This document shows, in pieces, positions 1 to 64,000 of a stretch of 64,000 nt of DNA (positions within the stretch are counted from its first letter, which is position 1; each line of letters begins with the position of its first letter). Position numbers and translations under genes: made by a program. The stretch lies in the NCBI GenBank assembly GCA_963744145.1, contig CAVUSO010000001.1:4640001-4704000 (forward strand). Direction: 5' to 3'. The notes beneath the pieces were generated by a model. It was not told where the DNA came from and did no database searches. It worked only from the letters and a program-made list of their open reading frames with translations. The stretch is from an uncultured cyanobacterium. Its GTDB lineage: Bacteria > Cyanobacteriota > Cyanobacteriia > Cyanobacteriales > CAWUOF01.

Positions 1-327
1 ATCATCTAAACGGAGCCAACTTCCTTCCTTCAGTGGTTCTGCTAATTCTTCACTAATTGAAAGTGTGATCGGAATTGACCAAGCTACTCCGTTGATTAAG
101 TGCATCTCGGTGATCACTTCCTCATAGTCGGCTTTTTCCATAAAACCAGTCAGAGGACTAAATCCACCGATCGCGATCATTTCTAGATCTGAACAAGCTC
201 GCTGATCTAATTGAATCCGGGTCAGATGATTTGCTTGTTCGAGAAATTCTTGTCTTTGAGCAGGGGTAGCGATCCGATTAATGAGATGACCCCCGTGTGG
301 GGCGATCCAGTCTGGATGTTGACTCAT
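1..327 (-). CDS. sat: Sulfate adenylyltransferase, 5' part (runs off window start)
   Basis: Manual translation from ATG at 327: [18 protein letters not shown]...[17 protein letters not shown], the ATP sulfurylase N-terminal signature. Confidence 0.93.
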
Positions 328-416
328 GTGGACTTTTACTTACTGATTTAAGCTGTATCCAAATTATATTATTTTCTGTGAAAACTACCTGGATCAGGGT
401 TTAATCTATTGTTTAG

Positions 417-2282
417 TTAAGTTCCCAGCATTTGTAAATTGTATAAACTTGCATACAATCCTCCTTGATGCAGGAGTTCATCGTGACTACCTGACTCGAT
501 TACCTGTCCTCGCTTGAGGACTAAAATCCGATCGACATTACGGATTGTGGAAAGTCGATGGGCAATAATTATGGCTGTCCGGTTTTCTAAAAGATGCTCT
601 AAAGCATCTTGAATTAAACTTTCTGTACCCACATCTAAGCTCGCTGTTGCTTCATCTAATACTAAAATCTCTGGATTCCGCACCGCAGCTCGTGCAAAAG
701 CTAAAAGTTGTTTTTGACCTGCTGATAAGTTTGTACCTCTCTCTCGTAATTGGGTATCATATCCTTGGGGTAATTGTTCAATAAAACTAGCCACATTGGT
801 TTTGGTAGCTGCTACTTGAATTTCTGTGAAAGAATATTCATCTCCTAAGGTAATATTTCTTTTGACATCCCCAGCAAATAAAAAACCTTCTTGGAGAATT
901 ACACCTAAATGTCTTCTTAATTCTGCTTGAGCCATTTCCCGAATATCTATCCCATCGATCAGAATACGTCCCCTAGTCGGTTCGTATAAACGACACAATA
1001 AACGAATGATCGAACTTTTTCCAGCTCCCGTCGGACCAACTAAGGCGATCTTTTCTCCTGGATGAATGGTAAAATCTAAGTCTTTCAAGACAAATTCATC
1101 TTCTTTATAAGCAAACCAAACTCTCTCAAATCGAATTTCACCTGTTCTAATCGTTGCTGAGAAAGAATTTTGATTAATTGGATCACGAATTTCAATTGGT
1201 TCGTTTAAAATTTCACTAATTCGTTCGATCGCAGTAAACCCAGCTTGAATTGCTGTGAATTTTTCCGCAAATTGTCGTAAAGGATCAAATAAACGCTGGG
1301 CAAATAAAATAAATGATGCTAAAACCCCGAAATTCAGAGAGTTGTGCATAATTTGCCAACCACCTAGACACAATACACCACTAATTGCGACTAAAGCAAT
1401 CCATTCTAAAGTTGCAGAAACTGCGGAATCGTAAAAAATAGTTTTGTCGATCGCTTCGATATAGTTTTGATTATTTACTCTAAATAGTTCCGCGTTTAAT
1501 TTTTCTCTCCGAAATAATTGCACGATCCCAATCCCGGTGATATTTTCTTGGATTTGAGCATTCAGCGATGATAACTCATCTCGGGCTAGATAATTTGCTT
1601 GGCGGTATTGTTGCTGAAAATAAACTATTAGTCCAGTAACGGGAATTAGCATTAAGATTAACATTAAAGCTAATTGCCATTGTAAAAAAAACATGGTGAT
1701 CATGATAGCGAGCATCGAAAATAAATCACTAATAATTCCGATCGCACCAGTGGAAAAAACTTCTCCTAATGCGTCCACATCGCTAGTCAGACGAGTAATT
1801 AATTTTCCAACCGGAGTGCTATCGAAAAATCTAACTGCTAAAGAACTAACATGGTGAAATAAATCATTACGAATATCTGTAGTAATTTTTTGACCGATTT
1901 TTTGGACTAAAAAGCTTTGCGTTGATTCCAGTCCTAAGCGGGTAATTATAGTTAATAATAATAACCAATCCAGAATCGCTAATCCTTGGACAAGCGTTTG
2001 ATTTTGTAAAAAAAACCAAGTCGATTCATTCCGAAGTAAGGAAATTGCTTGTCCAAAGATAATGGGCTGAATAGCACCAGCTATGGATAATGGCACTAAC
2101 AAGATTAGCACTCTTAAGAGCAATTGTCCACTGCGACGCGCATAGGGAACCAAACGCAAAAACAAGCGCCAATCATTTTCTCGGTTTAAGCGCGATCGCT
2201 GTTTTCGTTCAGGTAATAATTGGTTGAGCCGATAATTTTCCTCGGTTTTTTTCTTATGATCATTCATTCGTTTCAGCCTCAC
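417..2282 (-). CDS. ABC transporter fused permease/ATP-binding protein (MsbA/MdlB-like)
   Basis: N-terminal TM domain, Walker A GPTGAGKS, signature LSAGQKQ, Walker B ILVLDEAT. Confidence 0.92.
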   Translation of the reverse strand: MRLKRMNDHKKKTEENYRLNQLLPERKQRSRLNRENDWRLFLRLVPYARRSGQLLLRVLILLVPLSIAGAIQPIIFGQAISLLRNESTWFFLQNQTLVQGLAILDWLLLLTIITRLGLESTQSFLVQKIGQKITTDIRNDLFHHVSSLAVRFFDSTPVGKLITRLTSDVDALGEVFSTGAIGIISDLFSMLAIMITMFFLQWQLALMLILMLIPVTGLIVYFQQQYRQANYLARDELSSLNAQIQENITGIGIVQLFRREKLNAELFRVNNQNYIEAIDKTIFYDSAVSATLEWIALVAISGVLCLGGWQIMHNSLNFGVLASFILFAQRLFDPLRQFAEKFTAIQAGFTAIERISEILNEPIEIRDPINQNSFSATIRTGEIRFERVWFAYKEDEFVLKDLDFTIHPGEKIALVGPTGAGKSSIIRLLCRLYEPTRGRILIDGIDIREMAQAELRRHLGVILQEGFLFAGDVKRNITLGDEYSFTEIQVAATKTNVASFIEQLPQGYDTQLRERGTNLSAGQKQLLAFARAAVRNPEILVLDEATASLDVGTESLIQDALEHLLENRTAIIIAHRLSTIRNVDRILVLKRGQVIESGSHDELLHQGGLYASLYNLQMLGT

Positions 2283-2330
2283 CAGTTATCCCCAATCAAT
2301 ATTAACAATATTTGAGATATTTTGACATCG

Positions 2331-2372
2331 CCATATGGTAGGGGCGTATAGCAATACGCCCCTACCATATGG
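2331..2372. repeat. GTAG-type REP-like palindrome
   Basis: ccatatggtaggggcgtat-agca-atacgcccctaccatatgg; related cores at 23591 and ~60376. Confidence 0.85.
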
Positions 2373-2381
2373 TAGGATCAT

Positions 2382-3026
2382 CTAAACAGGACTCAAGGTT
2401 AGCGATCGCAATTTCCCAATCCAATCATCCAAATTATCCATATTGAGACGATAACTCAAAGGATGAGCAATGAGTCTTGCGGTGCTTTCAAACAAAACTT
2501 CGATCTCAATCAACCCATTTTCTTGGAGAGTACGACCAGTAGAAACTAAATCCACGATCGCTTCTGACATCCCCGTAATTGGTCCAAGTTCAACGGAACC
2601 ATAGAGAGGGATAATTTCGACTGGTAGTTCTAAATTTTGGAAATGTTCGCGGGCACAATGAACAAATTTAGAAGCAACTCTACCATGAGGTGGTAATTCC
2701 AGCGATCGGCGATAGGGACTAGAAGCTTTGACCGCAACAGACATCCGACATTTCCCAAACTTGAGATCTAGTAGATGAGCGACTTGAGATTTTTTTTCTC
2801 GCAACACATCATAACCAACAATTCCCAATTGTGCTTGACCATATTCTACATAAACTGGTACATCTTGCGCTCTGACTAGCAATGCTTTCGCTCGATGGTT
2901 AGGGTCATTTATTTGTAATTGACGGTTAGTTGAGTCCAGAAAGCTACTAAAATCTAACCCAACTGCTTGTAGCAGTTTGATACTATCATTCAGTAGGGCA
3001 CCTTTGGGTAATGCAACAGTAAGCAT
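2382..3026 (-). CDS. hisG: ATP phosphoribosyltransferase (short form)
   Basis: MLTVALPKG start, [29 protein letters not shown]; 214 aa. Confidence 0.97.
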
Positions 3027-3111
3027 AAGACTATTGGCAAATTTAAACTTGAGATGTTTAATTCTCCCATGTTTTTTGCCGATAAATTTTTTCTTGGTCT
3101 GATTTCACTTT

Positions 3112-4638
3112 TCAGGGTGAAGGAGATGTAGAATTACTTTGGCTATTGGGAGGAGAAACAATATTTGGGTTTTGAGGTTCTGCCCCATCTACTAAACTTA
3201 CATCTAAATTGTATTTAACTTCTGATAATCCTTCTTTAATGTTAATTTCTACATAATAATCTCCTTCCGCGGGGAGAATTCCTGTCCATTCGGCAACATC
3301 CTGTCCATTTTCGACAATTTCCTGATTGAGCCATATAGTCATTAAAACTTCCCCATTGGTAATTGTAGCACTTAACTTTTGTCCAGCTTTTCCTTTAATA
3401 ATAAAATAAGTGATTTCCCGATTCTTAATACTTCGTTCTAACAAGGCTTTTTGACCTGGAAGTAGATTGAGGGTTTCAGTATAAGTAATTATTTCATTGT
3501 GAGAATTAGATGGGGTTTTATTTGGCGTAGTAATAGAATTATTATCAACATCTGTATCAGCAGTTTTTTTAGCAGGTATAGTTGGGAAAAAAGAGCCGAC
3601 TAACATCATGGGAGCAACAGCAATGAAAATCAATATACCACCAATAATCACCTTACTAATTCCAGTTTGATTGCCTAAAAAGCTATTTTTAGATGTCCTA
3701 GGGCGAGAATTTTTTCGATATTTACTAGCAGAATTACGATTAACACTTTTCTGGTCAGCAGATAAGGGAGATGCAATGATTTCGGCTGACACCAGACCAC
3801 TAATCGCTCGTAAAGCTAAGAGAACTTCATTAGCTGATTGGTAGCGATTATTCGGTCGAGGACTAAGCATTTTATTCAAAATTTGGGCAAACCGGGTACT
3901 CAAAGTCGGCACCCATTGATGCCAACGCCAACTCATGCTACTTTCATCGAATAACTCCTGGGGTTTTTTCCCAGTCATTAAGACAACTACTGTCACCGCT
4001 AAAGCATAGAGATCACTATTAGGGTAAACAGTTCCAGTTTGGAGTTGTTCCGGTGGTGCATAACCAATTTTACCTACAGCAGTACCAGAACTATGATTTT
4101 GAGAAGTTTCAAAATGGTATGCTCCAGCTTTAACTACACCAAAATCGATCAGAACCGGTCGCTGATCGTCTGCACGACAAATAATATTATCTGGAGCAAT
4201 ATCTCGATGAATAATGCCTTGACTATGAATATATTCTAAAATTGGTAAGATCTGCTGTAAAAATTCGGACATTTCCCATTCTGAGAAAAACCGTTTTTCT
4301 GGTAGACGTTCTGCGAGTAATCTCCGATAGGTTTTTCCTTCGACATAATCTTGGACTAAAAAAAACCGTCCTCCCTGTTCAAAAGATGCTAAAAACCGTG
4401 GAATTTGCGGATGTTGAATTTGATAAAGTACCTTAGCTTCCCTCGCAAATAAGTCCTGAGATTTATTGAGTACATAATCATCAGTTATTTGGGGGTTATA
4501 TTCTTTTAAAACACAAGCTTCATTAAAACGAGATTGGTCTTCTGCTAAATAAGTACGACCAAATCCACCCTGACCCAAAACTTTTGTCAAGCGGTAACGA
4601 GTTTGCAGAATAGTTCCTGGTTGAAAAGCTGGTTGCAT
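3112..4638 (-). CDS. Ser/Thr protein kinase with TM helix and C-terminal extracytoplasmic domain
   Basis: GQGGFG, HRDIAPDN, DFG motifs; hydrophobic segment near aa 330-350. Confidence 0.93.
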   Translation of the reverse strand: MQPAFQPGTILQTRYRLTKVLGQGGFGRTYLAEDQSRFNEACVLKEYNPQITDDYVLNKSQDLFAREAKVLYQIQHPQIPRFLASFEQGGRFFLVQDYVEGKTYRRLLAERLPEKRFFSEWEMSEFLQQILPILEYIHSQGIIHRDIAPDNIICRADDQRPVLIDFGVVKAGAYHFETSQNHSSGTAVGKIGYAPPEQLQTGTVYPNSDLYALAVTVVVLMTGKKPQELFDESSMSWRWHQWVPTLSTRFAQILNKMLSPRPNNRYQSANEVLLALRAISGLVSAEIIASPLSADQKSVNRNSASKYRKNSRPRTSKNSFLGNQTGISKVIIGGILIFIAVAPMMLVGSFFPTIPAKKTADTDVDNNSITTPNKTPSNSHNEIITYTETLNLLPGQKALLERSIKNREITYFIIKGKAGQKLSATITNGEVLMTIWLNQEIVENGQDVAEWTGILPAEGDYYVEINIKEGLSEVKYNLDVSLVDGAEPQNPNIVSPPNSQSNSTSPSP

Positions 4639-4697
4639 GACAAGTTAAAATTTTCATACTAAACTAATTGTTCCCTAGCAAAGGCTAGCAACGGTCA

Positions 4698-5393
4698 ATG
4701 CGAATTCTCCTAGTTGATGATGAAGTTGAATTGACTATACCTTTAAAAAGTGTGCTAACTCGTGAGGGTTATCAGGTTGATCTGGCTGATAATGGGATCG
4801 CTGGTGGTCAGTTAGCTAGTCTTGGTGGTTATCACTTGTTAATTTTGGATTGGATGTTACCCCAACAATCTGGATTAGCGATTTGTCAAGAATTGCGATC
4901 GCGCGGTGATGTTACCCCGGTTCTATTTCTCACTGCTAAAGATACTATAGATGATCGAGTTCAAGGATTGGATGCAGGGGGAGATGACTATTTGGTCAAA
5001 CCCTTTGAACTGAGGGAGTTATTAGCACGAGTTCGGGCTCTGCTCCGTCGTTCGCTGGTAGTAGAGCAGACCCGAGCGATCGCTGATCAATCAGAATCTG
5101 CTTTAATTCGGGTGGAAGATTTAGAACTAGATCGGGAAAATCAGTTAGCCTATCGTCAAGGAAGGATGATCGAACTTTCGGAAAAAGAAAGCCAGTTGTT
5201 GACATATTTGATGGATCACCCTGGTCAATTATTGACTCATACCCAAATCTATCAACAGTTATGGGATGAGGGAGAGCAACCCAACAGCAATGTCCTAGCA
5301 GCACTGATCCGTCTACTCCGACGCAAAATAGAAGCCCCAGGTGAAATGCCTCTCATTCATACAGTGTATGGTAAAGGTTATCGTTTTGGTTGA
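4698..5393 (+). CDS. OmpR-family response regulator
   Basis: REC domain (LLVDD, LDWMLP, DYLVKPF) plus winged helix ending IHTVYGKGYRF. Confidence 0.93.
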   Translation: MRILLVDDEVELTIPLKSVLTREGYQVDLADNGIAGGQLASLGGYHLLILDWMLPQQSGLAICQELRSRGDVTPVLFLTAKDTIDDRVQGLDAGGDDYLVKPFELRELLARVRALLRRSLVVEQTRAIADQSESALIRVEDLELDRENQLAYRQGRMIELSEKESQLLTYLMDHPGQLLTHTQIYQQLWDEGEQPNSNVLAALIRLLRRKIEAPGEMPLIHTVYGKGYRFG

Positions 5394-5427
5394 TCTAGCT
5401 AGTGATTGGTGGCATTTTCCGGAACAA

Positions 5428-6144
5428 TTAAATCAGCAATTCTGCCAATCCTAAATAATTAATATCTGTAGGAGTAATTTGAAAACGACAAGGTAGAATT
5501 TCTAAACCTTGGTGAAATGCTGCGCGTAAAAGCTTACCATAGACTGGATCAGCACTATCACCTGGTGCAAAACTGGTACAGTCTTCTCGATTAATAAAAT
5601 AAAGCATCACTGCTCTGGTTTGTGGTAGAAGTGCAGTTAATTCCCGCAAATGCTTTTGTCCTCTAGTGGTGACAGTATCGGGAAATAAAGCGAGGTGTTC
5701 TTTAGCCCAAGTGGTATTTTTTACTTCTAGGTAAATTCGATTCTCAGCTTGATCTATTAACAGGAAATCGATCCGACTTTTTTTTTCCTGTCCATAGGGA
5801 ACTTCGGGCAGAATTTGGCTGTAGTTACTCAATTGAGGAAATAAAAATTTTTCTAAAGCTAATTTAACGATTTTGTTTGGTAAAGCTGTATTAACTCCGA
5901 TCCAAGTCTGGTCAATCTGAATCATTTCCCAGGTATAAGCTAGTTTCCGTTTGGGATTATCACTCATCGATACCATCACGGGACTACCGATCAGACAAAC
6001 TCCGGTCATTGGCCCGGTATTGGGACAATGGGCGGTCACGACTGCTCCTGTGCTGAGTTCAATATCAGCAAAAAAACGTTTGTAGCGTTTGAGGAGAATC
6101 CCAGAATACAGCGGTGGAAATTGATAGATGGAGGTAGGTGTCAT
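5428..6144 (-). CDS. sfsA: DNA/RNA nuclease SfsA
   Basis: KRYKRFFAD, HCPNTGPM, SRIDFLL, EVKN, FPDTVTTRGQKHLREL. Confidence 0.95.
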   Translation of the reverse strand: MTPTSIYQFPPLYSGILLKRYKRFFADIELSTGAVVTAHCPNTGPMTGVCLIGSPVMVSMSDNPKRKLAYTWEMIQIDQTWIGVNTALPNKIVKLALEKFLFPQLSNYSQILPEVPYGQEKKSRIDFLLIDQAENRIYLEVKNTTWAKEHLALFPDTVTTRGQKHLRELTALLPQTRAVMLYFINREDCTSFAPGDSADPVYGKLLRAAFHQGLEILPCRFQITPTDINYLGLAELLI

Positions 6145-6190
6145 TGACTGATTATATGATAAAAAAGCGTTTAGCTTGATTTAAACTATT

Positions 6191-7795
6191 GTGTCTAATC
6201 CGCCAAAAAAATCTCGTTCTCTGCTGAGTATTGCCAGGATCGTGGCAATTGCCACCTTAATTAGTAAAATTTTTGGGCTAGTACGTCAACAAGCGATCGC
6301 TGCTGCATTTGGAGTTGGTGCTGCGGTAGATGCTTATAACTATGCCTATGTGATTCCTGGATTTTTGTTAGTGTTATTGGGGGGCATTAATGGTCCATTT
6401 CATAGCGCCATTGTGAGTGTTCTCTCTAAACGACCTAAAGAAGAAGCAGCTCCCTTAGTAGAAACAATCACCACCTTAGTCAGTGGATTTTTATTATTGG
6501 TGACGATCGCTTCGATTATTTTTGCTGATCCGCTCGTCGATCTAGTCGCACCAGGATTAACCAGAACCGAGACAGGGTTAGAAATTCGGGCGATCGCGAT
6601 CCAACAATTTCGGATTATGGCCCCAATGGCGTTACTAGCAGGTTTAATTGGAATTGGTTTTGGGACTCTCAATGCTGGAGATCAATACTGGTTACCATCC
6701 ATCAGTCCTTTATTTTCTAGTGTGGCTGTTATTGGTGGGATTGGGATAATTACGCTCCAACTCGGTCAGAAAATTACTGCACCTGAATATGCTCTCACGG
6801 GAGGATTAGTATTAGCGTGGGGAACTTTAATTGGTGCAATTTTACAATGGTTAGTTCAGTTATTTGCTCAAGCGCGTGCTGGGATGGGAAAATTACGCTT
6901 CAGACTTGAGCTGGAGCAACCAGGAGTAAAAGAAATCCTGCGAGTCATGGGTCCAGCAACTCTTTCTTCGGGGATGTTGCAGATTAATGTTTATACAGAT
7001 TTGTGGTTTGCTTCTTTTATTCCCCAAGCCGCATCAGCTTTAGGATATGCAGGTTTATTAGTACAAACACCACTGGGAATTCTTTCTAATGTCATTTTAG
7101 TACCTTTGTTGCCAGTATTTTCCCGATTAGCTGACCCCAAAGATTGGCCAGAATTAAAAATGCGAATTCGTCAGGGATTAATTTTGACAGCTATGACTAT
7201 GTTACCCTTAAGCGCCCTGATGATCACCTTAGCCGTGCCGATCGTGCGAGTAGTATATGAGCGTTATGCTTTCAATCATGCCGCATCCGTATTTGTGGCA
7301 CCAGTGCTGATGGCTTATGCGATCGGGATGTTTGTCTATTTGGGACGGGATGTTTTAGTCCGGGTATTTTATGCTTTAGGCGATGGAGAAACCCCATTTC
7401 GGGTCAGTATCGTTAATATATTACTGAATGCAGGATTAGATTATTTGCTTGTGCAAGTTTTTGGCGCTCCTGGTTTAGTCCTGGCTACTGTAGGAGTAAA
7501 TCTGATTTCCATGGTTGCCTTATTTTGGTTGCTCGATCGCAAGTTACATGGATTACCATGGCAAGAATGGAGTTGGCCATTTTTCGGCATTACCATCGGT
7601 AGTATCTTAGCTGGTGCTACTTGTTGGAGTACACTTTGGGGTTGTGAACAAGTTTTCGGCACTGAAAAATTATTAATTCAACTCATCGAATTGGGTTTTT
7701 CTAGCTTAGTCGGGTTAGCTGTTTTTGGGTTAGTGGCCATAAGTTTAAAATTACCAGAAGTTGATTTTTTCGTCAGCAAATTGAGACAAAAATAG
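6191..7795 (+). CDS. murJ: Lipid II flippase MurJ
   Basis: SKIFGLVRQQAIAAAFGVG, GGINGPFHSAIV; multi-pass membrane protein. Confidence 0.95.
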   Translation: MSNPPKKSRSLLSIARIVAIATLISKIFGLVRQQAIAAAFGVGAAVDAYNYAYVIPGFLLVLLGGINGPFHSAIVSVLSKRPKEEAAPLVETITTLVSGFLLLVTIASIIFADPLVDLVAPGLTRTETGLEIRAIAIQQFRIMAPMALLAGLIGIGFGTLNAGDQYWLPSISPLFSSVAVIGGIGIITLQLGQKITAPEYALTGGLVLAWGTLIGAILQWLVQLFAQARAGMGKLRFRLELEQPGVKEILRVMGPATLSSGMLQINVYTDLWFASFIPQAASALGYAGLLVQTPLGILSNVILVPLLPVFSRLADPKDWPELKMRIRQGLILTAMTMLPLSALMITLAVPIVRVVYERYAFNHAASVFVAPVLMAYAIGMFVYLGRDVLVRVFYALGDGETPFRVSIVNILLNAGLDYLLVQVFGAPGLVLATVGVNLISMVALFWLLDRKLHGLPWQEWSWPFFGITIGSILAGATCWSTLWGCEQVFGTEKLLIQLIELGFSSLVGLAVFGLVAISLKLPEVDFFVSKLRQK

Positions 7796-8575
7796 GGTGG
7801 AAATATAAATTTATAAAACCCCAGGCTGTCACTTCCCTGATAATTGATTAGAATGTCTCAATAGGAAGCAAAAATTTGGTTTTGCACAAATTGTTCACAA
7901 TTTTAAAGATTTAGCGGAGATATGCTCAGATTAGAATTAAATGGCTAAAATATGGCTAACTTGTATTCAGTGTCAATGCTGCTAGGCAAAACCTTCAATG
8001 CTGATCATGCTGCATGACTCATCTGCAAGCAAAATACGCCCATGCTCGGATTGAGTATGAGTTAACGTTAAAAAAAAGCAGGGGAAACATAGGTGCATCA
8101 ATGAGATCGACCATAGCAGGAACTAACCTGGCCAAAGAGCAACTGATTACAGTTAAACAGATAGCTTGGGATGGGAGAGAAACTGTTCCCACAGATTCAT
8201 CAAGCCCACCCAAATCAAGCAAATTTGCATGGTGGTACATAATTTTTCATGGATTTGCTGACAATGACAAACAAAATTTTTTCGGCTAGTCAGCAATAAG
8301 CTCTCTTGGTTAACAGGAGCGAATCAGCCAAGCGGCGTGCAAATTTTGTCAGAAAGGCTACAATCGAAAAGGTCTTAACAATGGCCAGAATGAATAACTT
8401 GATGGTCACTTCTATCCAAAAATCTGGAGAGAAGCCTTTAATTTTGACCTGAGTTAGTCATTGATCAAGCAAGAAAGTTTTGAACGGTTTGCTACTGGCT
8501 AGCATAGAGAAAGACCATATAGATCACGTTTTCTAGTAATTAATTGTTTGAATAAAGGAGCATGAGGAACGCGGC

Positions 8576-9769
8576 ATGACCCAGGCTAACAACGTACTCG
8601 TAACCATTGATCAGCCTGAGCTTGCAACCATCGAGTTGCTTCGCAACGCTTCCGGCTTAGAGGCTGAACTAGATTTAGAACTCTTAATTGAGGAAGAAGA
8701 TGATTTGCAAGTTAATCCCTCTGGCGAACGAGGTGATTTTTTAGAAGCTCAGCCTGAGGAGGACGACGGGAAGTCTGGTAAAGTTCGCTCAGCCCGCCGA
8801 CGGGCTCAAGCCAAGAAAAAGCATTACACCGAGGACTCGATCCGTCTATATCTGCAAGAAATTGGTCGGATTCGGCTCTTAAGAGCTGACGAAGAAATTG
8901 AATTGGCAAGGAAAATTGCTGATTTACTTGAATTAGAACGTATTCGCGAACAGCTCATGGAAGATCTCGAACGGATTCCCCATGATGCGGAGTGGGCTAA
9001 TGCGGTGAATATGCCCTTATCGGCATTTCGTCAGCGTCTCTATAAAGGGCGGCGTGCCAAAGATAAAATGGTGCAGTCTAATCTGCGCTTAGTAGTTTCG
9101 ATCGCGAAAAAATATATGAATCGGGGCTTGTCGTTTCAAGACTTGATTCAAGAAGGAAGTCTAGGTCTGATCCGCGCTGCGGAAAAGTTCGATCACGAAA
9201 AGGGCTATAAGTTCTCGACTTACGCAACTTGGTGGATTCGTCAAGCTATTACTCGCGCGATCGCCGATCAGTCCCGTACTATCCGCTTACCTGTTCATCT
9301 TTACGAAACCATTTCTCGCATCAAAAAAACTACTAAATTACTTTCTCAAGAAATGGGTCGTAAACCAACGGAAGAGGAAATTGCCACTCGGATGGAAATG
9401 ACGATCGAAAAGTTGCGATTTATTGCTAAATCCGCTCAGTTACCAATTTCCCTAGAAACTCCTATTGGGAAAGAGGAAGATTCCCGTTTGGGAGATTTTA
9501 TTGAATCTGATAGCGAAACTCCTGAAGATCAAGTTTCTAAAAATCTGCTGCGTGAAGACTTAGAAAGTGTTCTCGAAACCCTTAGTGGTCGCGAACGCGA
9601 TGTTTTACGTCTACGCTATGGATTAGATGATGGTAGGATGAAAACGCTGGAGGAAATTGGGCAGATTTTTAATGTAACTCGTGAACGGATTCGGCAAATT
9701 GAAGCTAAAGCTTTACGTAAGCTTCGTCATCCGAACCGCAATAGTATTCTCAAAGAATATATCCGCTAG
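8576..9769 (+). CDS. rpoD: Group 1 RNA polymerase sigma factor
   Basis: [58 protein letters not shown]. Confidence 0.97.
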
Positions 9770-9800
9770 ATTCCTTCTACAATTAATGTCGGTTTTATGC

Positions 9801-9839
9801 GAAAAACTCCGAAACTTTTATAGGTTCGGGGGTTTTTTC
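9801..9839 (+). terminator. Rho-independent terminator after rpoD
   Basis: aaaaactccgaa...ttcgggggtttttt hairpin followed by a U-tract. Confidence 0.75.
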
Positions 9840-10031
9840 ATTACTGGTCTGGAGCTTGAGCAATTGTGGTGTTTTTTTTGAGTTGCGATCGCTAGATTTA
9901 GTGCTAATTATGCTTTAATCCTGATCGCGATCGCTATCAGTAGTTAACCATCACCTTGATCGCAGATTTTTTCTTCTGGATACGAATTGTAAATTTTTTA
10001 GTCAATTTATTAATGCTTATGCTAAGGTATT

Positions 10032-10439
10032 ATGTATACTTTTATTACAAGTAACCAAATGATTGATTTTCAACCTTTATTTGAATTTTCTTGTCATAAT
10101 TGCGTTGCCTTATGTACTTTTTTAGTACCAATGAATTTGATTTGTACTTTAGCAACAATTGTGCTAACTGGGCTACGTCGTCCTCAATTACAGATTACAC
10201 AATCGGTGCTACTGAGTAGTTTTTTTGCGCTAATTATGATCGGTCATGTGTTAATTTGGTTAAGCATAGGCGTGATCATGCTACCCACCTACATTTTATT
10301 ATGCCTGGGCAGCACTTGTTTAATTATTAATATTTGGGCGATCGCTCACCCAAAAAGTTCGATTCGGTGGTGGTGGGATTTACTTTTTCATTCCAGTAGT
10401 CCAAAAGGTAGTGAACATCATCAAGAAAGCGCCTATTAA
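10032..10439 (+). CDS. Hypothetical membrane protein
   Basis: 135-aa ORF with about three hydrophobic helices. Confidence 0.75.
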   Translation: MYTFITSNQMIDFQPLFEFSCHNCVALCTFLVPMNLICTLATIVLTGLRRPQLQITQSVLLSSFFALIMIGHVLIWLSIGVIMLPTYILLCLGSTCLIINIWAIAHPKSSIRWWWDLLFHSSSPKGSEHHQESAY

Positions 10440-10590
10440 AACTGCGATCGCGATACCACCGATAATGAAATTCGAGTAATCTGGAGTTTCCATAGTTTGG
10501 GGATGGCTCAGTGAAAATTACTGATAGTTGGTTTTACTTTAGCTGAGATTGGGCAAATAAACCGGATTGCTCGATAAAATTGTTGGTTTG

Positions 10591-11490
10591 TCACTTTTGA
10601 CCAATAATTTTATCAAAGAAATTAAATACAGCAGGTAATTGTCCACTCCAGAAGGTATAATTATGTCCAGCATCTGGAACTGGATGATATTCTACTTGAA
10701 GTCCACTATGACTTTTGATTAAAGCTTGATAGAACAAACGACTTTGGGATTCAGGTACAATATCATCAGCAATACCGTGGGCAAGATATAAGGGTATAGT
10801 CCATTCTGATACCCGTGACATAGGATTATCACGTCCTAACCATCTTTCGCGAAAACTCTCATAAGAACCATAAACACCAGTCATTAAGCGATCGTCAGGA
10901 GTATTTTCTTGACTAAAATCTCCCGAAAGACTAGCACCAGCAACAAATAATCCAGGATTTTCTAAAGCTACTAAAGCTACTCCTCGACCACCAGTAGAAA
11001 GTCCTAGTAAGGTATTATTAGATCCAGGAGTTAGGAGATGATGTCTAGTTTGAATCGTGGGAATAAAACGCTCTTTCATAAATTTACCACCCGGAACTTG
11101 ATTCCATTTCAGATTAGTTTCCGGATAGTAAGAGCTTTCATATAGAGTTTGCAACATTTCTGGTAAAATTAGAGCATATCCATATTGATCTGCTTTGGTC
11201 ACCAGGTCAGAATTTTCGATCCAACTAGTACGAGGAAAATTCCAACCGGGTAGAACTAAAATTGAGCGATCGCGGTAATTTTTGGGAATATAGAGATCAT
11301 AAGGAACATCGTCTACCATTAAATTTTTCTGCCAACCTGGATTAACTGTGATAATTTTTGGTGCTGGAGCAGGAGTAAGGATATTTTCGGAATTGGTCAA
11401 CTGAGGTGGTTGAGGATTTTGAGCAGAACAGCTTGGCATAAATAGAAAAAACAAGCAAAATAGAAATATGATCTGCATATTTTTCAACAA
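10591..11490 (-). CDS. Secreted alpha/beta hydrolase (esterase family), probable lipoprotein
   Basis: Signal peptide with Cys, GLSTGG nucleophile elbow, HGIADDIV, AGH. Confidence 0.85.
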   Translation of the reverse strand: MLKNMQIIFLFCLFFLFMPSCSAQNPQPPQLTNSENILTPAPAPKIITVNPGWQKNLMVDDVPYDLYIPKNYRDRSILVLPGWNFPRTSWIENSDLVTKADQYGYALILPEMLQTLYESSYYPETNLKWNQVPGGKFMKERFIPTIQTRHHLLTPGSNNTLLGLSTGGRGVALVALENPGLFVAGASLSGDFSQENTPDDRLMTGVYGSYESFRERWLGRDNPMSRVSEWTIPLYLAHGIADDIVPESQSRLFYQALIKSHSGLQVEYHPVPDAGHNYTFWSGQLPAVFNFFDKIIGQK

Positions 11491-11540
11491 TTGGGTCCGA
11501 TCACTCTTTACTTAATTAATAGAATTGCTGAATTATAACT

Positions 11541-11653
11541 CAATACAGTTCAGTTAAGATATTTTGAGATATCGGCGAAGAAGGGCGAAGCATTCGGATA
11601 TAATATTAACGGGTTTAAGCTATAAATTGTCGCCCGAATGCTTCGCCCCTACA
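11541..11653. repeat. REP-like composite element (cagttcagttaa end plus gggcgaagcattcgg...ccgaatgcttcgccc palindrome)
   Basis: Same family at 13935-14157 and 43031-43240. Confidence 0.75.
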
Positions 11654-11664
11654 AGAGGTAATTT

Positions 11665-12054
11665 ATGTCAAACCAACCTGAGCATCATCGAGGTGTACTA
11701 TGTGCTTTTTTGGGAATAACTTTGATTAATTTTATTATGGGGGTGATTTTTTTATTAATTTGGCAAAATAATTTAATCGTTATTTTTCCTTCTCTCGATA
11801 ACTTAGTGACTAGATGTGCTGATCAGTCGATGTATCAGGTAGGATTTACCAATAGTATAAATACAATTTCTTTAGGGTTTGGTAGTATTTCTTTTGGACA
11901 ATTAATTTATGTAGTCCCCTTAATTTGGTGGACAAAAAACGCAGCAAGATATGGTTGGATGAAAGGAATTATCATGGGTGCGTCATTAACAGCTTCAATC
12001 ACTGGTAATTGTTTTATTATGGCAATTACTTGTCATCAATATCCTGGAAAATAA
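11665..12054 (+). CDS. Hypothetical membrane protein
   Basis: 129-aa ORF with GAGG SD and three hydrophobic segments. Confidence 0.7.
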   Translation: MSNQPEHHRGVLCAFLGITLINFIMGVIFLLIWQNNLIVIFPSLDNLVTRCADQSMYQVGFTNSINTISLGFGSISFGQLIYVVPLIWWTKNAARYGWMKGIIMGASLTASITGNCFIMAITCHQYPGK

Positions 12055-12069
12055 TCAAGCGATCGCTAA

Positions 12070-13320
12070 CTAATAATCAAGTTCTTCCCATACTAATTGG
12101 GCTAGTTTTTGTGCTGCACCTGGTTTACCACGTACTGCAAGTAAGCGATCGCGCATCTGCTGTAATTTTTCTGGATGACTTAAATAATCAATTACCATTG
12201 TCGCGATTTCTGCTGGTTGCAATTTGCCCATTAATTCCGGTACAATTTCTGACCCTGCCCAAATATTTGGTCAAGCAAATAATTTGCCTTGTTTTAAGAC
12301 GAACCAGTTAATAATTTTCGCAAATATAGAGCCGAATCCGGGTAAATTTGCTAATAAACCAGGTAATCCATCCCAAGCACGCATCGCATCTAATTGGTGA
12401 GTAGATAATAGCACAATCATTGGTATTCCCAGAGAACCTAATTCAGCCGTATTAGCTCCGACAGTGGTAATACAAAGATGACATTGAGATAATAAATGAT
12501 AAGCAGGGGTTTGAGTCCATAATTCTATTTGTAAACCACTTGAGGTTTGGAAATAAGGTGTTTGGGTGTTAGTAATTAGTTCTGCTGTTACTCCACCAAA
12601 TAGCGCAATGAGGGGATTATAATTAGCATCAGCAAATCTGGCTAAAGTTGGCAAATCTAAAGTAGCAGCAACAGGAATAGCAAAAGTAGTTTGAGGACGC
12701 TGATGATGAATATGTGCAGCGATCGCTAGACATAAAGGTACTCCCTGCCATAATTTAGCAGGTTTTGATCCGACTAATAAGCCAATTAGTTCTGGTGTGG
12801 GTTGTTCTAAATTGTTGGAATGAGCGATCGCACCGACTTCTGCCATTAAATCACCGACAACTGTGAATTTATTAGCATATTTTGGGTGAGTGTGAGCAAT
12901 AATTTCTGGTTTCATCACTCCAAACCGATCAATCCATCGCTCCCAACGAGCATCCCATTCAGCATAAACGACAGTACGATAACCTAAACGTTTACCAATT
13001 ACTACTGTAAAAAATTGATCTCCACCGAGAAAAATTACCACTCCACGACTGGACCAATCCCAGTTTTCCTGAGTTTTTCCAGAAAGTAAAAATTGCCAAA
13101 AATGCTCGGGTGCTTGGACTCGATCGATTGCTGGATTAGATTTAGCGATCGCAACTTCCTGACCAGTCGCGTGGGGACAGGGAGAGAGGATGAGGGAAAT
13201 TCGGACTTGTGATCGGTCATCACCAAATTTTTCCCGTAATGCAATTGTGACGGGACGAACCCAAGTATTCAATTCTCCCGGACCATTAGAAAGAATTAAA
13301 AGATCAACTGTTTGGATCAT
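12070..13320 (-). pseudogene. Lipid-A-disaccharide synthase-like protein with internal TGA at 12271-12273 (pseudogene or base-call error)
   Basis: LSNGPGE N-terminal motif; the frame continues FA*PNIWAGSEIVPELMG...RGKPGAAQKLAQLV to TAG at 12070-12072. Confidence 0.8.
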
Positions 13321-13396
13321 CAGAAAATTTTGTATTTTAGATTTTAGTGTCGCTGATCGCGATCCCCAGAACTAGAATATCGGAGAATTCCAAATT

Positions 13397-13877
13397 ATGA
13401 CAAATTTAATCAATGCTGCTCAAACTGGTGATATTTCCCAGGTCAAAGATTTACTAGATACTGGTAGCGATGTCAATGAAAAAAATGAAGAGGGTGTCTG
13501 TGCTTTGACTACATCAGCGGAAGCGGGATATACAGATCTAGTAAAAATCCTGTTAGCTCATGGTGCTGATGTGAATAGTCAAGATCAGGATGGATGGACA
13601 GCATTAATGAGTGCTGCGGCTGCGGGTCATCTGGAAATAGTGGAATTATTACTAAATCAAGGTGCAGATGTCAATGCTAAAACTAATTTTGGCATTACAC
13701 CCTTAATGAGCGCCGCAGGTACTGGTCAGGTGAAAATTGTGGAAGTTTTACTCAATCAAGGAGCTGATCTGAAGGTCTAAAGATAATAATAATTGGACGG
13801 CTTTTATTTGGGCATCCGAAGAAGGTCATACTCCTGTGATGGAATTGATCAAAAAAGTACGTGATCAGTCAGCTTAG
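13397..13877 (+). pseudogene. Ankyrin-repeat protein with a +1 frameshift near 13776
   Basis: GWTALMSAAAAGHLEIVELLLNQGADVN repeats; removing one base gives KAKDNNNWTAFIWASEEGHTPVMELIK, ending at TAG 13877. Confidence 0.8.
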
Positions 13878-13934
13878 TTGAGCAAAAAATTTTCTGTCTT
13901 CTGACTGTAACTCATCCCAAAAAACACCGCTATA

Positions 13935-14157
13935 AGTTCAGTTAAGTGTAGGGGTGAAGCATTCGGGCGACAATTAAACAATCAAAGGAGTAATATTAGA
14001 TCCGAATGCTTCACCCTTCTTTTTCTGCACCGAGATGTCTATATAGTTGATCTGTTGGCTTCATCAGTGGTGAGGGTAAAGCATTTCGGTAATATTATTC
14101 TTCGTTTAAGCAATTATTTACTTGCCGAAATGCTTTACCCCTACAGTTAACTGAACT
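13935..14157. mobile_element. MITE/REPIN-like element with terminal inverted repeats enclosing two REP-like palindromes
   Basis: agttcagttaa...ttaactgaact ends; inner gggtgaagcattcgg/ccgaatgcttcaccc and gggtaaagcatttcgg/ccgaaatgctttaccc. Confidence 0.7.
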
Positions 14158-14249
14158 GTATTGCTTCATAGATTGGTTTGGCGATCGCGTGCTAAATAGG
14201 GAATAGTGGCAATCCTTGGGGAAATAGTGCAAAAGTGTGAGGATATGAA

Positions 14250-16367
14250 TTATAATCGTGGTGATTGACCCTTGTTGTTTAAGTATTTGGAAATATCCTT
14301 AAGTAAAGTAGTTGGATAGTATTTGATTAACGCTTTAATGCCATACAACCAAAAACAAAAATTAATCAGATTATAAGCGGCATTAACCCATTCTTTAGAA
14401 TAAACAGATCTCAAAAATGCGATCGCTGAATATAAACAAAATCCATAGTCAACTAAGATAAAAAATAGAGGAGCCTGAGTGATATATTTTACTTTTGGTG
14501 TTCTTCTAAATTCAGTATGTTTACCAGTCAATATCTGTCGGACTGACTGAAGCAAACCACTTATATTTACCGGCAATAGAATTAAATTTAAAGCAAATAT
14601 TCCCATTAGATCGGTTTTTTTGTAATTCATATATTGGAGGTCTCGCATATATAAATAATAATAGGGAATGAATAAAATGAATGAAGCAGAAAGAATCACA
14701 ATTTTCTCCTGTCCCAGAGGATATAATAATAAAATAAGTATTGCCAAATAAAATATAGAAGAAGTCAAGTAATAAATTCTCAGAAATCCTTGATAAAATA
14801 CTTGAGCTTTTTTTGGTCTTGAAATCAGGAATTTAAGCAACTTGGGCAAGATAATTAGACCTCCGTTTGCCCATCTTTGTCTTTGAATCCCAAGCGAACC
14901 AAAATCAGGTGGTGTGGCACTATAAGATAAGGTGTCAAGATAACTGTATAGCTGCCATCCTTTAGTAATAAGGTCTATCGTTGATTCCGTATCTTCAATT
15001 ACCGTTTCATCTTGGATATATACATTTGTGTTAAAACCTCTTTCTTTGCGGGTTGTCATAATACTATGCAAAGCTTTTTTTCTTACCATTGCATTTGCTC
15101 CAATCCAATAAGTTGCATGGTATAGTGTCGAACCTTGGTGCATAAAACGTTGTACATCGGTAGTTGCAGAAGCTATTCTTTCCAAAAAGCTGGAAGGATT
15201 TGGATAAGCACTGTAAGGAGTTTGAGCAACAGCAAATTTTTCACCTTCTGCTTGCTCCATAAGATAAGCCAATGTTTTGGTATATTCAGGTAAAATAATA
15301 CTGTCAGCATCTAGAATGATAATGTAGTCAGCGTCAGAAATTACTAAGTTACCATTTTGATCATTAACAAGATGTAATCCTTCCTCTGTTTCTATCTGGT
15401 TGAATGTTTCTCCCATTAAGGAAATATAAGTATTTAGATTCATCGCTTTGTTACTTTTGTGAGATAAATTATGATACCTTTTTCTCTCAAAGCTTGATAA
15501 TTCAACTTGAAAAATGCTAACTAGTTTTTGGTAAATTATCTTAATTTTTGCGGAGTTAATTAAATTCAATTCTTCTTCATTTTTTAATGAATAATAAATA
15601 TTTAGCATGTATTTATACTGAGCAATAAAAACCTTTTCTAACATTAGGTCTTCAGTATGATCCTGTGGTTGGTAATGATCCGCTTGTTCTTTAAACCAGA
15701 TGGCAATGCTTTGAAGTAAATCTGTAATTATCTCTATTTCTTTAATTATATCAAAATTATCTTCCTCTTTTTTTTTCAGAAAATTATTATATTTTTTATT
15801 AATTTTTTTAAATATGGGAGTTAGTAAATCTTGAATTTCTTTGGGAGCTTGGCGCGTCGCTATTAAGAGATTAATGTCATCAATATCTTGAGGATTGGGA
15901 GGGTTATCGATGAGGAGAACTATCTTCTTATTAGGATATTCTTGTAATGCTGCTGAGAATAAAGTCTGCTTGATAATTCTGGTATCTTCTTTATAGGATG
16001 GGATCAGGTAGCTTACTCTGGGAAGGTTGCTATTAGAGGAAAAATTATCAAGTTCTTCTTGCCCGATTTTACAAAAGTTTATTTTTCTTTTCCAATATCC
16101 TAAACGACAGATAAAATAGGCTAAGGTTCCATAAAAAAAGAAAAGTAAGATTAAGATAAATATAGCTTGAGTAAAGGTTTCATAATATTTTATTTTAATT
16201 ATTTTGTTAGCAATTCCATTGAACAAATAAAGCAACAAACCTAGGGAAGTTATTATTGTTACTACGATCGCCATGTAGGTTTGAAATATTTCTTTATTTA
16301 TCTGAGATATTTTTCGATTATTTTTCATGTCAATGAGCCAAATATTTTCACCTAAAATATAATTCAT
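14250..16367 (-). CDS. GT2 processive glycosyltransferase (cellulose-synthase-like)
   Basis: IPSYKE, KAMNLN, ILDAD, QTPY, EDT, QRQRW; N- and C-terminal TM helices; AT-rich. Confidence 0.88.
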   Translation of the reverse strand: MNYILGENIWLIDMKNNRKISQINKEIFQTYMAIVVTIITSLGLLLYLFNGIANKIIKIKYYETFTQAIFILILLFFFYGTLAYFICRLGYWKRKINFCKIGQEELDNFSSNSNLPRVSYLIPSYKEDTRIIKQTLFSAALQEYPNKKIVLLIDNPPNPQDIDDINLLIATRQAPKEIQDLLTPIFKKINKKYNNFLKKKEEDNFDIIKEIEIITDLLQSIAIWFKEQADHYQPQDHTEDLMLEKVFIAQYKYMLNIYYSLKNEEELNLINSAKIKIIYQKLVSIFQVELSSFERKRYHNLSHKSNKAMNLNTYISLMGETFNQIETEEGLHLVNDQNGNLVISDADYIIILDADSIILPEYTKTLAYLMEQAEGEKFAVAQTPYSAYPNPSSFLERIASATTDVQRFMHQGSTLYHATYWIGANAMVRKKALHSIMTTRKERGFNTNVYIQDETVIEDTESTIDLITKGWQLYSYLDTLSYSATPPDFGSLGIQRQRWANGGLIILPKLLKFLISRPKKAQVFYQGFLRIYYLTSSIFYLAILILLLYPLGQEKIVILSASFILFIPYYYLYMRDLQYMNYKKTDLMGIFALNLILLPVNISGLLQSVRQILTGKHTEFRRTPKVKYITQAPLFFILVDYGFCLYSAIAFLRSVYSKEWVNAAYNLINFCFWLYGIKALIKYYPTTLLKDISKYLNNKGQSPRL

Positions 16368-16403
16368 CTTAGGAGAAGTTTTTTCGTAAATTATATAGAT
16401 ATA

Positions 16404-17189
16404 CTATTCGTTGATGGCTGAGTTACTTACTAAGTAATAAGTACCAAAAGCAGCTCCTATTCCCAATACTGCGGGAGCAGCTACTGCTGTACCGATAATA
16501 GCAGCTATCCCACCACTAACTACAGTCGCAGCTATAGTACCACCAACACCTCCTACTAAAGAAGCAATTTGTGCTGCTGTCCTGGCATTTTTTCTTGCTT
16601 CACGTTCATCTGTAGATAAATGGTGTTGATCCTCGAATATTACACCTACGATGATATCAGTTACTAATCCACTCGCCAAACCTGCTATTCCCGCAATACT
16701 ACCAGCGGTACGACAAGCTACTACTGCACCGACAACAGGAGTTTCTTTTACACCAATATTTACTATTGTTCTCACCACAGGAGTCAGAGATTTAATTGCA
16801 GTTTCAGTGACAACTGAAGTTGCTACTTCCGCGACTACCTTGGTCGCGATCGCGACAGGTACATGATCAATTGGACTTTTGACTGGTTCATTTTTAGTTT
16901 GACCAGTTTTACACCAATAGGCAAAATTTTCGGAATTGTGATTGAACAGGTCATCACCTGGTTGATTTAACTTACTTTCGGCTCGCATTACTACTGTATC
17001 TGCGGCATCATAATATTCATATTTTTTGCGGTAGACTGTATTTTTATTGGCAAAATCAGCGATCGCTACCCGCGTAATTTTTCGGTTTTGTTGGTTAGTT
17101 TCATAATGGATAACACTACCATCACCGCTATCTATGCCATGATGAGTAAATCCAGGATAACAAACGTAAATATGATCTCCTTTTGCCAT
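16404..17189 (-). CDS. LRAT-family (permuted NlpC/P60) protein with Gly/Ala-rich hydrophobic C-terminus
   Basis: GDHIYV, HHGID, VIHY, NSENFAYWCKTG. Confidence 0.85.
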   Translation of the reverse strand: MAKGDHIYVCYPGFTHHGIDSGDGSVIHYETNQQNRKITRVAIADFANKNTVYRKKYEYYDAADTVVMRAESKLNQPGDDLFNHNSENFAYWCKTGQTKNEPVKSPIDHVPVAIATKVVAEVATSVVTETAIKSLTPVVRTIVNIGVKETPVVGAVVACRTAGSIAGIAGLASGLVTDIIVGVIFEDQHHLSTDEREARKNARTAAQIASLVGGVGGTIAATVVSGGIAAIIGTAVAAPAVLGIGAAFGTYYLVSNSAINE

Positions 17190-17659
17190 AATTTTCCTAG
17201 TCTTTGTTTAGTTTTTCACTATTAACCAGAGCAAAATCGAACTAAGTAGGTCAATTTACTAAAAATTGTTACAAATAATATCACCTACAAAAAAAATTCG
17301 TAAGTTTGGTTAGATGTCCAACTAAACTCCTAAATTTAAGTTTTATGAGGAATTTGGAACTTATCTTTACTTTTAATGGTATAATAAGCGACTTTTGTAA
17401 TTAAGTCAAGAAAATCATATCTGAGTATTCCTACTTAATCTAAATCATAAAAAATTTTTATAAAAATATATTAATAAATTGGATTTTATGAGTATTTAAT
17501 CAGGAAAATATGAAGAAATATGGAGGAATATGTCCATTTTCTGATCAAATTGTGTCAGATCACGGCCAAAACACCCATTTAAGGGGCGTTTTCTGGTAAA
17601 AAATACTTATATTCCCTTAAAAAAAGCTAAGAACGCGCATCTAAAGGAGTTTAAGAAGC

Positions 17660-20600
17660 ATGTTCACTCACGTCAAGCCCACCATTCGTCACATTGCCCC
17701 AGATGACCTCCGGGGGCGATCGCTTCTCCAGGTGGTCTATGTCGTGCTAGAAGCCCAGTATCAGAGTGCCCTATCCGGGGCAGTTCGCTCGATTAATCAA
17801 AATAATCCCAATATAGCCATTGATCTCAAAGGATATTTAATCGAGGAACTGCGGCATCCTGAAAACTATGAGGACTTCAAGCGAGATATTGCAAGTGCCA
17901 ATATATTTATCGCGTCCCTAATTTTCATTGAAGATTTAGCAGATAAACTGGTAGAAGCAGTAGAACCACACCGGGAACACCTTGATGTTGCTGTAGTATT
18001 TCCATCGATGCCCCAAGTGATGCGTCTCAATAAAATGGGTAGTTTTTCGATGGCTCAATTAGGTCAATCGAAAAGCGCGATCGCCCAGTTTATGCGGAAG
18101 CGGAAGGAAAAATCAGGTTCTGGTTTCCAAGATGGAATGCTCAAGCTCCTCCAAACCTTGCCCAAAGTCCTGAAATATCTTCCTATGGATAAAGCTCAGG
18201 ATGCTCGGAATTTTATGCTGAGTTTCCAATATTGGTTAGGTGGTTCCCAAGAAAATCTGGAAAACTTCCTGCTGATGTTAGCAGATAAATATGTTTTCAA
18301 AGGTAATAAACTCAGTTTTCAAGAACCAGTCGTTTACCCAGATATGGGAATTTGGCATCCTTTAGCATCCCAAATGTTTGAAGATGTTAAAGAATATCTG
18401 AATTGGTATAACAGTCGTCAAGATATTTCTGATGATCTCAAAGACCCCCTAGCACCTTGTATTGGGTTAGTATTACAACGGACTCACCTAGTTACCCGTG
18501 ATGATGCTCACTATGTAGCAATGGTGCAGGAAATCGAAGCAATGGGAGCGCGGGTAATTCCAGTTTTTGCTGGTGGGTTAGATTTTTCCAAACCAGTAGA
18601 TGCTTTCTTTTATGATGCGGTTAGCAAAGTACCAAATAGCATCGTTGATACGGTAGTTTCTTTGACTGGATTTGCGCTAGTTGGTGGACCTGCACGTCAA
18701 GATCATCCCAAAGCGATCGAGTCTTTGAAAAGATTAAATCGCCCCTACATGGTAGCCTTACCTTTGGTATTTCAAACTACGGAAGAATGGCAAGATAGTG
18801 ATTTAGGGTTACACCCGATTCAAGTAGCTCTGCAAATAGCAATTCCAGAATTAGATGGATCGATCGAGCCAATTATTTTATCAGGAAGAGATGGTGCTAC
18901 AGGAAAAGCGATCGCGCTCCAAGATCGAATTGAAGCAGTAGCTCAACGCGCTCTCAAATGGGCAAATCTCCGTCGTAAACCGAAACTAGATAAAAAAATC
19001 GCCATTACGATCTTTAGTTTCCCACCCGATAAAGGTAATGTTGGTACTGCTGCATATTTAGATGTTTTTGGTTCCATCTATAAAGTGATGGAAGCTCTCA
19101 AAAACAATGGTTATGATGTGCAAGATTTACCCGAATCTAGTGCAGCATTGATGCAAGAAGTAATCCATGATGCTACTGCTCAATATGCTACTCCAGAATT
19201 AAATATTGCCTATCGAATGTCAGTCGCAGAATATGAACAACTGACACCCTATTCTACCCGATTAGAGGAAAACTGGGGGGCACCTCCGGGACATTTGAAT
19301 AGTGATGGACAAAATTTGCTAATTTATGGTAAACAATTCGGGAATGTGTTTATCGGAGTTCAACCAACTTTTGGTTATGAAGGTGATCCGATGAGGTTGC
19401 TCTTCTCCCGTTCTGCTAGTCCCCATCACGGTTTTGCTGCATACTATACCTATCTAGAGCGAATCTGGGATGCTGATGCGGTGCTACACTTTGGTACTCA
19501 TGGTTCCTTAGAATTTATGCCCGGTAAACAAATTGGAATGTCTGGAGATTGTTATCCAGATAGTTTAATTGGCAAAATTCCCAATCTCTATTATTATGCA
19601 GCCAATAATCCCTCAGAAGCAACTATTGCGAAACGTCGGAGTTATGCAGCGACTATTTCTTATCTAACTCCCCCAGCAGAAAATGCTGGTTTATATAAGG
19701 GTTTGCAGGAATTAAGCGAATTGATTAGTTCCTACCAAACTCTGAAAAATACCGGACGGGGAGTGCCGATCGTCAATACGATCATGGATAAATGTCGTTT
19801 GGTGAATTTAGATCAAGATATCAATTTGCCCGACCAAGATGCGATCGCGATGACTCCAGAAGAACGCGATCAAATCGTGGGACAAGTTTATCGACGATTG
19901 ATGGAAATTGAATCTCGTTTATTACCCTGTGGATTGCACGTTATTGGTAAACCACCAACTGCTGAAGAAGCGATCGCGACATTGGTAAATATTGCAGCAT
20001 TAGATCGTGAGGAAGAAGCAATTACTAGCTTACCTCGGATTATTGCTCAGAGCATTGGACGTAACATTGATGAGATTTATCAAAATAACGACAAAGGTGT
20101 TTTAGCTGATGTTGAGTTACTCCAAGATATCACAATGGCAACTCGCAGTGCTGTAGCTGCTTTAGTCAAAGAACAAACTGATGCTGATGGACGAGTTTCC
20201 CTAGTTTCTAAGCTCAATTTCTTCCACATGGGCAAAAAAGAGCCTTGGATTGAAGCTTTGCATACAGCAGGTTATAAAAAAGTCGATCCGGAACTAATTA
20301 AACCTCTGTTTGAATACTTGGAATTCTGTCTACAACAAGTCTGTGCTGATAATGAATTAGGGGCACTTTTGCGATCGCTCGAAGGTGAATATATTATCCC
20401 TGGACCGGGAGGAGATCCAATTCGGAATCCCGATGTGCTTCCCACTGGGAAAAATATGCACGCTCTCGATCCGCAATCAATTCCTACTGCGGCAGCAGTC
20501 AAATCAGCTAAGATTGTAGTAGATCGACTATTAGCGCGACAAAAAGCAGACAACGGTGGTAATTACCCAGAGACGATCGCTTGTGTACTGTGGGGAACAG

Positions 20601-21634
20601 ACAATATTAAAACCTACGGAGAATCCCTCGCGCAAATCATGTGGATGGTAGGAGTTAAACCAGTTCCCGATGCTTTAGGACGAGTGAATAAGTTAGAACT
20701 AATTTCCTTAGAAGAATTAGGAAGACCTCGGGTAGATGTGGTAATTAACTGTTCCGGTGTATTCCGTGACTTATTTATCAACCAGATGAATCTGTTAGAT
20801 AAAGCCGTAAAAATGGCAGCAGAAGCAGAAGAACCCCTGGAAATGAACTTTGTCCGCAAACACGCATTAAAACAAGCCGAAGAAATGGGCATTAATTTGC
20901 GCCAAGCAGCGACTCGGGTATTTTCTAATGCGTCTGGTTCCTATGCTTCTAACGTCAATTTAGCCGTAGAAAATAGCACTTGGGAAAAAGAATCAGAATT
21001 GCAGGAAATGTACCTAACTCGTAAATCTTTTGCTTTTTCCTCTGACAATCCGGGCACAATGGAACAGGATCGACAGATATTTGAATCAGCATTAAAAACC
21101 GCTGAAGTCACCTTCCAAAACTTAGATTCATCAGAAATTAGTTTAACGGATGTTTCCCACTATTTCGACTCTGATCCAACTAAAGTTGTCGCCACTTTGC
21201 GCGGAGATGGAAAAGCACCAGCAGCATTTATTGCAGATACAACCACAGCTAATGCTCAGGTAAGAACATTAACAGAAACCGTGCGTTTAGATGCACGGAC
21301 TAAGATGTTAAATCCCAAATGGTATGAGGGGATGTTGTCCCATGGTTATGAAGGAGTGCGGGAACTTTCCAAACGTCTCGTTAACACAATGGGATGGAGT
21401 GCAACTGCTGGTGCTGTTGATAATTGGGTGTATGAAGATGTGAATACTACCTTTATCAAAGATGAGGAAATGCAAAAGCGGTTAATGAACTTGAATCCTC
21501 ATTCGTTCCGAAAGATGGTCAGCACACTATTAGAAGTGAATGGTCGGGGTTATTGGGAGACTTCGGAGAATAATTTGGATCGCTTACGTCAATTATATCA
21601 GGAGGTAGAAGATCGGATTGAAGGAGTAGAATAG
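17660..21634 (+). CDS. chlH: Magnesium chelatase subunit H
   Basis: [12 protein letters not shown] start, [31 protein letters not shown]; 1324 aa. Confidence 0.97.
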
Positions 21635-21649
21635 AGTTAAGTTGGAGTA

Positions 21650-21673
21650 GGGCAGGCAATATGCCTGCCTTTT
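21650..21673 (+). terminator. Terminator hairpin after chlH
   Basis: ggcaggca-ata-tgcctgcc followed by tttt. Confidence 0.7.
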
Positions 21674-21700
21674 AAATATTAAGGAATTAAATCAAAAATT

Positions 21701-21880
21701 ATGCAAATTTTCACCTTTTATTCTCAGGTAAGCTCAGATGGAATATTACGTCTTGAATTACCTATTAACACCCCAAATTCAGACCTAAAAGTTACCGGGA
21801 GTGTCCAGCAGATTAATAACTCTAAAAGAAGTCATACAGATTCTAAAAAACGCTTTGAGCAGATGCTAAAAAAAATATGA
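21701..21880 (+). CDS. Small hypothetical protein (59 aa), antitoxin-like N-terminus, possibly a remnant
   Basis: MQIFTFYSQVSSDGILRLELP...; AAGGA upstream; below the ORF-track cutoff. Confidence 0.45.
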   Translation: MQIFTFYSQVSSDGILRLELPINTPNSDLKVTGSVQQINNSKRSHTDSKKRFEQMLKKI

Positions 21881-21886
21881 AGAAAG

Positions 21887-22288
21887 TTAAGTAGGAGGAT
21901 TATCCTCTTGATTACGCTGATTAATCAGAATATCAAGCATCCGTCTTGTCTCAATTCTCAAACCCACAATTTCTTCTTGCTGTCGATCCATTCTTTGAAA
22001 TAACTGTTCTCGTTCTTCCCTAGCTTCTGCTGCCACATTTGCTAATGCTTGAATAACGCGAGCATTACTCTCAATTAAGCGATTGTTATTCTCCGTTGCG
22101 ATCGCAATATTATCCACCCGATTGGTCAAAGTTTCGAGGGAACTAGCGATATTATCTACCCGATTGGTCAAACCTTCTACCGAACTAGCTATACTATCTA
22201 CCCGATTGGTCAAACCTTCTACCGAATTAGCTAGACGATCTAGTCTCGCATCATCCCATTGCTGTCTACTCATAGTTTTTTTTTCCAA
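21887..22288 (-). CDS. Coiled-coil hypothetical protein with 14-aa repeats
   Basis: SVEGLTNRVDSIAS-type unit about three times; paralog of 22390-22713. Confidence 0.8.
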   Translation of the reverse strand: MEKKTMSRQQWDDARLDRLANSVEGLTNRVDSIASSVEGLTNRVDNIASSLETLTNRVDNIAIATENNNRLIESNARVIQALANVAAEAREEREQLFQRMDRQQEEIVGLRIETRRMLDILINQRNQEDNPPT

Positions 22289-22389
22289 AATTGCTGATTT
22301 TTATCATAATTTAGATTTTAGTTATTTTACTAATCATGCCGCGATCGCCTGTTTTTCTACGGTGCGATCGCGCCGACTTTATAATTGAG

Positions 22390-22713
22390 TTAAGCAGTAG
22401 GATTATCCCCTTGGTTACGCTGATTGATTAGAATATCAAGCATCCGTCTTGTCTCAATTCTCAAACCCACAATTTCTTCTTGCTGACGATCCATCCTTTG
22501 AAATAACTGATCCATCCTTTGAAATAACTGTTCCCGTTCTTCCCTGGCTTCTGCTGCCACATTTGCTAAAGCTTGAATAATGCGAGCATTACTCTCGATC
22601 AGGCGATTGTTGTTCTCAATAGCGCGATTATTATTCTCAATAGCGCGAGTATTACTCTCAACCATATTGGCCAATCGGTCTAGCCGCTCATCATCCCAGC
22701 GTTCTGTACTCAT
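22390..22713 (-). CDS. Coiled-coil hypothetical protein with 7-aa repeats
   Basis: WDDERLDRLAN start and C-terminal ~60 aa nearly identical to the neighbour. Confidence 0.8.
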   Translation of the reverse strand: MSTERWDDERLDRLANMVESNTRAIENNNRAIENNNRLIESNARIIQALANVAAEAREEREQLFQRMDQLFQRMDRQQEEIVGLRIETRRMLDILINQRNQGDNPTA

Positions 22714-23439
22714 ATATTTTCTCTTTTCCTCTACTTTTTAGGATAACTTCAATTTTAATTCCTTTGCGTAGATGCCGCGATCGCCCCGACTTTCCTTATT
22801 ATACTAGCTTCCACCTCTGTCTATCCAAAAATATCTCCCTCAACTACAGCCCAATTTCTCTTTTATCCGTTGACAGTGTTCTACAATTTTTGGCTCTTTC
22901 GGCATTTGGTGGTAAAATGTAACTGCTAATACATTTTACGAGGTAGTCAAAAATGGACTTGCACCTAGATATTTTACTAAATTTGCCTAATGTAACGGTT
23001 TTTACTTGTGATCAGAAAGAAGAATTCACGGATTCTAAAACTGGATTTATTGAACGATAAAATTAGTTGTGTTTACTACGGAAAATCGACGGATGAAATC
23101 TATCAAATTCGTCCGATTTTAGTCAGGGATTTATCAATTTGTGGTCAAGGAGTATATCTCCAAGTACCAAGACGACAAATTTATTGTCCATCTTGTAAAA
23201 AATACTCAACCGCAGCTTTAGATTTTGTAGAAAAAGGTCGTAATTATACTAAGAGATCCGAGGAATATATTTATGAGCGAGTCAAAGAATTAACAGTAGA
23301 GCAAGTGAGTCGTCATGAACAACTAAGTGCAGAACAAGTGCAAAATATCTTTTCAAGAATTGCCAAAACTAAAAAAAAGACTGGTTGCTACCAGAAAGAC
23401 TGAGTTGAGATAAATTCAGTAAAGAAAAAGGAAAAGGAA

Positions 23440-23463
23440 TGTTTCGACTCCGCTCAACACAAG
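23440..23463 (+). repeat. 24-nt short dispersed repeat inserted in the transposase
   Basis: tgtttcgactccgctcaacacaag; removal restores GKGKFVTVVSDLD. Confidence 0.8.
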
Positions 23464-23590
23464 AGTTTGTTACGGTAGTTAGTGACCTTGATCAAGGGTC
23501 ATTATTAGAAGTTATAGATTCCCATAAAAGTGATGAGATTATAGAAGTCTTCAAGACTCAACCCCTTGCTATAAGGGAGAATGTTAAGGA

Positions 23591-23618
23591 GTAGGGGCGT
23601 ATTGCAATACGCCCGTAC
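23591..23618. repeat. GTAG REP-like palindrome inside the transposase
   Basis: gtaggggcgtattgcaatacgcccgtac interrupts VKE...IDMW. Confidence 0.8.
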
Positions 23619-23939
23619 ATAGATATGTGGGGCGGTTTTCCGAAAGTTATAAAAGAAGTTTTTCCTCATACCTTAATTGTAATTGACAGGTTTCATGTCA
23701 TGCAGCTAGTAAATAAGGCTGTCAATAAAATCCGACTTATGTTAAATTTAAAAGGTTTAAAAAATCGCTACTTACTTATTAAAAATGCTAGCAATTTAAC
23801 TGAATCAGAAAAAATCGAGCTGGAACAATTATTGAATTGTTCTCCTTGTTGAAGAATTGCTGATGATTTGAAAGAAGAATTAAGAGATATTTATGAAACC
23901 AGTAATACAGTAAAAATGGGATTGAAAAGATTGAAAAAA

Positions 23940-23963
23940 CTTGTGTTGAGCGTAGTCGAAACA
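23940..23963 (-). repeat. 24-nt short dispersed repeat, in-frame (LVLSVVET)
   Basis: Reverse complement of 23440-23463 with one mismatch. Confidence 0.8.
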
Positions 23964-24205
23964 TGGTTAGGTTTTGCTCGGATAATCTTAGGGCAAGTTG
24001 CTGACACTCTATCAAAGCATATTCAAGAAATTTGTAACTATTTTGTCAGTAAAACAACTAGTGGGAAAAGGTCAGAAATTAGTAACAAGATTAAATTGAT
24101 TATTAGACAAAGCTATGGGTTCAAAAGGTTTGATTATTTACGAGAAAAACTATTAGCTTGCTTATTTTAATAAGTCGTACTTATCACCACAGATCCGGGA
24201 GAGCC

Positions 24206-24537
24206 AAATTACCTTCTTCGTAGGATTTTCAATAAACTGTCTTTTCCAGTTCTGACACTGATATTTCTGTTTTTTATTATGAATTCTACCATTTTTGACC
24301 ACATGACTAGAACCACAATTAGGACAACTAAGGTTTTCGTTTGACATCCTGTAATAAACCGAGAAATTTGCTTAGATTATTTTCAGATTAGCAGATTTTT
24401 CTCCAAATTAGGATGAGGAAATTCTATCTACTTAATCTAAATTAATAATTATTATTAATAGTCAGACTTATAATTAAGTAATAACAAGTAAATTTGAACA
24501 GGAAAAATTTGCTCATCACTACATTTTTGGCACTACC
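24206..24537 (-). mobile_element. IS1-family remnant (terminal repeat plus InsA zinc-ribbon fragment) cut at the ISL3 end
   Basis: CPNCGSSHVVKNG...QKYQCQ; minus-strand end ggtagtgccaaaaatgtagtgatg at 24537. Confidence 0.75.
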
Positions 24538-24546
24538 GAATTGTCT

Positions 24547-24589
24547 TTCTCCCCATTCCCTGGTAGGGAAGGGGGTTGGGGGGTTAGGT
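24547..24589. repeat. Cyanobacterial intergenic palindromic repeat
   Basis: ctccccattccctggtagggaagggggttgggggttagg. Confidence 0.6.
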
Positions 24590-24594
24590 CTGAT

Positions 24595-26076
24595 TTAGAA
24601 GGGAGGTTCTTTCAACTCTGAATCTTCTTCCCATTTAGCTGGAGATTCCGCAGCACGTTTATTATTATGCTTGGGAACATCATAGAGAGAAGGAGATTTT
24701 TGTGCTTTGGTTTCACCATGACGACGCATAGATGTACCTTCCTCAGCAGTATCTTCTGCGATTACTTCATATAATATCGCTTGTTTATTTTGCTCCGTTC
24801 CTTTCCGAAGCACTCTCCCTAAACGTTGAATATATTCCCGTTGAGAACCAGTTCCAGATAACAGAATTGCTACTCTTGCATCGGGTACGTCAACACCCTC
24901 ATTTAAAACATGGGATGCGACTAAGGTTTTATATTCACCGCTCCGAAAACGAGTTAAAACTTGGTGACGTTCTTTGATTGGTGTTTGATGGGTAATTGCA
25001 GGGATTAGAAATTCTTGAGAAATCCGATAAACAGTAGCATTGTCTGCGGTAAAAATGAGAATACGTTCGGGGTGATGTTGGGATAGTAAATCAGCTAATA
25101 TGCGAATTTTGCTGCTAGTTCCCTGGGAGATTTCTTTAGCTTGTCGATGTGCTAACATCGCTCTTCTTCCCGCAGACGATCGCGCACTTGCTTGTACAAA
25201 TAATTGCCAACCTTCCATTTTCCCCAAGGAAATATGAGCGGTTCGCAAAAATTCATTACGAGTTTTAATTAGTTGATTATAGAGTTCTCGTTCTTGCTGG
25301 GATAGTTTAACCTTAATTTGGACAATTTTATGATCAGCTAAAGCTGCTCCAGCTAATTCTTCCGCAGTTTTCCGATAAACTTCTGGACCAATTAAAACCT
25401 GCAAATCTAAATGTTTCTGATCGGAACGTTCTGGTGTTGCTGTTAATCCTAATCGATAGGGTGCGATCGCATATTCGGCAATGACTCGGTTAAAATCTGT
25501 AGGTAAGTGGTGACATTCATCAAAAATCACTAAAGCATAACGATTTCCCAGGGATTCAGCATGGATTGCTGCACTATCATAGGTCGCGACCAAAATTGCA
25601 GTGCGATCGCGAGAACCTCCTCCTAATAATCCTATTTCTGCATCAGGAAAAGCCGCAACTAAATGAGCATACCATTGGTGCATTAAATCTAATGTTGGTA
25701 CTACGACTAGGGTACTACGAGGAGTAGCTTCCATAGCTAATTGTGCTAAATAAGTCTTACCCGCAGCTGTCGGAAGAACTACTACACCTTGTCGTCCCGC
25801 TTGTTTCCAAGCAGTTAAAGCTTCTTGTTGATGAGGATAGGGAGTCATTACTAAACTCGGTACGAGTTCTAAAGGGACAAATCCCTTTGCTTCATCAATA
25901 AAATTACTTCCCTCTGCTTGGAGGGTTTCTACCAATCTGCGATAGTTGATTGCTTCAATCCGAAATTTTTCGACCCGATCGTCCCATGTCGCAAATTCCA
26001 CCCAAGATTTGCCCCTCGGTGGTGGATGTAATAGTAGTGTACCCCCATGAAATGTTAATGTTGGTGTGCGAGCCAT
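24595..26076 (-). CDS. XPB/Rad25-like superfamily II helicase
   Basis: PYPHQQEAL, LPTAAGKT, DECHH, GLTAT, NEGVDVP, QRLGRVLR. Confidence 0.9.
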   Translation of the reverse strand: MARTPTLTFHGGTLLLHPPPRGKSWVEFATWDDRVEKFRIEAINYRRLVETLQAEGSNFIDEAKGFVPLELVPSLVMTPYPHQQEALTAWKQAGRQGVVVLPTAAGKTYLAQLAMEATPRSTLVVVPTLDLMHQWYAHLVAAFPDAEIGLLGGGSRDRTAILVATYDSAAIHAESLGNRYALVIFDECHHLPTDFNRVIAEYAIAPYRLGLTATPERSDQKHLDLQVLIGPEVYRKTAEELAGAALADHKIVQIKVKLSQQERELYNQLIKTRNEFLRTAHISLGKMEGWQLFVQASARSSAGRRAMLAHRQAKEISQGTSSKIRILADLLSQHHPERILIFTADNATVYRISQEFLIPAITHQTPIKERHQVLTRFRSGEYKTLVASHVLNEGVDVPDARVAILLSGTGSQREYIQRLGRVLRKGTEQNKQAILYEVIAEDTAEEGTSMRRHGETKAQKSPSLYDVPKHNNKRAAESPAKWEEDSELKEPPF

Positions 26077-26106
26077 CTGTTTAGTATAGCTGGAAACCAG
26101 ATCATA

Positions 26107-27342
26107 TTAATAGCGCGATCGCCACCTCCACCACAATCGACCACCAAAATAGCCGCAGATAATTCCCATTATTATACTTATTATTAATGATAATCCAAAA
26201 TTAAAAACTGCATTACTAGGGATCATAATTTCCTTACCTTCCTCAAGTTTTTTAGCAGGAAATGGTGTGATTACTTCAATTAAAGGACTAATCACCGAAG
26301 CGGTTGCTGAAGTAACACCGATCGCAATGCCAAAGGTGGCAATTTCTAATTGTAAATCGCGATCGCTCTGGATTTGCTTACTAGCTACCATTGCGCGTAA
26401 ATTATCAATCCAGGTATTCCACACTTTTACTCTCGATGTCAGAACATCAATGTCTTTTTCTACCTGGATTTGATATTTTTCTTGAGCAATTTGACTAAAA
26501 TCGTTTAGACAAATTAGTTCAGTATTTAGCTGTTCTTCGTTTCGAGCTTTAATTTCGATGCTATTTAAACGTTCTTTATAGTTGAATAAATTTATTTTAA
26601 TCGTCTGCTGTTGGATTTCTAAGTAAGTTTGATCAGCAATAAATTTAGATAAAGTTTGGAGATTTTGACTTAGTTCTATTTTGAGATTCTCTAAATTTTT
26701 ATCAATATGATGATTTACTGATAGGGTTTGACTACTAGATGGGAAAAAATTAGCTGGTAAATTGAGTTGTAAAGTGTTACTATAAGCCCAGAGGATTTTA
26801 TTGCGGTAATAAAATAAGTTAACCCAATCTTCATAGAATTTATTAATTTTTTCTAAGGTAGTTTGATTAGGGAAAATTATAATTACAATTCGACTATTTT
26901 TTTCGGTAGTTAAGTCTTGCCAATTTTGGGTAGGTTGCCAAATTTCAAAAATCTTTCCCCCCATAAATTCCCCTGGTGTGGGGTTTTGGGGACATTTTTC
27001 TCCAGAAAATGATTCGTAGATGTTTTTAGCTAGGATGGTAGTATCTTTTGGCTCAATATTTTCTGGTAAATATCCTATTAACATCCAAGTTTTTGTCAGC
27101 TCTGTGGTTGGATGAAATTTTGAGTTTATGTTTTTTTGAAAGTCTCGAAAACAGCTAATTGGTTGAGGAGTTGCTGATTCTGAAGATGCGATCGAATAGC
27201 AATATAAATCAGCTTTGACATCAGATAATGGCAATTGTATCCAAAAATAGGTTTCTCCTTTTTGTGGATGGTTATCTAGGTTTGGTTGGTGGTTAAAGTG
27301 ATAGGTAAATAAAAATAGATGGGGATATTTTAATTCATTCAT
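26107..27342 (-). CDS. Hypothetical protein: globular N-terminus, coiled coil, two C-terminal TM helices (TPR-CHAT-associated)
   Basis: 411 aa; IATFGIAIGVTSATASVI and FGLSLIISIIMGIICGYFG helices; basic WWRWRSRY tail. Confidence 0.8.
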   Translation of the reverse strand: MNELKYPHLFLFTYHFNHQPNLDNHPQKGETYFWIQLPLSDVKADLYCYSIASSESATPQPISCFRDFQKNINSKFHPTTELTKTWMLIGYLPENIEPKDTTILAKNIYESFSGEKCPQNPTPGEFMGGKIFEIWQPTQNWQDLTTEKNSRIVIIIFPNQTTLEKINKFYEDWVNLFYYRNKILWAYSNTLQLNLPANFFPSSSQTLSVNHHIDKNLENLKIELSQNLQTLSKFIADQTYLEIQQQTIKINLFNYKERLNSIEIKARNEEQLNTELICLNDFSQIAQEKYQIQVEKDIDVLTSRVKVWNTWIDNLRAMVASKQIQSDRDLQLEIATFGIAIGVTSATASVISPLIEVITPFPAKKLEEGKEIMIPSNAVFNFGLSLIISIIMGIICGYFGGRLWWRWRSRY

Positions 27343-27499
27343 TAGTTATACCGATTGATCTGATGTGTTTGTTATTTTTCATTGCTGTGGAGTGAATGAT
27401 GAGAGTGTTTTGTGTTCTGGTTTAATTGATAGTTAACGGATTGATCCCCCAGAGCCAACCTTAATAAGGGCTAGGGAGGATCTAAATCTTCAGACTCTA

Positions 27500-27985
27500 C
27501 TATACTATATGTATAGGGACAATCTCATATAGCACTTCAGATATTTTTTTCACCATCTTTTCGGCACTTATTTTCAATGTATCAGTTGACTTAAGCATTT
27601 TGAGCAATTCATCTACCTCTTTCGTAAATAATTCATCTACCTCTTTCTTAAATTCCTCTAACGAATCCCTTGACAAATCAGAATTTCTGATCTCCTTATT
27701 CTCACGTTCAGGTAATCGTTCACCTTCATCTAGAGGCACCACACACTTATTACGCGGCTGTTGGTGCTTCATTAACTTATCATAATAAGCCTGAAATACA
27801 TCATTTAAAGATTTATCCTGATAGATAATCTGACTAAGTTCCTCCATCGCTGAAGAAAAATCCTCTTCAATTCGGGAACTGAGTTGTTTAATTTCACTTT
27901 CTACCTTACTATCAAGAGCATCTACATGATATAGCGTCGCCAAAAAAGCCCGAAAAATCAATTCATCTTCTAAAGTGTAATTCAT
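27500..27985 (-). CDS. Small acidic helical protein downstream of TPR-CHAT
   Basis: 161-aa ORF starting 29 bp after the CHAT gene stop. Confidence 0.8.
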   Translation of the reverse strand: MNYTLEDELIFRAFLATLYHVDALDSKVESEIKQLSSRIEEDFSSAMEELSQIIYQDKSLNDVFQAYYDKLMKHQQPRNKCVVPLDEGERLPERENKEIRNSDLSRDSLEEFKKEVDELFTKEVDELLKMLKSTDTLKISAEKMVKKISEVLYEIVPIHIV

Positions 27986-28014
27986 AAAACAATTGGGTAA
28001 TAAATTTCATCCTC

Positions 28015-31000
28015 CTATTCCTCATTACTAGCTTCATAACCAGTAATGGTAAAACCTGCCCAATAATAGGGATCTGCATAGGTCTTGATTTCCATTATAT
28101 CAGGTCTTTGGCGGATTTGGTTGCAGCTACTTTGCAGTGCTCGCCAACATTTTGACCCTTCCGGGATAGTTGTCATCAATTGTTCATACCATTCGATGAG
28201 ATTGCTTTTGGTGACTGTCCTGAGCCAATTTTGCGCTTGTTTTAGAGCAACGGGTGGTGCATGATCTGGGAGATTTTCGTAAAATTTTATCATCAGATTA
28301 GCTGTGGCAATGTCCTCTACTTCCCATAGGGTACTCACCACATATTTCGCCCCTTTAGCTAAAAACCCACTCCCTAAACCGACGTATTCGTTGATTAAAT
28401 CTTGGGAACTGGTTAAACCAGTTTCGCACGCGGACAGACAAATGAGATTATATCTGTGAAAATCTAGTTCAAAGATGTCGGTGAGGGTGAGTAATTCTTT
28501 CTGAGTTAATTGTAATCCTGAGTCTTCGGGATTGTCGAAATTATGAATCCCATGTCCGGTAAAATGGAAGATATCCCTACCTTGTTGGAGCGCCACTATT
28601 ACTCTATTTTTATCAGCACTTTGTTGGTTGAGCAACTGATGGGTTTGGGGGTATTTGTTGATAATTAGATCGGATTCAGTAGCAGAATAAACCATAGTCC
28701 CACTGGGATCTTTCACCATCAATAGGTTAGTAGGTGTGCTGTTTTCCCTGGGGAATCTTCGGCTCATTTTGATGGTAGGTAGGTAAGTGATGGTAAAGTT
28801 TTGCTCCCAAAACAGATAATGGAGGGGTAGGAGATGGAAGTCACGATGGGGACTCAGGATCAGGTGGGTGATTCCAGTCAGATATTGCTGGCAAATTGTT
28901 TCTATATTGAGGATTTCCTTGAGGTTATTTAAACTGGTTTCTAGGTGTTTTTGCCAATCTTTGAGACTAGGGTTTTGAGCATCTTTGTGCTTATTTTTTC
29001 GGGAATTTTGATATTCGCTTTTCCATGTTTTCAACCATTCTTCTAGGGAGGACAGATGTTCCTTTCGATCCAATGTGAAGGGATAGATGTCTGTGGTAAT
29101 AACTTGGGGATCTCCTGAGTGTCTAATGATAAAGGTGGTGAGGGAAAATGGGCTTAGGTGCCAATAAATTATCGCTGTTTGGGGCTGATTTGTCAGTAAT
29201 CCTTGGATCTGGGCAAAAGTAGGGCTATCGATTTGGTCGGGATTTTGCCAACCTGTTTCCATCCATTTGAGAGATTGGTTTTTCCGTCTTTCCGCTGTTT
29301 CTAGAGCAAGGATTTGCTGTCCAGACTGAACTAATTGCTCAATCTTAAATTGGGAAAATGCGCTAAATTTGCGGTTGAATCGTAGTTTTATTTCTGCTGG
29401 AGTGTCATGATCTAACCTTAAATTCTCTAGTAGGTTAGTACCTTGATCAAGATATTCATCAGCTTGACTATCTCCTAAAGCGCGACAGACAATGATTAAT
29501 GCTTGTAAGACTTCTAGATAAGTCTCAGTAATTATATAATTCTTAGCAATAAGGGCAGATTTTAGGAATTCGCAGGCTTGTTCATAGCTAGCTTTGGCTT
29601 TACAGAAATATACTGACTGAAAATTTGTTCTTTTACCATATTTGTAATGTGCCTCGCCTTTTTGCTGATGCAATGTACCACAAGCTAGACGATAGTCAGG
29701 GTTACTTTCCTGATATTTCTTTAAGCCTTCATCCCAGTTTTTAATAGCTTCTTCGTAGCGATCGGAATCAAAAAACGCCAAACCTCGATTATTCCAAGAT
29801 TGCCAATCTTGATCTTTGGCAATATATAAGGCGCGGTCATAAGCGGCGATCGCCTCCTTGTATCTCCCTAAATGATAGAGGACAATGCCCCGTCCGCCAT
29901 GGGGAGCAGCGTAGTTGGGGTCTAGGGCGATGGCGCGGTCATAAGCCTCGATCGCCTCGTTATATCTCCCTAACTCACTGAGGACATTGCCCCGTCCGTG
30001 ATGGGAAGCGGTGATGTTGGGGTCTAGGGCGATGGCGCGGTCATAAGCCTCGATCGCCTCGTTATATCTCCCTAAATTAGCGAGGACATTGCCCCGTCCG
30101 TGATGGGAAGCGGCGTCGTTGGGGTCTAGGGCGATGGCGCGGTCATAAGCCTCGATCGCCTCGTTATATCTCCCTAACTCACTGAGGACATTGCCCCGTC
30201 CGTGATGGGAAGCGGCGTCGTTGGGGTCTAGGGCGATGGCGCGGTCAAAAGCCTCGATCGCCTCGTTATATCTCCCTAAATTAGCGAGGACATTGCCCCG
30301 TGCCGTATGGGGACGGGCGATGTTTGGGTCTAGGGCGATGGCGCGGTCATAAGCCTCGATCGCCTCGTTATATCTCCCTAACTCACTGAGGACATTGCCC
30401 CGTGCCCTATGGGGAGGGGCGATGTTGGGGTCTAGGGCGATAGCGCGGTCAAAAGCCTCGATCGCCTCGTTATATCTCCCTAAATTAGCGAGGACATTGC
30501 CCCGTGCCGTATGGGGACGGGCGATGTTTGGGTCTAGGGCGATGGCGCGGTCATAAGCCTCGATCGCCTCGTTATATCTCCCTAACTCACTGAGGACAGT
30601 GCCCCGTCCGTGATGGAAAGGGGCGATGTTGGGGTCTAGGGCGATGGCGCGGTCATAAGCCTCGATCGCCTCGTTATATCTCCCTAACTTACTGAGGACA
30701 GTGCCCCGTCCGTGATGGGGAGGGGCGATGTTGGGGTCTAGGGCGATGGCGCGGTCAAAAGCCTCGATCGCCTCGTTATATCTCCCTAACTCACTGAGGA
30801 CATTGCCCCGTCCGTGATGGGAAGCGGTGAAGTTGGGGTCTAGGGCGATGGCGCGGTCAAAAGCCTCGATCGCTCCTTTTAAATCCCCTGCATAGTAACG
30901 AGCTACCCCTTGATTATATAAATCTTTTGGATCTTCTCCTTCGTTCTTAGGTTTCCTTGCCAACAATTCTCGCCCAATCTTTCCCGCTATCTTCGATATT

Positions 31001-31344
31001 TTCTCGTAATTTGCCTCACTCAACAGTAACAGTCGCTCACCTAATTCTAAATTCAATTCAGGGGATGCAAGAACGCGATCGCCAAATTCTTGCAGCCATT
31101 TGTCCCAATCTATATTCTGATTTTTGATCAAAAACACTTTGAGCTGGACACGAATACCATCCAATTTCACACTTTGGAGGAATGGCAAAAATATCTGTTC
31201 GCACTCACTAAAAGAAGGTTCTGGATCTGGAGGTGGAGGTGTCTGGGGTGGTGGGGATTTGAGGAAAAGTTGCTTGACTCGCTGCCACAGTTGGCACAGT
31301 TTTTGCCAGATGCGTTGGAACATAGGAGAATCTGGTGAACTCAT
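28015..31344 (-). CDS. TPR-repeat plus CHAT (caspase-like) protease
   Basis: 34-aa TPR array; CHAT motifs LLPLH, HFTGHG, LSACETG, STLWEV, PYYWAGF. Confidence 0.93.
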   Translation of the reverse strand: MSSPDSPMFQRIWQKLCQLWQRVKQLFLKSPPPQTPPPPDPEPSFSECEQIFLPFLQSVKLDGIRVQLKVFLIKNQNIDWDKWLQEFGDRVLASPELNLELGERLLLLSEANYEKISKIAGKIGRELLARKPKNEGEDPKDLYNQGVARYYAGDLKGAIEAFDRAIALDPNFTASHHGRGNVLSELGRYNEAIEAFDRAIALDPNIAPPHHGRGTVLSKLGRYNEAIEAYDRAIALDPNIAPFHHGRGTVLSELGRYNEAIEAYDRAIALDPNIARPHTARGNVLANLGRYNEAIEAFDRAIALDPNIAPPHRARGNVLSELGRYNEAIEAYDRAIALDPNIARPHTARGNVLANLGRYNEAIEAFDRAIALDPNDAASHHGRGNVLSELGRYNEAIEAYDRAIALDPNDAASHHGRGNVLANLGRYNEAIEAYDRAIALDPNITASHHGRGNVLSELGRYNEAIEAYDRAIALDPNYAAPHGGRGIVLYHLGRYKEAIAAYDRALYIAKDQDWQSWNNRGLAFFDSDRYEEAIKNWDEGLKKYQESNPDYRLACGTLHQQKGEAHYKYGKRTNFQSVYFCKAKASYEQACEFLKSALIAKNYIITETYLEVLQALIIVCRALGDSQADEYLDQGTNLLENLRLDHDTPAEIKLRFNRKFSAFSQFKIEQLVQSGQQILALETAERRKNQSLKWMETGWQNPDQIDSPTFAQIQGLLTNQPQTAIIYWHLSPFSLTTFIIRHSGDPQVITTDIYPFTLDRKEHLSSLEEWLKTWKSEYQNSRKNKHKDAQNPSLKDWQKHLETSLNNLKEILNIETICQQYLTGITHLILSPHRDFHLLPLHYLFWEQNFTITYLPTIKMSRRFPRENSTPTNLLMVKDPSGTMVYSATESDLIINKYPQTHQLLNQQSADKNRVIVALQQGRDIFHFTGHGIHNFDNPEDSGLQLTQKELLTLTDIFELDFHRYNLICLSACETGLTSSQDLINEYVGLGSGFLAKGAKYVVSTLWEVEDIATANLMIKFYENLPDHAPPVALKQAQNWLRTVTKSNLIEWYEQLMTTIPEGSKCWRALQSSCNQIRQRPDIMEIKTYADPYYWAGFTITGYEASNEE
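29831..30873 (-). repeat. Ten 102-bp near-identical tandem repeats plus a partial copy (TPR array)
   Basis: gcgcggtc recurs every 102 bp from 29831 to 30851. Confidence 0.95.
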
Positions 31345-31385
31345 AAGAAAATATTAACAGAATTTTGTCCGGATTGGTAGGATTT

Positions 31386-31444
31386 GTAGGGGCGAGTTCA
31401 CCGATCAATTTTGTGACCAATCGATCACTATCATAACCCCGCCC
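31386..31444. repeat. GTAG REP-like element
   Basis: gtaggggcgagttcacc...aaccccgccc; similar to 59654-59712. Confidence 0.65.
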
Positions 31445-31490
31445 AACCAACACAGATCACTCACAATTAACATTAAATTACAAATTTATC

Positions 31491-31514
31491 GGACAGGCAA
31501 GATGCCTGTCCCAC
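31491..31514. repeat. REP-like palindrome ggacaggcaagatgcctgtcccac
   Basis: Also present twice at 50557-50621 and as the seed of the 46361 tandem repeat. Confidence 0.75.
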
Positions 31515-31756
31515 ACAATCTTACTGTACTTTATCAACAAGGAATGTGTTGTATTGACGGGATGATGGAGCGAGTTTCTAATATTGATTAGAGTAATTAA
31601 GGATTATTTGCGATCGCTTGATTCCAACTAGATATGGCTGAGAAATCGTCATAATTTAGTAGTCTTGACTGGCGATAAAATTCATGTTCTGATAAACTAA
31701 TATATGAGCGGAAAACCTGAATCTAACTATCAAATTGCTATCCCAGGAGAACCCAG

Positions 31757-32696
31757 ATGAGATTTATTAGTCCCAAAATTGATTATGCCTTTAAAAAAAT
31801 CTTCGGTTCGAGCCAAAGTGAACAAATTTTAATTAGTTTTCTGAATGCAATTATGTATAATGGGGAGAAAATCATTGAATCCCTCAATATTGTCAATCCC
31901 TATAATCCGGGTCAAGTGGTCAGTTTAAAGGAGTCTTATTTAGATGTAAAAGCGGTCTTAACCGATGGTTCAATAATTCTGATCGAAATGCAAATAGCTC
32001 GGGTGAGTGCCTTCAGTAAAAGAGTAATTTACAATGTGGGAAAAGCTTATACAAATCAATTAGGAATCGGGGAATATTATCCGGGTTTAACACCAGTAAT
32101 TGGAGTGACAATCACCGATTTTATAATGTTTCCTCAGACCCCAGAAGTCATCACTCAATTTGGGTTAGTGGAGCAGACCAAAAAATTTCCCTATCCCGAC
32201 CAAGAATTACAGTTCATTTTTGTGGAATTACCAAAATTTCAGAAACAACTATCAGAATTAGCTAACTTGAGGGAACAATGGATATATTTTCTGAAAGAAG
32301 CAGCAAGATTAGAGACAATTCCCCAGGAATTAGGTCAGGTAAGTGAAATCGAACTAGCTTTAAATATAGCGAATCAAGCCAATATGACTGTAGAGGAATT
32401 AGAAATAGTAGATAGAAGAGGAATGTTGTTACAAGATGAAAAAGGACGTTCTGACTTATGCTAGGGAAGAAGGTCGTGCTGAAGGTTTTACTGAAGGTCG
32501 TGCTGAAGGTCAAAGGTTGGGTGAACAACAATTGTTACTTCGTCAATTGCACAAGCGTTTTGGTGAATTACCAACTTCTATAACTCAACCAATTGAAAAC
32601 CTATCTATTTCCGATTTAATTAATTTAGGAGAAAATATTTTCGATTTCGATAGTCTCAGAGATTTGCAAGAATGGTTGGAACTTAGAGAAAACTAA
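31757..32696 (+). pseudogene. Rpn family PD-(D/E)XK nuclease copy 1, +1 frameshift near 32450
   Basis: aaaggacgttctgac versus aaaggwcgtctgac in the other four copies. Confidence 0.85.
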
Positions 32697-32936
32697 CAGA
32701 AATGTTCCTCTCGCTCCAAACCCAATCGGAATATCGACCGGGTGATGGAGCGAGTTTCTAATATTGATTAGAGTAATTAAGGATTATTCGCGATCGATTT
32801 AGCCAAACTAGATATTGCTGAGAAATCGTCATAATTTAGTAGTCTTGACTGGCGATAAAATTCATGTTCTGATAAACTAATATATGAGCAGAAAACCTGA
32901 ATCTAACTATCAAATTGCTATCCCAGGAGAACCCAG

Positions 32937-33863
32937 ATGAGATTTATTAGTCCCAAAATTGATTATGCCTTTAAAAAAATCTTCGGTTCGAGCCAAAGTG
33001 AACAAATTTTAATTAGTTTTCTGAATGCGATTATGTATAATGGGGAGAAAATCATTGAATCCCTCAATATTGTCAATCCCTATAATCCGGGTCAAGTGGT
33101 CAGTTTAAAGGAGTCTTATTTAGATGTAAAAGCGGTCTTAACCGATGGTTCAATAATTCTGATCGAAATGCAAATAGCGCGAGTGAGTGCCTTCAGTAAA
33201 AGAGTAATTTATAATGTGGGAAAAGCTTATACAAATCAATTAGGAATCGGGGAATATTATCCGGGTTTAACACCAGTAATTGGAGTGACAATCACCGATT
33301 TTATGATGTTTCCTCAGACCCCAGAAGTCATCACTCAATTTGGGTTGGTGGAGCAGACCAAAAAATTTCCCTATCCCGACCAAGAATTACAGTTCATTTT
33401 TGTGGAATTACCAAAATTTCAGAAACAACTATCAGAATTAGCTAACTTGAGGGAACAATGGATATATTTTCTGAAAGAAGCAGCAAGATTAGAGACAATT
33501 CCCCAGGAATTAGGTCAGGTAAGTGAAATCGAACTAGCTTTAAATATAGCGAATCAAGCCAATATGACTGTAGAGGAATTAGAAATAGTAGATAGAAGAG
33601 GAATGTTGTTACAAGATGAAAAAGGTCGTCTGACTTATGCTAGAGAAGAAGGTCGTGCTGAAGGTCGTGCTGAAGGTCAAAGGTTGGGGGAACAACAATT
33701 GTTACTTCGTCTATTGCACAAGCGTTTTGGTGAATTACCAACTTCTATAACTCAACCAATTGAAAACCTATCTATTCCCGATTTAATTAATTTAGGAGAA
33801 AATATTTTCGATTTCGATAGTCTCAGAGATTTGCAAGAATGGTTGGAACTTAGAGAAAACTAA
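32937..33863 (+). CDS. Rpn family PD-(D/E)XK nuclease/putative transposase with DUF4351-like C-terminus, copy 2
   Basis: DYAFKKIFG, LDVKA, IEMQ, FVELPKF, EGRAEG linker, LLRLLHKRFG...IFDF. Confidence 0.9.
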   Translation: MRFISPKIDYAFKKIFGSSQSEQILISFLNAIMYNGEKIIESLNIVNPYNPGQVVSLKESYLDVKAVLTDGSIILIEMQIARVSAFSKRVIYNVGKAYTNQLGIGEYYPGLTPVIGVTITDFMMFPQTPEVITQFGLVEQTKKFPYPDQELQFIFVELPKFQKQLSELANLREQWIYFLKEAARLETIPQELGQVSEIELALNIANQANMTVEELEIVDRRGMLLQDEKGRLTYAREEGRAEGRAEGQRLGEQQLLLRLLHKRFGELPTSITQPIENLSIPDLINLGENIFDFDSLRDLQEWLELREN

Positions 33864-34095
33864 CAGAAATGTTCCTCTCGCTCCAAACCCAATCGGAATA
33901 TCAACCGGGTGATGGAGCGAGTTTCTAATATTGATTAGAGTAATTAAGGATTATTTGCGATCGCTTGAATCAAACTAGATATTGCTGAGAAATCGTTATA
34001 ATCTGGTAGTCTTGACTGGCGATATAATTCATTTTCTGATAAACTAATTGATTAGCGGAAAACCTGAATCTAACTGCCATCCCAGGAGAAATCAG

Positions 34096-35058
34096 ATGAG
34101 ATTTATTAGTCCCAAAATTGATTATGCCTTTAAAAAAATCTTCGGTTCGAGCCAAAGTGAACAAATTTTAATTAGTTTTCTGAATGCGATTATGTATAAT
34201 GGGGAGAGAATCATTGAATCCCTCAATATTGTCAATCCCTATAATCCGGGTCAAGTGGTCAGCTTAAAGGAGTCTTATTTAGATGTAAAAGCGGTCTTAA
34301 CCGATGGTTCAATAATTCTGATCGAAATGCAAATAGCGCGAGTGAGTGCCTTCAGTAAAAGAGTAATTTATAATGTGGGAAAAGCTTATACAAATCAATT
34401 AGGAATCGGGGAATATTATCCGGGTTTAACACCAGTAATTGGAGTGACAATCACCGATTTTATAATGTTTCCTCAGACCCCAGAAGTCATCACTCAATTT
34501 GGGTTGGTGGAGCAGACCAAAAAATTTCCCTATCCCGACCAAGAATTACAGTTCATTTTTGTGGAATTACCAAAATTTCAGAAACAATTATCAGAATTAG
34601 CTAATTTGAGGGAACAATGGATATATTTTCTGAAAGAAGCAGCAAGATTAGAGACAATTCCCCAGGAATTAGGTCAGGTAAGTGAAATTGAACTAGCTTT
34701 AAATATAGCGAATCAAGCCAATATGACTGTAGAGGAATTAGAAATAGTAGATAGAAGAGGAATGTTGTTACAAGATGAAAAAGGTCGTCTGACTTATGCT
34801 AGGGAAGAAGGTCGTGCTGAAGGTCTTACTGAAGGTCGTGCTGAAGGTCGTGCTGAAGGTCGTGCTGAAGGTCAAAGGTTGGGGGAACAACAATTGTTAC
34901 TTCGTCTATTGCACAAGCGTTTTGGTGAATTACCAACTTCTATAACTCAACCAATTGAAAACCTATCTATTCCCGATTTAATTACTTTAGGAGAAAATAT
35001 TTTCGATTTCGATAGTCTCAGAGATTTGCAGCAATGGCTGGAACTTAGAGAAAACTAA
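34096..35058 (+). CDS. Rpn family nuclease, copy 3
   Basis: As copy 2; AGGAGA SD precedes ATG 34096. Confidence 0.9.
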   Translation: MRFISPKIDYAFKKIFGSSQSEQILISFLNAIMYNGERIIESLNIVNPYNPGQVVSLKESYLDVKAVLTDGSIILIEMQIARVSAFSKRVIYNVGKAYTNQLGIGEYYPGLTPVIGVTITDFIMFPQTPEVITQFGLVEQTKKFPYPDQELQFIFVELPKFQKQLSELANLREQWIYFLKEAARLETIPQELGQVSEIELALNIANQANMTVEELEIVDRRGMLLQDEKGRLTYAREEGRAEGLTEGRAEGRAEGRAEGQRLGEQQLLLRLLHKRFGELPTSITQPIENLSIPDLITLGENIFDFDSLRDLQQWLELREN

Positions 35059-35289
35059 CAGAAATGTTCCTCTCGCTCCAAACCCAATCGGAATATCGAC
35101 CGGGTGATGGAGCGAGTTGATCAGATTGATTAGAGTAATTAAGGATTATTTGCGATCGCTTGATTCCAACTAGATATTGCTGAGAAATCGTCATAATTTA
35201 GTAGTCTTGACCGGCGATAGAATTCATTTTCTGATAAACTAATTGATTAGCGGAAAACTGAATCTAAATGCCATCCCAGGAGAACTCAG

Positions 35290-36204
35290 ATGAGATTTAT
35301 TAGTCCCAAAATTGATTATGCCTTTAAAAAAATCTTTGGTTCGAGCCAAAGTGAACAAATTTTAATTAGTTTTCTGAATGCGATTATGTATAATGGGGAG
35401 AGAATCATTGAATCCCTCAATATTGTCAATCCCTATAATCCGGGTCAAGTGGTCAGCTTAAAGGAGTCTTATTTAGATGTAAAAGCGGTCTTAACAGATG
35501 GTTCAATAATTCTGATCGAAATGCAAATAGCGCGAGTGAGTGCCTTCAGTAAAAGAGTAATTTACAATGTGGGAAAAGCTTATACAAATCAATTAGGAAT
35601 CGGGGAATATTATCCAGGTTTAACACCAGTAATTGGAGTGACAATCACCGATTTTATGATGTTTCCTCAGACCCCAGAAGTCATCACTCAATTTGGGTTG
35701 GTGGAGCAGACCAAAAAATTTCCCTATCCCGACCAAGAATTACAGTTCATTTTTGTGGAATTACCAAAATTTCAGAAACAACTATCAGAATTAGCTAACT
35801 TGAGGGAACAATGGATATATTTTCTGAAAGAAGCAGCAAGATTAGAGACAATTCCCCAGGAATTAGGTCAGGTAAGTGAAATCGAACTAGCTTTAAATAT
35901 AGCGAATCAAGCCAATATGACCGTAGAGGAATTAGAAATAGTAGATAGAAGAGGAATGTTGTTACAAGATGAAAAAGGTCGTCTGACTTATGCTAGAGAA
36001 GAAGGTCGTGCTGAAGGTCAAAGGTTGGGTGAACAACAATTGTTACTTCGTCAATTGCACAAGCGTTTTGGTGAATTACCAACTTCTATAACTCAACCAA
36101 TTGAAAACCTATCTATTCCCGATTTAAATAATTTAGGAGAAAATATTTTCGATTTCGATAGTCTCAGAGATTTGCAGCAATGGCTGGAACTTAGAGAAAA
36201 CTAA
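35290..36204 (+). CDS. Rpn family nuclease, copy 4
   Basis: As copy 2; shortest linker. Confidence 0.9.
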   Translation: MRFISPKIDYAFKKIFGSSQSEQILISFLNAIMYNGERIIESLNIVNPYNPGQVVSLKESYLDVKAVLTDGSIILIEMQIARVSAFSKRVIYNVGKAYTNQLGIGEYYPGLTPVIGVTITDFMMFPQTPEVITQFGLVEQTKKFPYPDQELQFIFVELPKFQKQLSELANLREQWIYFLKEAARLETIPQELGQVSEIELALNIANQANMTVEELEIVDRRGMLLQDEKGRLTYAREEGRAEGQRLGEQQLLLRQLHKRFGELPTSITQPIENLSIPDLNNLGENIFDFDSLRDLQQWLELREN

Positions 36205-36436
36205 CATAAATGTTCCTCTCGCTCCAAACTCAATCGGAATATCAACCGCGTGATGGAGCGAGTTTCTAATATTGATTAGAGTAATTAAGGATTATTTGCG
36301 ATCGCTTGATTCCAACTAAATATTGCTGAGAAATCGTCATAATTTAGTAGTCTTGACTGGCGATAGAATTCATTTTCTGATAAACTAATATATGAGCGGA
36401 AAACCTGAATCTGACTGTTATCATAGGAGAACCCAG

Positions 36437-37387
36437 ATGAGATTTATTAGTCCCAAAATTGATTATGCCTTTAAAAAAATCTTCGGTTCGAGCCAAAGTG
36501 AACAAATTTTAATTAGTTTTCTGAATGCGATTATGTATAATGGGGAGAAAATCATTGAATCCCTCAATATTGTCAATCCCTATAATCCGGGTCAAGTGGT
36601 CAGTTTAAAGGAGTCTTATTTAGATGTAAAAGCGGTCTTAACCGATGGTTCAATAATTCTGATCGAAATGCAAATAGCGCGAGTGAGTGCCTTCAGTAAA
36701 AGAGTAATTTACAATGTGGGAAAAGCTTATACAAATCAATTAGGAATCGGGGAATATTATCCGGGTTTAACACCAGTAATTGGAGTGACAATCACCGATT
36801 TTATGATGTTTCCTCAGACCCCAGAAGTCATCACTCAATTTGGGTTAGTGGAGCAGACCAAAAAATTTCCCTATCCCGACCAAGAATTACAGTTCATTTT
36901 TGTGGAATTACCAAAATTTCAGAAACAACTATCAGAATTAGCTAATGTGAGGGAACAATGGATATATTTTCTGAAAGAAGCCGCAAGATTAGAGACAATT
37001 CCCCAGGAATTAAGTCAGGTAAGTGAAATCGAACTAGCTTTAAATATAGCGAATCAAGCCAATATGACTGTAGAGGAATTAGAAATAGTAGATAGAAGAG
37101 GAATGTTGTTACAAGATGAAAAAGGACGTCTGACTTATGCTAGAGAAGAAGGTCGTACTGAAGGTCGCGCTGAAGGTCGTGCTGAAGGTCGCGCTGAAGG
37201 TCAAAGATTGGGTGAACAACAATTGTTACTTCGCCTATTGCACAAGCGTTTTGGTGAATTACCAACTTCTATAACTCAACCAATTGAAAACCTATCTATT
37301 CCCGATTTAATTAATTTAGGAGAAAATATTTTCGATTTCGATAGTCTCAGAGATTTGCAGCAATGGCTGGAACTTAGAGAAAACTAA
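36437..37387 (+). CDS. Rpn family nuclease, copy 5
   Basis: As copy 2; AGGAGA SD precedes ATG 36437. Confidence 0.9.
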   Translation: MRFISPKIDYAFKKIFGSSQSEQILISFLNAIMYNGEKIIESLNIVNPYNPGQVVSLKESYLDVKAVLTDGSIILIEMQIARVSAFSKRVIYNVGKAYTNQLGIGEYYPGLTPVIGVTITDFMMFPQTPEVITQFGLVEQTKKFPYPDQELQFIFVELPKFQKQLSELANVREQWIYFLKEAARLETIPQELSQVSEIELALNIANQANMTVEELEIVDRRGMLLQDEKGRLTYAREEGRTEGRAEGRAEGRAEGQRLGEQQLLLRLLHKRFGELPTSITQPIENLSIPDLINLGENIFDFDSLRDLQQWLELREN

Positions 37388-37453
37388 CAGAAATATCAAT
37401 CTGGTATTTATTACTAGTATTATAGTAAGGCTATCTTACCCCTAGAGGCATTC

Positions 37454-38218
37454 ATGGCACAAAATCGTGAAATCGCTGTAGAATTTCGACAAGTAAACTA
37501 TTATGTCAAAAATCGTCAGATTTTGCTTGATTTGAATTTTACTGTTCGTCAGGGCGAAGCACTGGTATTATTAGGACGTAGTGGTAGTGGTAAAACTACT
37601 ACCATGAAATTAGTGAATCATCTTTTAATGCCCTCCAGTGGAGAAGTTTTAGTCCAGGGAAAACCAACCACGGAATGGAATCCCATCCAGTTAAGACGAC
37701 GGATTGGTTATGTGATCCAAGAAACTGGTTTGTTTCCTCATTTTACTGTTGAACGCAATATTGGCTTAGTTCCTGCTTTAGAAGGTTGGAAACCTCACCA
37801 AATTAAAACTCGTGTCCATGAACTTTTACTTTTAGTTGGGTTAGATCCGGAACAATTTGCGTCCCGTTATCCTCATCAACTTTCTGGGGGTCAACGTCAA
37901 AGGGTTGGAGTTGCTAGAGCATTAGCTATTGATCCACCAGTGATGTTAATGGATGAACCTTTTGGGGCTCTTGACCCGATTACACGATTAGATATTCAAA
38001 AAGAATTTCGACGGTTACAAACCCAATTAGGTAAAACTGTAATTTTTGTTACTCACGATATCCAAGAAGCTTTTGTATTAGGTACTAGAATTGGATTGAT
38101 GTCGGGAGGAAAAATGGTAGTATTAGAGACGCCCACAGAATTTTCCCGATCGCAAGAACCAGAAGCACTTGCTTTTCTGGAATGTTTGCGCTCAATTGGG
38201 CGATCGCAGCCCAACTAA
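37454..38218 (+). CDS. Osmoprotectant ABC transporter ATP-binding protein
   Basis: GRSGSGKT, LSGGQRQRVG, MDEPFGALDP. Confidence 0.9.
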   Translation: MAQNREIAVEFRQVNYYVKNRQILLDLNFTVRQGEALVLLGRSGSGKTTTMKLVNHLLMPSSGEVLVQGKPTTEWNPIQLRRRIGYVIQETGLFPHFTVERNIGLVPALEGWKPHQIKTRVHELLLLVGLDPEQFASRYPHQLSGGQRQRVGVARALAIDPPVMLMDEPFGALDPITRLDIQKEFRRLQTQLGKTVIFVTHDIQEAFVLGTRIGLMSGGKMVVLETPTEFSRSQEPEALAFLECLRSIGRSQPN

Positions 38219-38235
38219 TTACCCCAATTAGCACA

Positions 38236-38883
38236 ATGGACTATACTCATAATTTTTTCCTGATTCGCTATGGCACAGAAATTATCAATCGGACTGGAGA
38301 ACATTTAATTTTAGTCAGTATATCCATTGGGATTGCTACTTTAATTGGTATTCCCCTCGGAATTTTGATTACTCGTAAACCGGACTTTGCTCAGGTAATT
38401 TTAGGGGTTGCCAATATTTTCCAAACCATTCCTAGTTTAGCATTATTTGGGTTTTTAATTTCGGTTCCCTTACTAGGTGGAATTGGTAATACTCCCGCAA
38501 TTGTGGCACTTATATTATATTCCCTGCTACCAATTATTCGCAATACTTACACAGGTATTAATGGTGTTGATCCGGCAATTCGAGAAGCTGGACGTGGGAT
38601 GGGCATGACCCAGCAACAACTATTATGGCAAGTAGAAATTCCCTTAGCGATGGGAGTGATTTTAGCTGGGGTACGAATTGCTACTGTGATTGGAATTGGG
38701 ATCGCAACTATTGCTCCAGCAATTGGAGCTGGTGGATTGGGAGTATTTATTTTTCGCGGTATTGCTATAGTCAATAATCAGTTAATTTTAGCTGGGGCAA
38801 TTCCTGCTGCGGCGATCGCCTTATTAGCAGATTTTGGGATTGGTTTACTAGAAAAGAAATTAACCATTAAGGAGCTTAAATGA
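38236..38883 (+). CDS. Osmoprotectant ABC transporter permease
   Basis: QTIPSLALFG, EAGRGMGM, IGAGGLG; likely start MDYTHN. Confidence 0.9.
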   Translation: MDYTHNFFLIRYGTEIINRTGEHLILVSISIGIATLIGIPLGILITRKPDFAQVILGVANIFQTIPSLALFGFLISVPLLGGIGNTPAIVALILYSLLPIIRNTYTGINGVDPAIREAGRGMGMTQQQLLWQVEIPLAMGVILAGVRIATVIGIGIATIAPAIGAGGLGVFIFRGIAIVNNQLILAGAIPAAAIALLADFGIGLLEKKLTIKELK

Positions 38884-39791
38884 TCATAAAAAAGTTTTTA
38901 TCTTTGGTCATATTAATATTTAGCTTGCTGATGGGTCTTAGTGCCTGTGCTAGTTCCCAAATTAGTTATTCTGGTGATATTACTATTGGCTCAAAAAACT
39001 TTACTGAAAATATAATTTTAGCAGAAATTTTAGCCAAATCGATCGAAACAAAAACCAATTTAAAAGTAACAAGAAAGTTTAATTTAGGTGGTACAGGTAT
39101 TTGTCATGAAGGAGTTAAATCTGGACAATTAGATGCTTATGTTGAATATACAGGTACAGCTTTTACAGCGATTTTAAAGCAAAAAAAACTCAATGATGCT
39201 CAAGCTGTTTATGACCAAGTTAAACAAGAATATATAAAACAGTTTAATCTAGTATTAACTGAACCTTTAGGATTTGAAGATACTTTTGCGATCATTATCC
39301 GGAAAAAAGATGCACAACGCTTACATATTCAAACTATATCAGAAGTAGCGAAATATATCTCCCAATGGCAAGGTGGTTTTGGTTATGAATTTACTGAACG
39401 AGAGGATGGATTACAGGGATTATCTGAAACTTATGGATTAGAATTTACTCGTTCTCCCCAGATCATGGAGTTAGGATTACTATATCGAGCGTTGGTAGAA
39501 AAAAAGGTAGATATCATAGCAGGAAATTCTACCGATGGACAAATAGCTACACTGGGGTTAGTGATTTTAAAGGATGATAAACAATATTTTCCTCCTTATC
39601 AAGCTGTCCCGATCGTGCGTCAGGAAACTTTGCAGAAATATCCCCAATTACGGGAAGTTTTTCAGCAATTGGGAGGGAAAATTACCGAATCAGAAATGCA
39701 ACGGATGAACTATAAAATCGATGGTGACTTCGATCAAGTTGAAGATGTCGCGGAGAATTTTTTAAGATCAAAAAAGTTGTTAAATAAATAA
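38880..39791 (+). CDS. Glycine betaine/osmoprotectant ABC substrate-binding lipoprotein
   Basis: LSAC lipobox, IGSKNFTE, YVEYTGT, DDKQYFPPY. Confidence 0.9.
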   Translation: MIIKKFLSLVILIFSLLMGLSACASSQISYSGDITIGSKNFTENIILAEILAKSIETKTNLKVTRKFNLGGTGICHEGVKSGQLDAYVEYTGTAFTAILKQKKLNDAQAVYDQVKQEYIKQFNLVLTEPLGFEDTFAIIIRKKDAQRLHIQTISEVAKYISQWQGGFGYEFTEREDGLQGLSETYGLEFTRSPQIMELGLLYRALVEKKVDIIAGNSTDGQIATLGLVILKDDKQYFPPYQAVPIVRQETLQKYPQLREVFQQLGGKITESEMQRMNYKIDGDFDQVEDVAENFLRSKKLLNK

Positions 39792-39914
39792 TATCCTGTC
39801 TCAACTTATTTGATTTTGTTTGAACTTAGGATATTTAGCGATCGCTGGTGATATTCTTGATCATTCTTCCCTAGGTCAAGATGACCCTGGGTAAATGGGA
39901 CAGTCAAAACTATA

Positions 39915-41024
39915 TTAAACATTAAAAACCCACACTTGTTCACCAATTTTGATCTGATCACCAGCACTCAGTATGACAGGTTGATGAGGAACAAGACGAT
40001 TATTATTAATATAAGTTCCATTGGAACTACCTAAATCGACAAATTGATATAGTCGGGGATGATTAGCATCTGCAATCTGGATAATTTGAGCATGGTAACG
40101 AGAGCAAAGAGGATCTTGAACAGCTAGATGATTATTAGGTTCACGTCCGATATTAAATGGACTAATATTGATGGGAATAACTACATTTGAGGATTGATTA
40201 ATTAGATTTGCTATGCTCTGATTACCGGGTTGATTTGCTAACACCGTAGGAGCTAATAGTACATTATCCCTGACGGTCGGTAAATTACCTAAGTGCGGTT
40301 TTTCTGGTTCAATTACAACTGCATTAGTTTCTATAGTGCGAGGATCATTGGATTTACTTGACTGAGGAGAAATTATATTTACCTGTTGCACTGATGGATT
40401 GGGTAAAACTGGACGTCCTGCTTGAGCAATTTTTATTTGCAATTCTGCTTCATAAGCTGCTTCCTGTTTAGCACTCATTCCTTCAACTTGACGAATTACT
40501 CCACTATGTTGAGGAAAATTAATATCACTGACTCTGACATCTTCTAAAGTAAATCCCAAGGAATGTATATTGGTAACATGATCAAGTAAATATTGTCGAA
40601 TCACCACTCTACCTTGATTAGTAAGATTTTGCATAGAAAGGTGACTAATTGCGATTCCAATTAGGTCTTTCACGACAGTGATTAGCGTCGCAATTGGATC
40701 AGATAATTCTAATGCTACTCTTTGGGGATCTATGACTTGATATATAATACTTAAAGATAAATTAATTAAAAACTGATCTTGAGAGAGAAAGTCTCCTTGA
40801 GAAGAAATATCTAAGTTTCGCAGTTTATGATCAACTAGAATCAACTGCGCTTGTTCTAATAAGGGTAAAGCAAAGCTAAAATGACGACCAGGTGCAAGAG
40901 TCCTGACTACATGACCATTTTTGACCAACAAACCCGTAAAACCCGCATCGATAAAGTCCATACTTAAACCAACAAAGCGATCGGGAGTTATAGTTTGGAG
41001 CAATGGGGATGAGTTAGTAGACAT
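39915..41024 (-). CDS. SPFH/band-7 domain plus C-terminal FHA domain protein
   Basis: GLLVKNG...LAPGRH, YQVIDP, GFTLEDVRVSDI; FHA motifs IGR, SRYHA, DLGSSNGTY. Confidence 0.82.
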   Translation of the reverse strand: MSTNSSPLLQTITPDRFVGLSMDFIDAGFTGLLVKNGHVVRTLAPGRHFSFALPLLEQAQLILVDHKLRNLDISSQGDFLSQDQFLINLSLSIIYQVIDPQRVALELSDPIATLITVVKDLIGIAISHLSMQNLTNQGRVVIRQYLLDHVTNIHSLGFTLEDVRVSDINFPQHSGVIRQVEGMSAKQEAAYEAELQIKIAQAGRPVLPNPSVQQVNIISPQSSKSNDPRTIETNAVVIEPEKPHLGNLPTVRDNVLLAPTVLANQPGNQSIANLINQSSNVVIPINISPFNIGREPNNHLAVQDPLCSRYHAQIIQIADANHPRLYQFVDLGSSNGTYINNNRLVPHQPVILSAGDQIKIGEQVWVFNV

Positions 41025-41144
41025 GAGATTTTCTCACCAAATTTTTCAGGGTACTATTATATAATATAATAATCTCTTCGCCATAGATGATCATTAGAGA
41101 TTACTGCGAAATAATCTTAATCAAATAATTTGGTAACCAAAACT

Positions 41145-43016
41145 ATGTCAGACTCAATTTCCATGCGCGATCGCTATTTTACCCAGATCGACCAAATTGT
41201 CGAAATTACCCTCAAAGGTCAAATCCGTTCCAAAGAACAAGTATATCAAATGCTAGTCCAAAACATTAGCATGGGTACGGGAGAAATATTTGAAAGCTGT
41301 CTTGCTGAACGTCTCCAGCATACCCAAACTCAAATAGATACTCAAAAAGATGAATTAAAACAAGCCAAATCCACCCGCATTCTGAGAGCATTAAAAACAA
41401 TTGAAGGAGAATATTCTCGTTGGCAAAAAGATCACAAAATCTCTGATGCGATCGCGATCGCAACTCAAGAAATCATGACAGCGACCAATAGCGATCGCTT
41501 GACAGCTATTTTCCGAGCAATTGATCCGAACCAACCCCAAGCTCTCAATTTAGATCAATTAAAACAACTTACTAAAAATCTCCAGCACCAACTCCCTCAA
41601 ATTACTAATCCTAAATTAGAACAAGATGTACAACAAATTATTATTGGAATTACTCGTGGAATTGAAGCTTGGCACCATTTAGAACCCCATCTAGTTAGTT
41701 GGATTTATGATCAAAGTCGTGGTGCGATTGGATTTACAGGTACTCCTGACCATAATGGTCCTTGGTCATTATGGTCAAAACAAGTCAATAGTCCTTTTCC
41801 CCAAGCACTATTTAATGCGATCGCAATTAACCAATCAATTAGTGAATTTGCTGCTGCTCAAACTCACATAGAGCCGGTTAATTTAGTCGAATTAGCGGTG
41901 ATATTACAATGTTTACAACGTGGTTTAGTTGCTTGGTTTGACCAACTAATCTATGACTCTAAAGTCGGAGCAAAATTATCAATTTCTACCTTTATTACTT
42001 TCGCAGCAATTTGGGCATACTTAGCCAATGGATTTAATTATACACAGCTAAATACTAGCGATCGCAATCACTTAACCAATGGTTGTTTTCAAATCACCTT
42101 ACAAGTCTTACGTGCTTTTGCTCAACGAGAATATTTCCCTCTCTATGGAGGTACATTCGCTTCTTTTACCGGAACTTATTTGCGCGATGCTCTCAATTAT
42201 TTAGATGCACCACTCCGACAAGCAGAAGGAACTCAAGAAAAAGCCAGAATTTTAACTTTATTAGGTTATTCCCAACGGGCACAAGGTAACTATGAACAAT
42301 CGATCGCTTTTCATCAACAAGCTTTAGATATTGCTCGTAATGCTGGCGATCGGATTTGTGAAATTGCTAACTTAAATCACTTCAGTCGGACCTATATAGC
42401 TCAAAAACAATATGAAGAAGCAATTAATTATAGCCAAAGAGCCTTAATTTATGCTCGACAAATCGGTGAACAATTAGGAGAAGCAAATGCTCTAGTAAAT
42501 TTAGGCTATTCTGAAGTCTTAAAATCCCAACAACTAGAAATCATGGAACCAGAAATTTACCAAACAGCAATTAATCATTTAGAACAAGGTTTGCAACTCT
42601 CAGAAAAATTAGGCGATCGGCAAAGTCAAGCTCTTGGTTTAAGTAGTTTAGGGATCGCTCGTGTATTATTAGACCAACCGGAAATCGCGATCGAATATTT
42701 AACCAAAGGATGGGAAACCGCTCAATATTCAGGAGACTTATATCTTCAAGGTTTAAATATGACCTATTTAGCGGAAGCTTATTACCGTCAACAAAACCAA
42801 GGAAGAACTATTTATACAGCCAGTTTAGGAATGTATTTATTAGAACAAATCGGAGCGATCGAATGGCGTCAAGCTGCTGGATTATTAGTAATCTTACAAA
42901 GACAAATGGGTCAAGAAGCTTTCCAAAAAGGATTAGCAGAACAACGTTCTCAAATTATGATGATTATCGGAGTAGATGGCTATGATTATCTGCCTGAATT
43001 ATTAAATAAATATTAA
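41145..43016 (+). CDS. Tetratricopeptide-repeat protein
   Basis: C-terminal TPRs (QGNYEQSIAFHQQALDIA, GEANALVNLG); ATG at 41145. Confidence 0.85.
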   Translation: MSDSISMRDRYFTQIDQIVEITLKGQIRSKEQVYQMLVQNISMGTGEIFESCLAERLQHTQTQIDTQKDELKQAKSTRILRALKTIEGEYSRWQKDHKISDAIAIATQEIMTATNSDRLTAIFRAIDPNQPQALNLDQLKQLTKNLQHQLPQITNPKLEQDVQQIIIGITRGIEAWHHLEPHLVSWIYDQSRGAIGFTGTPDHNGPWSLWSKQVNSPFPQALFNAIAINQSISEFAAAQTHIEPVNLVELAVILQCLQRGLVAWFDQLIYDSKVGAKLSISTFITFAAIWAYLANGFNYTQLNTSDRNHLTNGCFQITLQVLRAFAQREYFPLYGGTFASFTGTYLRDALNYLDAPLRQAEGTQEKARILTLLGYSQRAQGNYEQSIAFHQQALDIARNAGDRICEIANLNHFSRTYIAQKQYEEAINYSQRALIYARQIGEQLGEANALVNLGYSEVLKSQQLEIMEPEIYQTAINHLEQGLQLSEKLGDRQSQALGLSSLGIARVLLDQPEIAIEYLTKGWETAQYSGDLYLQGLNMTYLAEAYYRQQNQGRTIYTASLGMYLLEQIGAIEWRQAAGLLVILQRQMGQEAFQKGLAEQRSQIMMIIGVDGYDYLPELLNKY

Positions 43017-43030
43017 GGAAATGATTCAAG

Positions 43031-43240
43031 ACAGTTCAGCTAAGTGTAGGGGTGAAGCATTCGGGCGATAATTGAACAATCAAACTAGTAATATTAGATC
43101 CGAATGCTTCACCCTTCGACTCCGCCCCCTTCGACTACGCTCAGGGTAAACTTCGACTCCGCCCTTCGACTCCGCCCTTCGACTCCGCTCAGGGTAAACT
43201 CAGGGTAAACTCAGGGTAAACCCTTTTTCTGCGCCGAGAT
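43031..43240. repeat. REP-like element carrying nested 24-nt repeats
   Basis: Matches 13935-14040 apart from an insertion at ~43113-43221. Confidence 0.8.
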
Positions 43241-43243
43241 CCT

Positions 43244-44389
43244 CTAAACAAATATTTGTTGATACCGAATCCGAGCCATAATTAGACCATTCCAAAGAAA
43301 AAAGAGTGCTGAACTACCAGATGAGCGGAGAATTTGTTTAGCAATTTTTCTCACATCTCTCTGTTCATTTACTTTTTCATCAGCTAAATAAACACCCAGT
43401 AAAGCTCGATTAATCATGCGATGAAAGTGTTTGTGCGGTAACTGAGAAACAGCTTGATCAGCTTCTTTTAGAAAATAAATGAACCGTTCAGTTATTTCTT
43501 TTCCACTATTGTAGTAAGTACAAAAATTCAAATCACCACCAATCCTGTCTTCTTCTTGGTCAATAAAATAGTCAAGGAGGATATGAAGTCCTTGAACCCA
43601 AGGGAAATAGCTGTTTTTAACCTTTATAGCTAGTTCCTTAGAACAACTTGGATCGCAGCTATATGCAACCAGACAAAAAATTCCTAACGTTGAGCCCGTA
43701 CAAGCTGAAAATTCATACCACTTCATTTCCGGGATTTGGTGACGATGTTCTTCAAAACAAGCTTTTAAGCGAGGAACTCGCTCCTGAATTTTGACATGCT
43801 TATGAACTTGTAAATCACAATAATAATCAGCCAGCTCATGTAAACAGGGAGCAATTATTTGATAGGATGGCAGTTGTTTTAATACATTTTGACAAGTTTT
43901 CACTAACTTCATTAAATAACCACCATCCTCTTGTTCTTGACGAAATTGGTAGTAATTAATACATTCAGCGTTAGGTGTCAAAGCATCTAAGCAAGCTTGA
44001 TGGAGAGTCCGGAAATCTTCTGGATCTAGGGACGTACTGCGATCGCACAGGTTATCTAAATAATCACTAATTGTTTGATAAGCAACAATAAAACAGATGG
44101 TTAGATCAATTTTTTCTTTCGCAAGTAATCCATAGATAGAACCACCTTCACAATGAAATGTTTTGCTGTTTATACTTAATAAAGCTTGTTTCCGTAATTC
44201 CGGATCAGGAATTTTCTCAGCTTCTTTTTTCCATAGCCCTAAATATTTACGAACTCTGGGAAGCACATCAATATAAATTCTGATCATCAGTATGATCGAA
44301 CCAGATGGAACTTGCATTAATAAAGCTTTTTGGAAAAACCCCCTAATATTTCTATTAGTATCATACCACCTATTTATGAGTGTTACCAT
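43244..44389 (-). CDS. Tetraprenyl-beta-curcumene synthase family terpene cyclase (YtpB/DUF2600-like)
   Basis: IPDPELRKQAL, KTFHCEGG, SDYLDNLCDRS, GSTLGIF, LHILLDYFIDQEED. Confidence 0.88.
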   Translation of the reverse strand: MVTLINRWYDTNRNIRGFFQKALLMQVPSGSIILMIRIYIDVLPRVRKYLGLWKKEAEKIPDPELRKQALLSINSKTFHCEGGSIYGLLAKEKIDLTICFIVAYQTISDYLDNLCDRSTSLDPEDFRTLHQACLDALTPNAECINYYQFRQEQEDGGYLMKLVKTCQNVLKQLPSYQIIAPCLHELADYYCDLQVHKHVKIQERVPRLKACFEEHRHQIPEMKWYEFSACTGSTLGIFCLVAYSCDPSCSKELAIKVKNSYFPWVQGLHILLDYFIDQEEDRIGGDLNFCTYYNSGKEITERFIYFLKEADQAVSQLPHKHFHRMINRALLGVYLADEKVNEQRDVRKIAKQILRSSGSSALFFLWNGLIMARIRYQQIFV

Positions 44390-44669
44390 TATTTTAAATT
44401 GATTTTAATTTCTGCTTTTATATTAGCATTAAAATATTCAAATATTATCTATCACTTGGAATAAGTAGCCGGAATAAATAACAATAGTCTACACAGGTTT
44501 TAGATTCTAGTCTGAACCTCTTGATTTTTCGTTGGTAAATCTATTGACCAATGGCTCTGAAACCCTTATTCTGCCATTGATCATCAAAAACTGTCCGGAT
44601 TATTACCTTGATTTGCTCGGATTTATCCTTTATACTACAATTGTAGTATGCAAGTAAGGAATCCGAGAA

Positions 44670-45308
44670 ATGACTACTAATCAAAGACCCACAAATGGAC
44701 AATTTGACTATACACTCAAAAAACAAACCGGTGGTCCTGGTCAATTTGCTCGTGTCATTGGTCGGATTGAATCCTGTGATGAACTTTTTCTATTTGAAAA
44801 TCAAGTCACAGGTGGTGCGATTCCCTCCCCATTAATTAAAGCAGCAGAAAAAGGTTTTCGGGATGCTACCAGTAATGGTGTTTTAGCAGGTTATCCGGTA
44901 ATTGGTGTCAAAGTTATCCTTGAAGATGGTAATTATCACCCGATCGACTCAACCGAAAGAGCTTTTTATTATGCTGCTCATCAGGGATTTTACCAGGGAC
45001 TCAGAAATGCTGATTCTGTGATTATTGAACCAATTATGAACGTCACCATAGAAATACCAACCACATTTGTCGGTTTGGTACAGGGTGATTTGCGATCGCG
45101 ACGTGGTATAGTGCAAAGTTTAGAGACTATCCTAAACGGAGAAAAAATTCAAGCCAACGTTCCTCTAGCAGAAATGTTTGGTTATGCTACTAGAATCCGA
45201 TCGCTTTGTTCTGGTCAAGGAATTTTCTCAATGGAGTTTAGTCACTATGAACCTGTACCAGAAAAAATTCAACCCCAACTGATGGCAAAATATGCACATT
45301 CAAGTTGA
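44670..45308 (+). CDS. Stand-alone EF-G domain IV-V protein (no GTPase domain)
   Basis: KKQTGGPGQFA, GVLAGYPV, YHPIDS, IEPIM, VPLAEMFGY, FSMEFSHY; 212 aa. Confidence 0.85.
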   Translation: MTTNQRPTNGQFDYTLKKQTGGPGQFARVIGRIESCDELFLFENQVTGGAIPSPLIKAAEKGFRDATSNGVLAGYPVIGVKVILEDGNYHPIDSTERAFYYAAHQGFYQGLRNADSVIIEPIMNVTIEIPTTFVGLVQGDLRSRRGIVQSLETILNGEKIQANVPLAEMFGYATRIRSLCSGQGIFSMEFSHYEPVPEKIQPQLMAKYAHSS

Positions 45309-46356
45309 AACATTTACCGTACATAAACGTTTTGCTCTCACCATTAGTCGATGTACTACTGTTCAGACAACTAATGTATGGTTAAGGATAGAATCAGAAG
45401 GAATAGAAGGGTGGGGAGAAGCTTCACCCTTTTCTACTGATCATTGCTCCCAAACTACTGAGAGCATCTTAAAATCATTCCTAACGATCAAACCAATCCT
45501 CGAAAAATTTCATCCCCTCGATCGACAACAAATCGAACAGGTTTTAACAGAATATCAGCTCCCTTCTGCTGTTAAAGCTGCGATCGATGTAGCTTTATAT
45601 GATTGGTTAGGTAAAAAAGTCGGATTACCACTCTGGAGATTATGGGGATTGAATTGTAATTCTTTAGTACCGATCTCCGTAACGATTGGAATTAATTCCC
45701 CAGAAGGTGCTATAAATCGAGTCCGAGATTGGTTACAATTTGCCGAAGTTAAATTTTTGAAAGTAAAATTAGGTAATCCCACCGGAATTGACGCAGATCA
45801 AGCTATGCTAATGGCAATTAAAGCAGAAGCACCACAACTTCCTTTAATGGTAGATGCTAATGGAGGATGGAGTTTAGCACAAGCAATTAAAATGTCTGAT
45901 TGGTTAGCAACTCAGGGGGTTAAATATATAGAACAACCTTTAGCAACTGGAAATGAAGAACAATTAATTGCATTATATCACCGATCGCCTTTACCAATTT
46001 TTGTCGATGAAAGTTGTTGGATTTCCTCCGATATTATTAAATTAGCCGATCGAGTACATGGAATTAATATCAAATTAATGAAAGCTGGAGGTTTAACTGA
46101 AATCATTCGCATGATCCATATAGCCAGAGCTTGTGGATTACAGGTAATGTTTGGGTGTTATTCTGATAGTGTTATTGCTAATAGTGCGATCGCACAATTA
46201 TCACCCCTAGCTGACTATCTAGATTTAGACAGTCACCTCAACTTAATTGATGATCCATTTACCGGAGCATTAATGCAACAAGGATGTTTAGTACCTAATG
46301 ATTTACCCGGTTTAGGAGTGAGGAAAATATCCACCAACCAGATTTTGGGATTGTAG
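45292..46356 (+). CDS. Dipeptide epimerase (enolase superfamily, L-Ala-D/L-Glu epimerase/DgcA-like)
   Basis: GWGEA, KVKLG, VDANGGW, IEQP, DES, NIKLMK, DLD. Confidence 0.9.
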   Translation: MHIQVETFTVHKRFALTISRCTTVQTTNVWLRIESEGIEGWGEASPFSTDHCSQTTESILKSFLTIKPILEKFHPLDRQQIEQVLTEYQLPSAVKAAIDVALYDWLGKKVGLPLWRLWGLNCNSLVPISVTIGINSPEGAINRVRDWLQFAEVKFLKVKLGNPTGIDADQAMLMAIKAEAPQLPLMVDANGGWSLAQAIKMSDWLATQGVKYIEQPLATGNEEQLIALYHRSPLPIFVDESCWISSDIIKLADRVHGINIKLMKAGGLTEIIRMIHIARACGLQVMFGCYSDSVIANSAIAQLSPLADYLDLDSHLNLIDDPFTGALMQQGCLVPNDLPGLGVRKISTNQILGL

Positions 46357-46360
46357 GACA

Positions 46361-46612
46361 GACATCTTGTCTGTCAAATAAATTGAAAGACATCTTGTCT
46401 GTCAAATAAATTGAAAGACATCTTGTCTGTCAAATAAATTGAAAGACATCTTGTCTGTCAAATAAATTGAAAGACATCTTGTCTGTCAAATAAATTGAAA
46501 GACATCTTGTCTGTCAAATAAATTGAAAGACATCTTGTCTGTCAAATAAATTGAAAGACATCTTGTCTGTCAAATAAATTGAAAGACATCTTGTCTGTCA
46601 AATAAATTGAAA
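46361..46612 (+). repeat. Perfect tandem repeat, 9 x 28 bp
   Basis: gacatcttgtctgtcaaataaattgaaa nine times, with no spacers. Confidence 0.97.
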
Positions 46613-46638
46613 AGGTCTAATCTATTTTTGGTATTTTT

Positions 46639-47676
46639 ATGTTAAAACCTGAAGATCGAATAGCAATTTTACTGCATCAAGGTATTCGCAGTGCATTAGG
46701 AAAAACAGGCTTATCTCTACTGCGCTATAGTGAGTCTGACATAGTAGCAGTAATTGATCAGGAATCCGCAGGTAGTTCCTTACCGGAATTAACCAAAATT
46801 CAGCGTCAAGTACCTATAGTTGCTTCGGTAGAAGACTCGTTAGTCTACAAACCCAATGTCCTCGTTATTGGAATCGCTCCTTCTGGTGGAGCAATTCCCC
46901 CAGAATATCGACAGGAAATATATCATGCAGTTAGTCAAGGGTTATCCATCGTCAATGGGTTACATACACCGATCGCTAATGATCCTGATGTCGCAAGTTT
47001 ATTAAAACCAGGACAATGGATTTGGGATATTCGTCAAGAACCATCAGGAATTCCCATTGCTAGTGCTAAAGCGCGATCGCTTGCTTGTCTGCGAGTGTTA
47101 ACTGTTGGGACAGACATGGGAATTGGGAAAATGTCTACCAGTCTAGAATTAAACCGAGCTGCTCTAAAAAAAGGATATCGCTCCAAATTTATCGCTACTG
47201 GTCAAGCTGGTTTAATGATCGCTCAAGATGGAATACCATTAGATGCAATCCGAGTCGATTTTGCTGCTGGTGCAGTAGAACAGGTAGTGATGCACTTTGG
47301 TCAAAACCATGACATCTTACAAATTGAAGGACAAGGTTCTCTCCTCCATCCTGGTTCCACTGCCACTTTACCATTATTGCGCGGTTCCCAAGCAACTCAT
47401 CTAGTCCTCGTCCATCGGGTTGGACAAACCCATATTCGTAATCATCCCCATATACTGATTCCATCTTTGACTGATGTAATTAAACTATATGAAGCTATTG
47501 CTGCTGCTGGTGGAGCTTTTACTCCAGCTCAGGTAGTCGCGATCGCGCTTAATACTCATCATCTCGATGAAACTGAAGCAATCAGTGCGATCGCTCAAGT
47601 CCAACTTGCTACCGGATTACCTTGTACTGATCCAGTGCGCTTTGGTGCTGATCTATTGTTAAATGCAATTGTCTAA
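46639..47676 (+). CDS. DUF1611 family protein (DgcN-like)
   Basis: GIAPSGG, NGLH, VGTDMGIGKM, ATGQAG, IEGQGSL. Confidence 0.9.
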   Translation: MLKPEDRIAILLHQGIRSALGKTGLSLLRYSESDIVAVIDQESAGSSLPELTKIQRQVPIVASVEDSLVYKPNVLVIGIAPSGGAIPPEYRQEIYHAVSQGLSIVNGLHTPIANDPDVASLLKPGQWIWDIRQEPSGIPIASAKARSLACLRVLTVGTDMGIGKMSTSLELNRAALKKGYRSKFIATGQAGLMIAQDGIPLDAIRVDFAAGAVEQVVMHFGQNHDILQIEGQGSLLHPGSTATLPLLRGSQATHLVLVHRVGQTHIRNHPHILIPSLTDVIKLYEAIAAAGGAFTPAQVVAIALNTHHLDETEAISAIAQVQLATGLPCTDPVRFGADLLLNAIV

Positions 47677-47704
47677 TTAGTTTATAACCCAGCGGATATC
47701 AGTC

Positions 47705-48094
47705 ATGAGTGAAAAACTAGATGTGGAACAACCAACTAATCCGTCCTCAGTAGATTCAGATCCTACATCAATCCGACATTGGGGTACGGTCACGATGTTA
47801 GAAACTGGAACAGGTTATCGTATTAATCGAGTGGAAGTCAAACCTGGACATTGCATGACTTTACAAATGCACTATCACCGGAGTGAACACTGGATTGTCG
47901 TTTCTGGTACAGCGAAAGTAAATTGTGGTGATCAGGAAACCATTATTATCCAAAACCAATCAACCTATGTTCCTCAAGGTACACCTCATCGGGTCGAAAA
48001 CCCAGGAGTAATTCCACTGGTAATGATTGAAGTGCAAAATGGGGAATATCTGGGCGAAGATGATATTATTCGTTTGTCAGACCATCAAAATTAG
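47705..48094 (+). CDS. Cupin protein, type II mannose-6-phosphate isomerase C-terminal-like
   Basis: LQMHYHRSEHWIVVSG, IEVQNGEYLGEDDIIR. Confidence 0.88.
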   Translation: MSEKLDVEQPTNPSSVDSDPTSIRHWGTVTMLETGTGYRINRVEVKPGHCMTLQMHYHRSEHWIVVSGTAKVNCGDQETIIIQNQSTYVPQGTPHRVENPGVIPLVMIEVQNGEYLGEDDIIRLSDHQN

Positions 48095-48108
48095 GCAATC
48101 TCATCATT

Positions 48109-48510
48109 CTAACCATATTTATGGGTCTCGGCTGAATGACAGCGATCGCACAACCCAAAAAACTCTAGCGTGTGATAAAAAATTTTGAACTGGTGCAACT
48201 GTTGGAGTTGGTTTTCTAAATCATGAACTGGACATTCATTGATGGGAATCGATGCTCCACATTGCACACAAGTCAGATGGTGTCGGTCTTCTTTGATACA
48301 GCTATACAGAGACTCCCCACTGACCAAGGTTCGCACTTGCAAAACACCCTCCCGTTTTAAAGCTTCTAAAGAACGGTAAACGGTTGCTAGAGCCATATTT
48401 TGCTGTCGGTTACGCAGTTCAATATAAATATCTTGAGCCGATACTGCTTCCGTTAAGCTCTGAAGTAGGGTTAAAATAATCTTCTGGCTGCGAGTGTGAC
48501 GAACTGTCAT
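48109..48510 (-). CDS. zur: Fur-family metal regulator (Zur-like)
   Basis: LATVYRSL, HHLTCVQCG, CPVH, FFGLCDRC; start re-called at ATG 48510. Confidence 0.85.
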   Translation of the reverse strand: MTVRHTRSQKIILTLLQSLTEAVSAQDIYIELRNRQQNMALATVYRSLEALKREGVLQVRTLVSGESLYSCIKEDRHHLTCVQCGASIPINECPVHDLENQLQQLHQFKIFYHTLEFFGLCDRCHSAETHKYG

Positions 48511-48658
48511 GGTTAGTAATTGAGGGACTATGGTCAAATTTAGCTTTTTTCTTGGCTCAATGAGTAAATGATCTCTAAATCTTGCTAGGCTAGTAAATAG
48601 CTTATCCTGAGTTTTTTCCTCAGAGTATGGCCTCGTTACCCCATTATTGTTGTCAGCT

Positions 48659-48952
48659 ATGGCTATCATTTACAAGTATCAGGCTCGGATATATGTTACA
48701 CTGCGGGCATCAGTCCTAGATCCCGCAGGAGCAGCAGTGGAATCTAGCCTCAAAAATTCAGGCTATGAAAATGTGGAAAATTTAAGAATAGGGAAATACA
48801 TTGAACTCAATCTCAGTGCTGCTGGTCCAGAGATCGCGAAGAAACAACTAAACCAAATTTGTGACCAAGTTTTAGCCAATCCCGTGATCGAAAATTATCG
48901 GTTTGAGATCACCGAAGTATCAGCAAGTGTAGAAACAGGAGTCTCCAGGTGA
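48659..48952 (+). CDS. purS: FGAM synthase subunit PurS
   Basis: VTLRASVLDPAG, RIGKYIE, LANPVIENY. Confidence 0.95.
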   Translation: MAIIYKYQARIYVTLRASVLDPAGAAVESSLKNSGYENVENLRIGKYIELNLSAAGPEIAKKQLNQICDQVLANPVIENYRFEITEVSASVETGVSR

Positions 48953-49650
48953 AATTTGGGATCATAGTTTTTCCTGGTTCCAACTGCGATCGCGATATTG
49001 CTTATGTGACCCGGGATTTACTTGACCAACCCACCCGGATGGTTTGGCACCAAGATCCCGATATTACGGATCTAGATGTAATTGTAATTCCCGGAGGCTT
49101 TAGCTACGGGGATTACTTACGCTGTGGCGCGATCGCCCGTTTTTCCCCAGTCATGGGTGCGATTCGAGAACACGCTCAACAGGGGAAATTCGTTTTAGGG
49201 ATCTGTAATGGGTTTCAAGTGTTAACCGAAGCGGGACTATTACCGGGAGCATTAGTAAGAAACCAGAATTTGCACTTTATTTGCGATCGGATCAATCTGA
49301 AAGTCGAAAGAATTGATCTACCTTGGACTCAAGCATATTCTTCTGGACAAGTAATTACCCTACCTATTGCTCATGGTGAAGGAAGATACTATGCTGATCC
49401 AGGGACGATCGCCAAATTAGAAGATCACAATCAGATCCTATTTCGGTATTGTGATCAAACCGGAAAAACTACGAGTGCTAGTAATCCCAATGGTTCTCTA
49501 AATAATATTGCTGGGATCTGCAATCGTGAAGGGAACGTTTTAGGAATGATGCCCCACCCAGAGCGAGCATCTGATCCGGTTTTAGGGAAACCAGATGGTC
49601 GAAAATTATTTCAAGGTTTATTGCAAAAACAGAAAATTGCGATCGGCTAG
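48949..49650 (+). CDS. purQ: FGAM synthase subunit PurQ
   Basis: FPGSNCD, GGFSYGDYLR, GICNGFQ, MMPHPER. Confidence 0.97.
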   Translation: MKFGIIVFPGSNCDRDIAYVTRDLLDQPTRMVWHQDPDITDLDVIVIPGGFSYGDYLRCGAIARFSPVMGAIREHAQQGKFVLGICNGFQVLTEAGLLPGALVRNQNLHFICDRINLKVERIDLPWTQAYSSGQVITLPIAHGEGRYYADPGTIAKLEDHNQILFRYCDQTGKTTSASNPNGSLNNIAGICNREGNVLGMMPHPERASDPVLGKPDGRKLFQGLLQKQKIAIG

Positions 49651-49699
49651 GTAATCTTAGGTTGACCACAACAACATTCAACATTTAAGGAGTAAATTT

Positions 49700-50254
49700 G
49701 TGCTAAAACTCTATGGTGCTGCTCGGAGTCGTGCGGCTATAATTCAGTGGTATCTAGAAGAATTAGCCCTTCCCTACGAATTTATCTCATTAGATCTGCA
49801 AGCAGGAGAACATTTACAGCCAGCTTACCGGAGCATCAACCCGTTTGGCAAAGTACCTGCGATCGTCGATGGAGATTTTTGTCTGTGGGAATCAGGTGCG
49901 ATTTTGCTGTATTTGGCTGAAAAATATGGTAATGTTGTAGACCCACAAACAAGAGCAATTCTGACTCAATGGGTATTATTTGCCAATGCTACCTTAACAC
50001 CACCAATTTTTGCAGAAACCAGTCGTGAAAAGGAAATGCCGAAATTATTCCCTCCCCTGCAAGAAATTTTAGAAAAACAACCATTTTTGTTAGGGGAAGA
50101 GCTGAGTGTTGCTGATGTAGCGGTTGGCTCAATGCTAGGGTATATGGTAATGATGCTCAAGTTAGACTATAGTGCTTATCCTGCACTGAGCGAATACGTG
50201 AAACGAATTGCTGATCGACCCGCATTTCACAAGACGATCGGCACAATTTTCTAA
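49700..50254 (+). CDS. Glutathione S-transferase family protein
   Basis: INPFGKVPAI, LWESGAILLYL. Confidence 0.92.
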   Translation: MLKLYGAARSRAAIIQWYLEELALPYEFISLDLQAGEHLQPAYRSINPFGKVPAIVDGDFCLWESGAILLYLAEKYGNVVDPQTRAILTQWVLFANATLTPPIFAETSREKEMPKLFPPLQEILEKQPFLLGEELSVADVAVGSMLGYMVMMLKLDYSAYPALSEYVKRIADRPAFHKTIGTIF

Positions 50255-50262
50255 AAAATCTG

Positions 50263-50292
50263 AGCGAACAGTACATAATGGCACTGTTCGCT
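50263..50292. terminator. Hairpin between convergent GST and psbK (probable bidirectional terminator)
   Basis: agcgaacagt-N10-actgttcgct. Confidence 0.7.
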
Positions 50293-50305
50293 TTGAAAAA
50301 TAAAT

Positions 50306-50443
50306 TTAGCGGAAACCGATAGCGGCCTGCCAGACAAACGCTAGCAACAGGAAAAACACAGGGATAATTGGTAAAACATCGACCAGAGGATCAAAGATTG
50401 CGTAAGCTTCCGGGAGTTTGGCCAATAGTAATGCTGCTTCCAT
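50306..50443 (-). CDS. psbK: Photosystem II reaction center protein K
   Basis: Manual translation [51 protein letters not shown]; absent from the ORF track. Confidence 0.97.
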
Positions 50444-50556
50444 TTAGATTTATTCTCCAACACAGTTTTCAGAATTGACACGAATTTTAACATGATCTGC
50501 ATCATTCCGAAGTAGAGATTAGACAAGCAAGCAAAAGTCATGTTGATCAATTTATT

Positions 50557-50621
50557 GGACAGGCAAGATGCCTGTCCCACAACAACAAAAAACTCTTGTG
50601 GGACAGGCATCTTGCCTGTCC
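50557..50621. repeat. Inverted doublet of REP-like palindromes (REPIN-like)
   Basis: ggacaggcaagatgcctgtcccacaa...ttgtgggacaggcatcttgcctgtcc. Confidence 0.85.
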
Positions 50622-50624
50622 TAG

Positions 50625-51749
50625 TTATTTTGGCAAGGGATCTATTGGATTTAACCATTGAGCAAAATCCCTAGCAAAACTATTGTTCAGGATGGATTGA
50701 CGGATATCCGTGGTGAAGCGAATCAGTTCAGTCACATTATGAATTGCTAATAGGGTATAGCCTACCTGTTCGTGCGATCGGATTAAATGACTCAGATAAG
50801 CACGACTGAAATTTCTACAGGTATAGCAGGGACATTGATCATCTAAGGAAGTAAAATCTCTTTGAAAACCAGAATTTTTCAGACACAACCTTTCCCCTCC
50901 CACCAAAGCAGAACCATGACGAGCTAAACGAGTGGGAATCACACAATCAAATAAATCGATCCCCGCAGCGATCGCTTGGGCCATTTCCCGATAAGTACCA
51001 ATACCCATCAAATAACGGGGTTTATCTGGTGGTAAGAGGGGAGCAGTAACCTGGACAATCTCAGCGATTAACTCTGGTGGTTCACCTACACTCACACCAC
51101 CGATCGCATATCCGGGTAAATCAAAAGCTGCTAGAGCCCGAGCCGCACTAACCCGTAAATCCGGATATACACCTCCCTGAACAATTCCAAACAAAGCCTG
51201 ATCTGCAAATTGATGGGCAGAAATACAACGTTCTAACCAACGATAAGTTCGCTCCGTCGCTTCTACTACCTCATCCCGAGTCGCTGGATAGGGAGGACAC
51301 TCATCAAACGCCATAATCACATCTGCACCCAGCTGGTTTTGAATCTGGATCGATCGCTCTGGGGTTAAATGAATGATCCTACCATCACGAGGCGATCGAA
51401 AGGTCACACCATCTTCAGTAATTTTACGCATTTCACTCAAGCTAAATACCTGAAATCCTCCTGAGTCAGTCAATATCGGTCCATTCCATCCCATAAACCG
51501 ATGCAATCCACCAGCTCCAGCCACAATCTCTTCTCCTGGTTGGAGATGGAGATGATAGGTATTAGCTAAAACCATTTGGGCTTGCGTATCTTTTAGTTGA
51601 GCGGGGGTTAAAGTTTTGACATTTGCCAGTGTTCCTACTGGCATGAATCTAGGTGTTTCTACGGAACCATGAGGCGTAAAAAATATACCTGCCCGCGCCT
51701 GCGTATGGCCACAATGCGCTTGACATTCAAACTTAAATTTTTCACTCAT
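50625..51749 (-). CDS. tgt: tRNA-guanine transglycosylase
   Basis: [41 protein letters not shown]; start re-called at MSEKF. Confidence 0.97.
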
Positions 51750-51971
51750 ATTAGTTATGTTTAACCACTTAATTACCACTCTATAGGGTAGTGGGGAATG
51801 GAGCATCACTAAAAGGTAAGAGGACAAGATAAATTTATCGACTTAAATCGCCAACTTATCATCTAAATAACTATTAGCTAAGAGCTAAATCAGTCAATTA
51901 CCTATAAATAGGGATCTCCAGTTATTAACCATTAGCAAATATGCCTATAGAATTAGTGATATTAAGGATAT

Positions 51972-52424
51972 TTAATATGAGAAATCTTCTTCATCTTCAA
52001 TATGAAAATCCCAATCAGAGGATAGAGTTTGAGTGACTACAGATTCGAGGGTGGCTACATCTAAATTACGAGACGCTTGATCTTGCAAAGCATTAGAGAG
52101 CGGGATCAACCTCAGTTTGCGACCATGGTGAATCAGATCAAAATAAGCCCCTTTTTGAGGAGTCTGTTTTAATTCTAGGTAATCAAAACTATAAACATTT
52201 AGATAGATCGCATGGTTCGCAACTAGAGTAGCACGCTGGGGATCAGCAAATACATCAAGGACATAGCCTTCTCCCTCACTTTGTCGTTTCCCATCCTGAG
52301 TATGGATATAGCGAACTGGGCCTAAACCTGCCAATAAGACCTGCATATCGCGCTTATTGACAACAATACCTGCATCGACAATGCAAGGAGCGGCTACCCT
52401 GGTATTAGATTTTTCTTGATTCAT
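51972..52424 (-). CDS. Hypothetical protein
   Basis: Intact ORF; likely ATG at 52424 with GAGG upstream. Confidence 0.7.
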   Translation of the reverse strand: MNQEKSNTRVAAPCIVDAGIVVNKRDMQVLLAGLGPVRYIHTQDGKRQSEGEGYVLDVFADPQRATLVANHAIYLNVYSFDYLELKQTPQKGAYFDLIHHGRKLRLIPLSNALQDQASRNLDVATLESVVTQTLSSDWDFHIEDEEDFSY

Positions 52425-52592
52425 ATTGAACAAGCCTCTGAAATAATTTTCTTTCTGGCACGTAATCAAAGATAGTCAATGCTTACGCGCTTAGAGAAGA
52501 AATTGTCAAAATTCCTACTGATATCTTCGTTACAATTCTGGCATAGGTTAGTGCAGATGGTATCCCCTTTTGGGATGAAAAACAGTAATTTT

Positions 52593-53388
52593 ATGGCAAA
52601 TGATCCAGGGTCGGAAAATCAGGGTAATCGATGGTGGCAAAGATGGGGAAAAGCGATCGCTGCGGCGATAGCATTTTATACAGTGCTACCGATCCCGACA
52701 AGTTGGACTTTGGAATTTCGCGGAATTGCCCGTTTGGCACCATTGATTGGGTTGATGATTGGGGGCATCTTAGGACTAGCAGATTTTGGGCTAAATTTGT
52801 TAGGAATGCCGCCGCTCACTCGTTCGGCTTTGGTGGTGGTAAGTTGGATCGGTTTAACTGGAGGTTTACATCTAGATGGTGTCATGGATACCGCTGATGG
52901 TCTAGCGGTCCCTGACCCCCAACGACGTTTAGAAGTCATGTCTGATAGTGTGACTGGAGCTTTTGGTGCTATGGCAGCGATCGCGTTAATATTGTTAAAA
53001 ACTGCGGCTCTAAGTGATATTCATGCTCATCGTTGGTTAGCTTTAATGACTGCTGGAGGTTGGGGGAGATGGGGTCAATTAGTCGCGATCGCTCGTTATC
53101 CCTACCTCAAATCCACGGGTAAAGGTGCCATCCACAAAGCATCGATTCATTCTCCGCTAGATTTATTGCCAGGATTATTGTTATTACTGGGATTAAGTGG
53201 GATAAAAATTTTGTTAAACCCCGATCAGTGGTTAGTGGCGATCGGGATGGCGGTTAGGTGGAAGTGCGATCGCGATTCTGACTGGAGCTTGGTTGAACCA
53301 TAAATTAGGTGGTCATACTGGTGATACTTATGGTGCAGTGGTTGAATGGACTGAAGCGCTTTTACTTTGTCTAATCGCTGGATTGTAA
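52593..53388 (+). pseudogene. cobS: Cobalamin synthase CobS with a +1 frameshift near 53253 (probably a sequence error)
   Basis: [19 protein letters not shown]; shifted frame gives [18 protein letters not shown] to TAA 53388. Confidence 0.9.
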
Positions 53389-53405
53389 AGTCTTAAGTTA
53401 GTTTT

Positions 53406-54035
53406 CTACAAAGTAAGGTTCAAAATCTGCTGTAGGGATAAATTGAACTGGGGAAAAGTTGGGGAAGCGATCGGCGTATTTCCTGTGAATGGAATCATCT
53501 GATATTCTCCGTCAATCAAACTACAAACAAAAAATGTGGGTTTTTTAGGATTACCGATAAATTTTCTTGCCCCTAAAGCTGCGTAATCGATTATCCAATA
53601 TTCCTCAATCCCCATTTCCTCATAATCTCGCAGTTTATTATAGTAATCATCACGCCAATTAGTTGAAACCACCTCAACGATTAATTTGACTGAATTACAA
53701 TTTTGGATAATTGATTCACTTTCCCACCGGGATTCCGCTCCAATAACTTCTTGATTTAAAACGATGATATCTGGTTCATAACCTGAGTTTTCCCTAGAAG
53801 GTTTGACAATTGCTTCCCTAGGAATAGTCCAAATACCTCCTTTACCGATCTGTCTAATCATGATCAATAATTGCTCAATCAGGGAACCAGTTAGATTTGA
53901 ATGTTTTCCCTTTGGTTTAGGCATTTCGATGATTACTCCATCATGCAGTTCGTATCGGATTTTCGAGTTTTCAGGATACCATCTGATAAATTGGTCAAAG
54001 TTATATAATTTGGGTTCAGATTGGGCTTGATTCAT
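53406..54035 (-). CDS. Uma2 family endonuclease
   Basis: YELHDG, YEPDIIV, VEVVS, EYWIID. Confidence 0.9.
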   Translation of the reverse strand: MNQAQSEPKLYNFDQFIRWYPENSKIRYELHDGVIIEMPKPKGKHSNLTGSLIEQLLIMIRQIGKGGIWTIPREAIVKPSRENSGYEPDIIVLNQEVIGAESRWESESIIQNCNSVKLIVEVVSTNWRDDYYNKLRDYEEMGIEEYWIIDYAALGARKFIGNPKKPTFFVCSLIDGEYQMIPFTGNTPIASPTFPQFNLSLQQILNLTL

Positions 54036-54115
54036 AAATTTGGTTAAGGTTTTCTTGATAAGAAAATCTGAAAAACAGGATCTTTAAATACATGAGAAGC
54101 CTGGTTTTAATAAAT

Positions 54116-57100
54116 TTAACACGATCGCAAAATTGGTTCCAGAAATTGGATAATCCCAGCATCATCAAATTGGTCAGCTAATGCTACAATCCGAGCCACA
54201 AAAGGTTTATATTTTTGATTAAAGTTTTCTAACCGAGTAGCTTCACTTTTCACCAGCTCGATATCACCAATCCGACTAGCTTGGTAGATTTGGTTCAGTT
54301 CTGCTGCTGATGGGAAGATCATTTCTTCTTCTTGTTCTGATGCTATTTCTATAGCCTCATAATTCCAAGTAATTGGTAAATTATTGGCTAGAGCATCAAA
54401 TAAATCTTGAGCATTAACTGGTTTAGCTAAAAAATTATCTCCACCAGCTTCTCTACTCATTTGTTGATCCAATTGTCCTACAGATGCAGATGAAACTAGG
54501 ACTTTTAAGTGTTTCAAATCAGGATCATTCCGTAACTGTTTCAGCATTTCAAAACCATCCATTACTGGCATCGCTAGGTCTGTAATTACTAAATCTGGTT
54601 GCTCCGATCGCATTTTTTCTAAACCGATCTGTCCATTCTCAGCTTCTATAACTACAAAACCGATAGGTTCTAATAAATTCACAATTACAGACCTATTTTC
54701 CCACCGATCATCCACAATTAAAATCTTTTGTTTTTCCCCATGATAAGTCACAATATGACCAGCCATACTGGTTTGTTGCTGGACCCATTCCTGATTTAAA
54801 GGTAATTCTACTTCAAAAAAGAATTTACTACCTACGCCCAGTTGACTCTCGACTTGAATTTGTCCCCCCATTAATTGGACAATTTGCTGGCTAATTGCTA
54901 ATCCTAAACCTGTACCTTCCGATTGACGAGTGCGATCGCCGACTTGTTCAAAAGCACGGAATAGTTTCTGAATATCTTCGTGGCTAATCCCAACTCCCGT
55001 ATCCATAACGGCAAAGTGTAGATAAGCAAAAGACTTGGTCTCTGAGCGGTAGTCGAAGAGTGGATCAATATTGGAGTTTAATAGTTCAACTTTTAGAGTG
55101 ACACTACCTCGATCAGTAAATTTAATCGCATTACCTAAGAGATTAATTAGGACCTGTCTCAATCGTTTTTCATCAGCGATAATACCATGAGGTAAATTAG
55201 GATCAGGTGTGTAGTAAAAATCAATTATTTTCTGTTGAGCGCGGATTTGAGAGATTTCCACCACACCTTGCAGGAGTGAAGGTAAATGAATAGCAGTAGG
55301 TGCTAGTTCAAGTTTCCGAGCTTCAATTTTGGCAATGTCGAGAATATCATTAATTAAAGTGAGCAGATGAGAACCACATTGGTGAATAACGTTGACCCCA
55401 TGAAGTTCTTTTTTGGGCATAACTTTGGAACGTTCAAGAATTTGGGCATAACCCAAGATTCCATTGAGTGGTGTTCGTAGTTCGTGACTTATATTAGCGA
55501 GAAATTCACTTTTGGCTTGATTAGCTATTTCGGCAGTCACTTTAGCTTGTTGGAGTTGGGCTTCAACCTGTTTACGTTCAGTAATATTCATCGCTACTCC
55601 CAAAACTTGTGGAGTTTCCCCAGGAAGTGAGACTTTAATCGATTGGAAATAAGACACTTCTCCCGTTGGGGTGGTGACAGTTTCTTCCAAAATTTTGGTA
55701 ACTCCAGTTTCCATCACTTGTCGATCAGCTTCCAGGTAACGAATAACTTCCTCAGCATTACTATTGAAGTCAGCATCAGTCTTGCCGATTAGTTCTTCAA
55801 TAGTTGTACCATAAACTTTGGCAAGGGTTTGATTAACAAGAACAAATCTGCCATACCAATCTTTCACAAAAATCACATTAGGATCGCTATCAATAACAGT
55901 CCGGAGAAACATTTGTTGTTGTTTCAGTTCGGTGGTACGTTTTTCTACTCTTTGTTCTAGTTCAGCATTAGTTTGGGCTAGGGTATCAAAGGAAACTTGG
56001 AGTTTTTCACTCATCTCATTAAAGATTTGTCCTAGCTGATCTAGTTCTTGGATGTTTTCTGGTTGGATTTTTTGGTCAAGATTACCTCTGGTGATTTCTT
56101 GGGAGGCATTTTTTAAACGAACAATGGGTTGTAAAATCCATCGGGATGTATAGATACCAGAGATTACAGCTAAGACTAAAGCTAAGGTACAAAGGATAAT
56201 TGTAGTGCGAGTGTTGGCGTTAATATGTTCCATGAAATCAGACGCTGGCACTACTACTATAATGAGTAAATTTAAGCCAAATTTATCTTTAAATGGTAGT
56301 ACATGAATAAAATTTATCTGACCATTTTGAGTAAATTCAAGTTGTTGATCCTGGTCGATTTTACCAATTTGGCCAAATTTTGATATCAAATATTGACTGG
56401 TTTGATTAATCAAAACGTCATTGGTTTCTTGGGGATTCAGTCGCTGAAACTTTTTTTGACCATCAGGTTGCTGACTACTCAAAAAAATTCGGGGATTTTT
56501 TTGAGAACTTGCTACTAGGTTTCCCTCCTTGTCAACAATAAAAATTTTTCCTGATTTTCCCACTTTTAGACTAGCTAAAAATTTACTAATATCTAAAAGA
56601 GAAAGAGCCACAGCAAACGTACCTAATTGGTTATTTTTTTGATCAAAAACTGGACGGTAGGCACTAATAACTAGGGTTTCATTATTGTCAATTGGAAAAA
56701 TATTACTCCATCCTGGCTGGGTCGTTTTTTGCCCTTTTTGATACCAGATTTTTGTCCTTAGATCATAAGCGGGAATCTTCTCCAACAATTTAATTCGATT
56801 ACCATTCCTGTCTAGAGAATACTCAGAATATTGATCAGAACTAGCAGGATCTACTACTACCATCTGCACTTGGTAATTTTTCTGATAAATCATTCTTCCC
56901 ACTTTCTGTAAATTAGCAAATAAAATATAACTCACGTTAGAATCAACTTCTAATAGTTGAAAGTAGAGGTGATGCTCGATCGCCGAGAAATCTTGTAAAT
57001 CTAATTTACCCAGACGAACATCATCTGCGCTAATACGATTAATGAAATGAGGGGTAGCTAAATAGGTATCTAGGTACTGGTTGACCCTCGCGCTAATCTC

Positions 57101-57322
57101 AGTCTGTAGCTGATTAGCTACATCATTAACAGCTTTTTCACCATTACGAATTGAGAGATAACCAGTCAAACCAACAGCAGCAAATATTTGGATAATAAAT
57201 GGGGCAATAAGGATTAGTCTTAGAGGTATGGAAGAGCGACGGTACTGGATTTTAACTGGTTGTGGGATTGGTTCGGAGATGGACATAGATGTATTTAATT
57301 CAGGAGATTGGTTCTTTAACAT
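54116..57322 (-). CDS. Hybrid sensor histidine kinase (Cache-HAMP-PAS-HisKA-HATPase-REC)
   Basis: Two TMs, HAMP, PAS (IFVKDWYGRF), SHELRTPLN, NAIKFT, GTGLGL, receiver ILIVDD...DLAMP. Confidence 0.93.
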   Translation of the reverse strand: MLKNQSPELNTSMSISEPIPQPVKIQYRRSSIPLRLILIAPFIIQIFAAVGLTGYLSIRNGEKAVNDVANQLQTEISARVNQYLDTYLATPHFINRISADDVRLGKLDLQDFSAIEHHLYFQLLEVDSNVSYILFANLQKVGRMIYQKNYQVQMVVVDPASSDQYSEYSLDRNGNRIKLLEKIPAYDLRTKIWYQKGQKTTQPGWSNIFPIDNNETLVISAYRPVFDQKNNQLGTFAVALSLLDISKFLASLKVGKSGKIFIVDKEGNLVASSQKNPRIFLSSQQPDGQKKFQRLNPQETNDVLINQTSQYLISKFGQIGKIDQDQQLEFTQNGQINFIHVLPFKDKFGLNLLIIVVVPASDFMEHINANTRTTIILCTLALVLAVISGIYTSRWILQPIVRLKNASQEITRGNLDQKIQPENIQELDQLGQIFNEMSEKLQVSFDTLAQTNAELEQRVEKRTTELKQQQMFLRTVIDSDPNVIFVKDWYGRFVLVNQTLAKVYGTTIEELIGKTDADFNSNAEEVIRYLEADRQVMETGVTKILEETVTTPTGEVSYFQSIKVSLPGETPQVLGVAMNITERKQVEAQLQQAKVTAEIANQAKSEFLANISHELRTPLNGILGYAQILERSKVMPKKELHGVNVIHQCGSHLLTLINDILDIAKIEARKLELAPTAIHLPSLLQGVVEISQIRAQQKIIDFYYTPDPNLPHGIIADEKRLRQVLINLLGNAIKFTDRGSVTLKVELLNSNIDPLFDYRSETKSFAYLHFAVMDTGVGISHEDIQKLFRAFEQVGDRTRQSEGTGLGLAISQQIVQLMGGQIQVESQLGVGSKFFFEVELPLNQEWVQQQTSMAGHIVTYHGEKQKILIVDDRWENRSVIVNLLEPIGFVVIEAENGQIGLEKMRSEQPDLVITDLAMPVMDGFEMLKQLRNDPDLKHLKVLVSSASVGQLDQQMSREAGGDNFLAKPVNAQDLFDALANNLPITWNYEAIEIASEQEEEMIFPSAAELNQIYQASRIGDIELVKSEATRLENFNQKYKPFVARIVALADQFDDAGIIQFLEPILRSC

Positions 57323-57562
57323 GATGAGATTTGATTATCAATGTTAGTTTTTCAATAAGTTTGGATAATTAGGACATTTTAGCTTGTAGCATATTTTAAA
57401 TAAAAATATAGTTTTATATATCACTATTTTATTTTTATTATTAATGCGATCATTTTTGTGATCTTTATAGTATCTTTATCGTATCTTTAACTAGGTTAAG
57501 AAATGAAGAATCAATCTGGGTTATAGTATCTGAGTTACTAGATCAGGAGTTTAATAAACAGG

Positions 57563-58894
57563 ATGTTAAGGCGAATCAGTAGGCGTAAATTCCTTATCTA
57601 TAGCTCCGTTATTTTAGGAACAAGTATTTTTATAAAAGCTTGTAGCAATCCTACCCCATCAATAACTAAGTCAGAGAATAACCCTAGTCCTGAAACATTA
57701 CCTTTACCAGCTAATATATCTACCAAGAGTGGAAATAGGATCAAGGTCGGGATTTTACATTCTCTGAGTGGTACAATGGCAATTAGCGAAAACAGCGTCG
57801 TCGATGCTGAAATGCTAGCCATTGAGGAAATAAATAAATCTGGTGGTGTGCTTGGTAAACAGATTGAAGTCATCCAAGAAGATGGAAACTCTGACGAGCA
57901 AACTTTTGCCCAGAAAGCGCAAAAGCTGATCGATCAAGATCAAGTGGTGACAATTTTCGGCTGTTGGACTTCATCTAGTCGGAAAGCAGTGTTGTCTGTG
58001 GTTGAAAGTAAAAAACATCTGCTCTGGTATCCTGTCCAATATGAGGGTCAAGAGTGTTCTGATTATATTTTCTATACGGGTGCTACACCGAACCAACAAA
58101 TCGAGCCATCAGTTGATTGGCTATTAGAAAATAAAGGTAAAGAATTCTTTTTATTTGGCTCAGATTACATTTTTCCTCGGACTGCTAATACCATCATCAA
58201 AGCGCAATTAAAAGCCAAAGGTGCTAAAACAGTCGGAGAATATTATTTACCTTTAGGCAGTACGGAAGTGATGCCAATTATTAATAAAATTAAACAAGCT
58301 CTTCCTCATGGTGGAGTAATCTATAACACTCTCAATGGAGACAGTAATATCGCATTTTTCAAGCAACTACAAAAGGCGGATTTAAGTCCAGATAAATATC
58401 CCACCATGTCGGTAAGTATTGGCGAAGAAGAAGTGAAATCGATCGGCGTAGAATATCTTAAAGATCATTATGCTACTTGGAACTATTTCCAGACGGTGGA
58501 GACACCAGCCAATAAAAAGTTTGTCGAAGCTTTTAAAAGCAAATATGGATCAGTTCGAGTAATAAATGACCCAATGGAAGCAGCTTATATAGCTGTTTAT
58601 CTATGGAAACAAGCTGTAGAAAAAGCCAGAACACCTAACGATTTAGAAAAAGTACGTGCAGCAGCTTATGGGTTAACGTTTGATGCTCCTGAAGGTAAAG
58701 TGATGATGAACTCCAACCATCATCTTTCTAAATTTGTCCGTATTGGTCGAGTTAGGACGGATGGTTTGTTCAAGATTGTCCAATCTAGTGACAAAGTAAT
58801 TGATCCGCTACCGTGGAATCAATTTGTAGCAGAAACACAAGGATTTAGTTGTGACTGGTCTGATCCGACTAAAGGTGGTAAGTACAAAACTTGA
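57563..58894 (+). CDS. urtA: Urea ABC transporter substrate-binding protein (UrtA-like)
   Basis: SRRKFL Tat signal, GILHSLSGTMAISE, FGCWTSSSRK, YPVQYEGQE. Confidence 0.88.
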   Translation: MLRRISRRKFLIYSSVILGTSIFIKACSNPTPSITKSENNPSPETLPLPANISTKSGNRIKVGILHSLSGTMAISENSVVDAEMLAIEEINKSGGVLGKQIEVIQEDGNSDEQTFAQKAQKLIDQDQVVTIFGCWTSSSRKAVLSVVESKKHLLWYPVQYEGQECSDYIFYTGATPNQQIEPSVDWLLENKGKEFFLFGSDYIFPRTANTIIKAQLKAKGAKTVGEYYLPLGSTEVMPIINKIKQALPHGGVIYNTLNGDSNIAFFKQLQKADLSPDKYPTMSVSIGEEEVKSIGVEYLKDHYATWNYFQTVETPANKKFVEAFKSKYGSVRVINDPMEAAYIAVYLWKQAVEKARTPNDLEKVRAAAYGLTFDAPEGKVMMNSNHHLSKFVRIGRVRTDGLFKIVQSSDKVIDPLPWNQFVAETQGFSCDWSDPTKGGKYKT

Positions 58895-59145
58895 TCACCA
58901 TCTAAAGTAACTTTGCCACTGTCCTAGTTTAAAGGCTAAATTACCCAATTATTCATCAACAGAAAAAAACCACCGATCATAATAATATTAGCGATCGCGC
59001 TTATCAAATTAAACGTCATCCCCAGTTTCAAAATTATCAAGATCAAGTTTTACAACTGTTGAATATACAAGCAGAAAAGAAGCAATTTAAAAACCATAAT
59101 GATGTTCACTTATTAGCCGGATGAACCCATTTTACTCTCAAGATT

Positions 59146-60027
59146 TTAGGATGACCAAATTCGTTGCAGATTGAGTACAAATCCAGGTAAAATATTTTCA
59201 CCAGAAATGCTTTGAGGTGCTTTTAAAACTTCCACTTCTTGTCCAGGACGATAAATTTCTACTTCTTGTCTTTTGCGGTTGATTAACCAACCTAGACGAC
59301 AACCATTTTCCAGATATTCTTGCATTTTCTGCTGAGTTTTTTTCAAGTTGTCATTAGGTGAAAGGATCTCAATCACAAAATCAGGACACAGGGGAATAAA
59401 TTTTTCTTTTTGTGCTTGAGTCAATCCATCCCAACGGGATTTTTCTACCCAAGCAACATCAGGTCATACCAATTCACCATGAAGATACATTGATGTATAT
59501 TGATCTGTGGGTGAGGGTGGGTTTTGATGATTAGTAGGTAAATGTCAAACATCTCGGTGAACCCGGGCGGGTTTTTCTAATTAATTGGTAAATTTCAAAA
59601 ATCTGGGCGAACCCGCCCCTACTACAGAAATCCGCAAATTGAGGATAAAATTGGTAGGGGCAGGTTCACCAGTCAATTTTGCCACCAACAGATCACCATT
59701 ATAAACCTGCCCTGGCCTAACAGATCAACCTCAGATTAAGTGCAATTTCATAGTTAATTGGTATGAGCGATCTGCACCATTCGGTAAAGTAAACCCTGTG
59801 GATGAATCAAAAACTTCACCAAGTTGATTTTGATCATTCCAAAACCAAATTTGAGCGTTAAATGTAGAGTTGATTTTACCCGTTTCTCCTCCTGTAGGTG
59901 GCATAATAATTAATTCTCCCTGAGCATTGCGTTCTAATTTTAAATCAGAATTTTCTTCACATAATTGAAAAAATTGCTCTCTGGTTAGTTTAATTACAGA
60001 ATTGAGGTTGAATGTAAGTGCTGTCAT
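59146..60027 (-). pseudogene. Uma2 family endonuclease interrupted by a 300-bp insertion
   Basis: GFTLPNGADRS | PDVAW...LCPDFVIEILSP rejoin in frame when 59464-59763 is removed. Confidence 0.92.
59464..59766. mobile_element. MITE-like insertion with ~20-bp TIRs and internal REP-like palindromes
   Basis: tcataccaattcaccatgaa ... ttcatagttaattggtatga (18/20 inverted match). Confidence 0.88.
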
Positions 60028-60116
60028 AAAATCACCAACCGCCCAAGTAAAATCAAAATAGACACTCCCATTAGGACATTTGACAATTTCTCTAGATTGT
60101 CGTGATGGGTATCCAT
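60024..60116 (-). CDS. Small hydrophobic peptide (30 aa)
   Basis: MDTHHDNLEKLSNVLMGVSILILLGRLVIL; AAGGAGGT SD at 60123-60130; ATGA overlap with the Uma2 start. Confidence 0.55.
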   Translation of the reverse strand: MDTHHDNLEKLSNVLMGVSILILLGRLVIL

Positions 60117-60184
60117 TGGCTTACCTCCTTTCTAGTTAAATCTATGATCATCAACTTTAAAAGTAGTTGAGCGATCGCTAATTT

Positions 60185-60289
60185 TCCAATGGGCACACTA
60201 TATTCGCGCTAGGTGCCGTCAGATTCAGGTAATTGAGTATGATCGGGAAAAAGAGGGGGTAATAGGGTGGGGTCAAGACTTCTACTCAT
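60185..60289 (-). pseudogene. Internally deleted Uma2 remnant, duplicate of the 61838-62263 gene
   Basis: Shares gggcacactatattcgcgc and gtgccgtc.gattcaggtaattgagtatgatc with 61937 and 62187. Confidence 0.75.
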
Positions 60290-60335
60290 AGTTCTTAGTT
60301 ATCCACAACAGAAATGACTAGATGCTTGATTTAAG

Positions 60336-60438
60336 GGCGTTGCTTAACCAGGGTATGATATAATTGGAAAATCCTGTAGGGGCGTATTGCCATACGCCCC
60401 TACAAATTATTTATTCATACCGTAAATCAGCAACGCCA
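60336..60438. mobile_element. ~100-bp MITE with TIRs, central REP palindrome and 7-bp target duplication
   Basis: ggcgttgct...ggtatga / tcatacc...agcaacgcc flanked by atttaag on both sides; empty site at 62303-62309. Confidence 0.85.
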
Positions 60439-60812
60439 ATTTAAGTATAGCAATTTCAGATTGAGCAGTTTAATCTTACTACTAAAAAATCAATCCAAAC
60501 CAGTGAAAATTGAGATCATATAGCTCTCTCAAAGATTAATGAGTTATTGAAAGTTTCCGCTACATCCTGAATCCCATAGTTATCTATCAGTCACGATCGC
60601 ACAATAGTATTACATTTACTTCCTCATCTACAAGTAGAAATAGAAAGCGCGATCGCCACTATCCTTTTGAGGTGTGTCGCTAGATATTGATGCTTTAAAG
60701 TTTTATATCAGACCTTCTGATATAGCCAGGTAATTTGTTCCAATCTACTTATACCGCGTTAACTCGCTTATTGTGATACAATGAAATTAATTAATAGATA
60801 TAAGAGTAAAAT

Positions 60813-61040
60813 ATGGCCAATCACTCTGATGCTTATAAGCGACAACCACGGGTTAAGGGATCGTTTAGTCTTCTCTATGAGGAGCCATTGAGTAAGAAAA
60901 TTTACGCAACCCAGGTGCCTAAATCAGTAGCGATCGCACTAGAGCAATTACCTAATAAAAATGCCTGGTTAAAACGGGTTATCTATGAAGCAGCCCGCCA
61001 AGAATTGATGCAAAACTCAACTGTTGACAGTTTTGAGTAA
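60813..61040 (+). CDS. Small hypothetical protein, possibly ribbon-helix-helix DNA-binding
   Basis: 75 aa; beta-strand then two helices pattern (IYATQVPKSVAIALEQL...AWLKRVIYEAA). Confidence 0.6.
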   Translation: MANHSDAYKRQPRVKGSFSLLYEEPLSKKIYATQVPKSVAIALEQLPNKNAWLKRVIYEAARQELMQNSTVDSFE

Positions 61041-61054
61041 AAGGACTTGTTAAA

Positions 61055-61402
61055 TTGTTATTACCGAATAATGAAAATGCCTTTATTGCTCCAGCAAAAC
61101 TTACAGAATATTTACTTTCAGAGACACACAAAGATGGAAAGTCAAAAGCCAAGTTTTTTCGTAAATATGGATTTAATGAAGAAAATGTTGATCTTTTGGA
61201 GAAAGAGTTATTAAACCTTGCTCGTGATCGTGAGGTTACAGAAATTGAACCGACCGAATACGGGATAAAATATAAAATAGTAGGGACAATTAACACCCCA
61301 GTTGAGAAAACAATCAGTATTCTAACGATATGGATTATTAACACAGACCAAGATTGTCCTGGATTTGTTACTGCAAGACCATTTTCAGAAAAACGGAGTT
61401 AA
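61055..61402 (+). CDS. DUF6883-like putative toxin
   Basis: AFIAPAKLTEYLL..HKDGKSKAKFF..YGF, YGIKY, TIWI, FVTA. Confidence 0.65.
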   Translation: MLLPNNENAFIAPAKLTEYLLSETHKDGKSKAKFFRKYGFNEENVDLLEKELLNLARDREVTEIEPTEYGIKYKIVGTINTPVEKTISILTIWIINTDQDCPGFVTARPFSEKRS

Positions 61403-61408
61403 ATATAT

Positions 61409-61822
61409 ATGTTTAAAGAGTTAGATATAGTCAATTTAACCATTGATATTGACGACCATAATTTAAAGAAAGGGCGTCATGGAACTATTGTTCATTGTTA
61501 CAATAATCAACAAGCATTTGAGGTGGAGTTTGTTGACGATGACGGAGATACACTAGCACTATTGACCTTAGAAAAATCTCAGATTGAATTAGAGCAAGAA
61601 AGTCTTAAAAGCCATGTTGTAGAAATTATTAATACCTTACCTGTTGATGATCTAGCTGACATTAGAGATAACGCTGAAGTTTTACAGTTCCTACATAATC
61701 ATGCCAGATTTAACATTATTAATTCCACCGAAATAACCCAGTTATTAAAGTTGAAACAAGACCGTGATGAATTAATTACTAAGTTACTTGACCAAATCAA
61801 CTGTAAAAATATTCAATCTTAG
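61409..61822 (+). CDS. DUF4926-like protein with C-terminal extension
   Basis: KELDIVNL...LKKG..GTIVHCY...FEVEFVD..GDTLALLTL. Confidence 0.75.
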   Translation: MFKELDIVNLTIDIDDHNLKKGRHGTIVHCYNNQQAFEVEFVDDDGDTLALLTLEKSQIELEQESLKSHVVEIINTLPVDDLADIRDNAEVLQFLHNHARFNIINSTEITQLLKLKQDRDELITKLLDQINCKNIQS

Positions 61823-61837
61823 GTTGCTATGCTCAAA

Positions 61838-62263
61838 TCAAATCGGGATCGATTCCTTGCGATCGCAAATAAGCAGCCAATCGTTCTTTCTGTTGCTGTT
61901 GTGCCCATTACCACTGGCTAATTCGATCGCAATTAAGGGCACACTATATTCGCGCCAGATCACATAAGAACGGCGAATTTGACCGTCTAAGAGGGGTAGA
62001 ACGTTAGGGACATAGAACCAATCCGGTGCTTCTGCTCCCCGTTCGGTCGGATCAGTTTCCCGCCAGTATATCCCACTATCTTGTCCGATCGCATATTGAC
62101 CATCTGGATGGAGAGTTTGTAATGTAGTTTCCAGAGAGTCAGTCAGCAAGATACATTGGGGATGTTCTTGAAAGTTTTTCACGAAAGTGCCGTCGGATTC
62201 AGGTAATTGAGTATGATCTGGAAAAGGAGGGGGTAAGATGGTGGGGTCAAGACTTATGCCCAT
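61838..62263 (-). pseudogene. Uma2 family endonuclease, C-terminally truncated
   Basis: FPDHTQLPESDGTFVKNFQEHPQ, APDWFYVP, IELASG; no downstream Y/W-I-x-D motif; ATG at 62263. Confidence 0.8.
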
Positions 62264-62391
62264 AGTTCTGAGCGATCCACAACAGGAATGACGAGATGCT
62301 TGATTTAAGTATAGCAATTTGAGATTGAGCAGTTTAATACTTACTACTAAAAAATCAATCCAAACAGCGAATATATAGAGGAGATCCACCA

Positions 62392-62709
62392 GTGAAAATT
62401 GAAATTGATGGTCAAGATGCGGTTAGCGCTGCTGAGGAATTGCTGAGAATTGAAGGGCTTGAAGGTAGTTATAAAATAGTTGATGAAGTGGAGCGAGAAG
62501 GAATATTAGCTACGATCGCTACAATCGTAGGGATTGCCAGTGGTACGGTGACAATTGCTAAAGAGATATATGAGTGGTATCAGAAATACCAGAAGTCTCA
62601 AGGGGCAAAGGCAAAAATTGAGAAAGTTTTAATTATTGGTTCTAATAATCGTCGTTTGTTGCTCAAGGATGCGACGGTAGAGCAGATTCAGAAGATTCTA
62701 GAAGATTAG
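62392..62709 (+). CDS. Small protein with a central hydrophobic helix, upstream partner of the CHAT-NTPase
   Basis: 105 aa; EREG followed by ILATIATIVGIASGTVTIA; GAGGAG SD; 10 bp from the next gene. Confidence 0.8.
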   Translation: MKIEIDGQDAVSAAEELLRIEGLEGSYKIVDEVEREGILATIATIVGIASGTVTIAKEIYEWYQKYQKSQGAKAKIEKVLIIGSNNRRLLLKDATVEQIQKILED

Positions 62710-62719
62710 GACAGAAACC

Positions 62720-64000
62720 ATGAAAATCCTCCACATTAGTTTAACTGAACTGGGTAAGGATTATGCTGCTTTGCGTTACTTTTGGGAGAATCCTCCTGAT
62801 TACAAGGAACACAGATTACCTCTGGCTGAAATTAAAGATTTAGGCAATCAATCAGAAGCTGATTACTATACTCGTATTCCTGTGGATTATGCTACTACCG
62901 GACAATCACTCTATAACTGGTTAGATCAGAGTGATCGCTTGTTAGCTAATGCTTTAAATCAGCCTCGTCAGGACGGGTTAGTAATTGCGATCGCGACGGA
63001 TAAAGGACTAGCAAAGTTGCCTTGGGAATTGTTGCATGATGGGAATTGTTTCTTAGTAGAGAAAAGACCTGCAATTATTCCGGTGCGGTGGGTGTCTAAT
63101 GGTCAACCGATCGCGATCGCTAACTCTCCACAAAATCGACCTCTTAATCTGTTATTTATGGCGACTTCGCCTTTAGGAGTTGAACCAGAATTAGAGTATG
63201 AAGCGGAAGAAGGGCAAATTTTAAAGACAACCCATACTCCAGTAAACTTGATAGTAGAAGAAAGTGGCTGTTTAACTGAATTGGGTCGTCTGGTTCGAGA
63301 ATATGAAAAAGGATATTTTGATATTTTTCATTTAACAGGTCATGCAACTACTGATGGGGGAAAACCCTGCTTTTTGACTGAAGACGAATACGGCAACCGA
63401 GTTGATAGCAGTACCGCCAAAATATACGATGAGCTGACATCTCCCTTACCGTCTTTAATTTTCCTCTCTGGTTGTCGAACTGGTTATTCTTCTGAGGGGA
63501 CAGTTCTCTTAATGGCCGAAGAATTATTAAAGATGGGAGGAACAGCAATTTTAGGATGGGGGGAAAGAGTCCGCGATACCCATGCAACAGCGGCTGCGAG
63601 TAAATTGTATTGTCATTTGGCTCAAGGGGACGCGATTACAGATGCACTATCTTTTACCTACAAAACCTTGATTAATGACCAGGTACAAGAGTGGCATAAA
63701 TTACGGTTATATGTGGCAAATACCTTACCCCAGGCGTTAGTAACTCCTTTAAGAACAAAGGGACGCAAACAATTGCCCAAACCGACGACAACAATCGAAT
63801 TTAGGGATGATGAACAACGGTTAAGGGTGGCAAAGAGAGAAGATTTTGTTGGTCATCGCCGCCAGTTACAGAACTGTTTGCGAACTCTGAAGCGAGATCA
63901 GGAAAAAGTAGGGGTATTAATTCATGGGATGGGGGGATTAGGAAAAAGTAGTATTGCCTCGCGATTGTGGGATAGACTACCTGAACATGAAAAAGTTTTC
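62720..64000 (+). CDS. CHAT protease plus STAND/NB-ARC-like NTPase (NLR-like), runs off window end
   Basis: Manual translation MKILHISL...LPWELLHD...FHLTGHA...FLSGCRTG...FVGHRRQL...IHGMGGLGKS; open to 64000. Confidence 0.9.
   Translation, partial: MKILHISLTELGKDYAALRYFWENPPDYKEHRLPLAEIKDLGNQSEADYYTRIPVDYATTGQSLYNWLDQSDRLLANALNQPRQDGLVIAIATDKGLAKLPWELLHDGNCFLVEKRPAIIPVRWVSNGQPIAIANSPQNRPLNLLFMATSPLGVEPELEYEAEEGQILKTTHTPVNLIVEESGCLTELGRLVREYEKGYFDIFHLTGHATTDGGKPCFLTEDEYGNRVDSSTAKIYDELTSPLPSLIFLSGCRTGYSSEGTVLLMAEELLKMGGTAILGWGERVRDTHATAAASKLYCHLAQGDAITDALSFTYKTLINDQVQEWHKLRLYVANTLPQALVTPLRTKGRKQLPKPTTTIEFRDDEQRLRVAKREDFVGHRRQLQNCLRTLKRDQEKVGVLIHGMGGLGKSSIASRLWDRLPEHEKVF

Follow-up and report, generated by a model that had tools for sequence, protein, structure and literature searches.

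In the genome of an uncultured cyanobacterium, a gene encoding a CHAT protease with 12 TPRs (1109 aa) is followed by genes for a 161-aa helical protein and a 411-aa protein with two transmembrane (TM) helices (termed BIG here), and all three lie on the minus strand. Do these genes form one system and, if so, on which product does the protease act? The gene set, which is widely repeated, probably enables the protease to activate a membrane-damaging protein, and its most likely assignment is to CATRA, a system predicted only by computer. The locus was analysed within a 64,000-nucleotide stretch of DNA (the window). ORFs, Pfam and structure models agree with the description in an earlier note on this DNA, which listed three co-oriented minus-strand genes, a protease dyad (HFTGHG and LSACETG), a gap of 29 bp between the protease gene and the small gene, and products of 161 and 411 aa. 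The small gene and BIG are 157 bp apart, and a further 30 bp separate BIG from an XPB-like helicase gene. The features are as follows.

28015..31344, minus strand: TPR-CHAT caspase-fold protease, 1109 aa (ORF; Pfam TPR families and PF12770)
29665..30936, minus strand: approximately 12 near-identical 34-aa TPR repeats, about aa 137-560 of the protease (TPR_1/TPR_2 stretches)
28039..28929, minus strand: CHAT protease domain, aa 806-1102, with His (HFTGHG) and Cys (LSACETG) (Pfam, motif alignment)
27500..27985, minus strand: small helical protein, 161 aa (ORF; 30-member family alignment; model)
27671..27760, minus strand: disordered linker of the small protein, aa 76-105, with a basic R-N-K patch and the E-[IL]-x-N motif (alignment, modelled coil)
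27683..27685, minus strand: Asn101 codon of the small protein, within the linker
26107..27342, minus strand: BIG, the 411-aa protein, with CorA-like architecture (ORF; model; fold search)
26770..27342, minus strand: cytoplasmic alpha/beta N-domain of BIG, aa 1-191, with a conserved N-terminal LIYPxLxLF strand (alignment, model)
26137..26349, minus strand: TM hairpin and basic tail of BIG (hydropathy, model)
24595..26076, minus strand: XPB-like helicase ORF, co-oriented and fourth in the row

Each of the four BIG loci in this genome has a same-strand CHAT gene directly upstream (4/4). The chance of a same-strand CHAT match within 3 kb is approximately 0.017 per gene, and approximately 8e-8 for four out of four, by our own arithmetic assuming that the 85 CHAT matches of this 7.7-Mb genome are placed uniformly. 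When the 47 CHAT-like ORFs of the genome are ranked by similarity to the window CHAT, the other three BIG-linked CHATs come first (307, 252 and 153 bits), and the next CHAT-like ORF scores 120 bits. A set of 70 BIG genes was assembled from 61 related genomes. The 60 best places gave 54 of them (ORFs of 400 aa or longer; 6 fragmentary loci were dropped), and the other 16 were found with the N-domain profile alone. A co-oriented CHAT gene precedes BIG in 42 of the 70. Seven more BIG genes are divergent from an adjoining caspase(C14)-STAND-WD40/TPR giant, whose N-terminal caspase-like domain keeps GHG and DCC[HYF]SG in 7/7 and is followed by nSTAND1 (E 1e-103 or better in 6/7; weak in the giant of locus L037). 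One BIG gene is fused in frame to a TPR-truncated CHAT (locus L083), without a small gene; 16 have no protease and 4 lie at a contig end. The recurrence elsewhere of a link between the downstream genes and TPR-CHAT genes, on which the earlier proposal depended, is thus found, with a caspase-fold protease linked to 50 of the 70 BIG homologues, and chance adjacency of CHAT and BIG is ruled out by these counts.

The small gene is absent from 15 of the 16 protease-less BIG loci and from the single locus with a dyad-less CHAT; it accompanies the protease, not BIG. A second small-protein family tracks one BIG subclade together with a CHAT subclade bearing HFSCHG, and protease, small protein and BIG co-diversify as a unit. 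The same triad is also present on named Tolypothrix and Planktothrix plasmids, where it is annotated as a TPR or CHAT protein and two hypotheticals. Homologues came solely from cyanobacterial genomes and plasmids, and the Atlas clusters are commonest in Cyanobacteriota.

The protease carries 12 TPR stretches and a PF12770 CHAT domain at residues 806-1102 (E 9.1e-40, Pfam). The TPR array, over which the G+C content is raised (0.51-0.57), is presumed to be the sensing or scaffold part. The His/Cys dyad is intact in the window protease and is kept in 28 of 29 BIG-linked CHATs in the motif alignment, which argues that these proteases are meant to be active, as predicted from their motifs. The sole dyad-less CHAT, from a paralogue locus, has lost both His and Cys, and this locus is also the only one with a separate CHAT that lacks the small gene.

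The small protein was modelled (pLDDT 80) with helices at residues 5-75, a coil at 76-105 and helices at 106-159, that is, as a four-helix bundle followed by a disordered linker. The linker quoted in the earlier note is present (QQPRNKCVVPLDEGERLPERENK). Of its residues, Asn101 stands out: 29 of 30 aligned homologues keep it, and the rest of the linker is unconserved. On the strength of the alignment, this residue is a candidate cleavage site. The second small-protein family carries a similar P-[IL]-T-N. The same Asn motif adjoins two clan-CD protease families, CHAT and C14, so that a docking motif for BIG fits as well as a shared cleavage site. The small protein matches no Pfam, PADLOC or NCBIfam family, and its fold search returned nothing at E <= 0.001. 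Prediction of a complex between BIG and the small protein gave a median score of 0.28 against a mark of 0.32, which is evidence neither way. All homologues of both proteins are labelled 'hypothetical' in their sources. The Atlas returned nothing but cyanobacterial clusters without a name, and its leads to MJ1566_N (0.92) and DUF3422 (0.88) are weak.

In the AF2 model of BIG (pLDDT 86.3, pTM 0.78), an alpha/beta N-domain is followed by long helices, a pair of TM helices at the C-terminal end and a basic tail (RLWWRWRSRY). Hydropathy peaks lie at 332-359 and 372-405; TM1 is placed at aa 332-358 and TM2 at aa 376-402, joined by a short beta-hairpin loop. The BIG family comprises 1143 clusters at 50% identity. 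The CorA-like topology claimed in the earlier note is supported by the fold model together with Foldseek and VIA-align. Foldseek returned 31 matches at E <= 1e-3, with CorA throughout among the matches listed (best CorA match E 5.1e-5, probability 0.99), and VIA-align scored CorA at Z 8.8 over residues 193-405 and Mrs2 at Z 7.4 over residues 8-411. A wide VIA-align search returned mostly generic helical hairpins, with CorA at Z 8.3. These fold scores are middling (TM-scores about 0.2, Z below 9), a range that unrelated long-helix proteins can reach, and we therefore regard the modelled likeness of BIG to CorA as a resemblance in architecture rather than proven homology.

Sequence profiles do not bear out a CorA assignment. 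The 411-aa protein has no PF01544 match, and profile-profile comparison of BIG with cyanobacterial CorA (hhalign) gave a probability of 0.5%. The PF01544 search of the genome returned one match, at the true CorA locus, and none at a BIG locus. The GMN motif is absent from the end of TM1 in BIG, where TM1 and the loop read ASVISPLIEVITPFP, and true cyanobacterial CorA sequences show YGMNF. No Pfam match was found among 62 members of the BIG family, BIG matches no PADLOC or NCBIfam family, and a sequence search against PDB chains gave nothing significant. BIG shares its overall layout with CorA, Mrs2 and ZntB: after a cytoplasmic alpha/beta domain, a long stalk helix leads into TM1, which a short loop on the outer side connects to TM2, and a basic tail follows. 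It differs from them in lacking the GMN motif and a PF01544 match and in having an additional helical hairpin (residues 217-330). In type III CRISPR systems, divergent CorA effectors are gated by SAM-AMP, whereas BIG is linked to proteases and not to nucleotide signalling.

With moderate confidence, we read the three genes as one protease-gated membrane-effector module of the CATRA type, with the small protein as the substrate. The TPR-CHAT protein would be both sensor and protease, and BIG the effector, a CorA-fold membrane protein in the N-in/C-in orientation that would probably oligomerise into a channel that conducts ions or perturbs the membrane. Coupling of the two would fall to the small protein, a proposed CATASP-like partner and candidate substrate. 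Once activated, the protease may cut the linker at the conserved E-[IL]-x-N motif (Asn101) or beside it, so that the four-helix bundle and the C-terminal amphipathic helix come apart, and one fragment may then change how BIG gates or assembles. This would depolarise the membrane and arrest growth or kill the cell, as in abortive infection or regulated cell death. We infer that cleavage occurs and where, whether regulation works by activation or by relief of inhibition, the channel activity and the defence role. A more specific version, tentative and of low probability, holds that the small protein is a pro-ligand, that a cut after the conserved Asn would free a helical fragment able to open a CorA-fold channel by docking on its cytoplasmic domain, and that the stand-alone BIGs are housekeeping ancestors. 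If true, this would imply a legumain-like P1 preference in a CHAT/C14 context, and immunity or cell death by a peptide-gated CorA-like channel would be the proteolytic counterpart of the nucleotide-gated type III CRISPR CorA effectors.

The earlier idea of a protease-triggered system is thus partly supported, by the linkage and by the modelled CorA-like fold, but it does not foresee the 16 of 70 BIG genes that stand without a protease. These genes indicate that BIG can function in the absence of a protease; it is not necessarily a death effector.

The substrate could instead be BIG itself. On this gasdermin-like account, which we consider unlikely, a cut at about aa 192-216 would remove an autoinhibitory domain and free a coiled-coil/TM pore, and the small protein would serve as adaptor or chaperone. 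The loop at aa 192-216, between N-domain and stalk, is the least confident cytoplasmic part of the BIG model (pLDDT 60-79), the stalk/TM part also aligns with the ClyA pore (VIA-align Z 7.6), and bacterial gasdermins and EACC1 offer precedent as far as the available parts of their sources go. The CHAT::BIG fusion exists without a small gene, but of the 289 CHAT profile positions it covers just the first 136, and it resembles a product of deletion. Direct cleavage of BIG would leave the loss of the small gene where the protease is absent or dead unexplained. No conserved residue or motif was found in the BIG loops, as against the near-invariant Asn in the small-protein linker, and the evidence on the choice of substrate leans towards the small protein.

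The same substrate could also be used with the opposite sign. The small protein would then be an antitoxin-like inhibitor that keeps BIG closed until the protease destroys it, an arrangement that draws on the same linkage and motif evidence as the reading we favour and is the simplest analogy to toxin-antitoxin logic. We consider it quite unlikely, since the stand-alone BIGs without a small gene (15/16) and the locus with the dead CHAT keep a full-length open BIG frame, which is hard to square with a BIG that is toxic unless inhibited.

A non-immune role would make BIG a regulated channel or transporter in cyanobacterial physiology (ion homeostasis, or stress and developmental cell death in filaments) and the TPR-CHAT or caspase-STAND proteins its regulatory proteases. 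It would suit the conserved, housekeeping-like neighbourhoods of the stand-alone genes (MscS..BIG-HDAC-GCS2-SpoU; Mur ligase or TPR-BIG-RNase H), the occurrence of the BIG family, in some cases with several copies, in 37 of 61 searched genomes of a single order, the lack of any BIG match in 50,697 phage records, and the 85 CHAT matches in the 7.7-Mb genome, most of them unlinked to BIG. Such a role is nevertheless very unlikely, because the distribution is patchy, multi-copy, plasmid-borne and transposon-adjacent, decayed copies occur (paralogue locus p2 with a broken CHAT; BIG fragments at several loci), and the swapping of TPR and STAND-WD40 sensors is typical of conflict systems.

Among named systems, the closest to the module favoured here is CATRA/CATASP (Burroughs & Aravind 2020), a likeness drawn from description only. 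In the available part of Evans et al. (10.1101/2025.11.14.688446), CATASP is among the listed protease-associated modules without experimental work. The literature, as far as available, describes CATRA as phyletically restricted and as carrying variable domains, e.g., GT4, in the effector position. As in CATRA, a TPR-fused caspase-fold protease, here with its 12 TPRs, CHAT domain and intact dyad, is accompanied by a small associated protein and a larger third partner; the gene set is likewise phyletically restricted, having been seen in cyanobacteria only, and experimentally uncharacterised. BIG consists of a conserved N-domain and a C-terminal stalk/TM module, to be compared with the domains of the CATRA partner protein, which we take to be those named CATRA-N and CATRA-C. 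CATRA is described with variable effector domains, whereas the N-domain matches here appear to carry the same stalk/TM module within the 61 genomes of one order: approximately 100 such matches are all standard-size open frames, the module is present in all 16 that were newly fetched, and no variant of the N-domain with another effector part was seen. The small gene and BIG also pair with caspase(C14)-STAND-WD40 proteins, which do not have the TPR-CHAT architecture. No experimental study of the triad was found in the literature searched.

In Craspase, the type III-E gRAMP works with the TPR-CHAT protein Csx29, which cleaves Csx30. The window protease shares the TPR-CHAT architecture, and cleavage of a neighbour's product is its proposed output, but it scores only 68.5 bits against the NCBIfam Csx29 equivalog model NF041237 (cut-off 300), and its neighbours match no Pfam, PADLOC or NCBIfam family. 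In related modules, single cleavages activate protease-adjacent small proteins or effectors, according to the available part of Evans et al. (10.1101/2025.11.14.688446). As far as the available descriptions of bacterial gasdermin, EACC1 and Pepco systems go, they share with this locus a clan-CD or other protease beside a non-enzymatic membrane-active protein, the fusion of the protease to interchangeable sensors (TPR, STAND) and the logic of licensing by a single cleavage, which is only proposed here. Their effectors are described there as small, beta-rich and cut directly, whereas this locus has a large helical integral-membrane protein and an intervening helical small protein, neither of which matches a Pfam family. 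Gasdermin is absent from the fold-search lists, an absence that does not exclude the fold by itself, and both neighbours of the protease model as helical.

Licensing of effectors by proteases is coming to be seen as a dominant logic in prokaryotic immunity, and the locus provides handles on it in the form of a candidate cleavage motif (Asn101) and a proposed effector whose modelled fold is the channel-like one of CorA and not a beta-pore. The paralogue with a dyad-less protease and no small gene and the stand-alone BIG genes are natural controls, and TPR-CHAT and caspase-STAND-WD40 represent two interchangeable sensor-protease chassis. The gene set also bears on regulated cell death in filamentous cyanobacteria that form blooms and have very large genomic CHAT expansions (85 matches here).

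The XPB helicase, which has one close copy in the genome, was considered as a fourth component. It was rejected because a phmmer search of the ORFs of 76 fetched genome loci (L011-L070 and L083-L098) gave a single marginal match (E 7.6e-4); a search for close orthologues with flanks returned no relative from genome or metagenome contigs. A promoter and terminator scan of the locus gave counts near those of shuffled sequence. The flanks hold mobile-element debris, the single-copy XPB-type helicase gene and housekeeping genes, and no recognised defence system or gene was found directly adjoining the locus. Support for the previously suggested defence-island context is thin; the part that holds is the presence of ISL3 and InsA transposase fragments and of five tandem PDDEXK_2+DUF4351 (Rpn-like) genes.

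ORF calling in the window returned three co-oriented minus-strand genes, an exact match to those in the earlier note. The gaps are 29 bp between the CHAT and small genes and 157 bp between the small gene and BIG (the 411-aa two-TM protein; the name also covers its homologues).

28015-31344 (-), TPR-CHAT protease, 1109 aa
27500-27985 (-), small protein, 161 aa
26107-27342 (-), BIG, 411 aa

In the 1109-aa protein, 12 TPR stretches are joined to a CHAT domain at the C-terminal end (PF12770, residues 806-1102, E 9.1e-40) with the catalytic motifs HFTGHG (His) and LSACETG (Cys). The 161-aa and 411-aa proteins gave no family match in Pfam, PADLOC or NCBIfam.

The window's own genome, G000 (7.70 Mb), has 85 CHAT (PF12770) matches, four of them BIG-linked. 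BIG matches four loci in this genome, and at all four a same-strand CHAT gene lies directly upstream (chance about 8e-8 by our own arithmetic, assuming uniform placement).

The four BIG loci of the window's own genome
Window locus: CHAT 1109 aa; small protein 161 aa; BIG 411 aa
p3: CHAT 859 aa; small protein 137 aa; BIG 471 aa
p2: CHAT broken into 251- and 181-aa pieces; small protein 153 aa; BIG 445 aa
p4: CHAT 968 aa, both catalytic residues lost; no small gene; BIG 490 aa

The small and BIG genes overlap in p2 and p3, the paralogues with a small gene, in contrast to the 157-bp space at the window locus. A further CHAT protein starts at the right end of the window (62720-64000 (+)); its match, G000:4702897-4703685, corresponds to window 62897-63685.

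Of 61 related genomes, 37 have BIG homologues, the maximum being seven matches in one genome. Two sets of loci were compared. The first comprised 57 best places in relatives and the three own paralogues, with ORFs called and HMM matches obtained locally; six loci with fragmentary BIG ORFs (<400 aa) were left out, giving n = 54. The second comprised 16 loci fetched after a search with a profile of the BIG N-domain only (A4), which found more divergent copies.

Gene context of BIG (first set; second set; total)
Co-oriented CHAT gene upstream: 30/54; 12/16; 42/70
In-frame fusion of BIG to a truncated TPR-CHAT (L083): 0; 1; 1/70
Divergent caspase(C14)-STAND giant beside BIG: 7; 0; 7/70
BIG at contig end, undecidable: 4; 0; 4/70
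No protease nearby: 13; 3; 16/70

Of the 30 CHAT genes in the first set, 29 are no more than three genes away from BIG, and the other is the fourth gene upstream. The adjacency of BIG and CHAT is conserved, and chance is ruled out by the four loci in G000 and the counts over 70 BIG genes. The neighbourhood, whose conservation across cyanobacteria the earlier note had proposed to check, recurs at 42 of 70 BIG genes with CHAT and at seven with a caspase(C14)-STAND giant. The annotated order on Tolypothrix sp. PCC 7712 and Planktothrix agardhii plasmids is likewise a large TPR or CHAT protein, a 128-130-aa hypothetical protein and a 470-aa hypothetical protein. No match to BIG was found among phage records. 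The triad is real and conserved, with an interpretable anatomy, and the earlier interpretation largely held at the genomic (linkage) and structural-prediction level.

Where the protease gene is separate (49 loci), 48 loci have an ORF of 96-285 aa beside BIG on the protease side. Of these small ORFs, 26 belong to the family of the window protein, 17 belong to a second, analogous family and five are unassigned. The small gene is missing from 15 of 16 protease-less loci (the exception is L030); it goes with the protease, not with BIG. The small-protein model (pLDDT 80) has a confident four-helix bundle (5-75), a coil (76-105) and two less confident C-terminal helices. A fold search gave no match. 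In the alignment of the window family (30 members including the window protein), conservation is limited to the bundle and one linker feature, in which E-[IL]-x-N comes after a basic R-[ND]-K patch. The Asn of this motif (N101 in the window protein) is shared by 29 of 30 sequences. The second family has a comparable P-[IL]-T-N. The C-terminal part of the window protein contains a tandem duplication, KEVDELF / KEVDELL (aa 113-127).

The BIG family is large and uniform, with 1143 clusters (50% identity) at E <= 1e-3 and 673 at E <= 1e-30. The best 150 matches are all 345-621 aa long and nearly all aligned end to end, and 62 homologues scanned against Pfam gave no meaningful family match. The confident AF2 model of BIG (pLDDT 86.3, pTM 0.78) comprises an alpha/beta N-domain, helices at 160-191, 217-270 and 277-358 (the third continues into TM1), a short beta-hairpin loop, TM2 at 375-410 and a basic tail, which implies a predicted N-in/C-in topology. 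Foldseek against PDB returned 31 matches at E <= 1e-3, and all those listed are CorA (best E 5.1e-5, probability 0.99), with alignments over the whole BIG length. VIA-align matched CorA (Z 8.8, 193-405), Campylobacter jejuni CorA (Z 7.7, 5-322) and Mrs2 (Z 7.4, 8-411), and also ClyA (Z 7.6); by the tool's own warning, such scores are middling for long-helix proteins. The sequence tests were negative: BIG lacks a GMN motif, PF01544 searches matched the genuine CorA of each genome and not BIG, and profile-profile comparison with cyanobacterial CorA was null (probability 0.5%). The CorA-like topology proposed earlier therefore stands as a predicted architecture, and by sequence BIG lies outside the CorA family.

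What stays constant in the module is a clan-CD protease, whose sensor can be exchanged (TPR or STAND-WD40), together with the small protein and BIG. Among 47 CHAT-like ORFs of G000, those most similar to the non-TPR part of the window CHAT are the other three BIG-linked CHATs (307, 252 and 153 bits; next 120). The second small family tracks a BIG subclade and CHATs with HFSCHG. Sequence comparison indicates that the three parts co-diversify. The His and Cys are kept in 28 of 29 BIG-linked CHATs (>=400 aa). The sole exception is p4, which is also the sole separate-CHAT locus without a small gene. In this natural 'dead protease' variant (L070, G000:C1:967895-972302) the catalytic motifs are degraded to FSFIGMTEY and LSIGENA, and the 490-aa BIG is open.

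These observations favour the small protein as the protease substrate, since its gene is confined to loci with an apparently active protease (L030 apart), the single Asn-centred linker motif is its only conserved non-globular feature, and BIG loops have no conserved motif. Most likely, the activated protease would cut the linker, and a fragment of the small protein would gate or assemble the CorA-like BIG, compromising the membrane; here the cleavage and its position, the direction of regulation and the role in the cell are all inferred. Stand-alone BIG genes occur in housekeeping-like synteny, for example MscS..BIG-HDAC-GCS2-SpoU, or a Mur ligase or TPR-only protein followed by BIG and RNase H. 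A non-immune, physiological role of the module is compatible with this. The stand-alone genes also argue against BIG being toxic by default, so 'activator release' is preferred and 'inhibitor destruction' is less favoured.

The seven caspase-STAND giants are 957-1913 aa long. Their N-terminal ~250 residues are caspase-like, with GHG and DCC[HYF]SG in all seven; Pfam Peptidase_C14 was reported for two. A strong nSTAND1 match (E 1e-103 or better) accompanies WD40 or TPR repeats in six, and in the seventh, at L037, this match is weak, with other STAND-type ATPase domains alongside. The L037 giant (1913 aa, L037:8943-14684 (+)), beside a small and BIG pair, carries a caspase domain, TPRs, a STAND ATPase and a complete RelA/SpoT-TGS-ACT module. 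This combination hints that the protease module may be connected with (p)ppGpp metabolism. At L083:5311-9060 (-), TPRs, the first half of a CHAT domain and a full BIG share one 1249-aa ORF, probably the product of a deletion that fused the CHAT and BIG genes with loss of the small gene. A G000 CHAT protein (C1:4835061-4836182 (-)) has a ~135-aa N-terminal region made up of MFQRIWQ..., a Pro-rich stretch and then a helical part; the region, an unnamed pre-TPR domain, recurs in p2, p4 and one further G000 ORF.

The closest named relative of the triad is CATRA/CATASP, a ternary system reportedly defined computationally by Burroughs and Aravind in 2020. Compared by description, the triad architecture and restricted distribution fit CATRA as papers citing it portray it. 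A variable 'effector position' is attributed to CATRA; none was seen for BIG in the loci and genomes sampled. A preprint by Evans et al. (bioRxiv 10.1101/2025.11.14.688446) places CATASP among protease-associated modules still uncharacterised. The triad is most likely a member of this already predicted, experimentally untouched system, which lowers its novelty, and its locus is a good experimental target. What this analysis adds is a predicted CorA-like fold set against explicitly negative tests at sequence level, an Asn motif that may mark the cleavage site, small and BIG genes paired with caspase-STAND giants, a paralogous locus with a dead protease and no small gene, and BIG lineages that stand alone.

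The following features flank the triad, with CobN and an ABC transporter farther out.

21887-22713 (-), neighbouring small proteins of 133 and 107 aa
23008-24347, ISL3 transposase broken into three or more ORFs (an HTH/Zn-ribbon piece followed by two DDE pieces)
24595-26076 (-), XPB-type helicase (Pfam XPB_DRD + ResIII + Helicase_C)
31757-37387 (+), five tandem near-identical PDDEXK_2 + DUF4351 (Rpn-like recombination-promoting nuclease) genes

The helicase is co-oriented with BIG and separated from it by 30 bp on the downstream side; G000 contains one close copy. It was rejected as a module member and is regarded as an incidental neighbour, no linkage to BIG having been seen across the 76 genome loci that were fetched and scanned. 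A Bax1/DUF790 partner is not visible beside it; IS fragments come next, including an InsA zinc-ribbon fragment on the strand opposite to the ISL3 pieces. Given this flank content and an incidental helicase, the 'defence island' label suggested earlier is weakly founded. The first Rpn-like copy is divided into two ORFs (31757-32464 and 32436-32696). The 133- and 107-aa proteins, without a Pfam family match, have an identical C-terminal half, and the 133-aa protein carries internal repeats of NRVD[SN]IASS[VL]E[GT]LT.

Follow-up and report, generated by a model that had tools for sequence, protein, structure and literature searches.

A TPR array in an uncultured soil cyanobacterium combines a nearly constant DNA scaffold with variation gathered mainly at predicted ligand-contact positions, and the explanation that we favour, at a probability of roughly 0.7, is that it is the ligand-binding TPR superhelix of a TPR-CHAT protease, shaped by concerted evolution together with selection for a variable groove. 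In the mechanism that we propose, the protein would be a cytoplasmic protease of a filamentous cyanobacterium with the array as its ligand-binding superhelix; unequal crossing-over and gene conversion between units would keep the interior units near-identical in DNA, and the same exchange events would shuffle short variant blocks and alter the number of units. Selection would keep the concave helix-A codons (TPR positions 34, 2, 5, 6, 9, 12 and 13, with the neighbours 1 and 3) differing among units, and the outcome would be a constant scaffold with a variable binding groove. By analogy, a partner held in the groove may control the fused protease, which would then act on a downstream target. 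The membrane-anchored product of a neighbouring gene, p411, is the first candidate for that target, and the most likely role of such a protein would be sensing in a conflict or cell-death system. The window analysed here is a stretch of 64,000 nucleotides, and the features within it are collected in Table 1.

Table 1. Positions in the window of the protease gene, its parts and its downstream neighbours.
Feature	Position	Strand	Remark
TPR-CHAT gene, 1109 aa	28015..31344	(-)	sole long ORF spanning the array
N-terminal domain, aa 1-137	30934..31344	(-)	matches no known family
Degenerate leading TPR unit (eleventh), aa 138-171	30832..30933	(-)	precedes the array
Nine core 102-bp units, aa 172-477	29914..30831	(-)	near-identical scaffold, variable concave-face codons
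Tenth, diverged unit, aa 478-511	29812..29913	(-)	C-terminal half leaves the scaffold
Further TPR-like and helical region, ~aa 512-720	29185..29811	(-)	AlphaFold helix pairs to ~residue 697
CHAT caspase-like protease domain, aa 806-1102	28039..28929	(-)	Pfam PF12770
Likely catalytic His931	28552..28554	(-)	motif HFTGHG
Likely catalytic Cys973	28426..28428	(-)	motif SACETG
Small ORF p161, 161 aa	27500..27985	(-)	begins 29 bp downstream of the protease gene
p411, family unassigned	26107..27342	(-)	C-terminal membrane helix; conserved neighbour

Architecture of the protease gene

Pfam recognises TPR_1 in 12 stretches of the 1109-residue protein (E 9.6e-112) and CHAT in its C-terminal part at E 9.1e-40, where it scores 137.3 bits (cut-off 24) and the match spans profile positions 5-288 of 289. 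Four residues of this domain (H927, H931, H934 and C973) do not vary in any of 60 aligned family members, and His931 is likely the catalytic histidine. The N-terminal domain returned zero Pfam matches with the threshold relaxed to E 1; it has many nearly invariant residues in the same 60 members, a paralogue that is 62% identical lies at C1:3075170-3075535 beside a p411 paralogue, and a comparison with p411 itself found no homology (best E 2.2). A nucleotide-binding domain is absent among the best 25 of 35 Pfam matches to the whole protein, and absent too in aa 1-137 and aa 539-1109, each scanned at E up to 1. PADLOC yielded weak, partial matches to the protease and nothing more. Across 24000-32000, promoter-like and terminator-like signals number 24 (19.2 +/- 4.2 in shuffled sequence) and 12 (7.4 +/- 3.2), counts that lie within about 1.5 sd of the shuffled means.

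The 102-bp array

Tandem Repeats Finder places a head-to-tail repeat of period 102 at 29830-30873, with 10.2 copies, 91% matches, 0% indels and a score of 1641, which bears out the ten 102-bp units on a constant scaffold that an earlier note on this DNA had described from the letters. In the minus-strand frame the strings that it read after DPN are all recovered (FTASHHG, IAPPHHG, IAPFHHG, IARPHTA, IAPPHRA, IARPHTA again, DAASHHG twice, ITASHHG and YAAPHGG), and the N/T/I, SE/SK/AN/YH and F/Y variable sites are present in the units. The nine core units (306 residues) have a mean identity of 91.5% in DNA and 84.1% in protein (protein range 76.5-100%), and of their 19 variable nucleotide sites 7 are first, 8 second and 4 third codon positions. 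Counted as minimum-spanning changes over distinct codon alleles, these sites amount to 18.5 non-synonymous and 2.5 synonymous changes. The claim of the earlier note that variants reassort among units holds, since all four combinations occur in 41 of 136 biallelic site pairs. A fully linked block with four differences (AGTGAG/GCTAAT) is found on different upstream backgrounds, units 274 and 342 are one synonymous base apart, and units 376 and 410 are one block apart.

The array is richer in GC than its flanks, as first noticed by eye (0.545-0.595 against 0.36-0.44 in 200-bp windows). Measured over the gene, GC is 0.59 in the array against 0.41 in the remainder, and GC3 is 0.658 against 0.388; arrays elsewhere in this genome likewise have raised GC3. 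GC-biased conversion was considered as a general cause of GC-rich arrays and rejected, six relatives' arrays being mixed, three above and three below their flanks.

Variable codons and the predicted groove

The units align gaplessly to the solved consensus TPR proteins 9qhb and 8bu0, so the residue after DPN is TPR position 34. They belong to the 34-residue TPR class, whose helix-turn-helix unit is marked by small or hydrophobic consensus residues (G8, A20, A27, P32) and stacks into a superhelix. In an AlphaFold model each unit consists of paired helices (positions 1-13 as helix A and 17-30 as helix B), the mean pLDDT is 81.5 with most 10-residue blocks of the TPR region at 85-97, and the TPR part of the model fits the superhelix of O-GlcNAc transferase (1w3b_A) with TM 0.87 of the target and an rmsd of 3.1 A over 382 columns.

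Ten TPR positions vary among the units: 34, 1, 2, 3, 5, 6, 9, 12, 13 and 24. Magliery and Regan (2005, PMC1261162) give positions 2, 5, 6, 9, 12, 13, 33 and 34 as concave-face or ligand-contact positions, and report that HOP binds peptides through positions 2, 5, 6, 9, 12 and 13. Seven of our ten variable positions are among these eight (hypergeometric P 1.6e-4). Positions 1, 3 and 24 vary although they lie outside this a-priori contact set, and position 33 is constant. Judged from the register and from helix periodicity, the variable residues are expected to face the predicted groove.

Probable selection at the contact codons

The eight a-priori codons carry 14.5 non-synonymous and 0.5 synonymous changes, or 0.754 against 0.10 per site (binomial P 0.0013). 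The resulting ratio of about 7.4 compares units of one protein in one genome, and it is possibly inflated, since the cause of the high GC3 may also have lowered the synonymous baseline (only 2.5 changes). The P value becomes 0.0031 when each allele counts as one event and 0.012 when each linked block does. In the other 26 codons there are 4 non-synonymous and 2 synonymous changes (0.069 against 0.10 per site, a ratio of about 0.7), and a pairwise Nei-Gojobori calculation on the nine units gives pN/pS of 9.0 for the variable codons against 0.26 for the rest. Taken over the entire unit, the dN/dS excess is not significant (P 0.21). The suggestion that diversifying selection acts on ligand-facing helix-A residues finds its support at the a-priori codons, not in the unit as a whole.

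A neutral history would have one or two units recently amplified in tandem, with the variable positions being the least constrained surface residues and no diversifying selection. The near-identity of the pairs 274/342 and 376/410 is a sign of recent duplication, and the whole-unit test is what such a history would give. TPRs of every kind vary most at the concave-face positions 2, 5, 9, 12, 13, 33 and 34 (PMC1261162), and 2, 9, 12, 13 and 34 are among them. The arrays of relatives speak on both sides. In two older ones there is no excess and the ratio is near 1 (1.18 in L003, 0.78 in L011), whereas the other two of the four testable arrays from other genera, which are young and independent, show the same a-priori-codon excess (7.5 in L002, P 7.7e-5; 4.1 in L006, P 9e-4). 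A neutral site, moreover, should match the synonymous rate, but the a-priori codons run about seven times faster (with P between 0.0013 and 0.012 according to the counting scheme), and alleles 2-4 nucleotides apart (CAC/ACG, AGTGAG/GCTAAT) occur while the synonymous sites of those units are almost untouched. We consequently consider a neutral history unlikely.

Homogenisation within the protein and recurrence in relatives

Concerted evolution, which the earlier note had inferred from the array itself, is borne out against a set of 723 units from 120 family proteins: for all nine core units the nearest sequence is another unit of this protein (0.88-1.00), and units of other proteins reach no more than 0.59. 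The two edge units find better matches in other proteins than in their own. The leading unit (aa 138-171), whose second half fits the scaffold and whose first half deviates, reaches 0.65 in another protein against 0.47 in its own; the tenth unit (aa 478-511) has a top within-protein identity of 0.59; and the unit at aa 513 reaches 0.74 to other proteins against 0.29 to its own.

The C-terminal half of the protein has 1052 homologues at E <= 1e-20, the closest of them 56% identical. Among the matches listed, 59 of 120 homologues carry at least four high-identity 34-aa units, and in the other 58 such proteins the variability within arrays peaks at positions 2, 9, 12, 13 and 34 (Spearman 0.57 with this array). 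Of the 11 homologous loci in other genera, at least 7 have comparable arrays; CHAT is the C-terminal domain in 10 of the 14 scanned proteins whose repeat arrays are near-identical, and this genome holds at least ten CHAT genes bearing such arrays. Among proteins linked by at least 95% identity over their last 450 residues, lengths run from 677 to 1098 aa, some of them being partial records.

These observations bear on another alternative, in which the protein is a housekeeping scaffold, that is, a development or division protease like HetF whose units are tuned to one fixed partner and whose differences are old and stable. HetF, a CHAT protease of Anabaena, does cleave a specific cellular substrate, PatU3 (PMC9457339), and the data here come from one genome. 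An anciently tuned array, however, would not keep 91.5% DNA identity with almost zero synonymous divergence, a fixed array would not show reassorted blocks, and relatives so alike over their C-terminal 450 residues would not differ so widely in length. The number of CHAT genes with near-identical arrays in this genome also points more to a repertoire than to one housekeeping role, and we regard a fixed scaffold as quite improbable. Against the reading that we prefer, a variable groove under selection, it counts that the units compared are those of one protein: different units could bind different parts of one long endogenous partner, without diversification between strains.

Retroelement and assembly readings

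The earlier note had also likened the NNC/NNT pattern of the variable codons to the work of a diversity-generating retroelement (DGR), in which an error-prone reverse transcriptase (RT) copies an adenine-rich template repeat into the array. This likeness did not survive, and we now hold a DGR origin to be very improbable. Several of the codon sets do fit (TTC/ATC/GAC/TAC, GCT/CCT/CGT, TCC/CCC/TTC, AGT/GCT/TAT), and DGRs are common in multicellular cyanobacteria, where they diversify putative sensors, some with CHAT (PMC10907252). Against this, the 7.7-Mb genome has no template copy: blastn of two units against the whole assembly returns this locus alone, and an nhmmer profile of the ten units gives 90-112 bits for the units themselves, with a strongest outside hit of 32.7 bits in another TPR gene. 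The genome has three RVT_1 (PF00078) matches, all at least 340 kb away, of which one lies beside Cas1, one is a Drt5 (659 bits, above the cut-off) and one is a group II intron fragment; that none looks DGR-like is judged from these alternative assignments and the missing template, since a model specific to DGR RTs may be absent from the library. Repeats near the first of these RTs differ by every type of substitution and not at adenines alone. In the array, codon 5 (CAC/ACG/AGG) violates the NNC rule and identical variants recur across several units, and the DGR targets named in PMC10907252 are C-type-lectin folds, not TPRs.

That an assembler invented or collapsed the number or order of units is likewise highly improbable: repeats that are 91% identical are hard to assemble, and copy number and order are those of the 7.63-Mb contig, since no contig of the public run with the locus crosses the array, but the locus lies in that contig with its reading frame open across all units, comparable arrays recur in the loci of other genera, and another assembly, from one short-read soil metagenome, contains the junctions of the array with its two flanks and four unit-specific pieces from its interior. 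Of the eight pieces compared with this metagenome's contigs, seven match without difference and one (30351-30451) shows a single differing letter, a support that is not fully independent because the run is possibly the source sample. A second sequencing run contains a short part of the locus only, and the runs listed for the locus include no RNA run.

Relation to known systems

The comparison with fungal NLR repeat domains, drawn at the outset from the letters, stands in that near-identical repeats and variable concave-face positions are common to both. As described by Dyrka et al. (2014, PMC4986451), the TPR, ANK and WD repeats of NLRs in Podospora anserina are near-identical within a gene, a few variable positions are positively selected and map to the concave TPR surface, and the authors invoke concerted evolution through the shuffling of repeat units. 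Set beside their threshold of more than 85% identity over at least 100 residues, the nine core units have 84.1% in protein over 306 residues, and beside their few binding-surface positions under positive selection, 7 of the 8 a-priori positions vary here. The cyanobacterial protein differs from those NLRs in that it is without a nucleotide-binding domain and has a C-terminal CHAT protease as its effector. Its units are classical 34-residue TPRs, whereas the modelling template for the fungal TPRs was a kinesin light chain structure, and it is known from one genome, whereas repeat-number polymorphism between strains is reported for Podospora (PMC4986451).

In filamentous cyanobacteria and actinobacteria, NLR-like proteins have been described whose WD or TPR repeats are 80-90% identical to each other, and rapid diversification was suggested (Dyrka et al. 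2020, bioRxiv 10.1101/2020.01.06.895854). The present protein shares the high internal identity and the filamentous cyanobacterial setting, but the remark in that preprint concerns NB-ARC and NACHT proteins and is made there without a per-site analysis (the strings 'hypervariab' and 'positive selection' have zero occurrences in its text), whereas our protein is without a nucleotide-binding domain.

Csx29, of the type III-E CRISPR system Craspase, resembles the present protein in its N-terminal TPRs and C-terminal CHAT, and its protease activity is described as switched by the binding of a partner (PMC9935389, PMC9729208). Identity with Csx29 was rejected: the profile NF041237 gives 68.5 bits (E 5.5e-19) on the CHAT part only, against a cut-off of 300 bits. 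Among the 13 neighbouring ORFs scanned there is no Cas gene, Cas7-11 included. We know of no near-identical repeats in Csx29.

CHAT proteases fused to TPR, LRR, WD40 or NACHT adjoin bacterial gasdermins, and Johnson et al. (bioRxiv 10.1101/2021.06.07.447441) propose that ligand recognition is there coupled directly to cleavage. Our locus likewise has a repeat-fused CHAT protease next to a gene for a predicted membrane protein, but this neighbour, p411, matches no gasdermin or other family and ends in a transmembrane helix. A gasdermin-protease system was rejected as an identification, with no gasdermin match for p161 or p411 and none among the faint Pfam hits that p161 has up to E 1. The putative antigen sensors diversified by DGRs (Dore et al. 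2024, PMC10907252) are similar in having variable recognition modules in conflict-type proteins of multicellular bacteria, some with CHAT. The protein studied here differs from them in carrying a TPR array without a template or a DGR-like RT, and not a C-type-lectin fold.

Significance of the array

Fungal NLRs are thought to renew their specificity through near-identical repeats with a few fast-changing contact residues. The same signature is now seen in a bacterium; it extends to several genera and, within one genome, to about ten genes, and its presence on a protease without a nucleotide-binding switch suggests that the strategy of the variable receptor predates the NLR architecture and is more modular. 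The array is a further example of a pattern known from fungal immune receptors and not a new principle; the literature describes this pattern for fungal and bacterial NLR-type proteins (PMC4986451; bioRxiv 10.1101/2020.01.06.895854). Our full-text literature search found no per-site analysis of TPR-CHAT proteins, which could exist beyond the literature searched. A wider reading, which we regard as possible but on balance doubtful, is that filamentous cyanobacteria keep a repertoire of sensor-proteases without a nucleotide-binding domain, at least ten genes strong in this genome, with TPR-type arrays fused directly to CHAT, with grooves quickly re-dealt by unit shuffling and with at least one subfamily hard-wired to p411 as executioner. 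Such a repertoire would be a one-protein recognition-and-cleavage system for immunity or allorecognition, parallel to the fungal NLRs. The locus offers concrete objects for experiment, namely defined groove residues, clear predicted catalytic residues and a conserved membrane neighbour as a possible target.

Downstream neighbours

p161 has no Pfam match at E <= 0.001 and no NCBIfam match, with one weak PADLOC hit (E 0.0031). A weak match to it lies in one relative's locus (L008, E 2.8e-6), and in this genome's own paralogous module a 137-aa ORF of faint likeness (E 0.2) takes its place.

In 6 of the 11 loci of relatives a p411 homologue directly follows the CHAT homologue on its downstream side, and two paralogous CHAT genes of this genome also have one beside them. 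The protein has no match in Pfam (E <= 0.001), NCBIfam or PADLOC, and a complex prediction that paired it with the CHAT half of the protease (aa 540-1109) scored 0.01 against a mark of 0.32, which speaks neither for nor against an interaction. In its structural model an alpha/beta domain is followed by a long helical hairpin and a C-terminal helix (378-410). Foldseek fills ranks 1-44 with CorA/Mrs2 channels, 18 of them at E <= 0.001, at TM ~0.2 and rmsd ~18 A, and a wide VIA-align search, in which Mrs2 takes rank 14 (Z 8.5, rmsd 8.2), returns mostly generic helical hairpins. On these models p411 may be distantly CorA-like in layout, which we treat as a lead only; in a protein atlas it falls into unnamed cyanobacterial clusters only.

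A GC-rich TPR array in a CHAT protease gene

The window belongs to the 7.63-Mb contig of a 7.7-Mb genome (39.4% GC) in which the cyanobacterial palindrome GCGATCGC occurs 7760 times. Tandem Repeats Finder places a 102-bp unit in 10.2 copies at window 29830-30873, with 91% matches and 0 indels, inside the gene for what we call the TPR-CHAT protein (see table). In this protein Pfam recognises 12 TPR stretches and a caspase-like CHAT domain, while residues 1-137 matched no family. In frame, the units translate into exactly the strings listed in the earlier note, which had also described the array as GC-rich; its GC is 0.59 vs 0.41 in the rest of the gene. The excess is also found at third codon positions (GC3, 0.658 in the array vs 0.388 in the rest of the gene), and therefore amino-acid composition is not its explanation. 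Each unit contains the HIP1 palindrome core CGATCG inside the E-A-I-E codons, at 10.5 per kb in the array vs 1.9 per kb in the genome, and GCGATCGC also occurs in the consensus unit of several other arrays of this genome.

Coordinates of the array gene, its neighbours and related features (L numbers in this table are loci within the same genome; G000:C1 is its 7.63-Mb contig)
Feature	Position	Strand	Details
Array-bearing ORF	window 28015-31344	minus	single ORF, 1109 aa, encloses whole array
CHAT caspase-like protease domain	aa 806-1102		C-terminal; Pfam, 137 bits vs cut-off 24
p411-type module	window 26107-27985; also L032:4216-6041, L033:2896-4368, L031:2653-5680	minus (window)
XPB/Rad25-like helicase	window 24595-26076	minus	XPB_DRD, ResIII, Helicase_C domains; 30 bp downstream of p411
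Five tandem paralogous PD-(D/E)XK 'transposase' genes (PDDEXK_2)	window 31757-37387	plus	DUF4351 also in 4/5
Perfect tandem array	window 46360-46612		nine 28-bp units, 100% matches
Group-II-like reverse transcriptase	G000:C1:5091612-5093698 (L013:5612-7698)		directly upstream of cas1, preceded by IS4 transposase
Drt5 antiviral reverse transcriptase	G000:C1:3189607-3191088 (L014:3608-5089)		full-length, 659 bits
Further near-identical-array proteins ending in CHAT (n=9)	L016, L017, L021, L022, L023, L025, L026, L027, L029 (G000:C1)		units of 40, 42, 46 or 48 residues
Other array proteins	L028; L020; L018		TIR-WD40; LRR-Roc-COR; WD40, respectively

Variation and selection at groove positions

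No gap is needed to align the units with sequences of structurally solved consensus TPR proteins (9qhb, 8bu0), so that the residue following DPN is TPR position 34. In an AlphaFold model based on 60 family sequences (mean pLDDT 81.5; TPR region mostly 85-97 per 10-residue block), helix A is predicted to span TPR positions 1-13 and helix B positions 17-30, and the TPR part superposes on the TPR superhelix of O-GlcNAc transferase (TM 0.87 of target, rmsd 3.1 A). The nine core units (aa 172-477) vary in amino acid at positions 34, 1, 2, 3, 5, 6, 9, 12, 13 and 24. According to Magliery and Regan (PMC1261162), variability among TPRs is greatest at positions 2, 5, 9, 12, 13, 33 and 34, which line the concave face, and HOP holds its peptides with positions 2, 5, 6, 9, 12 and 13; seven of these eight published positions vary in our array (hypergeometric P 1.6e-4). 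Register and helix periodicity support a mapping of the variable positions to the TPR groove, much as the earlier note had placed them on ligand-facing helix-A residues.

We count changes codon by codon as a minimum-spanning tree over distinct codon alleles, which avoids counting duplicated units twice. Across the nine core units this gives 18.5 non-synonymous and 2.5 synonymous changes. Non-synonymous changes reach 0.754 per site at the eight a-priori codons, compared with 0.10 per site for synonymous changes over the unit (binomial P 0.0013); at the remaining 26 codons the values are 0.069 and 0.10. The synonymous baseline is tiny and may be distorted by the cause of the high GC3. Recounting the a-priori excess as one event per allele or per linked block gives P 0.0031 and 0.012, and pairwise Nei-Gojobori ratios (9.0 at variable codons, 0.26 at others) are consistent with this count. 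Diversifying selection, as proposed in the earlier note, is supported at the a-priori codons; over the whole unit the non-synonymous excess does not reach significance (P 0.21). The chief caveat is that the compared units all come from one allele, and each might simply be fitted to its own part of a single fixed partner.

Exchange between units

The closest relative of every core unit (9/9) is another unit of the same protein (identity 0.88-1.00), and the best match among other proteins' units, in a set of 723 units from 120 family proteins, is 0.59. The degenerate edge units at aa 138 and aa 513 are nearer to other proteins' units (0.65 and 0.74) than to those of their own protein. Judged from these sequence identities, the pattern is the classical one, with homogenised units in the interior and anchored ends, in agreement with the concerted evolution suggested before. 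Variants do reassort between units: 41 of 136 biallelic site pairs show all four combinations, and the four-nucleotide block AGTGAG/GCTAAT is found on differing upstream haplotypes, which together require inter-unit exchange rather than recurrent mutation.

The earlier note had also likened the NNC/NNT pattern to mutagenesis by a diversity-generating retroelement, an origin that we reject. Whole-genome searches leave no template copy: blastn of two units matched only the array locus, and an nhmmer profile of the ten units, which scores the units themselves at 90-112 bits, reaches no more than 32.7 bits outside the locus, where its best hit lies in another TPR gene. The three reverse-transcriptase matches in the genome, each at least 340 kb from the array, are one beside Cas1, one Drt5 and one group II intron fragment. 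Repeats near the first of these carry mismatches of all substitution types. An NNC/NNT appearance, as in several of these codons, arises whenever non-synonymous changes outnumber synonymous ones.

Recurrence in relatives and across the genome

At E <= 1e-20 the C-terminal half finds 1052 homologues, the closest 56% identical, and the named ones belong to Microcoleus, Tychonema, Kamptonema and similar filamentous genera. Among the 120 of these listed, 59 carry at least four high-identity 34-residue units, and in the other 58 listed array proteins within-array variability is highest at positions 2, 9, 12, 13 and 34. At least 7 of 11 homologous loci from other genera hold 102-bp arrays of at least four copies. 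Four of the relatives' arrays contain five or more units that match the array consensus at 80% identity or better, and all four were tested for selection: the young arrays show an a-priori codon excess (7.5 in L002, P 7.7e-5; 4.1 in L006, P 9e-4), and the older ones show none (ratio 1.18 in L003, 0.78 in L011). Among family members linked through a C-terminal stretch of 450 residues at 95% identity or more, protein length varies between 677 and 1098 aa, some records being partial.

Within the genome, 20 non-overlapping arrays pass a Tandem Repeats Finder filter (a period between 60 and 200 that is a multiple of three, five or more copies, matches of 85% or better, 0 indels), 18 of them in an open frame. 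The Pfam scan covered 13 host ORFs, excluding two noncoding arrays, two short ORFs and one WD40 ORF of uncertain frame. CHAT stands at the end of 9 of the 13 (10 of 14 with the gene in hand), and the others are WD40, TIR-WD40, LRR-Roc-COR or TPR only. Among the Pfam matches listed for the nine further CHAT proteins there is no NACHT or NB-ARC. In 15 of 16 coding arrays GC3 is higher than in the remainder of the ORF (0.39-0.66 vs 0.26-0.38), the array in hand being the most extreme; in relatives' arrays the comparison with the flanks is mixed. Biased gene conversion is one possible cause.

A conserved neighbour and a proposed function

On the same strand, 3' of the TPR-CHAT gene, lie a 161-aa ORF, a 411-aa ORF (p411) and the XPB-like helicase. 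In 6 of 11 relatives' loci a p411 homologue immediately follows the CHAT homologue, and p411 homologues also adjoin two CHAT paralogues in this genome; the conserved order is TPR-CHAT protease, small ORF, and p411-like protein of ~410-490 aa ending in a membrane helix. In a third own-genome copy, the p411-like gene is paired with a protein of the N-terminal domain only (62% identical). No family matched p411; its predicted structure combines an alpha/beta domain with a long helical hairpin and ends in a membrane helix, a layout faintly reminiscent of CorA channels. The helicase matches PADLOC PbeA models (178 bits), and its position is not conserved, nor does it recur beside the paralogous modules.

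The TPR-CHAT protein combines a constant scaffold, a variable groove, inter-unit exchange and an intact-looking protease. By analogy with Csx29, with the repeat-fused CHAT proteases beside bacterial gasdermins (bioRxiv 10.1101/2021.06.07.447441) and with fungal NLR repeats, a partner held in the groove would control the fused protease, which would then cleave a target, p411 being the first candidate. For fungal NLRs the principle of near-identical repeats with variable contact residues is already published (PMC4986451); it is also mentioned for bacterial NLR-type proteins (bioRxiv 10.1101/2020.01.06.895854). In the literature searched we found no per-site analysis for TPR-CHAT proteins. Added here are three observations: a bias towards CHAT among the near-identical arrays of the genome, the conservation of p411 as a neighbour, and raised GC3 inside the arrays.

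Elsewhere in the window, the 28-bp array lacks spacers and is thus not a CRISPR array. Each PDDEXK_2 paralogue holds a run of the 12-bp repeat GAAGGTCGTGCT whose length differs between copies, and the first paralogue is split into two ORFs.
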